A program made the position numbers and the translations under genes. 64,000 nucleotides of DNA. Origin: an uncultured Methylococcaceae bacterium. Lineage in GTDB: Bacteria; Pseudomonadota; Gammaproteobacteria; Methylococcales; Methylomonadaceae. Position 1 is the stretch's first letter, and every line of letters begins with the position of its first letter. This document shows positions 1 through 64,000 of the stretch, in pieces. The stretch covers positions 2,837 to 66,836 of the forward strand of contig CAIOMN010000187.1 of NCBI GenBank assembly GCA_903859415.1. The letters are read 5' to 3'. Below the pieces are notes generated by a model. The model had not been told where the DNA came from. It made no database searches and worked only from the letters and a program-made list of their open reading frames with translations.

Positions 1-1663
1 GAAAAAAGAAGCTATTTGAGAAAGGTGTGGTTTGTTGATCTGTTTGAAAATCGTTTGCCAAGGTATTCATCACTACTTTACCGTCAACGACTGCCTTACC
101 CCAGGGCATTGCCCATTCTAAATGTTGACCACCCGGTTTCCAAACCCTAACCGCCACCGAATCGCGTCCGGTTTTATCCTTTGCTACGTCATCTAATAAA
201 TGATGGGCATCACCCAATACTTTACCCAACGGCATTTTGATATGGGCGTATTCTATCGCCGCCGAGATAGTGGTTTTAATCTCAGGTAAACTTTTATCCT
301 CTAAAGCCACTTTAACAAAGCTATCTTGATAATGTTCGCGTACTGCATAAGCGCAATTAAGAGCATGTTCTAACGGTAGTAAAGCTAATACATCATCGCC
401 CCCTGCATAGATTAAGAAACCACTGTGATCTTCAACTATTTTATTTACTCCCTGAGTAAATTTTTCTAAGCCTTTACTAATCGCGGCTTGTTTTTGGGCG
501 TCGCTCATTTGCTTACCCAGAGAATCACCATCCATCATTAACACGGCATAAAAGGGACTCACCGGTTCTAAGGCAACTCCTACTCTCAGCTCATTGGTTT
601 TGGTGAGCAGTTTTTTAAGCGCCTTCTTAACCACCTGAGCTTGCCTCTGATCTTCATAGACAGTCTTATTATCTAAAGCGGCCTCAAAAAACACATTACC
701 ATCCAGACTTTTGGTATCCCACAATATTTTTTTATCGTTATGATCAAATAAGACTTTATCAATACAATCAAGGCGCGTGTCATATTCACCATAGCTTTGT
801 GTTAGTTTTTTGGCTGCATCATGAAAGACTTTTAATTCTGCTTCCGGTGCATCGGTTAACACCTTAGCCAACCAAGGAGCCGCCGCCATATAAGCCACTG
901 AAGGCACAGACGATTTAACCCCCCAACCGTGTAAAGTCCAAGCACCCGGCATAGCCACTTTAACCTCAGCAAAGCAACGGGCAAAGCGCCGCTTTATAAA
1001 AGCAATCGCACACAGATATTCATGTTTCCGTAAGTCCGTCGCTATGCCTTGATTACCTTGTTGTCGTAAACCGTCCCAAAAAGCCTCTAAGCCTTTTACA
1101 TTGGGTGTGGTGATGCCAGATAACTCTTGCCACCCGTCCATCATCATGCACTTAACACCCGCTTCTTCAGGCGGTAAATAATTACGCCAGTTCTTGCGTC
1201 GATCTAACAAATTACTTTCGGTTTCATCGTTTGATAACGCCCAACTTATTTCCCAAAAAGCATTCACTTGCCTATCCCAAATAGCACGGGTTGCTGCTGG
1301 GCAATCTTTTAAATCCTGTTGCCATACTTGCTCGGCTAACGCTTTCCAAGCTAACTGAATACTAGCGACTACATCTTCTGGCTTAAAATCAGCGGGTACT
1401 TTTGCTAAGCCGCCCTTAAAACGATTCGGCACACAACCTTGACTAGGTGCTTTGCGTTGGCCTTTATTTTCTAACCAAGCTAAATAATCATTATCAACGG
1501 TTGGAAAGATAATCTCACCGCCTTGCTTAATAACCGCTTGCATAGCCACAGCCGATAACCAAGACAACAAAAAAGAACCTGCCCAAAAGTCACGAGTACG
1601 ACGTGCTTGAGCCACAAAGCTTTGCACTGGCCCTAAGGTAAAATGAAAGTATTGTTGACTCAT
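1..1663 (-). CDS. cmr2: Cas10/Cmr2 large subunit of a type III-B CRISPR-Cas complex (N-terminal ~554 codons; C-terminus lies beyond the left edge)
   Basis: Not in the ORF track because no stop falls in the window. Hand translation of the minus strand from the ATG at 1663-1661 stays open to position 1: MSQQYFHFTLGPVQSFVAQARRTRDFWAGSFLLSWL...VLMMDGDSLGKQM...FLIYAGGDDVLALLP. The GGDD cyclase motif is encoded at 392-403. ATGA start/stop overlap with cmr1 at 1660-1663. Confidence 0.85.
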   Translation of the reverse strand, partial: MSQQYFHFTLGPVQSFVAQARRTRDFWAGSFLLSWLSAVAMQAVIKQGGEIIFPTVDNDYLAWLENKGQRKAPSQGCVPNRFKGGLAKVPADFKPEDVVASIQLAWKALAEQVWQQDLKDCPAATRAIWDRQVNAFWEISWALSNDETESNLLDRRKNWRNYLPPEEAGVKCMMMDGWQELSGITTPNVKGLEAFWDGLRQQGNQGIATDLRKHEYLCAIAFIKRRFARCFAEVKVAMPGAWTLHGWGVKSSVPSVAYMAAAPWLAKVLTDAPEAELKVFHDAAKKLTQSYGEYDTRLDCIDKVLFDHNDKKILWDTKSLDGNVFFEAALDNKTVYEDQRQAQVVKKALKKLLTKTNELRVGVALEPVSPFYAVLMMDGDSLGKQMSDAQKQAAISKGLEKFTQGVNKIVEDHSGFLIYAGGDDVLALLPLEHALNCAYAVREHYQDSFVKVALEDKSLPEIKTTISAAIEYAHIKMPLGKVLGDAHHLLDDVAKDKTGRDSVAVRVWKPGGQHLEWAMPWGKAVVDGKVVMNTLANDFQTDQQTTPFSNSFFF

Positions 1664-2835
1664 ACAATGCGCTCCCTGTTGTTAAAGCGTTCCAAATAAT
1701 TTGTTATGTCCTTCCAGTCAATGTCACATGGAATGGATTTTGTTCTGTGATTCCTTTTTAACTGAATATTCTCACCCACTGGTAAAAATTGGGCTGGTAG
1801 CAGGGTCTGAACGGCAAGACAGTCCCCTGTAGGAAACTGATGAATATGAATTAATAAGGGTGACGCACGTCGGCCAAAAACTTCGCCATTAACATCAGCA
1901 TTCCCCACGTCATTAGAAAAAAAGTAATTATGGGGTAAGCCAAATACTACACGCTTTGGATGCTGTGTAATGGGTTGATTTTGAATAAATCTATAAACAA
2001 TATCATGATCTTCTTTAAATTTCTGTTCAGCATCCTGTCCGTTAATCTTGTGCCCATTACCTTGATTTTGACCATAACTCCGATACATTTGCATCTGTGC
2101 ACCGACCGACGTTAATAAACCCTCTGCATTAGTTGATTCCTCAGAAATATGAATTTGAGTCAGTTGAGAAAATGCCGTAAAAGGTGGTAAAGAAGTTGGA
2201 ATATTAGTTAACAACTCAGATAAACAATGTTTAAAAGTTTCCTTGTTATGTGGTATTGATATTTGTTCAATCTGCTTCTCTGTATTGGTATAAGTCAATG
2301 CCTTAATGGCCACCGAACCCCAACCTCGACGAGCACGACTTCCTAAACCACCCAATAAACCAAACAACAGCAAAGCTTTTTTTATACTACTGGCATCCAC
2401 ATCATCATTTAACTTTAAAACGACTTTAAATGATTGATTGACTGTAATTGAAGCATGTAAATCATATTGTTTAAAATGATAAAGTCCTTGCCCTAAAAGG
2501 TATACTTGACCAGAAGGACGAGCCGCTTTGTTGAGCGTGAATTTTAACCCTCCCACTTTACTCACTTTAACTTTCAAAAGTACTTTACCCTGTCCATAGG
2601 CCTCATCTTTAGCCGCTGCACCAAACAATTTAGCTTCTTGCCTATGCAAATCTATAAGTGCTGCACTTACATCTTGATTCAGTGAGTTTAAACATTCTCC
2701 CCACTGCAATGCTCGCCACCAAAAACGTAACGCGCCTTTAACCGAAGGCGGTCTTATTTCTGGTGCCTCTTGCTTATCGCCACCCCCAATAAACATCGGT
2801 GTCACTATGTTGTAATCTGCTTCAATAATTTGCAT
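1660..2835 (-). CDS. cmr1: Cmr1 RAMP subunit (type III-B)
   Basis: 391-aa ORF. N-terminal RAMP signature PSVKGALRFWWRA and glycine-rich loop GGLGSRARRGWGS. Directly upstream of cas10/cmr2 and translationally coupled to it. Confidence 0.8.
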   Translation of the reverse strand: MQIIEADYNIVTPMFIGGGDKQEAPEIRPPSVKGALRFWWRALQWGECLNSLNQDVSAALIDLHRQEAKLFGAAAKDEAYGQGKVLLKVKVSKVGGLKFTLNKAARPSGQVYLLGQGLYHFKQYDLHASITVNQSFKVVLKLNDDVDASSIKKALLLFGLLGGLGSRARRGWGSVAIKALTYTNTEKQIEQISIPHNKETFKHCLSELLTNIPTSLPPFTAFSQLTQIHISEESTNAEGLLTSVGAQMQMYRSYGQNQGNGHKINGQDAEQKFKEDHDIVYRFIQNQPITQHPKRVVFGLPHNYFFSNDVGNADVNGEVFGRRASPLLIHIHQFPTGDCLAVQTLLPAQFLPVGENIQLKRNHRTKSIPCDIDWKDITNYLERFNNRERIV

Positions 2836-2862
2836 GGGTTATTGTGTCCTTTAGTGTTATGG

Positions 2863-4068
2863 CTACATTGTAGGGAGTAGTTTCTCAAACAACTCAGAGA
2901 GCTTCTGTTTTAAATGAGCTTCTGATGATAATATTTTCTGTACCTCTGCCATATTTGATCGATTTGCATGTGCTAAAGAATTACGAATATTGCTCAACAA
3001 TTTATAATCAGGCCACTTTATCGGGTCTGCGATACTTTTAAGGTTCGTTCTTATTTCATCACGCAACTCATAATTCTCTGGATCAGCATGCGGTGTTTTT
3101 TGTTTGAGATGATAAGTGATTAAAGCCTCGTACCCCATAGCAGCAGCCCTGACATAATCACTCCGCTGTAAATAAAACAATGCTTTCTCACGTTGCCGTA
3201 AATAAATATTGTCCTGATTAACCCAACTGATACGCTCTCTTAAACTGTCCTGAAACAAGCTGGCAATGCCCGGCAATTCACCGGCTGTATTTGTTGCAAA
3301 ATTGCGTAATGGCTTACGTGCCTGAGTTACGCTTAAGGTATTTTCATAAAAAGAAGCTGTTTTTAATAAGCCTGCCGTGTTGGGTGATAGTCCTTCTTGT
3401 ATTAACAGCTCACTAAAGGGCGCTATGTCACCCGTTTTATCAAAACCATGTAACGCCGTAATCCAGTCAGCAATCTTTAGCAAACCATCCAGTCTCATCA
3501 CAGGGGTAAGGGGCTTATCATCTTTGCTTGTACGATCCATCGCGCCATAATATATACCTTTTATGTCTACTTTTTTGGCAGTCTGTAAATACATCGCACT
3601 TAATAAGCCCAGCATGGGTAAGTGTCTTAAACCATGCGTTAAATCCAGCGATACCTGATCACCGATACCAATGTCTTTCGCCATGATTTTTAATATTTCT
3701 ACTTGCGTTGAGGTACTATCACCGTAAGGTATCAGGTTTAAGTGGCAATCAACACCCAAGCGCTCTTTTAATAACGCTTCACAGGCGGTTAATTGCGCTT
3801 GTGTAACCTGATCACGTTCAACGGCATCCATTAATTCTAACTTTTGCTCTTCATAGTCTTGAGCACTAGCAAAACTGTCAAATAGCACATCCCACATACT
3901 ACCCGACGTCCCTAACAAGACCAGTCGGTCAGGCTTTATAACATTGTTAAGACCCAGTGAGAAAAACTGAGTCGTTTCAATGTATCCATCAAAATCATAA
4001 TTGGCTGTGCTGTAACAGCCATCTCTTTTTTGTGATTTTCCTAAAAAACCGATCAACGTATGAGTCAT
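2863..4068 (-). CDS. csx1: Csx1-family CARF-HEPN effector (DxTHG-motif CRISPR-associated protein, TM1812-like)
   Basis: 401-aa ORF. N-terminal LIGFLGKS... CARF-like start, DxTHG motif (SLDLTHGLRHLP), and C-terminal HEPN R-x4-H motif (NIRNSLAHANR). Sits 27 nt upstream of cmr1. Confidence 0.8.
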   Translation of the reverse strand: MTHTLIGFLGKSQKRDGCYSTANYDFDGYIETTQFFSLGLNNVIKPDRLVLLGTSGSMWDVLFDSFASAQDYEEQKLELMDAVERDQVTQAQLTACEALLKERLGVDCHLNLIPYGDSTSTQVEILKIMAKDIGIGDQVSLDLTHGLRHLPMLGLLSAMYLQTAKKVDIKGIYYGAMDRTSKDDKPLTPVMRLDGLLKIADWITALHGFDKTGDIAPFSELLIQEGLSPNTAGLLKTASFYENTLSVTQARKPLRNFATNTAGELPGIASLFQDSLRERISWVNQDNIYLRQREKALFYLQRSDYVRAAAMGYEALITYHLKQKTPHADPENYELRDEIRTNLKSIADPIKWPDYKLLSNIRNSLAHANRSNMAEVQKILSSEAHLKQKLSELFEKLLPTM

Positions 4069-4166
4069 ATTATTTCCGCTCCGGTACTCACTTCATAGGT
4101 TCCGGTGATTTGTTTTGAGAGATCATGGTAGATTTTTCCCGCTGATATTGCTTTTTCAATAGTCAT
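4065..4166 (-). CDS. 33-codon mini-ORF (MTIEKAISAGKIYHDLSKQITGTYEVSTGAEII) overlapping the csx1 start by ATGA; possible leader peptide or small protein
   Basis: Hand-read. The ATG at 4166-4164 is preceded by AAAGGA about 8 nt upstream. The stop TGA at 4067-4065 overlaps the csx1 ATG at 4068-4066. Its first three codons (MTI) and RBS belong to the duplicated cassette. No homology evidence. Confidence 0.3.
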   Translation of the reverse strand: MTIEKAISAGKIYHDLSKQITGTYEVSTGAEII

Positions 4167-4242
4167 TGCTAAATTCCTTTAATTTAAAAAAATGTATTAA
4201 ATCACAACTGATACACTCAAAATAGGCATACAAATTTGTTTG
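4158..4242 (-). promoter_or_regulatory. Promoter/operator cassette copy 1 (upstream of mini-ORF, csx1, cmr1, cmr2)
   Basis: About 85 bp, roughly 85 percent identical by eye to 5846-5931. Contains the palindrome ACAAATTTGT (4230-4239, extended ACAAATTTGTTTG), a possible sigma70 promoter on the minus strand (TTTTGA-17 nt-TAATAC), an AAAGGA RBS and an ATG. Confidence 0.5.
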
Positions 4243-4341
4243 TTTGGGTAAAGGCTGAAAATGGAATAATCACAGTCATTCAGAATAGAGCGATGCGCAT
4301 CACTATCGTTCAGCACATCCTATAGTTGTGATTATGACTAA

Positions 4342-5457
4342 CTAAATATACGTTATTTGTTCCTTTCGTAAATTCGTGGCATACAGCAAATAGTTGTTCT
4401 TGCCTGTACTTGCTATTTGGTAAGCACGAGCAAGGTTCTCCCCTAATGCATCGGCTAACTTAGAATTAATTCGCGATATTTTTTCAGAAAAAAAGTTGCT
4501 ATCCATCCCCCGTTGCAAAGCAGCAACTGTTTTAGCACCATCACCTTTCTTCCCTAAAATCTGCCTCCAAAGCACTAAGAACTGTTCACCATAGTCTGCA
4601 TTGGCTTCCATATTGGGTTTGTAAAGTACGCTTTCTGATAACACGGTTTGCTCAATCATCCAACAATAAAAAACAAAATAGATATTTGTTAAAGGCACCT
4701 CAACACCATTAGCCATCAGTTTTTTAGCGGTCTTATCAATAATCAGTTCAGGCGGAAGTTCAGCTTTTCTGGCTAAATTAATGGTTTCTAAAAACCCCGC
4801 CTTTCCATCTAATAATTTTTTCGGGATATCGTTTCTTAAGCGCACAAACGGAATTTCGGCCAGTGAAATTTCCGCAAGCTGTGTATCAAGCGGTCTGTTA
4901 TCGCGGGTATAAATCACTTTACTGTTTTTACTTGGATAATAAAACTCAGGATGGCCTTCATAGCCTTCAGATACCAGTACATGAGAGAGCCTGTCTTGGG
5001 TTCTGCCAAACAAAGAAAGTGCATAACCCAAATAATACCCCATGGTTTTGCGCCCCCCGGCTATCGACACATGAATCGCTGCGTCTTCTTCTTGCGTCAA
5101 CCCACTGACGACCTGAGTGATATAATCGGCTGCCGCTTCATTCTGCTCTGGACTTCTTATATCATCCAGAAGATCACCGTGATGATCAGCAATCACATGA
5201 ATATGGTGTTCATTAAACTGAATGGTCGGCATTTGGTATTCTTTACAGAAGGCCAGGAACTTACCGCTATCTAGATGCAACAAATCAAGCTTAGCCCGAT
5301 GCGCCCCTTCAATGGTAGATATTAAATGAACTTCGGTCGGAATAAAGGGCGTCTCAGACGCAATCGTTAGACCATACAGGGTTTCAGTGAGTATTTGCGG
5401 CGATAAGCCACTGACAGCAAGCAGGATTCTTTTTTTATATTCGTGTGGTTGTTTCAT
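4342..5457 (-). CDS. NE0113-family CRISPR-associated CARF-domain protein with a possible C-terminal winged-helix-like region
   Basis: 371-aa ORF. N-terminus KRILLAVSGLSPQILTETLYGL and SIAGGRKTMGYYLG resemble the Cas_NE0113 / CARF Rossmann-like core. Located in a cas operon. The C-terminal third has no nuclease motif I can recognise. Confidence 0.7.
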   Translation of the reverse strand: MKQPHEYKKRILLAVSGLSPQILTETLYGLTIASETPFIPTEVHLISTIEGAHRAKLDLLHLDSGKFLAFCKEYQMPTIQFNEHHIHVIADHHGDLLDDIRSPEQNEAAADYITQVVSGLTQEEDAAIHVSIAGGRKTMGYYLGYALSLFGRTQDRLSHVLVSEGYEGHPEFYYPSKNSKVIYTRDNRPLDTQLAEISLAEIPFVRLRNDIPKKLLDGKAGFLETINLARKAELPPELIIDKTAKKLMANGVEVPLTNIYFVFYCWMIEQTVLSESVLYKPNMEANADYGEQFLVLWRQILGKKGDGAKTVAALQRGMDSNFFSEKISRINSKLADALGENLARAYQIASTGKNNYLLYATNLRKEQITYI

Positions 5458-5498
5458 TTGCAGCCCTTTCTGTATTTTTTATTTTTCACAACACACCT

Positions 5499-5819
5499 TT
5501 ATGTCAATCGTGTCAATAATGCTAACTCAAAAGGCACGTGCATCATTTCTTGATCGTTTAATACCTTACCCTCGGGTAAGCGCTCTAATAAACGCAGAAT
5601 TAATGCTTTATCTCCAGCCTTCATAGTGACATGAATACGATTAATCTGAATATCCAGAGCCAATAGTTTAGCCAATAAATCCGCGCTAGCCGAATGACCA
5701 ATAGCTGAAATAAAGTGATCGCCCAAAACCTCTCTTGCCTGTTCTATCGAGAGTGGCCCTTCAAATCTCCAGTCCCCATAACTCGTTAAAACAGGCGTAT
5801 TAATAATGTATATTGTCAT
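5499..5819 (-). CDS. DUF1874-like protein (AcrIII-1 / Crn2, possibly Csx16 branch): candidate cyclic-oligoadenylate ring nuclease
   Basis: 106-aa ORF. Size and motif layout match my recollection of DUF1874: MTIYIINTPVLT..., SAIGHSASADLL with the conserved GH, INR, and RLLERLPEGKVL. It is the first gene of the NE0113 transcription unit in a type III locus. Confidence 0.6.
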   Translation of the reverse strand: MTIYIINTPVLTSYGDWRFEGPLSIEQAREVLGDHFISAIGHSASADLLAKLLALDIQINRIHVTMKAGDKALILRLLERLPEGKVLNDQEMMHVPFELALLTRLT

Positions 5820-5845
5820 AATTTACTCTTGCACAGACTTTTTAA

Positions 5846-5931
5846 AATAGTCATCGCTAAATACCTTTAATTTAAAAAACAAGCATTACATCACAACTGA
5901 TACACCAGCAATAGGCATACAAATTTGTTTG
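5846..5931 (-). promoter_or_regulatory. Promoter/operator cassette copy 2 (upstream of 12-codon mini-ORF, DUF1874 gene, NE0113 gene)
   Basis: Paralog of 4158-4242. Palindrome ACAAATTTGT at 5919-5928; candidate promoter TTGCTG-17 nt-TAATGC on the minus strand. The ATG at 5854-5852 opens a 12-codon ORF (MTILKSLCKSKL) whose TGA (5818-5816) overlaps the ATG of the DUF1874 gene. Confidence 0.5.
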
Positions 5932-5993
5932 CCTTAGTAACAGTCCCAACCCACAAAACTATTAAACCACACCCCAATACAGGACCCTTCTTT

Positions 5994-6007
5994 AACAAAT
6001 TTGTTTG
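5994..6007. promoter_or_regulatory. Third copy of the AACAAATTTGTT(TG) palindromic operator-like motif
   Basis: AACAAATTTGTT is a perfect 12-bp palindrome at 5994-6005. It shares ACAAATTTGTTTG with the sites at 4230-4242 and 5919-5931. Confidence 0.4.
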
Positions 6008-6112
6008 TTCTGTGGAAGATATGCAAAGCGAACGGATCTGAATAATTACAAAAAAATGTTGGATGATGTAAACAAGATTGAGTTAATAGTAGACCTATAC
6101 CTAACCACAGCT

Positions 6113-6493
6113 AACGAACACTAGTTTGCTCTAAACCCTAACAGGTATGCACTCAGAGGAAAGACGTCCAGAATGGACGAGTCAATGTTTCGAGTAAACA
6201 AGTATTAGTTTGCAACAAACAAGGTCTTGTTTGCTCTAAACAGGGTTCCTTTTACTACAAACAAGACCTAGAACGCCCATTTTCTGGCTTACTGATGACC
6301 TTGCATCCAGTCGATAACTCTAAAATGATCTCTCCTATGAGTAAACAAGGTCTTGTTTACTCTAAAAGTGATCTTGTTTGCGACAAGAAGAACCTTTTCT
6401 GTCTTAAACAAGATCTTGTTTGTTACAGAAAGGGGCTTGTTTGCCATAAAAGAGTCCTTGTTTACGCCATTCTTACCCCATCTTAAGACAGTT
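6113..6493. repeat. Array of AAACAAG/CTTGTTT half-sites: perfect 16-bp palindromes plus a phased 21-bp degenerate tandem repeat
   Basis: Perfect palindromes AAACAAG-NN-CTTGTTT at 6217-6232, 6343-6358 and 6406-6421. Six contiguous 21-bp units lie at 6347-6472 (consensus aaGnTCTTGTTTgCnnnAAAa) and three more at 6200-6262. A degenerate copy lies at 6113-6136. Confidence 0.75.
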
Positions 6494-6694
6494 CAAACTC
6501 TAAAAAGACCCTTAAAGTACCGGTTAAAATCTAACACTAAATATATTTCAAAAATAATCCATTTATATCGTACTTTAAATTTATAAAGGGCTATACTGGT
6601 TTGCGTAGCACTTAGAATCATCTATTTGTTACGAGGGGATTGAATAGGATTTCGATACATTACGCCTGTTTTTCAGGCAATCGCAGAGGGATTT

Positions 6695-7327
6695 ATGAAA
6701 ACACAAAAAGCACTCATCAGTTTCAGTGACGTTAAAGATAATGATTTAGTCAACGATGCACAAAAAATTGTTGATAAAATGACCAACAATCTTAACTACA
6801 CTGCTCCTCAACCCGATCTATCCACCGTTCAAGGTGCGATACTCGCTTACTCCGCCGCCTTAGTTAAATGCAAAGATGGCAATAAAGAAGATACGGCTAA
6901 CAAGAACGCCCTGCGTTTAGTGCTAGAAAATGCACTGTCTGCACTCGGCACCTATGTCAATTTGACTGCTGCATCTGATCTGGTTAAATTAGACAGTTCA
7001 GGCTTTCCACTCTCAAAAACACCTCAGGCTGTTGGTATTTTAGAGGCACCGACTTTAAACGTGCAATATGGGAATAATCCAGGCGAGATGGGCGTTGAAA
7101 TTGGCGTAGTAACCAATGCCAATGAATATCTCTTGCTGTTTTCGCCCTCTCCTGCACCGGTAAATGATGCCGAGTGGCGCAGTAAATTATTTTCAAAAAC
7201 CAAGGCTACAATCACTGGTTTAACCAGCGGAATTAAATATATTTTTAAAGTCGCCGCTACCAGTTCCGAAGCCAACAAAATGGGCACCTATAACTTTTCC
7301 AACCCAGTTGAAAAATTAGTCCCATAG
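6695..7327 (+). CDS. Hypothetical protein with helical N-terminal half and fibronectin-type-III-like C-terminal domain
   Basis: 210-aa ORF. The C-terminal segment TITGLTSGIKYIFKVAATS is typical of an FN3 F-G strand region. No signal peptide seen. Confidence 0.55.
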   Translation: MKTQKALISFSDVKDNDLVNDAQKIVDKMTNNLNYTAPQPDLSTVQGAILAYSAALVKCKDGNKEDTANKNALRLVLENALSALGTYVNLTAASDLVKLDSSGFPLSKTPQAVGILEAPTLNVQYGNNPGEMGVEIGVVTNANEYLLLFSPSPAPVNDAEWRSKLFSKTKATITGLTSGIKYIFKVAATSSEANKMGTYNFSNPVEKLVP

Positions 7328-7432
7328 CGTTAAACAGCAGGAGCCTTTGTTTAAAAGTTTAAGTTGTTTTTAGATAAGGGCTCTTACCGTTAAAAATAGA
7401 TTCCCCCCCAATCCTTAAGTTCTTAATTTTTC

Positions 7433-9493
7433 TTAGCGCTCCTCAACTAAATGGCTGAGACTATACGGAGTTTCTGTTAACGGCGGTACTGCTTTTCCTT
7501 GCAGGTGTCGAAGACTGACCCGTAACATATCAAAAACAATAATCCAGAGTAAACTTACAAAGCTGATTGTAATCCAGGCATCCAGTTGCAGGTTAAAGAT
7601 TAATTGTGGGGCAATAGCGGCTTTAGCGGGGGGTAACAGGCCATTAGCAAACTTGTCAGCCAAATCGTTAGCCGCAGAAAAGAACCCCAGGCGAATATCA
7701 TCGCTACAGACCTTTTGCCAAGCGGCTGTGGAGGTAATAGTCACTAGCCAGAATAAAGGGATACCGGTTATCCAGGCATACTTAAGTTTGTCAGATTTGA
7801 CTAAAATGCCGGTTGCAACCGATAAAGCGATAGCCGCTAACATTTGATTCGCGATACCAAAGAGTGGCCATAAAATATTCACACCGCCATTAGGATCAAT
7901 GACGCCAATGTATAAAAAATAACCCCAGCCTGCGACCACCACAAAACTGGTGAAAATGACGGAGGGAGTCCAAGAGGTTTCAGCCATTTTAGGCCAGACA
8001 TTGCCGAGTATATCCTGAAGCATAAAACGTCCAACGCGGGTGCCTGCATCCAGTGTCGTCAGGATAAAAACCGCCTCAAACATAATAGCGAAGTGATACC
8101 AAATCGCCAATAAGCCTTCTCCAAACGCACTACCAAAAATACTCGCCATACCGACTGCCAGTGAAGGTGCGCCCCCTGTACGAGCGAACAGGGTAGTTTC
8201 ACCCATTTGATGCGCTAACGTTTGCATCTGTTCGACAGTCACCGGAAAACCCCAGGACGCTATTTTGGCAACAGCATCAACGGCCTCTGCACCGACGATA
8301 CCGGCGGGGCTGTTAATCGCAAAAAACACACCCGGATCAAGTACGGTCGCTGCAATCATTGCCATGATGGCAACAAAGGATTCCAGGAGCATGCCACCAT
8401 AGCCTATCATGCAGATATCTTCTTCATTACTGAGGAGTTTGGGTGTCGTGCCTGAAGCAACCAGGGAGTGGAAGCCGGATATAGCGCCACAAGCAATGGT
8501 GATAAAGACAAACGGAAATAATTTACCGCTGAAAATAGGCCCTGTGCCATCAATAAACTGAGTGATGGCCGGCATTTTTATATTAGGTTGCAACAGGATA
8601 ATGGCGATGGCTAACAAAGTAATGGTGCCAATCTTCATGTAGGTGGATAAATAATCGCGAGGCGCTAATAATAACCAAACGGGTAAAATGGCGGCCGCAA
8701 AGCCATAAGCCATCACGTACCAGGCTAGCGTGAGTCCTTCCTGATCAAACAGTATTCGTAGAGTCTCATGTCCGTCAATAAAGCGCCCGCCGACAACGGA
8801 CAGCAATAATAAGGTTACGCCAATGATCGAGGCTTCCAGTACTTGGCCTGGACGGATGTAGCGCATGTAAACGCCGATTATCATGGCAATAGGAATAGTC
8901 GCAGAAACTGTAAACGTGGCCCAAGGGCTGTGTTTCATGGCATTCACCACCACCAGTCCCAGTACGGCAATGAGAATAATCATGATGGCAAAGGTGGCGG
9001 TTAAGGCAGCTGTTCCACCTAGGGGGCCTAGTTCATCGCGTGCCATTTGTCCCAGGCTTTTGGCATCCCGTCGGGTCGATAAAAATAAAGTCACCATGTC
9101 TTGTACGCAGCCACCGATGACTGCGCCGAATAAGATCCAAAGCGTTCCGGGTAAATAGCCAAATTGTGCGGCCAGTGTGGGGCCTATTAAGGGGCCAGGT
9201 CCTGCGATAGCTGCAAAATGATGTCCGAACACAATCCATTTGTTGGTGGGTACAAAATCACGGCCATTATCCAGACGCTCTGCGGGCGTTGCTCGGGTTT
9301 TATCAACGATTAAGACGGTGGAGGCGATCCATAATGCATAAAAGCGATAGCCAATGGCGTAGATGCAAAGTGCAGCGACGATAAGCCAGAGCGCATTGAT
9401 CGGTTCGCCTCGATTAATTGCGATACCGCCCACTGCTAAAGCACCTATTAAGGTGATACATGGCCAAAGGCATTTTTGTAGGATCTTATTCAT
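7433..9493 (-). CDS. cstA: Carbon starvation protein A family transporter
   Basis: 686-aa polytopic membrane protein. Its N-terminus and length are typical of CstA (GYRFYALWIA..., FGHHFAAIAGPGPLIGP). Confidence 0.9.
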   Translation of the reverse strand: MNKILQKCLWPCITLIGALAVGGIAINRGEPINALWLIVAALCIYAIGYRFYALWIASTVLIVDKTRATPAERLDNGRDFVPTNKWIVFGHHFAAIAGPGPLIGPTLAAQFGYLPGTLWILFGAVIGGCVQDMVTLFLSTRRDAKSLGQMARDELGPLGGTAALTATFAIMIILIAVLGLVVVNAMKHSPWATFTVSATIPIAMIIGVYMRYIRPGQVLEASIIGVTLLLLSVVGGRFIDGHETLRILFDQEGLTLAWYVMAYGFAAAILPVWLLLAPRDYLSTYMKIGTITLLAIAIILLQPNIKMPAITQFIDGTGPIFSGKLFPFVFITIACGAISGFHSLVASGTTPKLLSNEEDICMIGYGGMLLESFVAIMAMIAATVLDPGVFFAINSPAGIVGAEAVDAVAKIASWGFPVTVEQMQTLAHQMGETTLFARTGGAPSLAVGMASIFGSAFGEGLLAIWYHFAIMFEAVFILTTLDAGTRVGRFMLQDILGNVWPKMAETSWTPSVIFTSFVVVAGWGYFLYIGVIDPNGGVNILWPLFGIANQMLAAIALSVATGILVKSDKLKYAWITGIPLFWLVTITSTAAWQKVCSDDIRLGFFSAANDLADKFANGLLPPAKAAIAPQLIFNLQLDAWITISFVSLLWIIVFDMLRVSLRHLQGKAVPPLTETPYSLSHLVEER

Positions 9494-9497
9494 AGAA

Positions 9498-9920
9498 TTA
9501 GTCGTTTAATGAAGTGAGTTGTGCTTTTACGCGCGTTAGAGTGGCGATGAGTTGTTCATCTGTATAAGGGATAGAGTCAAACTTCCCCCACACCGGAGCA
9601 GGCCAGGCTCTATCAGTTTGATATCGAACTACATGATGCAGGTGTAGTTGGGGCACCAGGTTTCCTATTGCAGCAATATTCATTTTATCGGCTGAGAAGA
9701 GTGTCGCTAAATTTTTAGCAAGGTAATTTGATTCTTCTGTTAGCATAAGACGCTCTGTCCTGTTGAGCTGATAAATTTCGGTAATATCGGCTAGTTCAGG
9801 AACCAGGATAAACCAGGGATACTGGCTATCGTTCATCATGAGTAACTGACATAGGTCAAATTTACCTAGGGTTATACAATCTTGTTGTAAGCGCGGATGT
9901 AATTGAAATAATGTGGTCAT
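9498..9920 (-). CDS. HIT (histidine triad) family protein
   Basis: 140 aa with a histidine-triad-like PQLHLHHVV. Ends 4 nt upstream of cstA, so likely co-transcribed. Confidence 0.75.
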   Translation of the reverse strand: MTTLFQLHPRLQQDCITLGKFDLCQLLMMNDSQYPWFILVPELADITEIYQLNRTERLMLTEESNYLAKNLATLFSADKMNIAAIGNLVPQLHLHHVVRYQTDRAWPAPVWGKFDSIPYTDEQLIATLTRVKAQLTSLND

Positions 9921-10021
9921 CTTTTTTGATTATTGTGACAGCAATGTTTTAAGACACTTAAAATTCAGCTTAATTTATCTTCTGTTTTAAAATATAACAA
10001 CTATAAGCGAGAGGATATATT

Positions 10022-11068
10022 ATGTCTGCACAATTAATTACTTCACTTGGGATGCCTGAAGAACGAAAACTGACTGTTTCTTTTAGGGTATTGTTGAGTC
10101 TGTATGCCATTATTCCGTTGTGTTTTATCATTCAAATGACGGATGTTTTTTATTTACACGGCTTTCTAAGGGAGAGTTTACCAACAAAACCCACGCACTT
10201 TTTATTATTCCAAATATTATTTGGCACGCCTCATATTCTTGCAAGTACTTTTGTACTATTAGGCAGTCGTCATTATATGGGATTTTATCGTCGTAAGTTG
10301 GTTGGCATGACGGTCGCCATTGCTGTTTTTTTTGGAGTGGGTAGTCTGTTTATTCCTTATCAGGCCTTTTATGTGCTAGTCGCCGGATGGACCGTCTTTC
10401 ATGTTTTAAAGCAGCAGCACGGTATAGCTCGTGGTGTATGTCGTTTGCCGAGTTGGGCATTTTATCTTTTGCTTATATTAAGTGTGGCAGCGGGTTTGTT
10501 TGTTTACATTGGGATTTTTCTTAAAAACAGCTTAGATGCTCAGCAAACTGAATGGATTAAACAAATCGCCTTTGTACTTTCCACTGCATTAGCCTTAAGC
10601 GGGCTTTATTGTCAGCGTTATATTTCTACTTTGTTTGGGCGTTGCTTTTTATGGGCTAATATTCTGTTAGTCATCAGCAGTTTTTATTTTTATGTTCAGC
10701 ATTATTACTTTTTTGCCATCTTAGTGCCCAGATTGGTGCATGATGTGACAGCGTATTTATTCTATGTTACGCATGATTACAACAAGCATCATCAACAGCC
10801 TCAAAATTTTCTTTATCGTAAAGCCGCTGAATTAAAAATTAATATATTCATTGTGTTACCCTTATGTTCTTTCGCATTAGCGTTCATCTTACAAGCGTAT
10901 GGTGATCATGCTGTGAGCGCAATAACGGAGTTCTTTTTTGGTGTAGAAGTGCGCAAAGTGGTTACTTTAGGATTATTAGGTTATCTGGCTTTAATGCACT
11001 ATTACACCGAGTCATTTACTTGGAAACAAGATTCACCTTATCGACATTTTATCGGATTTTCAAAATAA
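10022..11068 (+). CDS. Polytopic membrane protein of unknown function with clustered histidines
   Basis: 348 aa with about 8-10 hydrophobic segments. Histidine clusters: FHVLKQQHG, VHDVTAYLFYVTHDYNKHH, LMHYYTE. Confidence 0.6.
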   Translation: MSAQLITSLGMPEERKLTVSFRVLLSLYAIIPLCFIIQMTDVFYLHGFLRESLPTKPTHFLLFQILFGTPHILASTFVLLGSRHYMGFYRRKLVGMTVAIAVFFGVGSLFIPYQAFYVLVAGWTVFHVLKQQHGIARGVCRLPSWAFYLLLILSVAAGLFVYIGIFLKNSLDAQQTEWIKQIAFVLSTALALSGLYCQRYISTLFGRCFLWANILLVISSFYFYVQHYYFFAILVPRLVHDVTAYLFYVTHDYNKHHQQPQNFLYRKAAELKINIFIVLPLCSFALAFILQAYGDHAVSAITEFFFGVEVRKVVTLGLLGYLALMHYYTESFTWKQDSPYRHFIGFSK

Positions 11069-11249
11069 CAGTAGCAATTCATCAATAGAGTTTAGTTATC
11101 AGGCTATTAGGGAGCTTATCGTTTTTTAGTTAGCCCAATAATTAAAATCTGGAACAAAAAATGCTATACATATCGCATAGAGTTTCATTCAACAGCGAGT
11201 GGGTTGTTGAATGAAGCCAAACTACCATTAGGCAATAGGAAAAGAGATT

Positions 11250-14200
11250 ATGACCATACGCGTCGCCATTCGTCACAAAACGATTTACAACTTTGATAGG
11301 CCGGTATCTTTATCACCTCATGTCTTTCGTTTACGCCCTGCGGTGCATTGCCGAACCCCCATTAAAGCCTACGCTTTGCGGATAGAACCCAAGAATCATT
11401 TCATTAATTGGCAACAGGATCCTTTTGGTAATATTTTGGGTCGAGTGGTGTTCCCTGATAAATGCCAAAAATTGAGTGTTGAGGTCGAAGTGATTGCCGA
11501 TATGACAGTCATTAATCCGTTTGATTTTTTTGTAGAGGATTATGCTGAAAAATATCCGTTTAAATATGATGAGATGACTCAAAAGGAGTTACAGCCTTAT
11601 CTTGAAGTAACTGAAAATGGACCCTTATTAAAACAATGGGTTAAAGAGTTCGATAAGACTGAACGATCTATCAATGATTTCCTGGTGGATATTAATCGGG
11701 CTATTTTTCTAGCCATTAGTTATAACATTCGCATGGAAGTGGGCATTCAAAGCAGCGAAGAAACCTTAAAAATTCGAAGTGGCTCCTGTCGGGATTCGGC
11801 TTGGTTATTAGTGCAGGCTTTAAGACATTTAGGCTTGGCGGCACGTTTTGTGTCTGGTTATTTGGTGCAATTAACCTCTGATGTCAAGGCCTTGGATGGA
11901 CCCTCTGGCCCTGAGCAGGATTTTACCGATTTACATGCCTGGACAGAAGTGTATGTGCCCGGTGCTGGCTGGATTGGTTTAGATCCTACTTCGGGTTTGT
12001 TGACGGGTGAAGGTCATATTCCATTAGCTTGTACGCCAGATCCTGCCAGTGCTGCGCCGGTCACTGGGGGGACTGATAAGTGTGAAGTTGAATTTGAGTT
12101 TAGTAACACGGTTGAGCGTTTGCATGAAGATCCACGTGTAACCAAACCTTATACCGAAGAACAGTGGTATCACATTGATGCTTTGGGCAAGTTTGTTGAT
12201 AAACGCTTAGAAGAAGATGATGTCCGACTGACGATGGGTGGCGAGCCTACCTTTGTTTCAGTTGATGACATGGAAGGTGATGAATGGAATACGCACGCTG
12301 ATGGTGCAAACAAGCGTGAGCGTGCACAACATTTGACCATGCGTTTACGTGATGTGTTTGCTAAAGGCGCAATGCTTCATTATGGGCAAGGTAAATGGTA
12401 TCCCGGAGAACCACTTCCACGTTGGCAATACGGTATCTTTTGGCGTAAAGATGATGAGCCTATGTGGCGTAATCCTTCTTTGTTAGCTGATATTAATAAA
12501 GATTATGGTCATACGGTTAAGCAGGCTCAGAAATTTATTCATCAAATAGCGCAGCGATTAGGCGTGTCATCAAAGTATATTGTGACAGCCTTTGAAGATC
12601 GTTTTTATCATTTATGGCAGGAAGGGACTTTGCCAGATAATCTGGACTCCTTAAAGTATGATTTAAAGGATTCTATTGAGCGTAAAACCTTAACCAAGTT
12701 ATTGGAAACAGGGTTAGACCAGCCAGTGGGCTTTACTTTGCCTATTAAATGGAACTGGTATGATCACGTCTGGAAAAGTGGTCCTTGGGAATTCAGACGC
12801 GGTGCCATGTTTTTAATTCCGGGTAATTCGCCGATGGGTATGCGTTTACCCTTAGCCAGTTTGCCTTGGGTTGCACCGGATAAACGAGATTCACAAGAGC
12901 CTCAAAGTTTATTTGGTGAGTTGCCAGAGTTAGGTGATTATTACGGTGAGGTGACGCGTAGATACAGTCATATCGAAGCTAAAGTTAATGAGCATCCTGA
13001 AATTATTGAACAGGAAGTAGGGGATAGTTTCAACTCACAAGTCGAAGTGCCTCATACGGCAATGTGTGTCGAGGCTAGAAATGGTCGAATCCATATCTTT
13101 ATGCCGCCGTTAACAACCCTGGAACATTACTTAGAGTTGGTCTCTGTCGTTGAAGCGACTGCAGAAAACCTGGCTATCCCTGTGGTGTTTGAAGGTTATG
13201 AGCCACCTAGAGATTATCGTGTTGAGCGTCTGATGGTCACACCTGATCCAGGTGTTATTGAAGTCAACATTCATCCCTCAAAGACTTGGGACGAGCTCGT
13301 AGAAAAAACGCATATTATCTATGAGCAGGCACGACAATGTCGTTTAGGCACTGAGAAGTTTATGCAAGATGGCCGACATACGGGAACGGGGGGCGGTAAC
13401 CATATTACTATGGGTGCTGAGATGCCTTCTGATAGTCCGATGTTACGTCGTCCTGATATATTGCGTAGTTTGATAACGTATTGGCAACACCATCCGGGCT
13501 TGTCTTATCTGTTTTCTGGTATGTTTATTGGACCCACCAGTCAGGCGCCACGTGTGGATGAAGGTCGTGATGAAAAGCTCTATGAACTGGAAATTGCCTT
13601 TCAACAAATGCCTGAAGGCGAAGTGCCAGCGCCTTGGTTGGTTGATAGATTATTGCGACATTTGTTGACGGATATTACCGGCAATACGCATCGGTCAGAG
13701 TTCTGTATTGATAAATTGTATTCGCCCGATAGTTCTACCGGTCGTTTAGGTATTTTGGAGTTGCGTTCATTTGAAATGCCACCCCATGCGCAAATGTCGT
13801 TAGTGCAAGTCGTGCTGTTAAGATCGTTGATTGCCTGGTTCTGGCGTGAGCCTTACAAACATGATCTGGTCCGCTGGGGTACAGAGTTACATGATCGGTT
13901 TATGTTGCCGCATTATGTGCATGAAGATCTGCGTCAGGTAACTAAAGACTTGCAACGTGCTGGTTTTGCTTTTGATCTGGAATGGTTGGCTCCGTTCTTT
14001 GAATTTAGATTCCCTCGTTACGGTAACACCTTAATTGATGGTATGGATATGGAGCTGCGTTTCGCCATTGAGCCTTGGCATGTGCTGGGTGAAGAAATGA
14101 GCAGTTCGGGTACGGCGCGTTATGTAGATTCTTCCGTGGAACGTGTACAGGTCTCAGTGACTGGCTTTACGGAAGGACGTTATATTATTGCCTGTAATGG

Positions 14201-14648
14201 TCGTCGTGTTCCGATGCGTAGCACCGGTCGAAAAGGCGAATATGTTGCCGGTGTGCGTTATAGAGCATGGCAACCACCTTCAGCTTTACATCCAACGATT
14301 GCACCTCATACACCCTTGGTTTTTGATGTGATTGATACCTGGAATGGTCGTTCAGTCGGTGGTTGTACCTATTATGTCGCTCATCCGGGGGGGCGTAGTT
14401 ATGATGATTTCCCTATTAATGATTACGCTGCAGAAACCCGACGTATGACGCGTTTCTGGGATTATGGACATACCCCTGGCGTTATTATTAGACCGCCTTT
14501 AGCCACTACGCGTGATATTGCTTCAGATGAGCCTTTCCTGAAGAACTTTAAAGCCAGTGATGAGTTACCTAGGGCAATGGCTCCGCCAGTTGAAGAATTG
14601 AGTAGGGAGTATCCATTTACTTTAGATTTGCGCCACTCTAATCGGTAG
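11250..14648 (+). CDS. Large transglutaminase-like / DUF2126 family protein
   Basis: 1132 aa. The N-terminus MTIRVAIRHKTIYNFDRPVSLSPHVFRLRP is a Bact_transglu_N-type start. Transglutaminase core is GSCRDSAWLLVQALRHLGLAARFVSGY...HAWTEVYVPGAGWIGLDPT, followed by a long DUF2126-like C-terminal part. Confidence 0.85.
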   Translation: MTIRVAIRHKTIYNFDRPVSLSPHVFRLRPAVHCRTPIKAYALRIEPKNHFINWQQDPFGNILGRVVFPDKCQKLSVEVEVIADMTVINPFDFFVEDYAEKYPFKYDEMTQKELQPYLEVTENGPLLKQWVKEFDKTERSINDFLVDINRAIFLAISYNIRMEVGIQSSEETLKIRSGSCRDSAWLLVQALRHLGLAARFVSGYLVQLTSDVKALDGPSGPEQDFTDLHAWTEVYVPGAGWIGLDPTSGLLTGEGHIPLACTPDPASAAPVTGGTDKCEVEFEFSNTVERLHEDPRVTKPYTEEQWYHIDALGKFVDKRLEEDDVRLTMGGEPTFVSVDDMEGDEWNTHADGANKRERAQHLTMRLRDVFAKGAMLHYGQGKWYPGEPLPRWQYGIFWRKDDEPMWRNPSLLADINKDYGHTVKQAQKFIHQIAQRLGVSSKYIVTAFEDRFYHLWQEGTLPDNLDSLKYDLKDSIERKTLTKLLETGLDQPVGFTLPIKWNWYDHVWKSGPWEFRRGAMFLIPGNSPMGMRLPLASLPWVAPDKRDSQEPQSLFGELPELGDYYGEVTRRYSHIEAKVNEHPEIIEQEVGDSFNSQVEVPHTAMCVEARNGRIHIFMPPLTTLEHYLELVSVVEATAENLAIPVVFEGYEPPRDYRVERLMVTPDPGVIEVNIHPSKTWDELVEKTHIIYEQARQCRLGTEKFMQDGRHTGTGGGNHITMGAEMPSDSPMLRRPDILRSLITYWQHHPGLSYLFSGMFIGPTSQAPRVDEGRDEKLYELEIAFQQMPEGEVPAPWLVDRLLRHLLTDITGNTHRSEFCIDKLYSPDSSTGRLGILELRSFEMPPHAQMSLVQVVLLRSLIAWFWREPYKHDLVRWGTELHDRFMLPHYVHEDLRQVTKDLQRAGFAFDLEWLAPFFEFRFPRYGNTLIDGMDMELRFAIEPWHVLGEEMSSSGTARYVDSSVERVQVSVTGFTEGRYIIACNGRRVPMRSTGRKGEYVAGVRYRAWQPPSALHPTIAPHTPLVFDVIDTWNGRSVGGCTYYVAHPGGRSYDDFPINDYAAETRRMTRFWDYGHTPGVIIRPPLATTRDIASDEPFLKNFKASDELPRAMAPPVEELSREYPFTLDLRHSNR

Positions 14649-14682
14649 ACATGAATAACAGATGACTAGGAGATGTATTTAA

Positions 14683-15990
14683 ATGAGCAATAAATTAAAA
14701 TTACTGGCACCCGCCACATTAACACTTGATGATAAGAGCTATTCATTACCTACCTATATGGGTGTTGAGGGTGAAAAGGCTATAGATATAACCAAGTTAC
14801 GTAGTGAAACCGGATATGTGACTTTGGATGATGGCTACGGCAATACGGGAGCTTGTGAGAGTGCGATCACGTATATTGATGGAGAAAAGGGCATACTTCG
14901 TTATCGTGGTTATCCTATAGAAGAGTTAGCTGAACATTCCCGATTTGTTGAGGTTGCTTATTTATTGCTCTATGGTGAACTGCCTACGGCTGATAAGTTA
15001 TTATCTTTTTCCACACGTCTGAATGAGTCCTCTATTATTCATGAGGATATGCATCATTTCTTTAATGGGTTTCCGCGTGGTTCGCATCCTATGGGGATTC
15101 TTACTACGATGGTTGCGTCGCTGTCGACTTTTTATCCTGTTCCTGATCGTCTGGATGAGGCGACAGAAATACAAATTGTGGCTAATCTGGTTTCTCAGGT
15201 ACGGACGATTGCTGCGTTTTCGTACAAGAAATCGATTGGTGAGCCTTTGGTATATCCGTCTATTAAGTACAAATATACCAGCAACTTTATGAATATGATG
15301 TTCTCTTCACCGGTGCGTGATTATCAGTTGGATGCCGATATTGTGCGTGCTATTGATATGGTGTTGATACTGCATGCGGATCATGAGCAAAATTGCAGTA
15401 CTTCGTCTGTACGGACTGCTGGCTCAAGTATGGCTAATGTTTATGCGGTCATTACGGCAGGTATTGCTGCGCTTTGGGGGCCTCGTCATGGTGGGGCTAA
15501 CCAGGAAGTAATTTCTATGCTTGAACAGATTCATGCAGAGGGTGGTGATGGTACAGAGTTTATTAATCAGGCCAAAGACAAAAAGTCTGGAAAGCGTCTG
15601 ATGGGCTTTGGTCATCGGGTTTATAAAAACTTTGATCCTCGTGCTCAAGTTTTAAAGCAGCACTGTGATAAATTACTTAATAAGTCTGGTATTAATGATC
15701 CATTATTGGATATAGCAAGACGTATAGAAGAAATAGCATTGAAAGACGAGTATTTTATTTCTCGAAAGTTGTACCCCAATGTAGATTTTTACTCTGGGCT
15801 TATACTCAGAGCCGCAGGTATTCCTACTAACATGTTTACCGTCATTTTTGCGATTGGTCGAATGCCGGGTTGGCTCGCTCATTGGCGTGAAATGATTCAT
15901 GGTGAAACAGTGACTATTTATCGGCCACGACAAATATATACGGGCGAGAAAATGCGCCACTATCAGGAAATAAGTCAAAGGACTTGCTAG
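14683..15990 (+). CDS. gltA: Citrate synthase (type II)
   Basis: 435 aa with classic motifs: ILRYRGYPIEELA, LILHADHEQNCSTS, GFGHRVYKNFDPRA. Confidence 0.9.
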   Translation: MSNKLKLLAPATLTLDDKSYSLPTYMGVEGEKAIDITKLRSETGYVTLDDGYGNTGACESAITYIDGEKGILRYRGYPIEELAEHSRFVEVAYLLLYGELPTADKLLSFSTRLNESSIIHEDMHHFFNGFPRGSHPMGILTTMVASLSTFYPVPDRLDEATEIQIVANLVSQVRTIAAFSYKKSIGEPLVYPSIKYKYTSNFMNMMFSSPVRDYQLDADIVRAIDMVLILHADHEQNCSTSSVRTAGSSMANVYAVITAGIAALWGPRHGGANQEVISMLEQIHAEGGDGTEFINQAKDKKSGKRLMGFGHRVYKNFDPRAQVLKQHCDKLLNKSGINDPLLDIARRIEEIALKDEYFISRKLYPNVDFYSGLILRAAGIPTNMFTVIFAIGRMPGWLAHWREMIHGETVTIYRPRQIYTGEKMRHYQEISQRTC

Positions 15991-16069
15991 GATAAGGAAT
16001 TGAGAGGAAATAAAAGTTAGGTTGGTACTGGTAAGCTATCACATATAATTTGAGGTTCCTCTTAGATAA

Positions 16070-16222
16070 TATAGAGTCTTTCAGAAATTAAACTTCCATA
16101 ATGCGAAGCTTTAGTTCACTGGGGTAACAATCTAAAAGTGGAGTAAAATAGCTTCAGCTGTTTTTGTAGGCAATAGCTGAAGCGTTTGCACGCCAGTTTT
16201 TATTTATCTGAAAATCTATAGC
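16070..16222. repeat. ~150-bp structured intergenic repeat, copy A (inverted relative to copy B at 33574-33718); MITE-like or sRNA-like
   Basis: The reverse complement of 33574-33718 aligns along the whole element. Imperfect terminal inverted repeats (TATAGAgTCTTTCAGA / TCTGAAAATCTATAgc). Internal 9-bp stem GCTTCAGCT (16151-16159) / AGCTGAAGC (16175-16183). Confidence 0.65.
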
Positions 16223-16327
16223 TTTTATTATTGAATTTATAGTGATTATAAGTCGGCAAACGTGAAGAAAGTCAGCCCCTGGGTAGGGCGATAAGCTCGA
16301 TAATGAATAGAGTATAAGGAAAAATAC

Positions 16328-18898
16328 GTGCGTAACAACAAAAGTTCTGCCGATGATATTGGTGCGCAGTATTACGCGACACAGTTGGGCATATACGATG
16401 AAATGTATGCCAAAGAAAATAAAGCATTACCCTATTGGGAGCGGTTTATGGCCGCCCTTAACAGCATGGGAAGTGAAAAGCTTGAGCTTCGTCGAAGGGA
16501 AGCTCAGCGATTACTGCGTGAAAATGGGGTTACCTATAATGTCTATGGTGACTCGCAGAATCTGACGAGGCCCTGGCGACTTGATCCCGTTCCATTACTG
16601 ATTAGTAGTGAAGAATGGTTAGTTATTGAGGCAGGCTTAAAGCAACGCGCTGATCTGCTGGATTTAATCTTAAAAGACATTTATGGTAAACAGAATCTCT
16701 TAAAAAAAGGTTTGTTGCCTGCGGAATTAGTATTCGGACATGAAGGATTCTTGCATCCTTGTGTCGGCGCTTTGCAAAATCAAAAGCGACATTTAACTAT
16801 TTATTCAGCCAATCTTGCACGGGGTCCTAATGGCTTGATGTGGGTGTTGGATGATAGGACGCAAGCCCCTTCAGGTTCTGGATATGCCTTGGAAAACCGT
16901 ACCGTCATGGCACGAGTTTTACCTGATATTTATCGTGAAACGCAGGTTCATCGTCTCTCAGGTTTTTTTAAGTCCCTACATAAGGGGCTAGTCGATATAG
17001 CGCCCAATAATAAAGAAGATCCGCGTATTGTCATCATGACGCCGGGACCACTGAATGAAACTTATTTTGAGCATGCTTATTTAGCGGCTTATTTGGGTTA
17101 TACGTTGGTGCAAGGTGGTGATTTAACAGTTCGTGATGGTCGTGTCTGGCTTAAGTCATTAGCTGGCTTACAGGCTGTTGATGTTATTTTAAGACGGGTC
17201 GATGATTCGTTTTGTGATCCACTTGAGTTTCGCAGCGAATCAAAATTGGGTGTGGCAGGATTGCTTGAAGTGGTTCGAAGAGGTAATGTTGCGATTGCTA
17301 ATCCATTTGGTAGTAGTGTTTTAGAAAACCCTGCCTTACTGGCATTTTTACCTCGATTAGCGCGTCACTATCTCAATGAAGATCTTAAGTTACCCTCTAT
17401 TGCAACATGGTGGTGTGGGCAGCGTCGTGAGCGTGAGTTTGTGTTACAAAATATTGATAGTCTGGTTATTAAGCCCATCAATCGCAGTATTGGTAATCAG
17501 GGGGTGTTCGGAGGCGCTTTAAGTGTCAAGGAAAAAGACGATTTACGGAGTCAAATCTTAGCTAAGCCACATTTGTTTATTGGTCAGGAGCGAGTCAGCT
17601 TTTCTACATTGCCTGCTTTTATTGATCATCAAATCGAGCCTCGTAATGCAGTTTTGCGTAATTTTCTTGTGGCATCTGGTGATGATTACGAAGTGATGCC
17701 CGGTGGCTTAACCCGTGTTGCTCGCCAGAAAGATAACTTTGTTGTTTCAAATCAGGCGGGGGGGATTAGTAAAGACACCTGGGTTTTAGCCCCTGAACCC
17801 GATAAGCCAGTGAGTTTATGGACTCAACCTAAACGTAATCAACTGATTGATGCCGTCACTGAACCACTGACCAGTCGTGCAGCGGACAATCTCTTTTGGG
17901 TGGGTCGGCATCTTGAGCGTACAGAAGCGGTAACTAGGTTATTGCGTACAGTATTGGTTAAATATAGAGTGGCTAATGAATCGAAAGATTCGATTGATAC
18001 CGAATGTCTAAGAGTATTATTACGCACCTTCACGCAAGTAACAGGAACATATCCCGGATTTATAACGTGTGAGGAAGAACTGCTTAACTCACCGGTGCCG
18101 GAGTTACTGTCACTCGTAAAAGATGTTTACAGAAGAGGTTCTCTCACGGCTAATATTCAGGCATTTTTCCAGGCGGCCTTTAGTATTCGGGATTTGTGGT
18201 CACAAGATACTTGGCGTAGCGTTGATAACATCCAACGGCGCTGGCAGCAAAGGGTTATTGGTAATGAAATTAATACCGACCAATTGCCCAATCACTTAGA
18301 CGATTTAATTACTGGCATTGTTGCTTTTACGGGTTTAACCAGTGAAAGCATGACGCGAGAAGCTGCCTGGTTAATGATGGATAGTGGGCGTAGGCTAGAG
18401 CGTGCATTGGCTCTTATTGCCTTAATGCGTTCCACATTGGCGTTACGCCACGAAGACGTCTTACAAAACCAGGTGCTCGAAGCCGTATTGGTTTCAACCG
18501 ATAGTTTAACCATTTATCAACGTCGTTATCGGTCATATATACAGTTACCGTTAGTGCTGGAGTTATTATTACTGGATGAGACGCATCCTAGGTCAGTTGC
18601 GTATCAACTGCATGAGTTATCTATTCATATCGCGGCGTTACCCAGAGTCAAGGTTAATAGTCAACTCAGTGAAGAGGAGCGGTTAATTTTAAAAGCTTAC
18701 ACTGATCTACGATTGTGTAATGTATTTGAATTAACCCAAACGGGCGAAGAAGAGGGTATTTATGCTGACTTTGAGAAACTACTTTACGATACCACTGCTT
18801 TGTTGTGGAAACTTTCTGAGAGTATTGCAAACGCTTACTTCAGTCATTCTCAAACTTCGCAATTAATCGCTCATAAATCCACTGAGGATGAACTTTGA
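16328..18898 (+). CDS. Fused circularly permuted ATP-grasp (DUF404/DUF407) plus alpha-E (DUF403) protein
   Basis: 856 aa, GTG start per ORF track. The N-terminal two thirds are paralogous to the 483-aa ORF at 23238-24689 (shared ...DDRTQAPSGSGYALENR / ...EDNLRVPSGVSYMLENR and RRVDDSFCDPLEF / RRIDDDFLDPEVF). The C-terminal third is paralogous to the 312-aa alpha-E ORF. Confidence 0.85.
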   Translation: MRNNKSSADDIGAQYYATQLGIYDEMYAKENKALPYWERFMAALNSMGSEKLELRRREAQRLLRENGVTYNVYGDSQNLTRPWRLDPVPLLISSEEWLVIEAGLKQRADLLDLILKDIYGKQNLLKKGLLPAELVFGHEGFLHPCVGALQNQKRHLTIYSANLARGPNGLMWVLDDRTQAPSGSGYALENRTVMARVLPDIYRETQVHRLSGFFKSLHKGLVDIAPNNKEDPRIVIMTPGPLNETYFEHAYLAAYLGYTLVQGGDLTVRDGRVWLKSLAGLQAVDVILRRVDDSFCDPLEFRSESKLGVAGLLEVVRRGNVAIANPFGSSVLENPALLAFLPRLARHYLNEDLKLPSIATWWCGQRREREFVLQNIDSLVIKPINRSIGNQGVFGGALSVKEKDDLRSQILAKPHLFIGQERVSFSTLPAFIDHQIEPRNAVLRNFLVASGDDYEVMPGGLTRVARQKDNFVVSNQAGGISKDTWVLAPEPDKPVSLWTQPKRNQLIDAVTEPLTSRAADNLFWVGRHLERTEAVTRLLRTVLVKYRVANESKDSIDTECLRVLLRTFTQVTGTYPGFITCEEELLNSPVPELLSLVKDVYRRGSLTANIQAFFQAAFSIRDLWSQDTWRSVDNIQRRWQQRVIGNEINTDQLPNHLDDLITGIVAFTGLTSESMTREAAWLMMDSGRRLERALALIALMRSTLALRHEDVLQNQVLEAVLVSTDSLTIYQRRYRSYIQLPLVLELLLLDETHPRSVAYQLHELSIHIAALPRVKVNSQLSEEERLILKAYTDLRLCNVFELTQTGEEEGIYADFEKLLYDTTALLWKLSESIANAYFSHSQTSQLIAHKSTEDEL

Positions 18899-19836
18899 AA
18901 TACAGAATTACGCATAGTACGCTGTATCATTACAGTCAGCCAGTTGGGTTATGTCAGAATGAAGCGCGATTGCAACCCAGAAACTTTTGGCGTCAGCATT
19001 GTCATACGAGTTATTTCGATATTACGCCTGAGCCTATTGATTTTCAGGAGCGCCTGGATTATTTTGGTAATCGTGTGACCTATTTCGCTGTTCAGAAACC
19101 ACACACCAAATTGAATGTGACCGCTATCAGTGAAGTGACTATATTCCCTAAGCAAAATGTATTAGAGCTCTTCAATCAGATAGCATGGGAGTCGGTCCGC
19201 AATATTTTACAGGGATTACCGCTACAAGGTCTCTCACAGTCGCAAAGTCAGCAAAGTCAAGTTCTATGGCAAAACCAGGACTATGCGCAAGAACTATTTG
19301 ATGCCAAGCAATTTCTTCTGGATTCGCCTATGGTTAAGGTTACCCCAGAACTTGCTGAATATGCGCGAATCTCATTTCAACCCAATCGGCCATTGGTTGA
19401 TGTCGTTCATGATTTAATGGCGCGTATTTACAATGATTTTACTTACGATCCAACGTTTACCACTATAGCAACCCCTTTATCAGATGTGCTGAATTTTCGG
19501 CGGGGTGTCTGTCAGGATTTTGCTCATTTAGCTATTGGCTGTTTGCGGGCTTATGGAATAGCTGCCCGATACATCAGTGGTTATGTTGAAACCTTGCCCG
19601 AACCGGGTAAGCAGCGACTGACTGGTGCTGATGCTTCGCATGCCTGGTTTTCTGTTTATATCCCTAATTCGGGTTGGCTAGATTTTGATCCAACAAATAA
19701 TACCATTCCTCTTGATCAGCATATTACTTTAGCATGGGGGCGTGATTTTTCAGATGTAACACCCCTTAAGGGCATTGCTTTTGGTGGTGGTCAGCACGTC
19801 TTGTCCGTATCAGTCGATGTGTTAAGGATTGAGTAA
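18895..19836 (+). CDS. Transglutaminase family protein (Bact_transglu_N plus transglutaminase core)
   Basis: 313 aa. MKYRITHSTLYHYSQPV start and core GVCQDFAHLAIGCLRAYGIAARYISGY...HAWFSVYIPNSGWLDFDPT. The TTG start overlaps the upstream stop (TTGA). Confidence 0.85.
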   Translation: MKYRITHSTLYHYSQPVGLCQNEARLQPRNFWRQHCHTSYFDITPEPIDFQERLDYFGNRVTYFAVQKPHTKLNVTAISEVTIFPKQNVLELFNQIAWESVRNILQGLPLQGLSQSQSQQSQVLWQNQDYAQELFDAKQFLLDSPMVKVTPELAEYARISFQPNRPLVDVVHDLMARIYNDFTYDPTFTTIATPLSDVLNFRRGVCQDFAHLAIGCLRAYGIAARYISGYVETLPEPGKQRLTGADASHAWFSVYIPNSGWLDFDPTNNTIPLDQHITLAWGRDFSDVTPLKGIAFGGGQHVLSVSVDVLRIE

Positions 19837-19893
19837 GTTTTACTATTTTTAAATCGTTACAAACATCTTAATTTTTACTTTAATGGAGGTTAC

Positions 19894-20589
19894 ATGTCTA
19901 CTATACATCTTATTGGCGGAGAAAAAGGCGGAGTAGGTAAATCAGTTGTTGCGCGATTGTTAGCGCAATATATGATTGATCGTCAAATCCCGTTTATCGG
20001 CTTTGATACCGATAAATCGCATGGGTCATTATTGCGCTTTTATACCGACTATGCTTCTCCAACAATCATTGATAATTATCAGAGTCTGGATGCGATTATG
20101 GAGGTTGCTGCAGAAAAGCCCGAGCAGCGCATTCTAGTGGATTTAGCGGCACAAACCCATCAAGCGTTAGCGCAATGGATAGATGAATCAGGGGTTTTAG
20201 AGTTGGCAGAAGAATTGGGTATTACTATCACCTATTGGAATGTAATGGACTCTGGCAAGGATTCGGTCGATTTATTAAATAAATTGCTGACGCAGTTTAA
20301 TACTCGAATTAACTATGTGTTGGTGCAAAATCAAATCCGTGATGAACATTTCAATATTTTAGAGTTTTCAGGGGTCAAAGAGCGTGCTTTGGCATTTGAT
20401 GCCAAAGTCATGACTTTGAAGCGGCTTCATGCGCCTGTAATGACTAAGATTGACAACAATAGTTATAGCTTTTGGGCTGCAAAAAATAAAGACCTTGAAA
20501 GCGTGGATGCTTTGGGATTACTTGAAAGGCAGCGAGTTAAAATCTGGTTAAATCATGCTTATAAAGAAATCGAATCTGTTGGTGTCTAA
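19894..20589 (+). CDS. ParA/MinD-superfamily P-loop ATPase, TraL-like
   Basis: 231 aa. Deviant Walker A GGEKGGVGKS at the N-terminus, and overall resemblance to IncP TraL-type ATPases (…RQRVKIW… near the C-terminus). Confidence 0.65.
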   Translation: MSTIHLIGGEKGGVGKSVVARLLAQYMIDRQIPFIGFDTDKSHGSLLRFYTDYASPTIIDNYQSLDAIMEVAAEKPEQRILVDLAAQTHQALAQWIDESGVLELAEELGITITYWNVMDSGKDSVDLLNKLLTQFNTRINYVLVQNQIRDEHFNILEFSGVKERALAFDAKVMTLKRLHAPVMTKIDNNSYSFWAAKNKDLESVDALGLLERQRVKIWLNHAYKEIESVGV

Positions 20590-20637
20590 GATGAATTCGG
20601 TTGTAATATCTTTTATATTTACAGGGATTTAAGCTTC

Positions 20638-21426
20638 ATGAAATTGAGGGTGAGTTGCAGTCTTCGATTTCAGATTATTGAAACGACAGTATTGATTTTA
20701 ATGCTACGGCCGTATAGAGGTATTCAGCAATGGATTAATCGAGAGGTTTATATTATCAAGCCAGTAACGCCCATGATAGAAAGTGTTGATAGCTTTGGTA
20801 ATTCGTTGCAGCGCATAAGAGTCCCGGTCGGAAATTTTCTGATATACACCTCGACAGATGTTATTGTGGCAGACAAGGTTGAAGCAGCCCCTGGAAATTA
20901 TTTTGTTGAGATACACTATCTTCCTAATGAAATATTACCGTATTTATTACCCAGTCGTTATTGTGAATCTGATCGGTTTGGTGACCTGGCGAGAGAAATA
21001 ACGTTTGATAGTCTTCCAGGTTATGATCAGGTGAGTAAAATTAACGATTGGGTTCGAGATACCATAAAGTATGTTCCGGGCTCTAGTGAATTTCCAATGT
21101 CTGCAGCCGAAGTACATCTCCGTGGTTATGGGGTCTGTAGGGATCTGGCTCAGGTTGCAATAGCCTTATGTCGCAGCATCAGTATTCCAGCTAGACTGGT
21201 TGTCGGCTATTTATATAACCTGCAGCCAATGGATTTACATGCCTGGTTTGAGGTTTATGTGGGGGATAAATGGTATACTTTTGACCCCACACAAGCTGAG
21301 TTAAAAGGGGGGCGAGTGATTATTGCTTTTGGACGCGATGCAGCCGATGTGTCTATATTCCATCAGTTTGGATCAGGTTGTTTGTTGAATAGCATGGACG
21401 TTCGCGTCGATTTGCTGGATAATTAG
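20638..21426 (+). CDS. Transglutaminase-like cysteine peptidase family protein (Anbu-operon type)
   Basis: 262 aa. Core GVCRDLAQVAIALCRSISIPARLVVGY...HAWFEVYVGDKWYTFDPT. Confidence 0.8.
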   Translation: MKLRVSCSLRFQIIETTVLILMLRPYRGIQQWINREVYIIKPVTPMIESVDSFGNSLQRIRVPVGNFLIYTSTDVIVADKVEAAPGNYFVEIHYLPNEILPYLLPSRYCESDRFGDLAREITFDSLPGYDQVSKINDWVRDTIKYVPGSSEFPMSAAEVHLRGYGVCRDLAQVAIALCRSISIPARLVVGYLYNLQPMDLHAWFEVYVGDKWYTFDPTQAELKGGRVIIAFGRDAADVSIFHQFGSGCLLNSMDVRVDLLDN

Positions 21427-21458
21427 CATATTATAACTTTTTAATAACGGCAGAGTTC

Positions 21459-22214
21459 ATGACTTATTGTATTGCAGCTTCTATAGATGAAGGACTTATT
21501 CTGGTTTCAGATTCAAGAACTAATGCTGGTATTGATAATGTGAGCACACATGGCAAGATGCATGCATTTGAAACAACAAGTGATCGCAAGATAGTGCTTC
21601 TTTGTGCAGGCAATCTAGCGACAACCCAAGCTGTTTTAGAACAGTTACATCGTGATAAACTAAAAAATGCAACGATCAACTTAAATAATGTTGAAAGCTT
21701 ATTTGAAGCGGCAGATTATTTAGGTCACGTCAGTGTAGAAAAACAAAAGCAATATAAAAGCTCACAGGGTCAATCAGCTTTTAATCCAACGGCTAGTTTT
21801 ATTCTTGCGGGTCAGATTGGCGGCGATCCACATGGCGCCTATATGATTTACGCGGAGGGTAATAGCATTACCAGTTCAGCTAATACGCCTTTCCTTCAAA
21901 TCGGTGAAAGTAAATATGGCAAACCGATCCTGGATCGTTTTCTTAAGTTGAATACGTCGATTGATGAAGCAGCGCGTTGCTGTCTGGTTTCGATGGACTC
22001 AACCATCCGTAGTAATGCGAGTGTCGGATCGCCAGTAGAAATGTTGATTTATCGTAAAAACAGTTATAGCTTGGATGAATATTATTGTTTTGATGATGAC
22101 GATGATTATATGTTGCAGCTTAGACGCAGTTGGGAAAATAAACTGCGTGAGGCAATTGCGGCTTTGCCAGCGTTAGATAAAAAATCAAATAAACTCATTC
22201 GAATGGTTTTATAA
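21459..22214 (+). CDS. Anbu (ancestral proteasome beta-subunit-like Ntn hydrolase)
   Basis: 251 aa starting MTYCIAA, with Thr directly after Met as the Ntn nucleophile. Also ...LVSDSRTNAG.... Sits next to transglutaminase, ATP-grasp and alpha-E genes as in the known Anbu neighbourhood. Confidence 0.8.
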   Translation: MTYCIAASIDEGLILVSDSRTNAGIDNVSTHGKMHAFETTSDRKIVLLCAGNLATTQAVLEQLHRDKLKNATINLNNVESLFEAADYLGHVSVEKQKQYKSSQGQSAFNPTASFILAGQIGGDPHGAYMIYAEGNSITSSANTPFLQIGESKYGKPILDRFLKLNTSIDEAARCCLVSMDSTIRSNASVGSPVEMLIYRKNSYSLDEYYCFDDDDDYMLQLRRSWENKLREAIAALPALDKKSNKLIRMVL

Positions 22215-22239
22215 ATCTTAATTCGATTTATATGCATTG

Positions 22240-22272
22240 GCCATCATGGACACATAATATGTCCATGATGGC
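22240..22272. terminator. Bidirectional stem-loop between convergent Anbu and alpha-E genes
   Basis: Perfect 13-bp stem GCCATCATGGACA (22240-22252) / TGTCCATGATGGC (22260-22272) with a 7-nt loop and AT-rich flanks. Confidence 0.6.
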
Positions 22273-22299
22273 TTAATTTAAGACAGTATCTAAACTTTG

Positions 22300-23238
22300 C
22301 TATTCTGGCGTTGAAATCAGAAACCAGTTATCAGCTATTTGATTGTGCAGGCTGCCCAGTTTATTCTGTAGATCATCAAGTATGCCCCGTAGTTGTATCT
22401 GGGTGGTATTTTCGGAATCAATAGATTTAACATAAGCTTCCAGTTCATTAACTTTAGCCGGTAGTACATGGCTATTAGGAAGTTTGTTGATACAAGTTGA
22501 AATTTCTGAGATACAGCAAATAACGGAACGGGGTAGATTCGTATCTTGTAAAAGAAAGTTAAGAACATCATCCCCATTCACTCGATTGTGTTTCTGTTGA
22601 CGGTACATAAGCAAAGCATTTAAAGCTTTTAATATGTTCATCCACAGAATGGTTTCATATTGGCGAACTTCGTCACTGCGCGATTCTGACAGTAGCAAAG
22701 ACGCTAAATCAAGAATACGGCTAGTCATATCAGCCCGTTCAATATTTCTGCCTAAGCGAATAAAGCTATAGGGGTGGTTGTGGCTCATATAGCCAGACAA
22801 TAAGCCCGTAAAGCGTTGGCATCCTTTCAGTATTTCATTTAGAAAAATAACTCTTTGACGACGATTAGCCACCGTCTCTAAATTATTTTTTGCGAACAAA
22901 TACATTTCGTTGACTTGTTCCCAAGCTTCGTCGGGTAATAATTCTCTAGAGGTACGGATGTTTTCCCTGGCAGCCGTTAATGAAGAAAATAAAGAGCCTG
23001 GATAAGTCTGATCTGCAAGTAGGAAACGGGTGACGTTACGTTCAGTCGCAACATTGTTTTTCTTGTAAAACTCTTGCTCTGAGGCATTAATCGAGATTAA
23101 CTGTCTCCAACCCATTTCAACACCTTTGGGCAGATCCATTAATAAATTCATGTGTACGTTAACCAGTCTGGCTATATTTTCTGTACGTTCCAGATAACGG
23201 GCGAGCCAATACAGGCGTTCTGCTGAGCGAGATAACAT
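22300..23238 (-). CDS. Alpha-E domain (DUF403) protein
   Basis: 312 aa. MLSRSAERLYWLARYLERTENIARL is the typical alpha-E N-terminus. Its start overlaps the stop of the upstream ATP-grasp gene. Confidence 0.85.
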   Translation of the reverse strand: MLSRSAERLYWLARYLERTENIARLVNVHMNLLMDLPKGVEMGWRQLISINASEQEFYKKNNVATERNVTRFLLADQTYPGSLFSSLTAARENIRTSRELLPDEAWEQVNEMYLFAKNNLETVANRRQRVIFLNEILKGCQRFTGLLSGYMSHNHPYSFIRLGRNIERADMTSRILDLASLLLSESRSDEVRQYETILWMNILKALNALLMYRQQKHNRVNGDDVLNFLLQDTNLPRSVICCISEISTCINKLPNSHVLPAKVNELEAYVKSIDSENTTQIQLRGILDDLQNKLGSLHNQIADNWFLISTPE

Positions 23239-24689
23239 TAGCTGTCCTCCATATTAATAATCCAGGTATCTTTACTACCACCTCCTTGCGATGAATTTAC
23301 AACCAGTGAGCCTTTTCTTAAGGCCACTCTAGTTAATCCACCAGCAGTAACGAAGGTGTTTTCTCCTTGTAAAATAAAAGGGCGCAGGTCAATATGACGC
23401 GGTTCCAGCTTCCCTTTGCACAAAGTTGGTGCGGTTGATATTGAAAGTGTGGGTTGGGCAATATAATTGCGAGGATCTTTTTTAATAATCTGCCGGAAAC
23501 TTTCAACTTCCTTGGCAGTTGCGTGAGGCCCCACTAACATACCATAACCACCCGATTCATTGGCTGGTTTTACAACCAATTCAGCAAGGTGCTCTAGCAC
23601 ATAATCAAAATCATCTTTATTGCTACATAAATAAGTAGGGACGTTGGGTAATATAGGCTCTTCGTTGAGAAAATAACGGATCATTTCAGGGACATAGGCA
23701 TACACTACTTTATCATCCGCAACTCCGGCACCCGGTGCATTAGCAAGAGCCACATTGCCTGCTTTCCATGCACGCATTAAGCCTGGTACACCGAGTGTCG
23801 AGTCTTTACGAAAAACTTCAGGGTCCAGGAAGTCATCATCAATACGTCGGTAGATAACATCGACTCTTTCAAGACCCTCAATTGTTTTCATGTAGACGCA
23901 ATTGTCATCATTGACTACCAGGTCATTTCCTTCCACCAGTTGCGCACCAATTTGTTGCGCTAAATAGGCATGTTCAAAATAGGCAGAATTATAAATACCG
24001 GGGGTTAAAACGGCACAGGTAATTAATCCATCTTGTTTAGGTGCAATTGACGTAAGCATATCGTGTAAATGCGTAGGGTAATCGTCAATGGGTAGAATAT
24101 CAATGTCTTGCAAAAGTTCAGGAAAAACCCGTTTTGTAATAACTCTGTTTTCTAACATATACGAAACCCCTGATGGGACCCGTAAATTATCTTCCAGAAC
24201 ATACATAATGCCATCTTTGTCACGCACCAAATCAGTGCCACAAATGTTAGCCCAGACATTATGCTTGGGTTTCATGCCGATGCATTCTTTACGAAAATTC
24301 TTGGAGCTAGTAATAATCTCGCTAGGCATTTTGCCATCTTTAAGAAAAGCCTGTTCGCCATAAACATCGCTGATGAAACAATTTAAGGCTGTTAAGCGCT
24401 GCTTTAGGCCTTTTTCTATAATTTTCCATTCAGTAGCGGCAATAATGCGTGGGATGATGTCAAAAGGCCAAGCCCTATCTATGTTTCCCTCATCACTATA
24501 GACAGTAAAGCTGATGCCCATTTCCATAATAGCCAGTTCTGCTGCTATCTTTCTTTTGTCGATGTCCTCCTTTTTGAGTGAATCCAAATATTGACATAAT
24601 CGATGACTCACTGGACGAGATTGGAATTCTGAATGCATCAGTTCATCGTAAGCAATGTCAGTTTTATAGTTTTTCCAGATTGATTTCAT
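23238..24689 (-). CDS. Circularly permuted type-2 ATP-grasp protein (DUF404/DUF407)
   Basis: 483 aa, paralogous to the N-terminal part of 16328-18898. First gene of the minus-strand pair. Confidence 0.85.
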   Translation of the reverse strand: MKSIWKNYKTDIAYDELMHSEFQSRPVSHRLCQYLDSLKKEDIDKRKIAAELAIMEMGISFTVYSDEGNIDRAWPFDIIPRIIAATEWKIIEKGLKQRLTALNCFISDVYGEQAFLKDGKMPSEIITSSKNFRKECIGMKPKHNVWANICGTDLVRDKDGIMYVLEDNLRVPSGVSYMLENRVITKRVFPELLQDIDILPIDDYPTHLHDMLTSIAPKQDGLITCAVLTPGIYNSAYFEHAYLAQQIGAQLVEGNDLVVNDDNCVYMKTIEGLERVDVIYRRIDDDFLDPEVFRKDSTLGVPGLMRAWKAGNVALANAPGAGVADDKVVYAYVPEMIRYFLNEEPILPNVPTYLCSNKDDFDYVLEHLAELVVKPANESGGYGMLVGPHATAKEVESFRQIIKKDPRNYIAQPTLSISTAPTLCKGKLEPRHIDLRPFILQGENTFVTAGGLTRVALRKGSLVVNSSQGGGSKDTWIINMEDS

Positions 24690-25304
24690 GGCACTTCAGC
24701 TATGTGTTGTTTAGTTCTGTGAAAAATGAAGCATGAATGATGCCATATATTAAATGCATCCAGTCTTGTCTACATAAGGATTAAAGTATTTACTGATCAT
24801 TGAATCATAGCACACGGGAAGACTACATCACTCCCAAAAATTAATATATTCGTTACCTATCAACCAATCGTAAGGATTTCTCAGTTAGCTTGTAAATAAA
24901 GTTATTTATAACTATCCCTTATCCAAAATAGGGCCTATAGCCGAGGAGTTACTAATACTTTGCAAGGTATTAGTAATACTCCCACCTTTTTTAGTTGTTC
25001 TGATAGTAGTGAAGAAGGCCGCATCAGCTTGTAGAGCTTGATTGTGAGTGTTATTTTTAGTGATAGTGGGTGAATAGCCTTCAAAAATAGCAGCCTTCAG
25101 CCAGTTCAATGCTTGTCACAGGCGTGTTATTAGCTTCCTACAAAGCACCAGGGACGGATAACGATTAGTTTTTATAAGTGCGCGTAAGGTCTGAAGTTCT
25201 CTCTGTAGTCATTAAGGAAAGTCAGTTATGTTGTTTTCTTAATAAGTGAGGCCGAACGCTCTGTTTGGCTAGCACATTTTCGTACCAAGCTGCCGGTTCA
25301 TCGC

Positions 25305-25913
25305 ATGGAGCTTGGCTTTTCTCTCGACGATATTGCCAGTACCTTGGCGGATATTGATTTTTATATCTGGCTGGTACAGAGTTGGAACCCCGCCGTCCAG
25401 AAAAATGCAGTGGAAGCTTCGGCTTTTAAAGCGCTGATTGGCACTGGCTCAGGTAGTGAGCTGGTTGCGTTACCCGTCCATGTGGTCTTTGATCCGGAGC
25501 CTGTGCCGGTGTTACCTGGTGTTTTGACGCGCTTATTTAATCTGATTCAGCGCATTAAAATGGCCGCGACTTATAATCTCGTGGTAGGTAAAGATTTAGG
25601 TATTATAAGTACTCAGAGCACGGCTGACTCTGATGTGCCTGATTTTACCGTGACAACAGAACGTGGACCTACCATTGAACGAGTTAAATTGAACTTTACC
25701 AAATACAGTCATGGTGGAGTGATTGTTGAGAGTCGCCGTAATGGCGGTCCGTGGGAGGTTTTGGGTGTCGTAGTAACGAAACCCTGGTACGATGACCTCG
25801 CTTTGCTGGTTGATACCGCGCCTGAAATACGTGAGTATCGGTTAAGATGGTGGGATAAAGGTGAGGCTAATGGTGAGTATACGCCAGTACAAAAAGTCAC
25901 TGTTGCGCCTTAA
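25305..25913 (+). CDS. Hypothetical protein with FN3-like C-terminal domain; possibly N-terminally truncated
   Basis: 202-aa ORF. The reading frame is open and protein-like from 25209 (…SEAERSVWLAHFRTKLPVHR-M…) with no earlier start codon, which suggests a 5'-truncated gene. Confidence 0.45.
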   Translation: MELGFSLDDIASTLADIDFYIWLVQSWNPAVQKNAVEASAFKALIGTGSGSELVALPVHVVFDPEPVPVLPGVLTRLFNLIQRIKMAATYNLVVGKDLGIISTQSTADSDVPDFTVTTERGPTIERVKLNFTKYSHGGVIVESRRNGGPWEVLGVVVTKPWYDDLALLVDTAPEIREYRLRWWDKGEANGEYTPVQKVTVAP

Positions 25914-26034
25914 CTAAATCCTTACAAGTCCTTAATCGGGCATGCTTTATGTCCGATTTTGCAAGGCACATTAAATCAAGGACTGTGATATATTGAATAC
26001 ATGTATTTAATGACTTTATTCAACAGAGTTTAAT

Positions 26035-26262
26035 ATGCCTACTTCAATTCGATTGACACCAGAAGTTGAACAAAGACTTGACAATCTGGCTGTCCAGACT
26101 GGTCGCACAAAAACATTTTACTTGCGTGAAATTATCGAGCGTGGACTTGAGGATATGGAAGATTACTATTTGGCCGCTAATGTATTAGAGCGAGTTAAGA
26201 AAGGTGAAGAGAAGACTTTCACATTGAATGAAGTGGAGGATTCTCTTGGTCTGGCGGATTGA
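26035..26262 (+). CDS. Ribbon-helix-helix antitoxin (RelB/ParD-like)
   Basis: 75 aa. MPTSIRLTPEVEQRLDNLAVQTGRTKTFYLREII is a typical RHH antitoxin N-terminus. Overlaps the downstream toxin gene. Confidence 0.8.
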   Translation: MPTSIRLTPEVEQRLDNLAVQTGRTKTFYLREIIERGLEDMEDYYLAANVLERVKKGEEKTFTLNEVEDSLGLAD

Positions 26263-26512
26263 ATTAACAGCAACTGCAACCAAACAGTTGTCGAAGTTTG
26301 ATAAAGTCGAGGCAAAGCGAATTACAACATTCTTGAGTCAACGCTTGGCGGCTCTTGAAAATCCGCGCAGCTTAGGTAAGGCATTGACCGGCCCTCTTGG
26401 CGATCTCTGGCGTTACCGAGTAGGTGAGCATCGGATAATTTGCGAGATACAGGACGGGATTTTGTGCGTCCTTGTTGTAAAAATTGGCAACCGTCGTGAT
26501 GTATACAAATAA
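26246..26512 (+). CDS. RelE/ParE-family type II toxin
   Basis: The ORF track gives 26228-26512. I prefer the TTG at 26246 because GGAGG (26235-26239) lies 6 nt upstream. The product MVWRIELTATATKQLSKF...LWRYRVGEHRIICEIQDGILCVLVVKIGNRRDVY is RelE-like. Confidence 0.8.
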   Translation: MVWRIELTATATKQLSKFDKVEAKRITTFLSQRLAALENPRSLGKALTGPLGDLWRYRVGEHRIICEIQDGILCVLVVKIGNRRDVYK

Positions 26513-26636
26513 AAATCCAATTTTATCCCCCCCCCGTTGTCAGCATGAAAAGTTCACCGCCAGTTGGATAGATGTCAATCAGCATCCAAATTTAACCAGT
26601 AAAAAGCGTCGAAAAATATCCAGATAGATTACTAAG

Positions 26637-26975
26637 TTATTGCGTTTCGATGATCTTTTTCCGCTGCTTAAATCGATAGGAGTCATTACCGGTTTCAAGA
26701 ATATCGCAGTGATGGGTTACTCGATCTAACATAGCGGTGGTCATCTTGGCGTCGCCAAATACCTGAACCCATTCAGCGAAGTTTGATTGGTAGTAATGAT
26801 CAGTGATGTTTTCTCATAGAGCTTGCTGATAAGGTGAAACAGTAACGCGCCGCCCGATTCAGGAAACGGCAGGTAACCCAACTCATCTAAAATAACAGCA
26901 TCCATCACCGTCAACTGCTTGCCCAGATTTCCTGCTTTACCCTGCTGTTTTTCTTTTTCCAGTTGCTTGACACAA
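26637..26975 (-). pseudogene. istB: IS21-family istB (helper ATPase) C-terminal fragment with a frameshift
   Basis: Hand translation of the minus strand gives ...[37 protein letters not shown]. After a frameshift it continues [44 protein letters not shown]. No Walker A region, no istA and no IS ends are seen. Confidence 0.75.
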
Positions 26976-27017
26976 GTTCACATTTATTAAAGATTAATCA
27001 AAGTCGTTGCTTTACGT

Positions 27018-27034
27018 ATTACGCAAAGCGTAAT
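27018..27034. promoter_or_regulatory. Perfect inverted repeat ATTACGC-AAA-GCGTAAT upstream of the higB remnant/higA; candidate HigA operator
   Basis: 7-bp arms at 27018-27024 and 27028-27034, 13 nt upstream of the higB-remnant ATG. Confidence 0.4.
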
Positions 27035-27046
27035 ATTATTGGCGCC

Positions 27047-27118
27047 ATGATTAAATCATTTCGTTGCAAAGAAACCCAAGCCTTGTTTGAAGGGCAGTCA
27101 CCTAAACGTTTTCGTTGA
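27047..27118 (+). pseudogene. higB: Truncated higB-type toxin remnant (23 codons)
   Basis: MIKSFRCKETQALFEGQSPKRFR* matches the usual N-terminus of HigB/RelE-type toxins of about 90 aa but stops after 23 codons. It is followed by GGAG and the higA ATG. Confidence 0.6.
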
Positions 27119-27130
27119 GGAGAAAAATCC

Positions 27131-27445
27131 ATGATAGAAAACGGTATGCGCCCCATTCATCCGGGCGAAATCCTGCGTGAAGACTACCTGATTCCTCTGG
27201 GTCTAAGCGTCAACGCCTTGGCAAAAGCACTACGCGTTCCCGCTACCCGTGTGCATGAAATTGTCAAAGAACGCCGTGGGATTACGCCTGATACTGCCTT
27301 GCGTCTAGCACGCTATTTTGGCAGTGACGCTCAATCCTGGATGAATCTGCAAATCGCTTATGACTTAAGTGTGGCAAAGCTACAAACATTGTTCGTCATT
27401 GAGCGTGAAGTCTTGCCGCGCGAGTCGGTTCATGCAGCAAGATAG
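27131..27445 (+). CDS. higA: HigA-family antitoxin (XRE-type HTH)
   Basis: 104 aa. PIHPGEILREDYLIPLGLSVNALAKALRVPATRVHEIVKERRGITPDTALRLARYFG is the canonical HigA HTH. Confidence 0.85.
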   Translation: MIENGMRPIHPGEILREDYLIPLGLSVNALAKALRVPATRVHEIVKERRGITPDTALRLARYFGSDAQSWMNLQIAYDLSVAKLQTLFVIEREVLPRESVHAAR

Positions 27446-27449
27446 TCTT

Positions 27450-28439
27450 ATGTTAAATCACACTAATAAAATAAGTAGAAAGTTCTGCGTTGCCCCGATG
27501 CTGGATTGGACGGACAGTCGTTGCCGTTTCTTTCATCGTCTGATTTCAGAGCATGCTTTGTTGTATACCGAAATGGTAACAACGGGTGCCTTGATTCATG
27601 GGGATCATCATCGTTTTTTACAGCACAGGCCAGAAGAAAGTCCAGTGGCATTTCAATTAGGGGGGAGTAATCCTAAAGATCTAGCGACTTGTGCCAAAAT
27701 GGTCGAAGAGTATGGCTATGATGAAGTCAATTTGAATGTGGGTTGCCCCAGTGATCGCGTGCAGAACGGTCGTTTTGGTGCTTGTTTAATGGCTGAGCCC
27801 CAGTTGGTCGCTGAATGTGTTGCGCAAATGTCTCAGGCGGTTAACATTCCAATCACCGTTAAATCAAGAATCGGTATTGATGACCGGGATTCTTATGAGG
27901 AACTGGTCGATTTTATTACAACAGTGGTAGAGGCAGGTTGCGAAACGTTTATTGTGCATGCCAGAAAAGCCTGGTTAAAAGGATTATCCCCCAAACAAAA
28001 TCGAGAAGTCCCGCCCTTACGTTACGATGTGGTTTATCAATTAAAGAATGATTTTCCGCATTTGGAAATTATTATTAATGGCGGTATAACGTCATTAGAC
28101 CAGGCAGAAGAATTGCTGCAACAGGTCGATGGTGTTATGGTGGGGCGTGAAGCCTACCAAAACCCTTATATCCTGGCTGAGGTGGACAAGCGTTTTTATG
28201 GTGTTAATAAAGAGCCGCTTTCTCGTCAAGAGATTGTGCATTTATTAATTCCCTATACGCAGGAATTACTTAAAACAGGGGCGCGTTTAAACAGTATCAC
28301 ACGGCATATTCTAGGGCTTTTTCACGGTGAATATGGAGCCAGAGGCTGGCGCAGGTATCTGAGTGAACATGTCGGTCAAGCCGGTGTAGATGAGTCTGTT
28401 ATATTGACAGCCCTTGCTTATACTCTCCAAGAAGCTTAA
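27450..28439 (+). CDS. dusA: tRNA-dihydrouridine synthase A
   Basis: The ORF track starts at 27369, overlapping higA. I prefer the in-frame ATG at 27450 (27432 is also possible). Contains FCVAPMLDWTDSRCRFFHR and NLNVGCPSDRV motifs. Confidence 0.9.
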   Translation: MLNHTNKISRKFCVAPMLDWTDSRCRFFHRLISEHALLYTEMVTTGALIHGDHHRFLQHRPEESPVAFQLGGSNPKDLATCAKMVEEYGYDEVNLNVGCPSDRVQNGRFGACLMAEPQLVAECVAQMSQAVNIPITVKSRIGIDDRDSYEELVDFITTVVEAGCETFIVHARKAWLKGLSPKQNREVPPLRYDVVYQLKNDFPHLEIIINGGITSLDQAEELLQQVDGVMVGREAYQNPYILAEVDKRFYGVNKEPLSRQEIVHLLIPYTQELLKTGARLNSITRHILGLFHGEYGARGWRRYLSEHVGQAGVDESVILTALAYTLQEA

Positions 28440-28517
28440 GTTAAGTTCTAAATGTGGCAGTCAAGTAGAGGGTAGTGCTATACTTTGGAACTTTTTTACT
28501 AAGAGAGACTTAAAACC

Positions 28518-29060
28518 ATGGAAGAGCATTTTGCCAGAATTATTGAAGCGGTCGGTGAAGATTTAAATCGGGAAGGTTTGATTGATACACCCATGCGCGC
28601 AGCTAAAGCTTTCAAATTTCTTAACAATGGTTATGACAAAACGTTGGAAGAAGTGCTGAATGGCGCTATTTTTTCGGCGGATACTGAAGATATGGTTATC
28701 GTTAAGGATATTGAATTATATTCATTATGTGAGCATCATTTGCTCCCCTTTATTGGTAAATGTCATGTGGGTTATTTGCCGCAAGGTAAGGTATTGGGCT
28801 TGTCAAAAGTGGCCCGTATCATTGATATGTATGCACGTCGTTTACAAATACAGGAAAAACTCACAAAGCAGATAGCAGATGCCATTGAGCTTTCTATTGG
28901 TGCAAAAGGTGTTGCCGTGGTTATTGAAGCTAAACACTTGTGTATGATGATGAGGGGTGTTGAAAAACAAAACTCGGTCATGACCACTTCGGTGATGACG
29001 GGGATTTTTCGTAAAGACCTGAGTACTCGTTCCGAATTTCTTAATCTGATTAATAGATAG
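28518..29060 (+). CDS. folE: GTP cyclohydrolase I
   Basis: 180 aa with [10 protein letters not shown] and [15 protein letters not shown] motifs. Confidence 0.9.
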
Positions 29061-29068
29061 AGTGTGTC

Positions 29069-30034
29069 ATGACTAAAAAAACAGGGATTTTACTAGCAAA
29101 CCTGGGTTCTCCTACTGAGCCTACCACCAAGGCGGTTAGGCGGTTTTTAGGTCAGTTTTTATGGGATCCCCGTGTCGTTAATCTACCCAGGCCTGTTTGG
29201 TGGATTATACTTAACTGCTTTGTTTTACCTTTTAGACCCAGTAAGTCTGCAAAAGCTTATCGTAAAGTATGGCATGAAAAAGGGTCGCCATTAACGTATC
29301 TGACCCGGCAATTAACTGAAAATATTGCGGAACGGTTTGAAGACAAACAGATTATTACGACCTATGCCATGCGCTATGGCGAGCCTTCAATCGCTAATCG
29401 ACTAAGAGAGCTTAAAACAGAGGGAATCACCGATATTATTGTTTTGCCCTTATATCCTCAGTACTCTTCGACTACAACGGCTTCTATTTACGATGATTTA
29501 GTAAAAGAACTCAATCAATGGCGTCATCTTCCCAGTTTTCAGTTCATTAGTGATTATCACCAGGAGAGCGTTTATATCTCTGCGTTGGCAGACGTTATTC
29601 AGCAAGCCTGGCAGGAACAGGATAGGAATGAATTATTAATTATGTCATTTCATGGTTTGCCTGAAATCCTGACTAAATGGGGTGATCCTTATTTTCATCA
29701 ATGCCATAAAACTGCGGCACTGCTGGCTGAAAAACTCGGTCTTGAAACAGAGCAATGGAAGATTGTATTTCAATCCCGTTTTGGTAAGGCCGAATGGTTA
29801 AAACCTTATTGCGTAGACACGCTACAGCAATTACCCGGTGAGGGCGTTAAAACGGTCGATGTGGTTTGTCCGGGTTTTGCGGTAGATTGCCTGGAAACAC
29901 TGGAAGAAATAGCCATGGAGAATAAGTCTATCTTTGAGGAAGCCGGTGGTACAGCGTATCGTTATATTGGTGCGCTGAATGATTCAGACCTACATGTTAA
30001 TGCGCTGGTTCATTTGCTGGAACAAAGACTTTAG
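29069..30034 (+). CDS. hemH: Ferrochelatase
   Basis: 321 aa with GILLANLGSP, LPLYPQYSSTT and MSFHGLPE motifs. Confidence 0.9.
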   Translation: MTKKTGILLANLGSPTEPTTKAVRRFLGQFLWDPRVVNLPRPVWWIILNCFVLPFRPSKSAKAYRKVWHEKGSPLTYLTRQLTENIAERFEDKQIITTYAMRYGEPSIANRLRELKTEGITDIIVLPLYPQYSSTTTASIYDDLVKELNQWRHLPSFQFISDYHQESVYISALADVIQQAWQEQDRNELLIMSFHGLPEILTKWGDPYFHQCHKTAALLAEKLGLETEQWKIVFQSRFGKAEWLKPYCVDTLQQLPGEGVKTVDVVCPGFAVDCLETLEEIAMENKSIFEEAGGTAYRYIGALNDSDLHVNALVHLLEQRL

Positions 30035-30049
30035 CAACCGACTAGTAGC

Positions 30050-31657
30050 GTGGCACTCATGAAAGAAACAATATTTCAAGGTTGGCAGCAAGCTGAATGG
30101 CCAACAATCAAATCTTCTGAGACTTTAGCGACAGGTGAAGGTGTTATTGATCGAAGTGCTTTTAGTACAATCGAAGTAGATAAAGTATTTGAAGCGATAA
30201 ATTATGCCTCAACTATTATCGGTCAAGCTCGGTTGTATCATTCATTAACTCAGCCGTCTGCTTCGTTAGAGGAATTAAACGAAAAGCAACAGGCGCTTGA
30301 GGAGTTACGTGCTAATCCAGCGTTAAGGGATGCGCTTGAAAATATAATAGCTACCGCCGCCAGTCAGGAAAGAAATTTTTACTTGCTCACGTTTGGTGAG
30401 TTCTTGGGTTCATGGGGAACCGCTAGAGAAGAGCATGAAATTGAAGGTTATGGTTATCTACAGTATAAACGAGGTGTGCGTTTTATGCTGGATCTGGTGG
30501 ATCAGGTGCAAGATCTAGCCGTACCACAAAGTGCCTATTTAAAGTCACTGATAGATGCTATTAAACAATTCGCAGAGACCAGAGCTTATTCTTTGATGAA
30601 AGGACCTGCATACATTGCTGAGAGTGGCATTCAGTCCAGACAAGAACGGCAGCATTCATTTTCTCCGGCTATTATTTTTAGACCTAATCTATTTAAACCG
30701 TTATTGATTGCCTTGTTCTTTGCCGTTATTTGGGGAATAGCGCATTTTTTTCCTACCGATCTGTTTAACGTGTCTGTAGAAGCGATTCCGACTGCAACAA
30801 TATTTTTTGTGCCATTGTTGCTGGTGTATTATCCGGTAGTGGGTAGTTTTGATCGCGATAGTTGTATTATCCCGCTTAGAAAAATTTACAAAAATGCACC
30901 GGAAGTGGCTCAGGCTTTAGAAGCCATAGGGCAATTAGATGAATTGTTATCGTTTATCAAGTTCGCGGATGGGTTTGGTAATCCGGTGGTTTTACCTCAA
31001 TTGATTGAAGGTGACCATCATCGCATTAATTTAGTTGATGCTAAAAATCCGGTATTAGGCAAAGCAAATGCGGACTATGTGGGCAATGATTTTGTCCTGG
31101 AAGACGATAAGCTGATATTAATAACCGGCCCGAATAGTGGTGGTAAAACCGCGTTTTGTAAAACGATCACTCAAATCCAGTTGTTGGCACAAATTGGTTG
31201 TTATGTTCCTGCCCAGCAGGCAACGCTGACGGTGGCAGACAGAATCTTTTATCAAGTGTCTGAAGTAAGTCATTTAAACGATGGGGAAGGGCGCTTCGGT
31301 ACTGAGTTAAAAAGAACAAAGGATATATTTTTAGCGACGACACCTAAGAGTTTGGTGGTGCTGGATGAGTTATCAGAAGGTACTACCTTTGAAGAAAAAA
31401 TGGAATCTTCTACAAATGTGTTAAATGGTTTTTATCGTAAAGGTAATAGCACTATACTAATTACTCATAATCATCAATTAGTCGATCAATTTGCTCGTCA
31501 ACGAATGGGTTTGCCCAGACAAGTTGAGTTTGCAAATGATGCGCCTACCTATAAATTAATTGCGGGTATTTCTCGGGTCAGTCATGCCGATCGAGTGGCT
31601 AAAAAGATCGGTTTCTCAAAAGAAGATATAGAACATTATTTGGCGGATTCGCAATGA
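30050..31657 (+). CDS. MutS-related ATPase (domain V only) with central transmembrane segments
   Basis: 535 aa. Walker [16 protein letters not shown] and DELSEGT. Two hydrophobic helices ([34 protein letters not shown]). No mismatch-binding N-terminal domain is recognisable. Confidence 0.7.
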
Positions 31658-32853
31658 CAATAGGTACAGCATTAACAGGTAATGCAACACGCGCGTTGTT
31701 GCTAGGTAGCGGTGAATTAGGTAAGGAGTTAACTATTTCTTTGCAGCGGTATGGTGTAGAGGTTATTGCAGTAGATCGTTATCAGAATGCGCCTGCTCAC
31801 CAAGTGGCACATCGCAGTTATGTGATCGATATGACGGATACGGATGCCGTTAAAAAACTGATTGCTTTAGAAAAGCCGCATTATATTATTCCCGAAATTG
31901 AAGCGATTGCTACGCAGGCATTAGCCGATATTGAGGCAGAGGGCCTCTGTACCATCGTTCCTAATGCCAGAGCGATTCAATTGACTATGAATAGGGAAGG
32001 CATTAGAAAACTGGTTGCCGAGCATCTCAAGTTACCGACTTCTGCTTATGCATTTGCAGAAAGTTTTGAGGAGTTACTGGCCGCTGTCGAGAATGGCATT
32101 GGTTATCCTTGTTTTATCAAACCGACCATGTCATCATCTGGCAAAGGTCAGTCGATGGTTAAAAGTTTGGATCAGCTCAAGGCTGCCTGGGATTATGCTA
32201 AATCCAGTGGTCGTGTTGATACGGGTAAAGTGATTGTAGAGGCCAAAATCGAGTTTGATTTTGAAATTACTTTGCTGACTGTTCGAGCCCTAAACCAACA
32301 AGGTGAAATACAAACTTATTTTTGCGCGCCCATAGGGCATGTTCAAGAAAATGGTGACTACAGGGAAAGTTGGCAACCTCAGGTTATGAGCGACAGGTCC
32401 TTGAAGTTGTCGCAAGAAATCGCTTTTAAAGTGACTAATGAAATTGGCGGTCTAGGCTTATTTGGTGTTGAGTTATTTATACAAGGCGATGAGGTGTGGT
32501 TCAGTGAAGTGAGTCCTAGACCTCATGATACCGGTATGGTGACGATGGTAACTCAGCGTCAAAGTGAGTTTGATTTACATGCCAGAGCTATTTTAGGGTT
32601 ACCTGTTAATACTGAATTGCGTAATGAAGGAGCGAGTGCTGTTATTCTGGGCGGCATTGATGCCAAGGGCGTTATCTATGAAGGACTTGCTGAAGCATTA
32701 GCTATTCCAGATACCGACGTTCGATTATTCGGTAAGCCCGAAGCATTCGTGAACAGGCGAATGGGTGTTGCTTTAGCAACAGCCGATAATACACGTGAAG
32801 CTAGGCATAAAGCCATTACAGCAGCACACTCAGTGGTGATTAAGTCAATGTAA
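31654..32853 (+). CDS. purT: Formate-dependent phosphoribosylglycinamide formyltransferase
   Basis: 399 aa. Start [15 protein letters not shown] and [14 protein letters not shown] motif. ATGA overlap with the upstream gene. Confidence 0.9.
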
Positions 32854-32861
32854 GGTAAGGT

Positions 32862-33557
32862 ATGGTAAATATGATCAGACTATTGATTGTTTTATTGGTA
32901 TTAAGTGTTTCAGTTGCAGCAAAGGCAGATATATATAAATATACTGATAATCGCGGAAATATTTACTATACGGATAATCCTAGAAATAGTTTGTATCAAC
33001 GCATTATTAAAAGCAGGCTTCATGTGCCTGTTATGAAAAATACGTTGTTTGATACCCCCGTTATTTATCCTCTCAAGGTTAATGGCTTTAATGGGGGTGG
33101 AATTACCAGTACCAGTACTGGGATTAACGGAGGAGGTGTGGTTAATAAAAAAAGATTCTCATCCCTGATAGAACAAGCGGCTTATAAACATCAGGTCGAT
33201 GCCAAATTGGTCCATGCAGTTATTCAAACTGAATCGGCTTATAATTCTACGGCACAATCTCCCAAGGGTGCGGTCGGGTTAATGCAGTTGATGCCAGATA
33301 CAGCTAAACGCTTTGGCGTGTTAGATCGCAGTGATCCTGATCAGAATTTAGATGGGGGGGTCCGTTATTTAAAACATTTGATTAACCTATTTAATCCTAG
33401 TCTGGAATTGGCACTGGCTGCTTATAATGCAGGTGAAAATGCGGTAATGCGTTACAACAATTCTATTCCTCCCTATCCGGAAACTCAGAATTACGTTAAG
33501 CAAGTGTTAGCTTTGTATCGTCCAGAGCCCGTTCAAAAGTTTGTTTTTAGACATTAA
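32862..33557 (+). CDS. Lytic transglycosylase (SLT domain) with DUF4124-like N-terminus
   Basis: 231 aa. Signal peptide, IYKYTDNRGNIYYTD (DUF4124-like), and SLT catalytic region VIQTESAYN...GLMQLMP...AAYNAG. Confidence 0.8.
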   Translation: MVNMIRLLIVLLVLSVSVAAKADIYKYTDNRGNIYYTDNPRNSLYQRIIKSRLHVPVMKNTLFDTPVIYPLKVNGFNGGGITSTSTGINGGGVVNKKRFSSLIEQAAYKHQVDAKLVHAVIQTESAYNSTAQSPKGAVGLMQLMPDTAKRFGVLDRSDPDQNLDGGVRYLKHLINLFNPSLELALAAYNAGENAVMRYNNSIPPYPETQNYVKQVLALYRPEPVQKFVFRH

Positions 33558-33573
33558 ACTCTTTACAAAAACG

Positions 33574-33718
33574 GCTATAGATTTTCAGATAAATAAAAAA
33601 CAGAGTGCAATTGCTTTAGCTATTGCCTGTAAAAACAGCTAAAGCTATATTAATCCACCTTTGGGTTGTTACCCCAGTAAAGCTTCGCGTTATGGAAGTT
33701 TAACTTCCGAAAGACTAT
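33574..33718. repeat. ~150-bp structured intergenic repeat, copy B (inverted relative to copy A at 16070-16222)
   Basis: Stem GCTTTAGCT (33613-33621) / AGCTAAAGC (33637-33645) carries a compensatory C:G to T:A change relative to copy A. Second hairpin GGAAGT-TTA-ACTTCC at 33694-33708. Confidence 0.65.
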
Positions 33719-33932
33719 GCTTTGACATTATTTTAGCGTTTAACCCATTTTGTTAGACTGAGGTTTTAAAATAAACAAATTAAGCAGTGTAAATGTTGGA
33801 CGTTAAGCATTAACTATTGTTATCATCCCTTTGGCTGATCGAATCTTGATTTGATTTGTTCACCCCTATTTTATTTATATAGCATCACTTTAGCTGTTCG
33901 GCGAAAGTATTACATAAACTGTGGAGATAATT

Positions 33933-34943
33933 ATGCACAATGTCACGTTGATAAAAGGTGATGGTATTGGTCCTTCCATTATGGATGAGGCCGTTAAAGT
34001 TATTGATGCGTCAGGCGTAAAAATTCACTGGGAAGAAGCGTACGCTGGATTGTCAGCCTTTGAGAAATTTGGTACACCGTTGCCAGATGAAACTTTGGCA
34101 TCGTTCGATAAAACCCGCTTGGCATTTAAAGGGCCATTAACTACCGTAGTAGGTACTGGCTTTAGAAGTATTAATGTTGCATTACGCCAGCAGTATGAGC
34201 TCTACGCTAACGTGCGTCCTGCTAAAAGTTGGCCAGGCATTAAGACCCGTTATGAAGATGTTGATATTGTTATCGTTAGGGAAAACACTGAAGGGCTTTA
34301 TGCGGGACTTGAGCATTATTTGACGCCCAAAAAAGACATTGCCGAAAGTTTGGCAGTGGTTACGCGTGCCGCATCAGAACGTGTTATCGAATATGCCTTT
34401 AAATATGCACAAGATAATAACCGTAAGAAAGTGACAGTGTGTCATAAAGCTAATATATTGAAATACACTCAAGGGTTGTTTTTGGATGTAGCAAGAGAAA
34501 CGGCTGCGCGTTACCCCGATATTCAGTTTGACGAAAAAATTGTTGATGCTGCCTGTATGCATATGGTGATGAATCCACAACAATTTGATGTGGTGGTGAC
34601 TACTAATATGTTTGGCGACATTTTGTCTGACTTAACGGCTGGTTTAGTCGGTGGTTTAGGTTTGATTCCTGGTGCAAATATTGGTGATAATGCGGCTTTA
34701 TTTGAAGCGGTTCACGGCAGTGCACCTGATATTGCAGGAAAAAACCTGGCTAACCCAATTGCAGTGATCATGGCCGGCGTGATGATGTTAAATTATCTGG
34801 GTGAAACTGAAGCGGCAGAGAAAGTTAAAAACGCAGTTGAAAAAGTGGTGAACGAAGGTAAGTTTGTTACTAAAGATCTTAATCCTGAATCAACTTGTGG
34901 TACGGTTGAAATGGGTGATGCCATAGTAGCCGCAATGGCTTAA
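33933..34943 (+). CDS. icd: NAD-dependent isocitrate dehydrogenase (isocitrate/isopropylmalate dehydrogenase family)
   Basis: The ORF track starts at GTG 33921. The ATG at 33933 has GGAG 6 nt upstream. Motifs: ITLIKGDGIGP, FKGPLTTVVGTGFRSINVALRQQYELYANVRP, NMFGDILSD. Confidence 0.75.
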   Translation: MHNVTLIKGDGIGPSIMDEAVKVIDASGVKIHWEEAYAGLSAFEKFGTPLPDETLASFDKTRLAFKGPLTTVVGTGFRSINVALRQQYELYANVRPAKSWPGIKTRYEDVDIVIVRENTEGLYAGLEHYLTPKKDIAESLAVVTRAASERVIEYAFKYAQDNNRKKVTVCHKANILKYTQGLFLDVARETAARYPDIQFDEKIVDAACMHMVMNPQQFDVVVTTNMFGDILSDLTAGLVGGLGLIPGANIGDNAALFEAVHGSAPDIAGKNLANPIAVIMAGVMMLNYLGETEAAEKVKNAVEKVVNEGKFVTKDLNPESTCGTVEMGDAIVAAMA

Positions 34944-35073
34944 TCCCTTATCTTTCAATAATCGCTAGCAGAGGGGGCATTCAATAGACTTGGGTTTATG
35001 CTCAGGGTATTTGTTGGATGTCCTCTCTTTCATTATCACACCATTACTACCGGTTCAATTAAAGAATTGATCA

Positions 35074-35955
35074 ATGCAGGACAAACAAATTACAGGGTCG
35101 CCAGGAATTAAATCGAGTATTAAGCAATGTCAGTGGCTTAGCGGGCTACTAATTTTATTGTTAGTGATTCCTGCGTGTGGGGATTCAAAAATTTATGAAT
35201 GGCGTGATACCAAAGGCAGTGAACATTATTCTGATACGTTTACTAGTAATGCTAAAGTCGTTGATATTAAACCTGGCTATGAATTTTATAGTGTAAAAAG
35301 GGTTTATGATGGCGACACTGTTCAATTAGAAGACGGTAGAAAAATTCGTTTCCTGGGAATTAATACGCCAGAAATACAGCATAGAGATAAGCAGGCTGAA
35401 GCAGGTGGTCAAGAAGCTAAAGCTTGGTTGTTTGCCAAGTTACGTAATCAGCGAGTTCGCTTAGAACTTGATGCAGAGAAAACCGATAAGTATGGACGAA
35501 CCTTAGCGTACTTATTTACTGAAAAAAATGAGCTTATTAATTTGTCTTTGGTTAAGCAGGGTTTGGCTTCCATCAGTATTTATCCACCTAATCTTTTGTA
35601 TGTCAATGAGTTAATCGCAGCACAAAAACAGGCAGAACAGGATAAATTGGGGCTTTGGGCACTTGCAGATTATGACGTTATACCTGTGAGCCAATTAACT
35701 GAGGCCGGGCATAGTGGCTGGACAAGGCTATCGGGAAAGGTTATTGATATTCACAGGACGGCCAGATTTATTTATTTGAATTTCTCCAATCAGTTGGATG
35801 CACGAATTGAATGCAAATGGCTGTCATTGTTTCCAGATATTAATAGTTATTTAGGTAAAACGCTTGAGGTAAGGGGATGGCTCAATAGAAGGGATACACA
35901 TTTTTCAGTATTAATTCGTCATCCAAGTGCTATTAAAACATTACCCGGTATGTAA
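35074..35955 (+). CDS. Thermonuclease (SNase-like) family protein with DUF4124-like N-terminal region
   Basis: 293 aa. IYEWRDTKGSEHYSD, then SNase core VYDGDTVQLEDGRKIRFLGINTPE...DKYGRTLAY. Confidence 0.75.
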   Translation: MQDKQITGSPGIKSSIKQCQWLSGLLILLLVIPACGDSKIYEWRDTKGSEHYSDTFTSNAKVVDIKPGYEFYSVKRVYDGDTVQLEDGRKIRFLGINTPEIQHRDKQAEAGGQEAKAWLFAKLRNQRVRLELDAEKTDKYGRTLAYLFTEKNELINLSLVKQGLASISIYPPNLLYVNELIAAQKQAEQDKLGLWALADYDVIPVSQLTEAGHSGWTRLSGKVIDIHRTARFIYLNFSNQLDARIECKWLSLFPDINSYLGKTLEVRGWLNRRDTHFSVLIRHPSAIKTLPGM

Positions 35956-36038
35956 GGGGTGGGCTAATCGCATGTTTAAGATTAAGATGACTAGATGTTA
36001 CAATCAACTGCTATAAATTAACCACTTCCTGTCCCTCC

Positions 36039-37829
36039 GTGCAATTTAAACAGAAACAACAAGCCTATACTTGGCGTGCGATTTATAAGATTGCATTAGA
36101 GCATAAAAAAGCACTGATCTTTTCCCATGTGATAGCGATATTGGCAACTGTTGTCAGTGTTCCAGTGCCATTGCTGATGCCTTTGCTGGTTGATGAGGTC
36201 TTGCTTAATAAGCCGGGTTGGGTGATTAAACTTATTAATCCCTTGTTTCCTGTAGAATGGCATCTGCCCGTTCTTTATATCACGGTTATCTTGGTTGTGA
36301 GTTTATTACTCAGAGTGTTCGCCAGTATTTTTAACATTATCCAGGCACGCCATTTTTCCTGTATTTCTAAAGACATTATTTTTCGCATACGCAGAAATAT
36401 GATTAGTCATCTACAGACTATCTCTATGTCTGAATATGAAAGTTTAGGCACGGGAACGGTTGTTAGTCATTTGGTTAAAGATTTAGATACGATTGATACT
36501 TTTATTGGTACAACTGTCAGTAAACTACTGGTCGCGGTGCTGACAATTATTGGAACGGCTGTGATTTTGCTCTGGATGCACTGGCAATTGGGTTTGTTTA
36601 TCATGCTTTTAAATCCAGTAGTCATTTATTTTACGCGAGTAGTCGGTTCGCGTGTCAAGGATCTTAAGTCTAAAGAAAACTCCGCATACGAACTTTTTCA
36701 GCAATCACTGACCGAAACTTTAGAGGCTATTCATCAAATTCGTGCGAGTAATCGTGAACAGCATTATTGTCAGCAGTTGATTGAGTCTGCCCGATCAATA
36801 AACGAATTTTCAGCCGCTTATGCGTGGAAAAGTGATGCGGCTTCACGCTTAAGTTTTTTGGTTTTTCTGTTTGGATTTGATGTTTTTCGTGCCTGCGCCA
36901 TGTTGATGGTGTTTTATTCAGATTTGAGTATTGGTGAAATGCTGGCAGTCTTTGGCTATCTTTGGTTTATGATGGCGCCTGTACAAGAAATCCTGGGCAT
37001 ACAATATGCTTTTTATGCGGCTAAAGCAGCGCTAATCCGTATCAATCGTTTAAATGCCTTAAAACAGGAGCCCTATTATCCGCATCTTAAAAACCCGTTT
37101 CTGAATAAAAAAACGGTTGCTATTCGTGTTGATAATTTACACTTTAGTTATGGCGAAGAAACCATTTTGAATGGCATCCAGTTAAAGATTAATGCGGGTG
37201 AGAAGGTGGCATTGGTTGGGGCAAGTGGAGGCGGTAAGTCTACTCTTATACAAACGTTGATTGGCCTTTATTTGCCGAGTCAAGGGCGAATAAGCTTTGA
37301 TAATGTGCCCATTGAGCAAATTGGTTTGGAGGTCGTCAGAGAAAATGTAGTGACGGTATTACAGCATCCGGTTTTATTTAATGATACGATTCGTGCTAAC
37401 CTGACATTAGGAAAATCAGTAAGTGATGAGGTGTTATGGAATGCCTTGGCGATTGCACAATTAAAAGATGCCGTTAAAGATTTAGAGCGGGGCCTGGATA
37501 CCATAGTAGGGCGTTTAGGGATGCGGCTTTCTGGAGGTCAACGACAACGGATGGCGATTGCCCGTATGGTAGTTGCTGACCCTAAAGTGGTGATTTTGGA
37601 TGAAGCGACTTCGGCACTGGATAGTGAAACGGAGTATAACTTACACCAGGCAATGGCGACTTTTTTAAAAGATCGTACCACTATTATCATCGCGCATCGC
37701 TTAAGCGCGGTTAAACAGGCAGATCATGTTTATGTATTCGAGCAGGGTGTTATTTGTGAACAAGGCCGGCACGACACTTTAATTCAGAACAAAGGTTTGT
37801 ACGCAAAACTCTATGGTGAATACCAATAA
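36039..37829 (+). CDS. ABC transporter permease/ATP-binding fusion (exporter type)
   Basis: 596 aa. N-terminal 6-TM domain, Walker A GASGGGKST, signature LSGGQRQR, Walker B VILDEATSALD. Confidence 0.85.
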   Translation: MQFKQKQQAYTWRAIYKIALEHKKALIFSHVIAILATVVSVPVPLLMPLLVDEVLLNKPGWVIKLINPLFPVEWHLPVLYITVILVVSLLLRVFASIFNIIQARHFSCISKDIIFRIRRNMISHLQTISMSEYESLGTGTVVSHLVKDLDTIDTFIGTTVSKLLVAVLTIIGTAVILLWMHWQLGLFIMLLNPVVIYFTRVVGSRVKDLKSKENSAYELFQQSLTETLEAIHQIRASNREQHYCQQLIESARSINEFSAAYAWKSDAASRLSFLVFLFGFDVFRACAMLMVFYSDLSIGEMLAVFGYLWFMMAPVQEILGIQYAFYAAKAALIRINRLNALKQEPYYPHLKNPFLNKKTVAIRVDNLHFSYGEETILNGIQLKINAGEKVALVGASGGGKSTLIQTLIGLYLPSQGRISFDNVPIEQIGLEVVRENVVTVLQHPVLFNDTIRANLTLGKSVSDEVLWNALAIAQLKDAVKDLERGLDTIVGRLGMRLSGGQRQRMAIARMVVADPKVVILDEATSALDSETEYNLHQAMATFLKDRTTIIIAHRLSAVKQADHVYVFEQGVICEQGRHDTLIQNKGLYAKLYGEYQ

Positions 37830-37885
37830 AATAAATCTTAGTAATCTCGCATGTTTTTTATTTTTGCCTTTTTTCAATCCTTAAT

Positions 37886-38719
37886 ATGACCGAACTTTAC
37901 GATTTACATTGTCACTCCACTGCCTCTGACGGAGCTTTATCGCCGACAGAGCTGGTACAACGCGCTTATCACCAAGGTGTTACCTCTCTTGCATTGACTG
38001 ATCATGATACAACCTCTGGTTTGATTGAAGCCAGGTTGTGTGCGGATGAAAAGGGTATCAAATTTATTTCGGGTATTGAGCTGTCAACGAATTGGCAGAA
38101 TCAGTGTTTTCATATTGTTGGTTTAGGAATTGATCCAAATTATCCACCCTTGGCAGAGGCAACACATAACTTACAGTCGATGCGTTTAGAACGTGCTGAA
38201 AAGATGGCTTTAAAACTTGAGAAAAAACGTATTCCAGGTGCGTTTGAAGCAGTAAAAAAAGCGGCAGCAGAAGGCATGATTACAAGGACGCATTTTGCAG
38301 ATTTTCTATTGTCGCAAAATCATGTGTCCACTCATCAGGAAGCATTTGATCGGTATTTAGCCAAAGGTAAGGCAGCTTATGTGTCTACGCCTTGGGCAGA
38401 CCTTAAATTAGCGGTTAGTTGGATTACTGAAGCGGGAGGAATCGCAGTTTTGGCGCATCCCTTGCGCTATAAGCTGACAGCCAATTGGATGGGGCGTTTG
38501 CTTAATGAATTTAAGTCTGCGGGTGGACAAGGGATTGAAGTAATTACCAGTCGAATGAATTCAGATGAAATACGCTTGGCGGCAGATTACGCAACTCGTT
38601 TTGAGTTGGCTGGTTCGGTAGGTTCGGATTTTCATAATGCAACCAATCCATATGTAGAGTTAGGACGCTTGGCGCCATTGCCAGATAACATTAAACCAGT
38701 TTGGGAGTTATTAGGTTAA
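37886..38719 (+). CDS. PHP-domain phosphoesterase (TrpH/YciV family)
   Basis: 277 aa. YDLHCHSTASDGALSP and LALTDHDT motifs. Confidence 0.8.
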   Translation: MTELYDLHCHSTASDGALSPTELVQRAYHQGVTSLALTDHDTTSGLIEARLCADEKGIKFISGIELSTNWQNQCFHIVGLGIDPNYPPLAEATHNLQSMRLERAEKMALKLEKKRIPGAFEAVKKAAAEGMITRTHFADFLLSQNHVSTHQEAFDRYLAKGKAAYVSTPWADLKLAVSWITEAGGIAVLAHPLRYKLTANWMGRLLNEFKSAGGQGIEVITSRMNSDEIRLAADYATRFELAGSVGSDFHNATNPYVELGRLAPLPDNIKPVWELLG

Positions 38720-38756
38720 AGCCGTTAACTGATTGAATGTGCTGTAACTGTCTATC

Positions 38757-40235
38757 ATGGGAATTATAAAAAAGCTCGCCTCACAAACTGCAATTTACGG
38801 CCTAAGTAGTATTTTTGGCCGATTTCTAAATTACTTGTTAGTCCCCTTATACACCTATTATTTCTCTGCTGCGGAATACGGTGTTGTTTCTGAATTTTAT
38901 GCCTACGCAGGATTTTTTTCAGTCGTATTGCTTTTTGGCTTTGAAACGGGATATTTTCGATTTCGAGATAAGGCTCATAGCGGGCGGGATGTTGCCTATT
39001 CAACGGCACTCATTTTTGTCGTATTCGTTAATCTACTGTTCTTCTTGGTTATTTATGTTATTAATCCATGGCTTTCAGCGTTACTGAATTATTCTAATCA
39101 TCCTGAGTATGTGTTGTGTTTTAGTCTTATTTTAATTTTCGATGCCGTTGCCTCTATTCCCTTTGCGCGTTTACGGGCAGAGGCTAAAGCGTTTCGTTTT
39201 GCAGCTATCAAGATTGCTGAGATATTGATAACCGTGCTGCTGAGTTTGTTTTTTATTGTGTACTGTCCCAAGATGCTAGCTGAAAATTCTGAGTCTTGGG
39301 TGAGTAAGGTCTATCAGCCAGAAATTGGTGTTGGATATATTTTTATTGCTAACTTGATGGCGAGTGCCTTTAAATTTGTTTTGCTTTTTGCACAATTAAA
39401 GGGTTTGGCTTGGGGATTTGATCGCCAGTTATTCGCTAAAATGATTCGTTATTCATTACCGATGGTAGTAATTGGTTTTGCCGGGGTTATTAACGAAATG
39501 TTAGATAGAGCTTTGCTGAAATATCTATTACCCTATGATGTGCAAACCAATATGAAGCTGTTGGGTGTTTACAGTGCATGCTATAAATTGTCTATTTTAA
39601 TGTCGTTATTTATTCAGGCATTCCGGTATGCAGCCGAGCCATTTTTCTTTTCTTATGCGGATAACAGCGATGCGCGACCCATTTACGCAAAAGTTCTTAA
39701 GTTTTTTGTCATCTTTTGTGTCTTTATCTTCTTGTTGGTCACGCTATTTATAGACTTCTTTAAATACTTTGTCGGTGAAGAATATCGGGCAGGTCTTGAG
39801 GTTGTGCCTATTTTATTATTGGCTAATCTGTTTTTGGGTGTTTATGTTAATTTATCAATCTGGTATAAGTTGAGTGATCGTACCTTAATGGGGGCTTTTG
39901 TTTCTTTATCGGGCGCTCTATTAACTATAGGTCTAAATCTTTGGTGGATACCGGAATTCGGTTATGTGGGTTCAGCATGGGCTACACTGGTTTGTTATGT
40001 CTGGATGGCCGTGGTGTCGTATCTATTGGGCAGGCTTTATTATCCCGTAGGTTATGAAGTTAAACGGGTGTTGGGTTATATTCTATTGGGTGTCAGTTTG
40101 TATTTTATCAAGATTATCTTACCGATTGGAGCAGCTTGGCAACAGCCATGGTTCTTGTCTACTGAATTGATGACCCTGTATTTCCTGATCGTGCTTCTAT
40201 TTGAAGGTAGAAAACATCATATCTTTGATAAATAA
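38757..40235 (+). CDS. MOP-superfamily oligosaccharide/polysaccharide flippase
   Basis: 492 aa with about 12-14 TM segments. N-terminus LASQTAIYGLSSIFGRFLNYLLVPLYT is typical of Wzx/polysaccharide biosynthesis proteins. Confidence 0.7.
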   Translation: MGIIKKLASQTAIYGLSSIFGRFLNYLLVPLYTYYFSAAEYGVVSEFYAYAGFFSVVLLFGFETGYFRFRDKAHSGRDVAYSTALIFVVFVNLLFFLVIYVINPWLSALLNYSNHPEYVLCFSLILIFDAVASIPFARLRAEAKAFRFAAIKIAEILITVLLSLFFIVYCPKMLAENSESWVSKVYQPEIGVGYIFIANLMASAFKFVLLFAQLKGLAWGFDRQLFAKMIRYSLPMVVIGFAGVINEMLDRALLKYLLPYDVQTNMKLLGVYSACYKLSILMSLFIQAFRYAAEPFFFSYADNSDARPIYAKVLKFFVIFCVFIFLLVTLFIDFFKYFVGEEYRAGLEVVPILLLANLFLGVYVNLSIWYKLSDRTLMGAFVSLSGALLTIGLNLWWIPEFGYVGSAWATLVCYVWMAVVSYLLGRLYYPVGYEVKRVLGYILLGVSLYFIKIILPIGAAWQQPWFLSTELMTLYFLIVLLFEGRKHHIFDK

Positions 40236-40308
40236 GCCGGGTTGTCATATTGTTGACATGGTTCTAGACTAGAATCAATCAATTATTTTCTGTCGTATTG
40301 ATAAGTCA

Positions 40309-41376
40309 ATGTCAAACACTTTGCAAGTACGCGCTCGTTTTATTGGTTGTCTGATATTATTTTTGTTAGGCAGTTGGGTATTACATGGTTTTTTTGACTT
40401 GCTGGCTTGGGCGGTGGTGCTAGCCATTGCTACATGGCCGGTCTATGAAAGGTTATTGGCATCAACTGAATTGAATGGAAAAGTAACCTGGGTGGCATTG
40501 AGCCTTACCTTTTTGATCGGTGCGATTATTATGGCTCCCTTCGGTTATGGGGTCAGTCGATTGCTTGAGGAAGTTGAAACCTTGGGTCAACTGTTTACTC
40601 ACGCCCAAAACGTTGGTATTTCACCGCCAGACTGGTTAGAAACTTTGCCTGTTATCGGTCATTGGCTTAAAGAGAATTGGTTAAAAGTGTTGGGTGACTC
40701 AGAGACTTTTAATGGTTCCTTACAGTGGCTAGCGAGTGCAAAAACCTTTAATTTTACAAAAGAGCTTGCGGGGCAGCTAGTCAGCAGATTTTTCGGTTTT
40801 CTAATTATACTATTAGTGTTGTTTTTGGTATACCAGCATGGCAACAACCTGGGTCGTCAGGTGTTGGCGAGTAGCAATAAGCTATTTGGTGAAAAAGGTT
40901 GTCGTTATTTTCTGCATGCGACGGCTGCAGTGCGCTCAACAGTCAATGGCATGATGCTGATTGGATTGGGTAAAGGCGTGTTAATGGGGTTTGGTTATGC
41001 TTTTGTTGGCTTAGATAATCCTGCTATTTTGGGTGCTTTAACCGGTTTCTTTGCCATCATTCCTTTTGCGGCCAAGTTAGTTTTTAGTGTGTGTGCTTTG
41101 GTGTTAGTGGCAAAAGGCCATCCAGTTGAGGCTGGAAGTTTGTTTATATATGGAATGACTTTAACACTGATTGCCGATAATTATATCCGCCCTGCCTTAA
41201 TAGGCGGAGCTGTGAAGCTACCTTTTATATGGACACTTTTGGGGATTTTTGGTGGATTGGAAACGTTTGGGCTTTTGGGCTTGTTTTTGGGTCCAGTATT
41301 GTTGGCTGTGTTAATGACCCTTTGGCGAGATTGGATTGCTGATCTAGATTCGTTGAGTAAAACTAACGACCAATAA
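40309..41376 (+). CDS. AI-2E family transporter (PerM-like)
   Basis: 355 aa polytopic protein. The C-terminal ...IADNYIRPALIGG...LGLFLGPV motif is typical of the family. Confidence 0.8.
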   Translation: MSNTLQVRARFIGCLILFLLGSWVLHGFFDLLAWAVVLAIATWPVYERLLASTELNGKVTWVALSLTFLIGAIIMAPFGYGVSRLLEEVETLGQLFTHAQNVGISPPDWLETLPVIGHWLKENWLKVLGDSETFNGSLQWLASAKTFNFTKELAGQLVSRFFGFLIILLVLFLVYQHGNNLGRQVLASSNKLFGEKGCRYFLHATAAVRSTVNGMMLIGLGKGVLMGFGYAFVGLDNPAILGALTGFFAIIPFAAKLVFSVCALVLVAKGHPVEAGSLFIYGMTLTLIADNYIRPALIGGAVKLPFIWTLLGIFGGLETFGLLGLFLGPVLLAVLMTLWRDWIADLDSLSKTNDQ

Positions 41377-41379
41377 AAA

Positions 41380-41396
41380 GCCCGCATATAGCGGGC
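41380..41396 (+). terminator. Short GC hairpin after the AI-2E transporter gene
   Basis: GCCCGC-ATATA-GCGGGC begins 4 nt after the stop. The T-run follows only about 10 nt later, so it is weak as an intrinsic terminator. Confidence 0.4.
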
Positions 41397-41672
41397 GTGT
41401 TGAGCATTTTTATTATTGTTATAGCAGTTGTTATTGGTTCAACTCAACTCAAGCAGTATTATCTTTATTATAGTTATACGCCTTACGGCGGTCTTCCCCC
41501 CTCTTTAGGTCAACCCCTTACCTTTGACCTAGCCCCTAAAAGCTGACGCATTATAAGCTTAAAAACCAGCAGCGTCTAAAAAAATATTAAATTTTCAATA
41601 AAAAATTAACGGTTAATTTAATGGCTCATTAAAATAGGTTGTTATGATCTGTTTTGTGAGCGGTATAAAAAA

Positions 41673-43235
41673 TTAGCGATTGCGTTTAGCTTCTTGTTCT
41701 TGGTTATAGAAGAAGTTTAGGCGCTCATTCAAAATAGAAGATAATTGGAAGTTAAGACCTTTAGATGCTTGTGCTAACCTAATTTGCAAAATAGCATCTT
41801 TCGTTTGCCCCATTGCATAATAATACTCTGCAAGGAAGCGATGTGATTCAGCGGGTTGGTGCAAATCACTGTAGGATTGAGCTAATAACTCCCAATAGGT
41901 AGGTAGTCGCTGCATTTGGGGATTTAACGATAATAATTTATTTCTAGCCAGATCTGGTTTGTCAATTTTTAATAAAGCTGTTATATATTCAAGCTTAACA
42001 GCGTCATTATCAGGAAATTGTTCTACTAGTTTTTGATAGCGATTTGCTGCGATTGCATAGTTGTGAGAATCAAATGAGGTACGAGCGAATGCGGTTGCAT
42101 ATTGAGGTTGTTCAGGGAATTCACTCGCCAATGTTTGGAAAATAGTTTCAGCCTCTTTAAATTTTTCAGCCTTCAGAGCAATCAACCCCATACCGTAACG
42201 AGCAACTGCACGCTGCTCTGGTGTTCCTAGAGAAAGTCGGTTCTGGAAATACTCTGCGGCTGCTCCTGTATTGGCATCTGACAAGACCCGGATTTTTGCT
42301 TTCGTCAGTAGATAGCCCATCGAGTCTGGATATTGCTTATATGGATATGTTTCAGCTCGTCCACGCGTATCAGATATACGTGACTCTGTGACAGGGTGAG
42401 TCCTTAAGAATTCGGGAACACCTTGTCCATAAAAGCGGGTTGCTTGTTGTAGGCGTTCAAAGAAGGTTGGCATGCTCCGAGGATCATATCGGGAAGCTGC
42501 TAACGTTTGCATTCCAACACGGTCAGCTTCCTCTTCATTTTCGCGGGTAAAGTTAATTTGAAATTGTATGCTACCACCCATAATCGCCATAATAGCGGCT
42601 TGGCCCATCTGCGGTGATTGAGAGCCTAATAAAATAGCGGCTAACATGCCTGCTGCACTTGGAATAGTTAATCGGCCAGCGGCTTCGGCTGCACGAAATA
42701 AATGCCGTTGAGTGACATGCGAAATTTCATGTGCCATAACCGAGGCTAATTCACTTTCTGCTTCCGTCATGGTGATCAGGCCTGAGTTTACCCCAATATA
42801 ACCACCTGGGCCTGCAAACGCATTGATGTCATTTTCCATAACTACAAAAAAGTGGAAGGGATGACTAGGGGCGTCACTATTAGCCGCTAACTTTTGGCCA
42901 ATTGATTGGATATACTCTTGAATCTCAGCATCTTGATTAATTGTAATCTGGGCATGCAAGCTTCTAAAAAATTCTTCACCAAATTCTTTTTCCTCAGCAG
43001 GCGATATCAGTGTGCCGGAGGAGTCGCCCATATCAGGCAAATCAATTTTTTTAATGGCTCGTGGCTGTGTCGATGAGCTTGAATCTTTATCCCCACCAGC
43101 ACCTCTTTCTGGAGGTGATTGCTGGCCAGGAGGCAAGCCTTTGTTTGTGACAATGACGCGTTGATCTTCAGCTTGCTGAGGCGTAGAGAATAAAATAAGG
43201 CTTAGAGCCAGGGCAATCGCAGAGGGTTTAAACAT
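41673..43235 (-). CDS. bepA: Periplasmic M48 metalloprotease with TPR domain (BepA/YfgC-like)
   Basis: 520 aa. Signal peptide, HEISHVTQRH zinc motif, TPR-like C-terminal half. Confidence 0.85.
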   Translation of the reverse strand: MFKPSAIALALSLILFSTPQQAEDQRVIVTNKGLPPGQQSPPERGAGGDKDSSSSTQPRAIKKIDLPDMGDSSGTLISPAEEKEFGEEFFRSLHAQITINQDAEIQEYIQSIGQKLAANSDAPSHPFHFFVVMENDINAFAGPGGYIGVNSGLITMTEAESELASVMAHEISHVTQRHLFRAAEAAGRLTIPSAAGMLAAILLGSQSPQMGQAAIMAIMGGSIQFQINFTRENEEEADRVGMQTLAASRYDPRSMPTFFERLQQATRFYGQGVPEFLRTHPVTESRISDTRGRAETYPYKQYPDSMGYLLTKAKIRVLSDANTGAAAEYFQNRLSLGTPEQRAVARYGMGLIALKAEKFKEAETIFQTLASEFPEQPQYATAFARTSFDSHNYAIAANRYQKLVEQFPDNDAVKLEYITALLKIDKPDLARNKLLSLNPQMQRLPTYWELLAQSYSDLHQPAESHRFLAEYYYAMGQTKDAILQIRLAQASKGLNFQLSSILNERLNFFYNQEQEAKRNR

Positions 43236-43359
43236 GAGTTCTCAAGGTTACAATAATAGAGTAACTAAATCAGCAGGGAGTTATTCAATCGTAATAGAAT
43301 ATCAGCTGTTTATTATAAAACATCTCAATTAAATATAACTTAAGAAATAGAGTTAAATA

Positions 43360-43749
43360 ATGAAATTTGCCATTCAAATTAATGCCAGCCCTAATCACTC
43401 TAATGTTGGACAAACTGCTTACCAATTTATATATACAGCCTTGAGGTTGGGGCATGAGATCGTTAGGGTGTTTTTTTATCACGATGGGATACTGCACGCA
43501 TTCAGGCATGCAACGCAACCCGATGATGAACTTCAATTGATTCAGCGGTGGAGTGATTTGGCTAAGCACAATCAAATCGATTTAGTGGTATGTATTTCTG
43601 CTGCCCAAAGGCGCGGGTTATTGTGTTTAGATGAAGCCCAAAGACAAGGGAAGCAAGATAACGATTTGGCGGAGGGATTTAGAATTTCTGGGTTAGGACA
43701 GTGGGTTGAGGCGACTCTGATTGCCGATCGTTTGATCACTTTTGGTTAA
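43360..43749 (+). CDS. tusD: Sulfurtransferase TusD (DsrE family)
   Basis: 129 aa. MKFAIQINASP... and the conserved Cys in VVCISAAQRRG. Confidence 0.85.
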   Translation: MKFAIQINASPNHSNVGQTAYQFIYTALRLGHEIVRVFFYHDGILHAFRHATQPDDELQLIQRWSDLAKHNQIDLVVCISAAQRRGLLCLDEAQRQGKQDNDLAEGFRISGLGQWVEATLIADRLITFG

Positions 43750-43755
43750 GTTACT

Positions 43756-44112
43756 ATGAAGAATTATTTATTTGTACTTCGTAAAGCGGCCCACAGTGGG
43801 TCTTTTGTGCAAGAAATGTTGGATATTATTTTAACGACTGCAGCGTTTGATCAGAAAGTGGGGGTGTTATTGCTGGATGATGGGGTTTTTTATTTAAAAA
43901 ATGGTCAGCAACCTGAAATGACTGGTATAAAAGATACAGCGGCTATTTTTAAAGCGTTAGAGTTGTATGATGTCGAAGATTTTTATACCGAGCAAGAATC
44001 TTTAATAGATAGAGGTTTAAAGATCACTGATTTGTGCCTACCTGTTCAAGCGATTTATAGAAAGGATATTGCTAGTTTAATGAAGCAATTTAATGTGATT
44101 GTTTCAGGTTAA
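43756..44112 (+). CDS. tusC: Sulfurtransferase TusC (DsrF family)
   Basis: 118 aa, immediately downstream of tusD. DsrE/F fold-type sequence. Confidence 0.8.
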   Translation: MKNYLFVLRKAAHSGSFVQEMLDIILTTAAFDQKVGVLLLDDGVFYLKNGQQPEMTGIKDTAAIFKALELYDVEDFYTEQESLIDRGLKITDLCLPVQAIYRKDIASLMKQFNVIVSG

Positions 44113-44145
44113 ACTGTTTAACAGGTGTGATTAAACATTTGCCCG

Positions 44146-44691
44146 CTAATCTTGTGTTACAAAGATGAGTTTATCGGTTGCAAAGCCCAATTCCTTTGCT
44201 TTTGCAATTAACGACTCCTGAATGTTTTTAGGTAATTGCTTGGTGCGTGATAAAATCCAGAAATATGATCTATCTGGACCAGTAATCATGGAATAGGAGT
44301 AGCCTTTTTTGTCTAAATCAATGATGTTATAAGCGCCATAGAAAGGTCCAAAAAAAGACACCTTAAGCTTGCCTTCATTAGGTTGATCAATGAAATAGGC
44401 TTTTCCTTCTGCTTGTTCCCATTTGCCTGTTGTCTGATTCAATCCTTTGTTAATGACAGTCACGCCACCATCGTCTCTTAAAGAGTAAGCAGCAGAGATG
44501 TTGTTTAAGCCTCGCTCAAAGTGGTTATCAAGTCTCGCAATTTCATACCACGTACCCAAGTATCTGTTTACCTCAAAGTCATTAACCGCTGTTAACCCGT
44601 TTGGAATTCCAGTGCAAGCTGAAAAAAAACAAACCATTAGACAGATAAAAATTGCGGATTTATTCATGAAGTTAAGAGGTGTTTTTGTCAA
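44146..44691 (-). CDS. blc: Outer-membrane lipocalin lipoprotein Blc
   Basis: 181 aa. Lipobox FFSAC and the lipocalin motif RYLGTWYEIARL. Confidence 0.85.
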   Translation of the reverse strand: MTKTPLNFMNKSAIFICLMVCFFSACTGIPNGLTAVNDFEVNRYLGTWYEIARLDNHFERGLNNISAAYSLRDDGGVTVINKGLNQTTGKWEQAEGKAYFIDQPNEGKLKVSFFGPFYGAYNIIDLDKKGYSYSMITGPDRSYFWILSRTKQLPKNIQESLIAKAKELGFATDKLIFVTQD

Positions 44692-44759
44692 GAATCATGA
44701 TGTTTTTTTGAATTGTATCCCCAACCCAAACGTATTAAAAGACTTTATTTGATTATTTT

Positions 44760-45170
44760 TTATAGTTGTTGACTGTTATTTAATATATCTTCAATCACAC
44801 CAAATAACATGTGTGAAATGCCGGTATAGAAAAAGAAAATCGGGAAATTGTTATCGATTTCAACAGTATTGATTTCACCGTAAAACTCCATAGAGCCGAC
44901 CATGAGAATTAAAAAGAATCCTACGAGGATTATAGATCGAAAATTTTTTCTCATAAAACAGTATATTAAAATAACAATCTCAGTCATACCTAAGTAGACC
45001 ATAATCATACGTAAATTGTTATCCAGGGCGCCATAAAGATCTGATTTAAACTCAAAAAGCGAATGATCATCCGAAACAGATAAAAAGCTGCCCGCCAAGA
45101 GTAAGATAACAGAAGCGCAGAAGTTGACTTCCAGCAAGTATTTTAAGTTTTCTAATTTTATAAGTCTCAT
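44760..45170 (-). CDS. Small membrane protein, unknown function
   Basis: 136-aa ORF with about 4 hydrophobic segments. No recognisable family. Confidence 0.45.
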   Translation of the reverse strand: MRLIKLENLKYLLEVNFCASVILLLAGSFLSVSDDHSLFEFKSDLYGALDNNLRMIMVYLGMTEIVILIYCFMRKNFRSIILVGFFLILMVGSMEFYGEINTVEIDNNFPIFFFYTGISHMLFGVIEDILNNSQQL

Positions 45171-45444
45171 ATCAATTTACTACGCTAAATAGATGTCATA
45201 AAAAAAGACCCTCCCTTAAAGAATCAGAGAGGGCTTACAGAGGAGGACATGGAGTAATATCTTGAATATTTTTTTATTCAGATGACAATACAAGTTTGAG
45301 GGTTAACGTTGGTATTTTAATTTGGATGAATTCCTTAAAATGCCACTAACTTAGTTGCTAACTTACCCCTCAAATGTTACTTTGTCAAACTGTAGTTGAA
45401 CAAAACATGTACAATATATTTTAACGAAAAAAGATGAGGCTATC

Positions 45445-46347
45445 ATGACTAAGATATTAATAACGGGTGGTACAGGTTTTATTGGTAGCGCATTAACAAA
45501 ACGGTTATTGGCTCAAAATTATGAGGTGACCGTTTTAAGCCGTCATCCTGAGACAGTTGGAAAATTAGGTTTGGACGGTGTTGATATATTGGGTTCTTTA
45601 AGTTCCTTAACACCAGACGATAATTTTCAAATAGTTATCAATTTGGCGGGTGCTCCTATATTTGATTTGCGCTGGACAGAAGCTCGAAAACAACTGATAC
45701 GAGAAAGTCGAGTTAATCTGACTGAACAGTTGGTTGCTTGTATGGCAAGGATGACTGTTAAACCTGAACTATTGATCAGTGGTTCTGCTATTGGTTATTA
45801 TGGAGATCAAGGTGATACCATAATGACTGAGAAATCAGAGGTTAAGCAGGATTTTTCACAACAACTGTGCTTAGATTGGGAACAGGCTGCAAAGAAAGCC
45901 GAACAACTGGGCGTTAGGGTTTGTTTAATAAGAACCGGTCTTGTACTGGGTGATGGTGGGTTATTAAAGCGAATGTTATTGCCTTTCCAACTTGGGCTTG
46001 GTGGGCGCTTAGGCAATGGAAAACAATGGATGTCCTGGATACACCTGCAAGATTGGCTCTCAATTGCTGAAAGGATGATCAGTGATAACTCAATGTCTGG
46101 TGTTTATAATGCAACTGCACCCAATCCGGTAACAAATACTGAGTTTACTAAAGTCTTGGCAAAAACTGTAAACCGGCCCGCGTTATTTCCATTGCCAGCT
46201 GGGTTATTAACCGTGTTGTTAGGCGAGATGTCCAGTTTGGTGTTAGGTAGTCAACGTGTTCTTCCTGAGCGATTGCAGACACAGGGCTATCGTTTTCAGT
46301 ATACCGATCTGGCTGCAGCATTAGTTCAGATAATTAAACGCTCATGA
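45445..46347 (+). CDS. TIGR01777-family NAD-dependent epimerase/dehydratase (YfcH-like, with DUF1731 C-terminus)
   Basis: 300 aa. ILITGGTGFIGSAL Rossmann motif. Length and C-terminus are typical of YfcH. Confidence 0.8.
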   Translation: MTKILITGGTGFIGSALTKRLLAQNYEVTVLSRHPETVGKLGLDGVDILGSLSSLTPDDNFQIVINLAGAPIFDLRWTEARKQLIRESRVNLTEQLVACMARMTVKPELLISGSAIGYYGDQGDTIMTEKSEVKQDFSQQLCLDWEQAAKKAEQLGVRVCLIRTGLVLGDGGLLKRMLLPFQLGLGGRLGNGKQWMSWIHLQDWLSIAERMISDNSMSGVYNATAPNPVTNTEFTKVLAKTVNRPALFPLPAGLLTVLLGEMSSLVLGSQRVLPERLQTQGYRFQYTDLAAALVQIIKRS

Positions 46348-46574
46348 TTAAACGAGATAGTAATCATGTTAATCCTGACAAGCTCATTTTAAGCAAATGG
46401 ACTGCGGTTAATCCGAGCCATAAGGAGAAACATTTTTTAGTGACACGGGTCATAAAAGATGAAGAAGAAATTATCACACATTGTGTGCTTGAAGCAGTTA
46501 TAAATCACCGTGAAATTGAACTGGATTGGAGGTTATTGAAAGACCCGGGCAGTTGGTTGTTTGGATGGCGGTAA
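46344..46574 (+). CDS. TIGR02450-like tryptophan-rich small protein
   Basis: 76 aa. SKWTAVNP...EKHFLVT...LEAV...W..LKD...W..GW pattern. ATGA overlap with the upstream gene. Confidence 0.55.
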   Translation: MIKRDSNHVNPDKLILSKWTAVNPSHKEKHFLVTRVIKDEEEIITHCVLEAVINHREIELDWRLLKDPGSWLFGWR

Positions 46575-46761
46575 GGGTATTTCGACCACTACTTTAATAG
46601 ATACTAATAATTAAGGTGTTATGATGAGTGATTTAATTGTATCTTCTTGGCGTTATATTTTACAATTCGATTGGCAATGCAAGTTTACAGGGCAATTTAA
46701 AGTGTTTAGGCACGATAATCGCCTTTTATCATGATACCTATAATAATATTTGGAGGATAGT

Positions 46762-47766
46762 ATGTTTAAGATTCGTTCGCTAGTCACTGCGCTGGCGTTA
46801 GTGGGTTCTATTTCGGTAGCATCGGCTTTGGAAGTTTTGCCAACTGTAGCACCTGCTCCAGCTGACAATCCAACCACAGCAGAAAAGGTTGAACTGGGTC
46901 AGCTGTTATATCATGATCCACGCTTGTCATCTACTGGAACAGTTTCTTGTTCATCTTGCCATAACACCATGTTAGGCGGTGAAGATAACAGACCCAATTC
47001 AATGGGTGTTAATGGTCAAACAGGTGGCCGTAGTGCACCCACTGTATGGAATGCAGCTTTTAATGCGGTACAGTTTTGGGATGGTAGAGCGCCTAGTTTA
47101 GAAGCACAAGCAGCAGGCCCTGTAACCAACCCAATTGAAATGGGTATGAAAAGTTGGGATGATGTTGTCGCGCGTTTAAATACTATTGAAGGCTATCAAG
47201 TCGCTTTCGAAAAGGCTTTTGGTAAGGATTCAATCTCTAAGGATAATGCAACTAAGGCGATTGCTGCTTACGAAAGAACCTTAATTACGCCTAACAGTCC
47301 ATTCGATAAATATGTATCTGGCGATAAATCAGCGTTAACTGAGCAACAAGTTCGTGGCTTGAATAAAGCGCAAGAACTGGGTTGTACGGGTTGCCATAGT
47401 GGTCCAGCATTTAATGGCCCTGGTCTATTTTTGCCATTCCCAATTCATAGTAATCCTGTTTACGCAGCTAAATATCATTTCAAAGATGATAAGGGTTTAG
47501 CTGAAGTAACTAAAAAAGCAGAAGATGAACATCGTTGGAAAGTACCTACTTTGCGTAATATTGCATTAACTGCGCCGTACTTCCACAACGGCTCTGTCAA
47601 AACGCTGGATGAAGCGGTAGTCGTTATGGCTAAAACTCAATTAGATAAAGATTTATCTAAAGAAGAAATTGCTGATATCGTAGCATTTCTAAACAGTTTA
47701 ACAGGTGAGTTCCCTAAACAAAAAATGCCTGTTTTACCTGCGACACCTGGCTCAACGTTCAATTAA
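46762..47766 (+). CDS. Di-haem cytochrome c peroxidase (CCP/MauG family)
   Basis: The ORF track starts at TTG 46750. The ATG at 46762 follows GGAGG. Signal peptide, two CxxCH motifs (CSSCH, CTGCH), and FHNGSV. Confidence 0.85.
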   Translation: MFKIRSLVTALALVGSISVASALEVLPTVAPAPADNPTTAEKVELGQLLYHDPRLSSTGTVSCSSCHNTMLGGEDNRPNSMGVNGQTGGRSAPTVWNAAFNAVQFWDGRAPSLEAQAAGPVTNPIEMGMKSWDDVVARLNTIEGYQVAFEKAFGKDSISKDNATKAIAAYERTLITPNSPFDKYVSGDKSALTEQQVRGLNKAQELGCTGCHSGPAFNGPGLFLPFPIHSNPVYAAKYHFKDDKGLAEVTKKAEDEHRWKVPTLRNIALTAPYFHNGSVKTLDEAVVVMAKTQLDKDLSKEEIADIVAFLNSLTGEFPKQKMPVLPATPGSTFN

Positions 47767-47778
47767 TTCACATGTTGT

Positions 47779-47812
47779 AGAGACGCGCAAGTCGCGTCTC
47801 TATCTTTCTGCT
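47779..47812 (+). terminator. Intrinsic terminator after the cytochrome c peroxidase gene
   Basis: 9-bp stem AGAGACGCG (47779-47787) / CGCGTCTCT (47793-47801) with a 5-nt loop, followed by ATCTTTCTGCTGTTT. Confidence 0.65.
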
Positions 47813-48192
47813 GTTTCAACAATTTCCTACAAGTGTATCCGACTTTGATTAGAATGTTTCTCTCTAGTTATGTCAGTCAAAATTTATGAATATTAACCCG
47901 ACTTACGTCACTGTTTTATTTTAAACAGATCTGTTTGATCGCTGTTGATATGTAAACAGTTTAAGGGCGCTCATCTAATTAAGAGATTTTCCTTTAGGCT
48001 GTTATATTATTTTATAAATATTTTAGAAACTTAATAAACAATACCTTGCGAGATGTTACGCTTGTCTTTAGCATTTAATAACTATTCAGTTATCAAGATG
48101 GCTTAGTATTTGCATTTCTTTATCTAACTTGACGCATCACTTTAATTGAGCGTCCTACACTTAAAATTTAGAAAATTAGGTATTGATTATTC

Positions 48193-49620
48193 ATGGCTAC
48201 AAGAATTCACAAACTAGCTCTGTTATCGGTTGCTATAACAGCACTATCAACCCATATCAGCCTTGCCGTTCCCAGTATTTTTCCAACGGGCGTAACCCGT
48301 TATGATCCTGCCAAGGCTTATAATAGTTATGTATTATTTTCTGGTAGTGATAAAAAAACGCATTTGATTGATCTTAATGGCAATGAGGTTCATCAATGGC
48401 CTAATCAAGGTTTTCCCTCTTTTTATATAGACCCACAATTAGCCAATGGAGCCCAAGGACATGTATTGCTTCAGCTTTCAGAGGGTGGCTTAGGCTCTAG
48501 TAATAATAGTGAAGCTCAATCAATAGGTGAAGTCGATTGGGATGGCAAGGTCGTCTGGCAGTGGGGTGGTGCAAAAGCTCAGGATGCTTATGGTGCCTAT
48601 GGCGCTCCAGTAGCGAGTAATGATGCCAACGGTTATGGTACTAGTGTTAAGCAACATCATGATTGGCGACGATTGCCAAATGGTAATACCGTTATCCTGA
48701 TTAACTATGTAAAGCCAGTCAAAGGTTTTTTAGCTGAAAAGTTACTTGATGATGGTATTTATGAAATTAATCCCAAAGGCGAAGTCGTCTGGAAGTGGTT
48801 AGCTTACGATCATTTGAATGAGTTTGGTTTTAGCAAAACATCACTGAAATTATTACACCAAACCTTAGGTCGTAGTAAGGATAAAACGAAACCTTTCGAT
48901 TACTTACACTTTAATAATATGTCAGTTGTTGGACCCAATAAATGGTTTGATGCAGGTGATCAGCGCTTCAATCCTGATAACCTATTGATTGACTCACGTG
49001 AAGCCAACTTTATTGCTATCATCGATAAGAAAACCGGCAAAATAGTTTGGAGTCTTGGCCCCGATTATGAGCCAGTAAATATTGATGGCAAAGTTCCTCG
49101 GCATGTTGATCAAATCAGTGGTCAACATGACGCCCATATTATTCCTAAAGGCTTGCCAGGGGAAGGTAACTTACTGGTATTTGATAATCAGGGCGAAGCG
49201 GGCTATCCCTTTGCCGTGTTAGGTGTGGGTGGACAATTAGGTTCGCGTGTCTTAGAAATTGATCCGACTAAAAATGAAATTGTCTGGCAATATACAGGCT
49301 CAAGTTCTGGTCGGCCAAACTATACTTTCTATAGCTCATACATCAGTAGTGCCCGTCGTTTACCCAATGGCAACACCTTAATTGATGAAGGGATGAATGG
49401 ACGGTTTTTACAAGTTACCAATACAGGTGAAATTGTCTGGGAATATATTAGTCCTTATTTTTCTCAGCCTCGTGTGGATGATCCTCAGCAAGTGATTAGT
49501 AATAGTGTTTACCGGGCTCAACCGGTTCCTTATGAATGGGCGCCAGCAGGGACGCCACACTCAGAAAATCCAGTTAAAGCACCCGACTATAGCCAATTTC
49601 ATGTGGCTGCTGAAAAGTAA
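48193..49620 (+). CDS. Arylsulfotransferase (ASST)-like beta-propeller protein, secreted
   Basis: 475 aa. Signal peptide, then DYLHFNNMSV...LLIDSREANFIAIIDKKTGKIVWSLGP, typical of the Arylsulfotran family. Confidence 0.6.
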   Translation: MATRIHKLALLSVAITALSTHISLAVPSIFPTGVTRYDPAKAYNSYVLFSGSDKKTHLIDLNGNEVHQWPNQGFPSFYIDPQLANGAQGHVLLQLSEGGLGSSNNSEAQSIGEVDWDGKVVWQWGGAKAQDAYGAYGAPVASNDANGYGTSVKQHHDWRRLPNGNTVILINYVKPVKGFLAEKLLDDGIYEINPKGEVVWKWLAYDHLNEFGFSKTSLKLLHQTLGRSKDKTKPFDYLHFNNMSVVGPNKWFDAGDQRFNPDNLLIDSREANFIAIIDKKTGKIVWSLGPDYEPVNIDGKVPRHVDQISGQHDAHIIPKGLPGEGNLLVFDNQGEAGYPFAVLGVGGQLGSRVLEIDPTKNEIVWQYTGSSSGRPNYTFYSSYISSARRLPNGNTLIDEGMNGRFLQVTNTGEIVWEYISPYFSQPRVDDPQQVISNSVYRAQPVPYEWAPAGTPHSENPVKAPDYSQFHVAAEK

Positions 49621-49650
49621 GCAAGAACGGTACTATTTTAAACCTAAGCT

Positions 49651-51072
49651 TTGGAAGACATTTTGAGTACAGTTAATAAAAATCGCCGCCGTTTATTGGG
49701 TGGTGTATCTGCTTTATCATTAGGTGCTTTGACAGGTGCCTGGAATTTTGCTTCTGCGGCAGAAAAAAAAGCCAAGCCCAATATTATCTTTATTCTTGCT
49801 GATGATTTAGGTTATGGCGATTTAAGTATCTACGGCCAAACGGATTTTCAAACACCCAATTTGGATAAACTCGCACAACAAGGTTTACGTTTTACACAAG
49901 CCTATGCAAATTCTGCGGTGTGTTCTGCAACCCGTTTTGGTTTGATAACAGGCCGCTATCAATACCGTTTACGAGGTGGTCTTGAAGAACCCATAGCAGG
50001 GGCGTCTGATACCATAGGCTTGCCACCTGAACACCCGACTTTACCTTCGTTATTAAAGAAAAAGGGTTATAGCACAGCTTTATTTGGTAAATGGCATTTG
50101 GGTTTTTTACCCAAGTTCAGTCCTCTAAAGAGTGGTTATGATCAGTTCTTTGGGAATTATGGCGGGGCTATTGACTATTTTACTCATAAGTCAGGTGTAG
50201 GCGAAAATGCCAAAGAGGATTTGTATGAGGATGAAGTCCCCGTTCACAAAGTGGGTTATTACACGGATTTAATTGCTGACCGCGCGGCTGATTATATTGC
50301 TAAGCAAACTGCCGCGAAGCCATTTTTTCTGTCCTTACATTTCACTGCACCTCACTGGCCTTGGGAAGGTCCAAAAGACGAGGCTGTCTCACAGGAAATC
50401 AGTAGTCTTTTTCACTATGACGGCGGCAATTTAGCGACCTATGCCAAGATGGTAACCAGCTTGGATGCAGCTATAGGTCGAGTTCTTAAAAGTTTAAAAG
50501 ATCGTAATCTGGATAAAAACACGATTGTGGTGTTTACCAGTGACAATGGCGGAGAACGTTTTTCTAAAACATGGCCTTTCACCGGTCAAAAAACTGAGCT
50601 CTTGGAAGGCGGGATTCGTGTGCCTGCAATCGTAAGTTGGCCAGCAAAAATAAAACCTGCCGTGACTCAGCAAGTTGCGATTAGTATGGATTGGTTACCT
50701 ACTTTATTGGCCGCAGCCGACACCACACCGGATGAAGCCTTTCCTCCAGATGGTGATAATTTGTTACCTGTTTTGTTGGGCACCGCCAAGCCACATCCCC
50801 GGACATTGTTTTGGCGTTATAAAGCCAATCTTCAACGCGCGGTTCGTTCGGGTGATTGGAAGTATCTAAAAATTGCCGACAATGAGTTTCTATTTGATGT
50901 GGTTGCTGATCAACATGAACGGGCCAACCTGTCACAAAAAAATCCCGAGGTCTTTGCACAGCTTAAAAAGCAATGGGAAGAATGGGATTCAAAAATGTTA
51001 CCGATCACTGATGATGTTCGTACGCATGCGGTTGAAGGAAAAGTCCAAGCAGACCGCTATGGGTCAAAATAA
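49651..51072 (+). CDS. Sulfatase (formylglycine-dependent), Tat-exported
   Basis: 473 aa. Twin-arginine signal NRRRLLGG, ILADDLGYGDL, and the C-x-A-x-R motif in SAVCSATRFGLITGRY. The TTG start from the ORF track is uncertain. Confidence 0.85.
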   Translation: MEDILSTVNKNRRRLLGGVSALSLGALTGAWNFASAAEKKAKPNIIFILADDLGYGDLSIYGQTDFQTPNLDKLAQQGLRFTQAYANSAVCSATRFGLITGRYQYRLRGGLEEPIAGASDTIGLPPEHPTLPSLLKKKGYSTALFGKWHLGFLPKFSPLKSGYDQFFGNYGGAIDYFTHKSGVGENAKEDLYEDEVPVHKVGYYTDLIADRAADYIAKQTAAKPFFLSLHFTAPHWPWEGPKDEAVSQEISSLFHYDGGNLATYAKMVTSLDAAIGRVLKSLKDRNLDKNTIVVFTSDNGGERFSKTWPFTGQKTELLEGGIRVPAIVSWPAKIKPAVTQQVAISMDWLPTLLAAADTTPDEAFPPDGDNLLPVLLGTAKPHPRTLFWRYKANLQRAVRSGDWKYLKIADNEFLFDVVADQHERANLSQKNPEVFAQLKKQWEEWDSKMLPITDDVRTHAVEGKVQADRYGSK

Positions 51073-51248
51073 CGTCCTTTCTAAACGTTAATACCGTATG
51101 GATGTGGGCAATCTCATTCATATGGTGTTCGTTTTTTTTCAAGTTATTTAATTTCTGTTCCTGACTATGTTAAATTGGGTGGTAATTATTGGCTACTAAA
51201 TGACAGCCCCTAAATAACGAATATCTTATTCTGCAATAAAAATCCTGT

Positions 51249-51884
51249 ATGTCGAACACAACTGTTTCAGGAATGACCTGCGCCCGTATTCCAACTGAAT
51301 ACGGCGATTTTCAACTTTGTTACTACACTAATACCCTGGATAAAAAGGAACATTTGGCATTTTATAGGGGTGCCGTTCATTATGCTGAGGATGTTTTAGT
51401 ACGTATACACTCCGAATGCTTTACCGGTGATGTTTTGGGCTCCAAACGTTGCGATTGTGGTGAACAACTCACGCTTTCTTTGAAATTGATTGCAGAGCAT
51501 GGCGTGGGTGTATTAATTTATTTGCGTCAGGAAGGTCGGGGCATTGGCTTATTACAAAAACTGCGGGCTTATAATTTACAAGACCAGGGTCATGACACAG
51601 TGGATGCTAATCTGTTATTGGGACATGGCGCAGATGAAAGGAGTTACTACATAGCTGCACGTATCCTGGAAGATTTAGGCGTCAAATCAGTAACGTTGAT
51701 GACTAATAATCCTTTAAAGATTAGTGCACTGGAAGCCGAGGGGATTAAAGTTAATGCGCGTCTACCGGTAGAAGGCACTATCAATTCAGAAAACAAAGGC
51801 TATCTGTTTACCAAAGCGCACCGTATGGATCATCTCTTACCGCTGACAGCACCTGCATTCCCTAATGAATTACAGAGAACCTGA
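51249..51884 (+). CDS. ribA: GTP cyclohydrolase II
   Basis: 211 aa. RIHSECFTGDVLGSKRCDCGEQL and YLRQEGRGIGL motifs. Confidence 0.85.
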   Translation: MSNTTVSGMTCARIPTEYGDFQLCYYTNTLDKKEHLAFYRGAVHYAEDVLVRIHSECFTGDVLGSKRCDCGEQLTLSLKLIAEHGVGVLIYLRQEGRGIGLLQKLRAYNLQDQGHDTVDANLLLGHGADERSYYIAARILEDLGVKSVTLMTNNPLKISALEAEGIKVNARLPVEGTINSENKGYLFTKAHRMDHLLPLTAPAFPNELQRT

Positions 51885-52612
51885 TGACTATTAACCAGAA
51901 AATTGAACACTGGTTAATATCCCATAAACGTAATTTAACTCAGGCAAAACGACCTTTTGTGACCTTGAGTTATGCGCAAAGTTGGGATGGGAGTATCACC
52001 ACTCGCAGCGGTGAATCGTTGGCTTTAAGTGGTGCTGAAGCCACGCGTTTAACGCATCAACTCCGTAGTCTTCACGATGGGATTCTGGTGGGGATTGGTA
52101 CCGTGTTAACCGATGATCCCCAATTGACAGTGCGGGAGTGGTCAGGCCCTAATCCGCAACCGATTGTCCTGGATAGCCAGTTGCGAATGCCTGTGAATGC
52201 GCGTCTTTGTCAGCATGCGGATAAGAACTGCTGGGTTTTAACCCGAATAAAAGATGCTAACGACTACAGTGATCAGGTTGAGATTATTACGCTGGGTAGT
52301 GATATTGATGGTAGGGTCAATTTACTGGATGCGCTGTCTTTGCTTTGGGAGAAAGGCATCAGGATGTTAATGGTAGAAGGCGGCAGCGATGTGATTACCG
52401 CCTTTTTAAAAGCTCAATTAGCCGATGCTTTGGTATTGACGGTAGCGCCCACTTTGGTGGGTGGCTACAAAGGGGTGGGTAACTTAGGCATTTGCCATAA
52501 ACACTTGTTACCGCAAATTCGTCCACTGTCTGCCGAGATGTTAGGGGACGATCTAATTATGTGGGGTGACTTGCAATATCAGCCCTCGAGTCTGGAACAG
52601 TCAGGCTTATGA
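51884..52612 (+). CDS. RibD C-terminal-domain reductase (DHFR-like fold); no deaminase domain
   Basis: 242 aa. PFVTLSYAQSWDGSI and MVEGGSDVITAFL motifs of pyrimidine reductases. 1-nt overlap with ribA (TGATG). Confidence 0.75.
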   Translation: MTINQKIEHWLISHKRNLTQAKRPFVTLSYAQSWDGSITTRSGESLALSGAEATRLTHQLRSLHDGILVGIGTVLTDDPQLTVREWSGPNPQPIVLDSQLRMPVNARLCQHADKNCWVLTRIKDANDYSDQVEIITLGSDIDGRVNLLDALSLLWEKGIRMLMVEGGSDVITAFLKAQLADALVLTVAPTLVGGYKGVGNLGICHKHLLPQIRPLSAEMLGDDLIMWGDLQYQPSSLEQSGL

Positions 52613-53649
52613 GTGTTCGTGAATTGTGGTTTACACAGCCGTATCATGTTGAAGTTCGAGAGAGATCATTACCGCCATTAGCGTCTGGACACATCAGGGT
52701 TAAAAATGAATGTTCAGCGATCAGTGCCGGGACAGAAATGCTGGTTTACCGAGGACAATTGCCCAGTGATATTAGTTTGGATGCTACCTTGGAATCTCTG
52801 CAGCACGACCAAACCTATCCGCTGCAATATGGTTATGCCTGTGTGGGGCGAGTGGAACAGATAGGTGCAGAGGTAGATTCATCCTGGTTAGGAAAACGGG
52901 TCTTTTCCTTTCAACCGCATGCGAGTCATTTTACGGCAACACCAGAGCAAGTGATTCTGTTACCGGATGATATTGAGCCAGAAGCGGCTGTGTTTCTGGC
53001 TAATATGGAAACAGCCGTTAATTTGGTTTTAGATGGCAGTCCTGCGCTAGGCGAGCGGGTGCTTATTCTAGGGCAGGGTGTGGTCGGTTTACTGGTGTCG
53101 AGTCTATTAGCGCAGTTTCCATTGACTCAATTAGTCGCCTTAGAAAGCTTATCACTTCGGAAAGATCAAGCACTAAAATTCGGTGTTCAGCACGTTTACG
53201 ATCCTCATTCAGCAACAGACCTTGCCAGCTTAGAACAGCTATTACACTTACCCGTACAATTATCTGACACGGCCAAGTCAGGTGCAGATTTGATTTATGA
53301 AGTCAGTGGTGTTGCCAGTGCTTTAAATTTAGCCATTAATCTCAGTAGTTATGCTGGGCGTATCGTGATTGGCAGTTGGTATGGTAATAAAGCCGCTAAT
53401 CTACACTTAGGTGGTGTTGCCCATAGAAACCGGCTTAAGTTTATTAGCAGTCAAGTAAGTACGATTGCGCCCGAATGGAGTGGGCGGTGGGATAAGTCCC
53501 GGCGATTTGATGTGGCCTGGGACATGATTAGACGCGTCCAGCCCCAGCAAATGATTAGTCATCGGGTGCCTTTAGAGCAGGCACCCTTTCTGTATTCGTT
53601 ATTAGATCAAGCGCCTGAAGAAATCTTACAGTCCGTGTTGACCTACTAA
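52609..53649 (+). CDS. Medium-chain dehydrogenase/reductase (zinc-ADH-like) family protein
   Basis: 346 aa. GroES-like N-terminus and the Rossmann motif ILGQGVVGLL. ATGA overlap with the upstream gene. Confidence 0.7.
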   Translation: MSVRELWFTQPYHVEVRERSLPPLASGHIRVKNECSAISAGTEMLVYRGQLPSDISLDATLESLQHDQTYPLQYGYACVGRVEQIGAEVDSSWLGKRVFSFQPHASHFTATPEQVILLPDDIEPEAAVFLANMETAVNLVLDGSPALGERVLILGQGVVGLLVSSLLAQFPLTQLVALESLSLRKDQALKFGVQHVYDPHSATDLASLEQLLHLPVQLSDTAKSGADLIYEVSGVASALNLAINLSSYAGRIVIGSWYGNKAANLHLGGVAHRNRLKFISSQVSTIAPEWSGRWDKSRRFDVAWDMIRRVQPQQMISHRVPLEQAPFLYSLLDQAPEEILQSVLTY

Positions 53650-53684
53650 CCCGTTTATCTTTAATCTCTTTATCAGGAAATAGA

Positions 53685-54062
53685 ATGTATACCGTAGCCG
53701 TTACCCGTGATTTTATTGCTAACCACTATTTGATTGGAGGCGACTGGGGCAGTGAAAACCAGCCTCATGCCCATCATTATGTTGCAGAAGTCAGTATTGA
53801 GGGTACACAACTTGACCAACATGGCTATTTAGTTGACATTGTGGCGATAGAAGCAAACTTGGATGCTATCGTTAGCCGCTTTCGTGATGTTTTATTAAAT
53901 GATCTAGCCGAGTTTGCAGGGCTTAATCCCAGTATTGAACATTTTAGTCGTATTATCACAGAGCAATTACTGGCAGCGATTAATCCCCCTGGATCAGGCG
54001 CACTCAGAGTGAAGTTATGGGAAAATGCCACTTGCTGGGCTGCGTTTCGCCAAGAGTTTTAA
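53685..54062 (+). CDS. 6-pyruvoyl-tetrahydropterin synthase / QueD (COG0720) family protein lacking the usual catalytic Cys
   Basis: 125 aa. Zinc-ligand histidines present (ANHYL; PHAHHY), but no Cys at the position preceding the H-x-H motif. Confidence 0.7.
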   Translation: MYTVAVTRDFIANHYLIGGDWGSENQPHAHHYVAEVSIEGTQLDQHGYLVDIVAIEANLDAIVSRFRDVLLNDLAEFAGLNPSIEHFSRIITEQLLAAINPPGSGALRVKLWENATCWAAFRQEF

Positions 54063-54196
54063 TTAAAGCATGAGTTATCTTCCAGTCATACGGGTAATAA
54101 TTTCCTAACTCAACATTCAGTGAGTGCCGACTAATTGCTGCTTGACTTTTATCCTGATCGGTTAAACTTAATGCTGACTTACTTAAAGGTGTGATC

Positions 54197-54739
54197 ATGA
54201 AAATTCTAATTTTATTGGCGGGCTTTTTTTTATATTCAGCTTCTGCAGCTGGGGCAGAGACTTGTTCTGACTTACTGAATTATAAAGCGAGCAAATTAAG
54301 ATCCAGCGAAGAGCTTGATTTTTGCCAGGCATTCCAAGGCAAGGTGGTTCTTGCAGTCAATACTGCCAGCAATTGCGGCTATACCCCACAATTTAAAGGC
54401 CTGGAGGCGCTGTATCAAAAATATAAAGCCCAGGGCCTGGTGGTTGTTGGTTTCCCCTCCAATGATTTCAATCAAGAGTTTGATGCGGCAGAAAAAACGG
54501 CCAAAGTGTGTTTTATTAACTACGGGGTGACTTTCCCTGTGTTGGAAAAAAGTGCTGTTAAAGGCTCTTCAGCCAATGTATTTTTTCAAAAACTGATTAA
54601 GGCCACCGGCCAAGCGCCAGAATGGAATTTTTACAAATATCTGATTGCTCGGGATGGTTCATCTGTTGAGGCTTTTTCGAGTGATGTCACTCCAGAACAA
54701 CTGGATTCAAAAATAAGCGCACTATTAAGCCCCCAATAA
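54197..54739 (+). CDS. Glutathione peroxidase family protein, secreted
   Basis: The ORF track starts at GTG 54191; ATG 54197 is preferred. Signal peptide, NTASNCGYT active-site Cys, and GFPSNDFNQE. Confidence 0.85.
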   Translation: MKILILLAGFFLYSASAAGAETCSDLLNYKASKLRSSEELDFCQAFQGKVVLAVNTASNCGYTPQFKGLEALYQKYKAQGLVVVGFPSNDFNQEFDAAEKTAKVCFINYGVTFPVLEKSAVKGSSANVFFQKLIKATGQAPEWNFYKYLIARDGSSVEAFSSDVTPEQLDSKISALLSPQ

Positions 54740-54794
54740 TTTAAAACCACAGTTTATTGCCGACTTTTGGATAGCTGTTAGTGCATGGTCTATT

Positions 54795-55877
54795 ATGCAT
54801 ATAGGACTATTAATTTATGGCAAGATGGAGGCCTTAAGTGGCGGTTATTTATATAACCGGCAACTGGTCTCTTATCTGCGTAGCCAAGGTGAGCAAGTCA
54901 CCATCATTTCTTTACCCTATCGCAGCTACTGGTGGCATTTAGCCGATAACTTTAACCATGTGTGTCTAAAGCAACTAACGGATGCAAAGGTGGATGTTTT
55001 AATTCAGGATGCGATGGTGCATCCGTCACTATTTATACTGAACCGTCGTTTTAGCCAACAAAGCAATATACCGTTGATTTCCTTGGTACACTTGTTGACC
55101 ACGTATGATCACCACTCTCGATGGACTGCCTGGTTTTACCGTGTAATAGAACGTCGGTATCTGCAGACTGTGTCTGGTTTGATAGTCAATAGTCAGACGA
55201 CTTTAAGGCAAGTGACTGAGTTACTGGCTAAGCCAATAGCAGCCTATTGTTTGGCAGTACCCGCAGGGAATAATTTTAAAGACCTTAAGCCGGATATTGA
55301 TTTTATCAGGCAACGGAGTCAGATGGTTGAGCCCTTAAAAATACTAGTGGTCGGTAATGTGATTCGTCGTAAGGGCTTGCATGTATTGATTAACGCTTTG
55401 CGCTTGTTGCCACCTGAAGATTATCAAGTGACAGTCGCGGGACGATTGGATATGGAACCCGCTTATGTACAGCAATTAAAGAAAATAATTCAGGGTACGC
55501 AGATAGAGGCATCGGTTATATTTAAAGGCCCAATACAGGGGCAGGCTCTCGCTGATTTATATCAGGCCCATCAAGTGATGGTGCTGCCTTCGGCGTATGA
55601 GAGTTATGGCATTGTGTATGTGGAAGCGCAGCAATTTGGTGTGCCGGTGATCGGGACCACCGAGGGAGCTGCCAAAGAAATTATCAGGCATGGTGAGAAT
55701 GGCTATCTGATTCATCCTGAAGATCATCAGGCTTTAGCCACTGTCCTGCGAACAATGTATGAGGATCGTCAGTTATTATTGGAGTTAAGTCTAAATGCCT
55801 GGGTAGCCTATGAGCAGCATCCAAAATGGCAGGATAGTTGCGAAATTATTCGCCAGTTTTTATATACACAAATCTAG
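54795..55877 (+). CDS. Glycosyltransferase family 4 (GT-B)
   Basis: 360 aa. C-terminal LPSAYESYGIVYVEAQQFGVPVIGT...GENGYL is the typical GT4 E-x7-E region. Confidence 0.8.
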   Translation: MHIGLLIYGKMEALSGGYLYNRQLVSYLRSQGEQVTIISLPYRSYWWHLADNFNHVCLKQLTDAKVDVLIQDAMVHPSLFILNRRFSQQSNIPLISLVHLLTTYDHHSRWTAWFYRVIERRYLQTVSGLIVNSQTTLRQVTELLAKPIAAYCLAVPAGNNFKDLKPDIDFIRQRSQMVEPLKILVVGNVIRRKGLHVLINALRLLPPEDYQVTVAGRLDMEPAYVQQLKKIIQGTQIEASVIFKGPIQGQALADLYQAHQVMVLPSAYESYGIVYVEAQQFGVPVIGTTEGAAKEIIRHGENGYLIHPEDHQALATVLRTMYEDRQLLLELSLNAWVAYEQHPKWQDSCEIIRQFLYTQI

Positions 55878-55881
55878 GATT

Positions 55882-56868
55882 TTATCTCAAGGCGCGGACA
55901 CAATACAGTCCAATCACTAAAGTGATGGCATCTCTTAAACGCATTAAAGCCATCACACTGATAGCCACTGTCAGGGGTAGACCTAATATTTGAAAGACCC
56001 AAAATAATGAAGCTTCTAACGTGCCAATACCGCCGGGTAGGGGTAATAAAAACGCTAAGCGCATCGCGACCAGAATCAACATGAAACTGTAAAAGGTAAG
56101 CGCTATATCAAAGAAACTGAGTATCAGCCAAAGTTCACTTATTAAGCCAATCCAGCCGATTAATGACCAAACGAAGGCCAGTGCCAGCTCAGCTTTGTGC
56201 TTTGTCATTAATGATTTTAAATCACTGTATAAGCGTTGCCAGTGGGTTTCGATATGCAGTAAGCGTGGGTGATGTTGCCAATAATGGGTTATCCGTTTTA
56301 TCCATGTTAAAACCCGGTCAGGCTGTTTTAGAATCAAGCCACCCAAGAGAGATAAGGCAAGTAAAGTTAATAACAGCCCTAAAAACATAACCGGCCAGTT
56401 TATCGTTGTTGTCGGGCCAGTTATCGAGGTGGTCATCAGTAAGATTAAACTCAGTAACAGCACACCAAAGTTAATCCATAATTCATAGAAGCGATCAATG
56501 CCCACCGCTAATAAAGCACTGTGTATCGGCCAATGATTACGTTTCCATAGCCAATAAATTTGCAAGGGTTCACCGCCAAATTGTGGGCCGGGTGTAATAA
56601 AACTGATAGCTTGCCCCGCCTGTCTAATCATCAGTAATTCGTTAAATTTAACCGATAAGCCTAGTCCTTTAATCAGCGTTAACCAGCGTTGTGTTGCTAA
56701 AGCAATGATCGCCAGATTAATACTGATCCATGCTAGCCATTGCCCAATCGAGAGAGTGCTTAAGCTTTGGGTGATAGTCGTTAATGGTAACTGGTAAAGT
56801 ATCCAGCCAACCAGAATGAGCGCGGCTGACCACAATAAAACAGGGATTGTTTTAAGCCAGGACATCAC
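55882..56868 (-). CDS. UPF0104 / lysylphosphatidylglycerol-synthase-TM-region-like (flippase-like) membrane protein
   Basis: 328 aa with about 8 TM segments. The GTG start overlaps the stop of the upstream CDP-alcohol phosphatidyltransferase gene (GTGA, 56865-56868). Confidence 0.6.
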   Translation of the reverse strand: MMSWLKTIPVLLWSAALILVGWILYQLPLTTITQSLSTLSIGQWLAWISINLAIIALATQRWLTLIKGLGLSVKFNELLMIRQAGQAISFITPGPQFGGEPLQIYWLWKRNHWPIHSALLAVGIDRFYELWINFGVLLLSLILLMTTSITGPTTTINWPVMFLGLLLTLLALSLLGGLILKQPDRVLTWIKRITHYWQHHPRLLHIETHWQRLYSDLKSLMTKHKAELALAFVWSLIGWIGLISELWLILSFFDIALTFYSFMLILVAMRLAFLLPLPGGIGTLEASLFWVFQILGLPLTVAISVMALMRLRDAITLVIGLYCVRALR

Positions 56869-57965
56869 GCACCATCATAACGTTTCACCCATTCATCATC
56901 CCATTGCCATAAACTAAACCGCCCCGTACCCAACAGTAAAATCCAGCTAATTGTAAAGATTAAGCTGGCGCCCAAAAAAGTAGGCGCAATATTGTCGAAA
57001 TACAGGCCAACGAACAGGAGTAAAATCATTGCACCTATACGTCCAGCCGTGCCGAACAGGATAAGTCCAAGACTCGCCAGAAGAATAAATAGCTTGATCC
57101 CTGCAAAGTTTCCTAAGACGTTAAAAAAATCACCATTGCTCGCAATCGGTATTAAAAGTAATACCAGTAGGCCACGTAAGCAGGGTTGAAAATACTGATA
57201 GCTTAGTTGATCCAGATTAATCACAAATCTGGGCTGTAACCAGCCGCAAACAACCCACCAATCCACGATAAAGCCGAATAGGACGGGTAACATAAATGCG
57301 ACGCCTGTAATTATGGTAAAAGGCGGGTTAAAGACAGGCCAAAGCACTACAGCAAACAAACCCATTTGAAATCCAGCTAAGGTACGACGAACCGGATTGG
57401 ACGGGGGATTAAAAAGTGGCAAGCCCCGTTGGCTACGGTAAGGATAACCCCAGCGATAAATATAATAAGCCGCGCTTAATAACAGATAAGAACTGTCTAT
57501 TCTACCTAAACTAATGGCAAGTAAAGGGGCGATCACCAGTCCAAAGGCATCAAAAGTGATATCGAGCTCACTGCCCAGCAAACTGACTTGTTTATTTTTA
57601 CGGGCAACAAAGCCATCGACGCGGTCGAGGATAGCGGCTATGGTGTAAAACAGAGCGGGAAGTAAATCATTAAATTCATTACCGTGAGGTAACAATAAAA
57701 AACCTCCGGTCATCGCGATCAGTAAGCCGCGCAAGATCGTTAAGCGATTACCCCAGCCTAACGTTTTATAAAGCGGGGCCTCGGCATACGGGCGGTTTAG
57801 TGAAAGTCGTAGTTTAATCTGCCATAACACAAATTCCCAAAGCAGGCTGGCTTGCAGTAGCCATCGTGTTGCATCAACTCCATCCTCAGTAAAAAATAAA
57901 TAGCCAAACCCGATCACTAAGATAGAGTAACCGATGATAGCTATTGCTTGTAGCTCATGTTTCAT
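56865..57965 (-). CDS. CDP-alcohol phosphatidyltransferase family protein with extended C-terminal membrane domain
   Basis: 366 aa. Signature D-G-x2-A-R-x8-G-x3-D-x3-D is present (LDRVDGFVARKNKQVSLLGSELDITFDAFG). Confidence 0.8.
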   Translation of the reverse strand: MKHELQAIAIIGYSILVIGFGYLFFTEDGVDATRWLLQASLLWEFVLWQIKLRLSLNRPYAEAPLYKTLGWGNRLTILRGLLIAMTGGFLLLPHGNEFNDLLPALFYTIAAILDRVDGFVARKNKQVSLLGSELDITFDAFGLVIAPLLAISLGRIDSSYLLLSAAYYIYRWGYPYRSQRGLPLFNPPSNPVRRTLAGFQMGLFAVVLWPVFNPPFTIITGVAFMLPVLFGFIVDWWVVCGWLQPRFVINLDQLSYQYFQPCLRGLLVLLLIPIASNGDFFNVLGNFAGIKLFILLASLGLILFGTAGRIGAMILLLFVGLYFDNIAPTFLGASLIFTISWILLLGTGRFSLWQWDDEWVKRYDGA

Positions 57966-58103
57966 AAAATCAATGTAAAATTATAACAGGCAGTGTATTA
58001 AGCTATTTTAATGCATCAAAGTGACTGACACCGGTTTAATTAAACTGAAATCATCAGGCACTATTGATCAATGTATTGAGCAAAGAAGAGGATAAATAAT
58101 AAG

Positions 58104-59714
58104 GTGGGACAACGCATAAAAATGGGTTTAAAACTAGCTGCGGTGCTGTTTATTTTTGTGGCATTGGTTATTCCCAATCGTATCAGTTTAATTACGCCTC
58201 TAAGTTTTAGGTCTTTTCCGGTTGAGCTGCTGTTAATCGGATTGACATTGTTGGCGCCTAATCCAGCCGGTTTTATCATTCGATGGCTCACCGCAGTGTT
58301 GTTAACCGTAGGAATCGTTTTAAAGCTCGCTGATATGGGGACTTATCAGTTTTTTGATCGGGCCTTTAATCCGGTGGTTGATAGTCATTTTTGGGCTGAT
58401 GGCTTAAATTTCCTGCAAGGTACGCTGGGTCAGATAGGGGCTTACTTAGTCGTGGCACTGTTGTGCGCTTTAATAGCCGGGATTCTTGTGCTGGTCTCTT
58501 ATGTTTTAAAGGTCATCCAACGATGTTTGCAGAAGATACCTAAACTCTCTAGCTTAGGATTAGGTGCGGGGGGCGGACTGTGGTTAATCCTGTTGTCTGT
58601 GGGAGCACAAACTGCCACGAGTCCTTTTTATCATTTAATGACTGAGCATGTGACTCAGACTTTCAGTACACTTGATGATCTAGCCTTATTTAATGAACAA
58701 CTCACCACTGATCATTATGCGATAGTGCCGGATGAGGCGCTGTTAAGTAAACTGAAAGGCAAGGATGTGCTGGTAGTGTTTATTGAATCTTATGGACGCA
58801 CGGTGTTGGATAAAGCCAGTTATGCCGAGCATGTTCGCCCCGTGCTAGAACAGGCTGCTCATGATCTAAGCGATAAAGGCTTCTATGCGCGGAGTGCTTA
58901 TTTAACGTCTCCGACTTATGGCGGTATTAGCTGGCTGGCGCATGGCACTTTAATGTCAGGTTTGTGGGTGAATAGTCAAACCCGTTACGACCGTTTAGTG
59001 GCGAGTGAAAGGCCCTCACTCAATCGCTTATTTAAAAGGGCAGGGTGGCGAACTGTAGCGGTACAGCCGGCTCACACTATGGCTTGGCCTCAAGGTGCAT
59101 ATTTTGGTTACGATCAGATTTATGCGGCTCAGGACTTGGGGTATCAGGGTAAGCCGTTCAATTGGATCACCATGCCGGATCAATATACGCTGTCGGCATT
59201 TCAGGCGAGGGAACGTCAATCAGGCAAGCGTGCATCGGTCATGGCCGAGATGGCCTTGATTTCATCCCATGCACCCTGGACCCCGTTACCGCATCTGGTT
59301 GACTGGAATCAGGTCGGTGATGGATCTGTTTTTATAGAGCAAGCCAATGCCGGTGAAAGCCCTGAAACGGTATGGAAAGAGACTGAACGTATTCGCGTGC
59401 AATACCGTAAATCCATTGAATATGCGCTTGCTAATATAGCGTCTTATATCGCGACCTATGGGGATGATAATCTGGTGGTGCTAGTATTAGGTGATCATCA
59501 ACCCGCGCCGTTTGTAACCGATGAATCAGAAAGTCGGGAGGTGATTGTGCATTTGATCAGTCATGATGCAAAGGTTATGGGCGCAGTAAAAGACTGGCAG
59601 TGGGCAGAGGGGTTGTTGCCGTCTAAGCAAACGCCTGTTTGGGGTATGGATAAGTTACGGGCGCAATTTATTGCGGCTTTTTCAGAAAAAATGTCTGGAG
59701 TGGTTGCAGATTGA
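58104..59714 (+). CDS. Membrane-anchored sulfatase/alkaline-phosphatase-superfamily protein (LTA-synthase / phosphoglycerol-transferase-like)
   Basis: 536 aa. Five N-terminal TM segments, then an extracytoplasmic domain with VVFIESYGR... and LGDHQP motifs. Start is GTG 58104 or ATG 58122. Confidence 0.65.
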   Translation: MGQRIKMGLKLAAVLFIFVALVIPNRISLITPLSFRSFPVELLLIGLTLLAPNPAGFIIRWLTAVLLTVGIVLKLADMGTYQFFDRAFNPVVDSHFWADGLNFLQGTLGQIGAYLVVALLCALIAGILVLVSYVLKVIQRCLQKIPKLSSLGLGAGGGLWLILLSVGAQTATSPFYHLMTEHVTQTFSTLDDLALFNEQLTTDHYAIVPDEALLSKLKGKDVLVVFIESYGRTVLDKASYAEHVRPVLEQAAHDLSDKGFYARSAYLTSPTYGGISWLAHGTLMSGLWVNSQTRYDRLVASERPSLNRLFKRAGWRTVAVQPAHTMAWPQGAYFGYDQIYAAQDLGYQGKPFNWITMPDQYTLSAFQARERQSGKRASVMAEMALISSHAPWTPLPHLVDWNQVGDGSVFIEQANAGESPETVWKETERIRVQYRKSIEYALANIASYIATYGDDNLVVLVLGDHQPAPFVTDESESREVIVHLISHDAKVMGAVKDWQWAEGLLPSKQTPVWGMDKLRAQFIAAFSEKMSGVVAD

Positions 59715-59941
59715 GTTTTTTTGTGCTGCAAGTCAGCTAATTTATTTAGCACTTACCCACAAACGCCTCTTGACAAATAAGATACGGTAACCAACCTTAC
59801 TAATACCTCATAAATGCCAGCAAATGATTCGTAAGTTATTGATTATTAATTAGGTAAGTATTTTGTATAACTATTACACAATCTAACTAATTTTAATAAA
59901 AATTATGCAGTTAGAGAGTTACTCAATCACTAATACACAGA

Positions 59942-59966
59942 CTTATCCACAGGTTCTGTGGATAAG
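59942..59966. promoter_or_regulatory. Perfect 11-bp-arm palindrome composed of two consensus DnaA boxes (TTATCCACA) in inverted orientation
   Basis: CTTATCCACAG (59942-59952) - GTT - CTGTGGATAAG (59956-59966). TTATCCACA lies on the plus strand at 59943-59951 and on the minus strand at 59957-59965. It is 57 nt downstream of the zorD stop, so it may equally act as a hairpin terminator. Confidence 0.5.
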
Positions 59967-60023
59967 TTTATAAGTTAATGGATTTAAGAAAGTTAGGCTT
60001 ATCACTTGCCTACAGTTTGATGA

Positions 60024-63000
60024 TTAATTATCAATAAATTTAAAAATTGATTCTGGTTTAAGGCTATCAGCTCCAGAAATTATCAAATTCCATTTAGAAC
60101 TCTCACTCCATCTTTTATCAGCTCCAGAAATCTTAGTCGCGTTTGTTATACCAATTTTGTAAATAGCACCCAATAAACCGATACAGTTATAATTTGTTGT
60201 AGCTCTTTCTAAATCAACGTTGAGTGTTGGTGTTTTATCAGGACTACTAACATGTTTACACTGAACAACACCGACAATTCTACCGTTCATTGATTCAATA
60301 ATCATATCAGCTCCTCCATCCCAAGACGCTGGAGTAGATCGTACTTGGTAACCTAATGATGGAGCAAATTTTTGAAGCCTTGTTAATATTAAATTCTCGA
60401 AATCTTTTCCTGAGATTACATAGCTATCTTGAATGCTAAAAGGAACATTTCTTTGCGCCTTAAATGTTTGTGATAACAACTCATCTAAAATTTCATCTGA
60501 ATCCGAAGTTGGAAGCAGCAAGTCTGCACTTCTTCTACGTTTTTCTTTAAGTAGTTGATTTAAGTTGAAGTCGAAACATTTTTCAATATTGGGATGAATT
60601 GCCATTGGATAATAAACATGAACTGGCAATTGCTGCCCGATTCTATAGATTCTATCGGTTGCTTGATCTTCAACAGCCGGGTTCCACCACCTTGTAAGAT
60701 GTATTACATGATTTGCTGAGGTCAGAGTAAGACCTACGCCTCCTGCTCTTGGTGAGAGTAACATGACATCAAAACGACCTTTATCCTTTTGAAAGGCATC
60801 AACTCTTTCTTGTCTCGCTCCGGAATTCACCTGTCCATTGATAACCATTGGTAAATTTTTTAGATGGTATCGATTTCTGATAATATCACATAAGAAGTCT
60901 GGCTTATGCCAGTCGCTATACTCAACAAAAATTAATGCTTTTTCATTTTTTTTATGGATTTCATCCAGAATATTAAAGCAGGCTTGCAAACGAGCTGATC
61001 CTTTAATGAAGTCGTTGTCAGTAGCATAAGCATTTTGTTTTTTATAATCAGGATGTAGTGAACAAGCTCTTAATCGTTGTAAAGCTTCTAGCATTGCCCC
61101 TCTCTGACCTTCAGAATTTTGAAAGTCTTTGATGACTTTGTCATAGACCCTTGCTTGCTCATCAGGCATATTAACTGGATATTCGTGAATATGTTTCTTA
61201 GGTAGACCTATCAGCTCTTTGTCTTTCATACGTCTAAGCATAAAAGCAGGAGCGATTTCAGTTGAGCCGGTTAAACGTTCACGTAGCTCTGTATTTCTCT
61301 CTACCGCGATACAGTCTCCTTCAAGCACAGATTTTTCATATTTATGACTGAATTCTTTAATAGATCCGAGCATGCCGGGTTGCAAAATATCCGCAATAGA
61401 CCATAAATCACACAAACGATTTTCAACTGGAGTACCGGTCATGCCGATCCAAAAATCACAGTTTAAGCTGCTAGCGGCTGTATAGTTCTGAATGCCAGGA
61501 TTTTTTAGTTTTTGCATTTCATCAAAAATGACAGATGCGAAATTGACAGCACCAAAACTAATTTGATATCGATTGAGCGTTTCATAAGTCGTTAGCACTA
61601 GTCCGGCGTCTCTAAGCCTAGTCGTATTGAGATGGTGATCGGATGCAATTGCTTTAATTCCTGAGCCATAAGCTCTCACTAAATTACCTAAGTCACAATG
61701 AAGATGGGTGTCTATTTCAGCTTCCCAGTTTTTTAGTAAGCCAGTTGGGGCAACAATTAATAATGGTTTTTCATGGATCTCACCATTATCCATACCGTCT
61801 CGTAGCCAGGAAAAAAACATGAGAGACTGAAAAGTTTTACCTAACCCCATGTCATCAGCCAGCAAAACACCTCTTGAACCTAATTTAAAGTTTTGACATA
61901 GCCAATTAAAACCATAAAGTTGATGCGGCTTGGGTTCGGTTCTGATGGTATTAGGTATTCCATCAGTTTTAGGATAATGCTCACGAGGGATTCTCTGAAC
62001 AATGTAGTCAAGTGTCTCTAGATTTTCTTTGACCAACATTATTGTTGGCATACCTTGCGATACTACTGGATCATTCTTTTGATAGTTTTCAGGGCTTTTG
62101 GGAATGAGTTGCTGAACAGCCGCTTTGGTTTCTGCGGTAACGGGGATTTGAACTTCGTTAAACTCAACAAATGGTATATTCGAACTTTGGGCGCGTTCGA
62201 TGTCATCAATGAGTGATTTTGCTTCGCTGGAAGAAAGCTCTATTTTTACCCCATTAATATCCAAGCCTTTTCGCATGTCTGGGAACTCACCTGAGGGAAT
62301 CCATTCTCCTGGTGGTAGTTGTAGCCAAGGTATAACCTTTGTCTGCCATTCGCCTAGTCCAATTACACGCTCAGAAAAAATTTGTTCAATCTCTTCATCA
62401 TCCACTATTCCATCTAAATATTCTTGAAGAACGGATTTAGGATTCTTTAAGAAATTTAATTTATCCTCTATAGATTGATTTTGAATTTTATGAACTATTT
62501 CAAGTGCTTTATTAAGTTGTTCACCAATAATGATGTATTTACCAACACCAATGCTGTAATAAGGAAGAAGTTTTGTACATTTATTAAAGTTATCCGCATA
62601 TCGATTTTGTTCACTGGGCGGCAATATGTTCTCAAAAGACAATTGCTTTGTATTATTACTTTCTCGTCTTCTTAGTAATATAGGTCGAATTTTATAGTCA
62701 TGGTCGCTTGGTATTGCTTCTATCCTAAATGCATTTGCATAAAAAAGCTTTAAGCTAGCTAGGTCAGATGATGCAGAGAATTTATGTTTTTCAGCATCTG
62801 GTAATAAGCTTTTGATGATTTCAAACTGAGCTAGTTGTTTTAATCTAGCTTGAGTCGACTCAGTATGATTGATTTCTGTTTGTAATAAATCCAAGCTCTC
62901 CGCTAACTTCCAAGCATGATAGGGAAGTGTGTGTTTCTTTTCGCCAATAGTTAGAAAACCAGAGGTTCGTTGACACTGGGTAATGGCTCTTCCACTACCA

Positions 63001-63380
63001 TTAATCCACTTGTAGCTTAATTTGTATTCGTTTTGATGTAGTAAACCGTGACTTTCCAAATGAATACCGCCATCAAATATCTCAGGTAGATTTAGTATTT
63101 TTTGTAAGTAACCTTCTTGGCCATTCAGTTCATTCATTAAAAATGAGAAAGGAAGTTCAATTGATGTTTCTGTCTTCTGAATGATGCCCTTATCATCCAT
63201 GTTTAAGATGTTGAGCAGCCAGATACAACCCTTATGAGTTGATTCACCCCATTCGTTTAATGGCTTAGGTAATTCTTTAGACATTAGTTGGAAACGGACG
63301 CGCCAGCATTCTTCAGAATTAAATTCATCAGCACAAAGCAAATCTTTTATTGGTTTCTTCTTATTAAATCCGAAAATCAC
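60024..63380 (-). CDS. zorD: ZorD-like SNF2-family helicase with C-terminal Mrr-like restriction-endonuclease domain (Zorya type I)
   Basis: 1118 aa. SNF2 motifs LLADDMGLGKTFQSL, DEMQKLKN, MTGTPVENRL, and helicase-C RAGGVGLTLTSANHVIHLTRWWNP...DRIYRIGQ. C-terminal GYQVRSTPASWDGGADMIIES...VVQCKH has Mrr_cat-like D...QxK. Overlaps the upstream EH-signature gene. Confidence 0.8.
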   Translation of the reverse strand: MIFGFNKKKPIKDLLCADEFNSEECWRVRFQLMSKELPKPLNEWGESTHKGCIWLLNILNMDDKGIIQKTETSIELPFSFLMNELNGQEGYLQKILNLPEIFDGGIHLESHGLLHQNEYKLSYKWINGSGRAITQCQRTSGFLTIGEKKHTLPYHAWKLAESLDLLQTEINHTESTQARLKQLAQFEIIKSLLPDAEKHKFSASSDLASLKLFYANAFRIEAIPSDHDYKIRPILLRRRESNNTKQLSFENILPPSEQNRYADNFNKCTKLLPYYSIGVGKYIIIGEQLNKALEIVHKIQNQSIEDKLNFLKNPKSVLQEYLDGIVDDEEIEQIFSERVIGLGEWQTKVIPWLQLPPGEWIPSGEFPDMRKGLDINGVKIELSSSEAKSLIDDIERAQSSNIPFVEFNEVQIPVTAETKAAVQQLIPKSPENYQKNDPVVSQGMPTIMLVKENLETLDYIVQRIPREHYPKTDGIPNTIRTEPKPHQLYGFNWLCQNFKLGSRGVLLADDMGLGKTFQSLMFFSWLRDGMDNGEIHEKPLLIVAPTGLLKNWEAEIDTHLHCDLGNLVRAYGSGIKAIASDHHLNTTRLRDAGLVLTTYETLNRYQISFGAVNFASVIFDEMQKLKNPGIQNYTAASSLNCDFWIGMTGTPVENRLCDLWSIADILQPGMLGSIKEFSHKYEKSVLEGDCIAVERNTELRERLTGSTEIAPAFMLRRMKDKELIGLPKKHIHEYPVNMPDEQARVYDKVIKDFQNSEGQRGAMLEALQRLRACSLHPDYKKQNAYATDNDFIKGSARLQACFNILDEIHKKNEKALIFVEYSDWHKPDFLCDIIRNRYHLKNLPMVINGQVNSGARQERVDAFQKDKGRFDVMLLSPRAGGVGLTLTSANHVIHLTRWWNPAVEDQATDRIYRIGQQLPVHVYYPMAIHPNIEKCFDFNLNQLLKEKRRRSADLLLPTSDSDEILDELLSQTFKAQRNVPFSIQDSYVISGKDFENLILTRLQKFAPSLGYQVRSTPASWDGGADMIIESMNGRIVGVVQCKHVSSPDKTPTLNVDLERATTNYNCIGLLGAIYKIGITNATKISGADKRWSESSKWNLIISGADSLKPESIFKFIDN

Positions 63381-64000
63381 GGTCTAGCATCCTTATGCCT
63401 GTTTCGTCATATATGAAATTAGCTAACTTTCTTTGCCAGCTATAAGTTTCGCTTTGCTGGTGACTAATTCCGTCTTGTTGATGAGTTGGAACAATTTGTC
63501 TTGATGCTCTTTTTAGAGCATGAGCATAATACTTAGGCAAATAGGTCGACGGACAGTATTGGTCGTGGCTTTTCCATGCACGGCATTTGCCGTTATGGCT
63601 CCATTCAACGATAATCAAATCCCTGATTCTTACAATTAGGACGCTTTGAGTTGAGTGGTTTCCACCTTCTAACTCACCTGCTGAGAAATTGGCCCCATAC
63701 AGTCGTCTAGCATAAAATTTTGCTTCTGGCCCAAAAGCTACCCAGGCTTCATCTAAATGCTTTTTGTCATCATACGCCTTCCAAAAAGCTCTACGATATT
63801 TCCATTGATGTTCTAACGCCATGGAATCAATAATAGAAAAAAACTGCTCTAAGCTTTCACTGATCATCCACCTGAAAAATAACTTTAAAGAGTCTTCATC
63901 TACAAATCGCCATCCGTTTTCTCTGTTGTTCGGCATACGAGGGTCTTTAAAATGCCTTATTAATAAGTTTTTTACTTCCTTACGTAGTTCATCATTTTTG
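63364..64000 (-). CDS. zorC: ZorC-like EH-signature-domain protein, C-terminal part (N-terminus beyond the right edge)
   Basis: The ORF track lists 63364-63936 from an internal Met, but the frame stays open to 64000 (…KNDELRKEVKNLLIRHFKDPR-MPNN…). Contains the IVEWSHNGKCRAW (E..H) signature. 17-nt overlap with zorD. Confidence 0.7.
   Translation of the reverse strand, partial: KNDELRKEVKNLLIRHFKDPRMPNNRENGWRFVDEDSLKLFFRWMISESLEQFFSIIDSMALEHQWKYRRAFWKAYDDKKHLDEAWVAFGPEAKFYARRLYGANFSAGELEGGNHSTQSVLIVRIRDLIIVEWSHNGKCRAWKSHDQYCPSTYLPKYYAHALKRASRQIVPTHQQDGISHQQSETYSWQRKLANFIYDETGIRMLDRDFRI

Follow-up and report, generated by a model that had tools for sequence, protein, structure and literature searches.

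The 875-bp divergent intergenic gap between crn2 of a type III-B CRISPR-Cas locus and the gene for a 210-aa FN3-domain protein contains a 420-bp non-coding array of approximately 20 head-to-tail 21-bp units in a single register. It occupies positions 6070-6489 of the window (the whole 64-kb stretch of DNA that was analyzed). The comparisons establish its anatomy and a strict register in which phase-breaking indels are selected against; its half-sites are specific to each lineage, and related arrays occur in several flank contexts. We tentatively propose, at somewhat less than even probability, that the array is a cis-acting, phase-dependent lattice for the cooperative binding of a sequence-specific protein, tied to the FN3 family and to flexible defense regions.

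Phased repeat arrays that serve as protein platforms are already known in the form of iterons, centromeres and operator arrays. This array differs from them in that it is chromosomal, has no linked binder, is tied to an orphan FN3 family and lies at defense-cluster borders with lineage-specific half-sites. No published description of such arrays was found, and the literature searched contained nothing relevant on the half-site, on 21-bp repeats in defense islands, or on Methylobacter or PEP-CTERM upstream repeats; no known operator in that literature matches the half-site AAACAAG/CTTGTTT.

Anatomy and register of the array

The units follow the consensus AAACAAGGTCTTGTTTGCTCT, which the register table resolves as AAACAAG-GT-CTTGTTT-GCTCT, that is, a 7-bp arm, a 2-bp center, a second 7-bp arm and a 5-bp linker. 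Perfect 16-bp palindromes of the form AAACAAG-NN-CTTGTTT start at 6217, 6343 and 6406 and nowhere else in the 64-kb window. An earlier note on this DNA had placed these three palindromes at 6217-6232, 6343-6358 and 6406-6421, together with an imperfect palindrome at 6196-6211 and the sequence CTTGT-N5-ACAAG at 6373-6387, and all five lie where it described them. Its head-to-tail 21-bp units were also correct but conservative, as the register spans approximately 20 units. All six copies of CTTGTTT share one phase modulo 21 (6226, 6352, 6373, 6415, 6436 and 6457), and six of the seven local copies of AAACAAG are in the matching phase (6070, 6196, 6217, 6259, 6343 and 6406). Every spacing within the repeat family of the array is a multiple of 21, and lag-21 autocorrelation peaks with z of at least 3.5 cluster at the array alone in a scan of the whole window. 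As 21 is 2 x 10.5 bp, we infer that the array is helically phased.

The array and its blocks are described without a strand. A degenerate left part (6070-6195) has a full left arm at 6070 and a right arm matching at 6/7 positions at 6112-6132, and is otherwise motif-poor. The motif-rich block B (6196-6279) comprises four units, including the perfect palindrome at 6217-6232, and contains a 12-bp perfect inverted repeat in which 6222-6233 pairs with 6258-6269. It is followed by a motif-poor block (6280-6342) of 63 bp, or three unit lengths, with arm scores of at most 3/7; the phase is kept across this block into block C, and the block is also gapless among copies. The motif-rich block C (6343-6468) comprises six units with perfect palindromes at 6343-6358 and 6406-6421. 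The right arm CTTGTTT is perfect in five of these six units and scores 5/7 in the unit at 6385; units without a palindrome carry the right arm alone, as iteron-like direct repeats. Beyond the array is an A+T-rich stretch at 6520-6590 that is absent from some copies, and the length of the 875-bp gap is constant in many strains.

Across copies (162 units), the left arm is retained in 57 units, the right arm in 63 and both arms in 29. Full palindromes make up ~18% of units, and approximately one third of units have neither arm. The two arms are thus kept nearly independently, and the array is better called a phased half-site lattice than a row of palindromes.

Departure from chance was evaluated with 2000 dinucleotide-preserving shuffles. 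The interval 6070-6489 contains six half-sites in each orientation and three palindromes, compared with shuffle means of 0.12, 0.11 and 0, and the other 63.6 kb of the window contains 4 and 8 half-sites and no palindrome. If uniform phases are assumed, the chance that the remaining 11 half-sites match the phase of the first is ~3e-15. The clustering of half-sites and palindromes in one 21-bp phase is far beyond chance.

The 210-aa FN3 gene and its upstream arrays

The gene to the right of the array (6695-7327, plus strand) encodes a 210-aa protein with an N-terminal three-helix bundle and a C-terminal FN3 domain. Its AlphaFold2 model has a pLDDT of 90.6, and Foldseek returned FN3 matches exclusively (PDB, BFVD). 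No Pfam, PHROG or PADLOC family matches the protein and IMG/VR holds no relatives of it. Its 62 homologues (44-95% identity), recovered from contigs of ENA and JGI metagenome assemblies, lie in unrelated chromosomal contexts and only in Methylococcales-like sequences; the named ones are assigned to Methylobacter or Methylococcales, with one labelled Lentisphaerota. The organism that carries the window is itself a Methylobacter-like member of the Methylococcales. One apparently 'long' homologue of 277 aa (P0058) results from a gene call extended too far, into its own array. The FN3 protein was considered as the array binder and set aside, as it is predicted to have no DNA-binding fold and is not basic.

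Autocorrelation reveals a 21-bp-periodic, gene-free region upstream of the 210-aa gene at all nine homologue loci (lineages) examined, and this gene is the sole one that recurs beside 21-bp arrays across lineages. In other lineages the FN3-linked arrays lie at loci without any cas genes, and no long ORF spans them. Two sister lineages (loci L129 and L139) carry AAAGAAG-NN-CTTCTTT-GCTAT with the center kept (AAAGAAG-GT-CTTCTTT), an architecture that matches the window apart from a single symmetric base-pair change affecting each arm. The array of L136 is a near-perfect repeat of AAAGTTGTTTTTTCAACAAGA and that of L137 of TTCTAGAAAGAAAGTATAAAT; L132, L128, L238 and L240 carry further motifs with the 21-bp period kept. 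Judged from these sequences, the period of FN3-linked arrays is kept while the sequence is not. The earlier note had asked whether the period and the half-sites are conserved in orthologous intergenic regions; the period is, and the half-site is lineage-specific and not kept throughout. A symmetric arm swap with frozen period, center and linker in sister lineages would be expected if the site and a dimeric reader co-evolve.

The distance from the array to the FN3 start codon ranges from 35 to ~500 bp between lineages, the array ending 35-45 bp before the start codon in L136 and L137. This variable distance, together with flanking genes that converge on the array in L155, argues against a single conserved promoter geometry.

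Array copies in other genomic contexts

To the left of the window array is a complete type III-B locus comprised of crn2, an NE0113-family CARF gene, a 33-aa ORF, a CARF-HEPN Csx1-like gene and cmr1-6, of which crn2 (DUF1874/STIV-B116-like; 5499-5819, minus strand) borders the 875-bp gap. To the right are the 210-aa gene and then cstA, two genes that in other strains are separated by an inserted type I-F CRISPR-Cas operon or PIN-toxin pair. A metagenome scan for the palindrome-plus-half-site pattern identified 16 loci. Copies of the segment at ~6090-6490, 80-90% identical to it, occupy no fewer than six further flank contexts that lack the 210-aa gene.

The neighbors of these solo copies are a NACHT/AAA ATPase and tex (L141/L149); a zeta-toxin pair and a type I R-M system near tex (L143); GmrSD-like and GNAT genes (L147/L151); AbiLi and DUF3226 next to nitroreductase/COX15 (L142); two GmrSD/HEC-06-like genes (L148/L155); a cas2 gene ending inside the array with EF-P adjacent (L145/L150); and a truncated NE0113 gene followed by an efflux pump (L156). 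The L148/L155 array is more divergent and aligns only unit by unit, with half-site and period identical to those of the window. L146/L154 corresponds to the window locus after a deletion that joined the array directly to codon 34 of the 210-aa gene; the array has survived loss of this gene. The flank contexts are metagenome contigs in which chimeric joins at a repeat are possible. The copies may be paralogues that share a genome, or each may be the only copy of one of several relatives that occur together; both arrangements are compatible with the many contigs of the window strain that terminate within the array.

The left-flank genes of the L143 array have no homology to NE0113 or Crn2, a 300-bp extension common to the tex-locus copies contains no small conserved ORF for a binder, and the gene tables of the related loci contain no DNA-binding gene consistently linked to arrays. 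The earlier note had named a genome-wide dispersed repeat unrelated to this locus as a finding that would count against its reading. This applies in part: the array is dispersed, but not as genome-wide noise, and its copies sit in flexible, defense-rich regions.

Evolution of the array copies

A 370-bp core of the window array aligns with ten other copies in gapless pairwise alignments at 79-88% identity. The sole length changes among copies are exact 21-bp units (L003 in the strain alignments, L156 and L154), including a whole-unit insertion of 21 bp within block C in L003 and L156. Seven non-redundant copies record at least 153 substitution events and no small indels, compared with an expectation of 8-15 small indels (P ~1e-4 to 1e-7) derived from a ratio of ~1 gap to 14 mismatches in adjacent non-coding DNA. 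Nine array copies that are 12-20% diverged and yet have no small indel display the pattern predicted by a phase-dependent protein-binding platform, and this pattern points to selection on the helical phase of the array. The description of the array as an iteron-like binding platform in the earlier note survives to this extent, in that a non-coding phased geometry matters; the specific link that it drew to the cas promoters and NE0113 is not supported. A protein-coding heptad repeat (21 bp being 7 codons), or a coding repeat or pseudogene in general, was rejected on the basis of 1-15 stops per frame in all six frames of every copy, and the indel constraint is therefore not coding.

Substitutions accumulate 2-3 times faster in arrays than in adjoining non-coding DNA. 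Between the window and L144 there are 0/297 mismatches in the left flank and 27/369 in the array, and at the tex locus the array has diverged by 9-12% as against 6% for adjacent non-coding DNA. Simple purifying selection on binding sites would not predict such fast substitution, and site redundancy or gene conversion must be invoked. In a per-unit analysis of eight copies the most conserved positions are TGTTT (12-16) and AAA (1-3), and conservation is lowest at arm position 5 and at linker positions 17 and 19. Copies that are otherwise 80-90% identical share a 63-bp core (6217-6279) in which 95-98% of positions are conserved. The segment homologous between copies runs from about 6086/6117 to 6486/6540; its limits are ragged (left 6086-6117, right 6455-6540), and neither terminal inverted repeats nor target duplications are seen at the array edges in the copies compared. 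The 64-kb window contains a single array, and no further copy was found across ~300 kb of related loci.

These data bear directly on the alternative that the array is a selfish or neutral dispersed minisatellite (BOX/BIME-like) of flexible regions, acting at most as a recombination patch that shuffles defense cassettes and unread by any protein. Such a repeat would fit the several flank contexts with highly similar arrays, the ragged homology boundaries, the variable unit number, the faster substitution relative to the flanks, the variable cargo on both sides at the tex locus and the many metagenome contigs that end within the array; the sharp jump in identity at the array border in the L144 comparison also suggests conversion or recombination. 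A neutral repeat should, however, gain small indels, of which there are none among the substitution events counted above, and it would not be expected to hold an exact 21-bp period in nine FN3-linked lineages despite differing sequences. Half-site positions that are more conserved than linkers, a low copy number and the lack of terminal inverted repeats or target duplications also weigh against it, and we consider this explanation unlikely, at about one chance in five.

The array resembles the S. pneumoniae BOX elements, E. coli BIMEs/REPs and Neisseria NIMEs in being intergenic, modular and present in several copies in variable regions with variable unit number. It is unlike them in its low copy number, ragged ends, strict 21-bp phase without small indels, lineage-specific half-site and constant partner gene. 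A MITE/REP/BOX-type repeat was rejected on similar grounds (one copy in 64 kb, ragged limits and no terminal inverted repeats).

Comparison with replication, partition and operator elements

A further alternative is an iteron-type element, either as the relic of an integrated replicon or as a decoy in the chromosome, titrating or 'handcuffing' the initiator of plasmids or phages that invade the cell. The earlier note had likewise suggested a relic replication or partition site. This reading is improbable in our judgment. It is the best architectural match among the alternatives, but lacks a rep gene or a matching replicon. The iterons of P1, F and pSC101 have periods of ~21-22 bp, and the right arm CTTGTTT forms direct repeats within the 17-22 bp range, approximately two helical turns apart, that defines iterons. 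In support of this explanation, the array combines a 21-bp period with direct and inverted half-sites (CTTGTTTRC every 21 bp) in two clusters with a spacer, and the A+T-rich stretch at 6520-6590 follows it. It has no cis-encoded protein and is placed among defense genes, and its specificity turns over quickly between lineages with the period kept.

More broadly, the array is like theta-plasmid iterons and incompatibility loci (P1 incC/incA, F ori2/incC, pSC101, R6K) in its direct repeats ~two turns apart, extra inverted repeats of the same half-site, spacer-separated clusters, high binding capacity, and lineage-specific sequence with a conserved period. Unlike these, it is comprised of ~20 chromosomal units beside defense genes and upstream of an FN3-domain gene, without a rep gene, DnaA boxes, plasmid or phage context or sequence match. 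No rep, par, relaxase or primase-helicase genes were found near the array in the window (Pfam, NCBIfam) or at more than 20 related loci; a ParA-like gene in L132 is 9 kb from the array and unrelated to it. BLAST returned no match among 72,556 plasmids (PLSDB) or 50,697 phages (INPHARED), and no IMG/VR contig has the palindrome-plus-half-site pattern, the looser viral matches being without the partner arm. No DnaA box (TTATCCACA, up to one mismatch) occurs in 5800-6700, and the constant FN3-gene link would be unexplained by an iteron. A scan for CTTGTTT-N14-CTTGTTT-N14-CTTGTTT was too loose: it retrieved at least 119 near-perfect tandem repeats of 21 bp that are unrelated to the array and probably encode heptads, and the AAACAAG partner was missing from all of them.

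A chromosomal origin (oriC), suggested by a GC-skew minimum near 7-9 kb of the window and a strand switch, was also rejected. Four one-mismatch DnaA boxes are scattered over the first 12 kb without forming a cluster and none lies in the array, and homologous arrays occupy unrelated chromosomal positions.

Partition centromeres were compared as F sopC (12 x 43 bp, each with a 7-bp inverted repeat), R1 parC, pSK41 parC and tubC. The array shares with these its placement as repeats directly upstream of a gene, its two blocks and its variable unit number; cooperative superstructure is a feature of the centromeres that would have its counterpart here. Unlike them, no array copy has a ParA/ParM/TubZ-type NTPase or a small RHH/HTH adaptor gene beside it, and the protein encoded downstream combines a helical bundle with FN3 and has no DNA-binding fold. 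With this single FN3-domain protein as the downstream gene and no adjacent ParA/ParM/TubZ, a partition centromere is not supported.

The operators of oligomerizing repressors (ArgR boxes at 21 bp center to center, Fur, MetJ, CcdA/CcdB) also place palindromes on one face of the helix in divergent promoter regions, with cooperative extension over weaker sites of the kind that we propose for the array. The 7-2-7 sites have the palindromes and the conserved contact positions and spacing that characterize operator arrays. In contrast with these systems, the array is ten times longer, has no matching motif that we found and no adjacent regulator, and several of its solo copies have no fixed promoter geometry. 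A sigma-54 promoter or enhancer was excluded by the lack of a -24/-12 match.

RNA-level explanations

The array might instead act at the RNA level, transcribed either in an extended 5' leader of FN3 or as a separate ncRNA, with repeated hairpins (arms paired inside a unit or across units) that bind an RNA-binding protein or act structurally, and we judge this to be quite improbable. The arrays of L136 and L137 end close enough to the start codon that they may be within the transcript. A hairpin, GCCTG-TTTTT-CAGGC (6664-6678, plus strand), identified from alignment and folding, is conserved in the FN3 leader, where it immediately precedes the ribosome-binding site; it shows compensatory changes (GCTCG...CGAGC) in homologous loci, and its fold z-score of -1.3 is not significant alone. 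Within the array, the C-to-G and G-to-C arm changes between lineages are compensatory, and compensated pairs number 88 compared with 63 +/- 6 in column shuffles, a weak signal as the units are related by descent. Against this explanation, most non-consensus units have one arm changed and are left unpaired, the 7-2-7 palindrome would fold poorly as a hairpin with only 2 nt in its loop, and a strict 21-nt register over 400 nt would be an unusual requirement for an RNA. No convincing promoter was found upstream of the array, and the solo copies without an FN3 gene are still gapless. Rfam at gathering thresholds gave no match over the 64 kb, the best being a miRNA-like chance match of 27 bits against a threshold of 100 (E = 0.012).

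Other repeat-based RNA systems were excluded as classes. The tandem-repeat guide RNAs of the VIPR type have 5-nt YNNGG units that are unrelated to the array. The earlier note had stated that this is not a CRISPR array (23-50 bp repeats with unique spacers), and we agree, as the 21-mers are contiguous and without spacers; the genuine CRISPR repeat of this lineage, a 36-mer found in the orthologous locus L144, is unrelated. A CRISPR leader was likewise rejected, as the array in L144 is not beside the CRISPR repeats and no CRISPR adjoins any other copy.

Relationship to the neighboring defense genes

In a variant of the iteron explanation, the arrays would be DNA-only immune or incompatibility elements. 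They would be chromosomal iteron mimics, maintained in defense islands, that sequester or handcuff the replication initiator of invading plasmids, phage-plasmids or phages, or some other DNA-binding protein essential to the invader. An arms race would drive the turnover of half-sites, with the two-turn period left intact. This would explain the lack of a cis-encoded binder, the defense position, the lineage-specific motifs and the combination of fast substitution with a ban on phase shifts; we nonetheless hold it to be very unlikely.

The earlier note had tied the array to the cas promoters, where it described operators of the form AAACAA-AT-TTGTTT. These sites exist, but their left arms are imperfect (ATACAA, ATACAA and TAACAA) and the motif is only approximate; they read ACAAATTTGTTTG at 4230, 5919 and 5995. 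The underlying palindrome ACAAA/TTTGT (ACAAATTTGT) occurs only at these three positions in the 64 kb, two of them inside a 92-bp duplication. The cas-promoter palindrome is a motif separate from the array half-site and has a different arm spacing. The array is found beside unrelated genes, and same-array loci without any NE0113 gene nearby speak against the proposed link to the NE0113 protein as well. Pfam covers only the CARF part of this protein, it has no PDB relative, and its single-sequence AlphaFold model is unusable (pLDDT 36).

The notion that the array is a sink or nucleation site for a cas-locus regulator (e.g. the NE0113 CARF protein) that also binds the cas operators, favored by the word TTGTTTG common to the array and the three cas-promoter palindromes and by the adjacency of arrays to NE0113-containing loci in the window and L156, is very unlikely, given arm centers (2-bp vs 4-bp, counting six-base arms) that differ in a way rarely tolerated by one rigid dimer, same-motif arrays at loci without cas genes (L141, L142, L147, L148), FN3-linked arrays without cas neighbors in other lineages, and a DNA-binding role for NE0113 that neither Pfam (CARF only) nor PDB relatives support.

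Proposed function of the array

Phase shifts that are forbidden while base changes are tolerated in non-coding DNA point to a DNA-level function dependent on helical register, and cooperative protein binding along one face of the helix is the simplest such function. From this we infer protein binding, its cooperativity and a regulatory or insulating role of the array. The phase-dependent lattice would offer ~20 positions exactly two helical turns apart with one 7-bp half-site in both orientations. A candidate sequence-specific protein, encoded away from the array, would bind the full palindromes as dimers, and binding would then spread cooperatively along one DNA face over the units with half-sites only, so that a long nucleoprotein complex is assembled. 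Its predicted place in the window is the interval between two divergent promoters, that of the crn2/type III-B cas operon and that of the FN3 gene, which it may repress, insulate or otherwise organize. The FN3 gene would be the ancestral and most constant partner of the array, with solo copies persisting at the borders of variable defense clusters. The weak points of the lattice reading are that no binder was found, that substitution is fast, that promoter geometry is not fixed, and that full palindromes are a minority of the units, a good part of which have neither arm.

Significance

If the array is instead a selfish repeat, it would still be of use for recognizing flexible regions and would be a cause of assembly breaks in metagenomes from lakes. 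If the phase-dependent lattice is correct, the arrays would represent an undescribed family of cis-elements in methanotrophs (Methylococcales), the specificity of which evolves fast while its geometry stays frozen. The copies would mark the borders of variable anti-phage clusters (CRISPR-Cas III-B, I-F, cas2, R-M, GmrSD, AbiL and NACHT). Such a family would nominate a DNA-binding protein and an orphan FN3-domain gene for study and provide a handle on how defense islands are organized, regulated or exchanged in these organisms.

The duplicated cas promoter segment

The type III-B locus to the left of the 21-bp array contains a duplication of approximately 92 bp with 87% identity between its copies, which are located at 4152-4242 and 5840-5931 in the 5' regions of a 33-aa ORF and of crn2, respectively. 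Both copies include the 10-bp palindrome ACAAATTTGT, which was found only three times in the 64-kb window (4230, 5919 and 5995). These few sites all lie in cas intergenic DNA, which makes ACAAATTTGT a probable cas operator in its own right. The 33-aa ORF itself (4065-4166, minus strand) is positioned between the NE0113-family and Csx1-like genes, and its N-terminus (MTI...) resembles the start of crn2 (MTIYI...). This ORF looks like the leftover of a duplicated crn2 start; it is annotated as a gene in several assemblies.

Hairpins and strand composition

A small hairpin (6664-6678) lies directly upstream of the ribosome-binding site of the 210-aa FN3 gene. In an alignment with four FN3-gene loci of other lineages (alignment A2; L129, L132, L128 and L139), this hairpin is kept with compensatory changes (GCCTG/CAGGC versus GCTCG/CGAGC) and is followed on its 3' side by a conserved AAGG(C/T)AGA, and it may serve in the leader to influence how stable the mRNA is or how it is translated. 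A terminator-like hairpin on the minus strand (6165-6179; CGTCCATTCTGGACG plus a T-rich tail) falls within one of the array's motif-poor units, and conservation of its stem is absent in the other array copies.

Within positions 1-10022 of the window, cumulative GC skew reaches its minimum at approximately 7-9 kb, and gene orientation changes at 9920/10022. The skew change is probably due to gene strand bias; an origin is disfavoured because the same interval contains no DnaA-box cluster.

Gene neighbourhoods in related loci

In two lineages a PEP-CTERM protein gene is divergent from the array (L129, 7690-8313; L132, 8071-8883), and the L132 gene includes its own coding stretch with a 21-bp period (8548-8821). 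FN3-gene modules also adjoin mobile-element genes (L139, 4235-4765; L128, 10527-12225), with an IS200-like Y1 transposase immediately upstream of the L139 array, and in Methylobacter sp. S3L5C the FN3 gene is truncated by DDE transposases. The array copy at the tex locus (L143) has toxin-antitoxin pairs on either side, comprising a HigB/HigA-like pair (662-1239) and, at 4233-5008, a zeta-toxin/AAA_33 gene preceded by a gene of 68 aa. L129 and L240 have a related 524-aa AAA_33/zeta-like gene after their FN3 gene.

CRISPR-Cas systems in other strains

The orthologous locus of another strain (L144) carries approximately 45 CRISPR repeats (GTTAGAAAGTTGCCCTGATTAAGAAGGGATTAAGAC) followed by cas1 and cas2 (6805-9860 and 10307-11549). 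These repeats abut a truncated cmr1, an abrupt junction that may reflect a deletion or an assembly chimera.

Comparison with further strains (L002, L232 and L234-L237) identified an insertion hotspot between the 210-aa gene and cstA (~7328-7432), which is occupied elsewhere either by an 85-aa gene with a PIN-toxin gene or by a type I-F CRISPR-Cas operon that is complete, with cas1, cas2-3 and csy1-4. In strains with the type I-F insert, the array and FN3 gene are flanked by two CRISPR-Cas systems.
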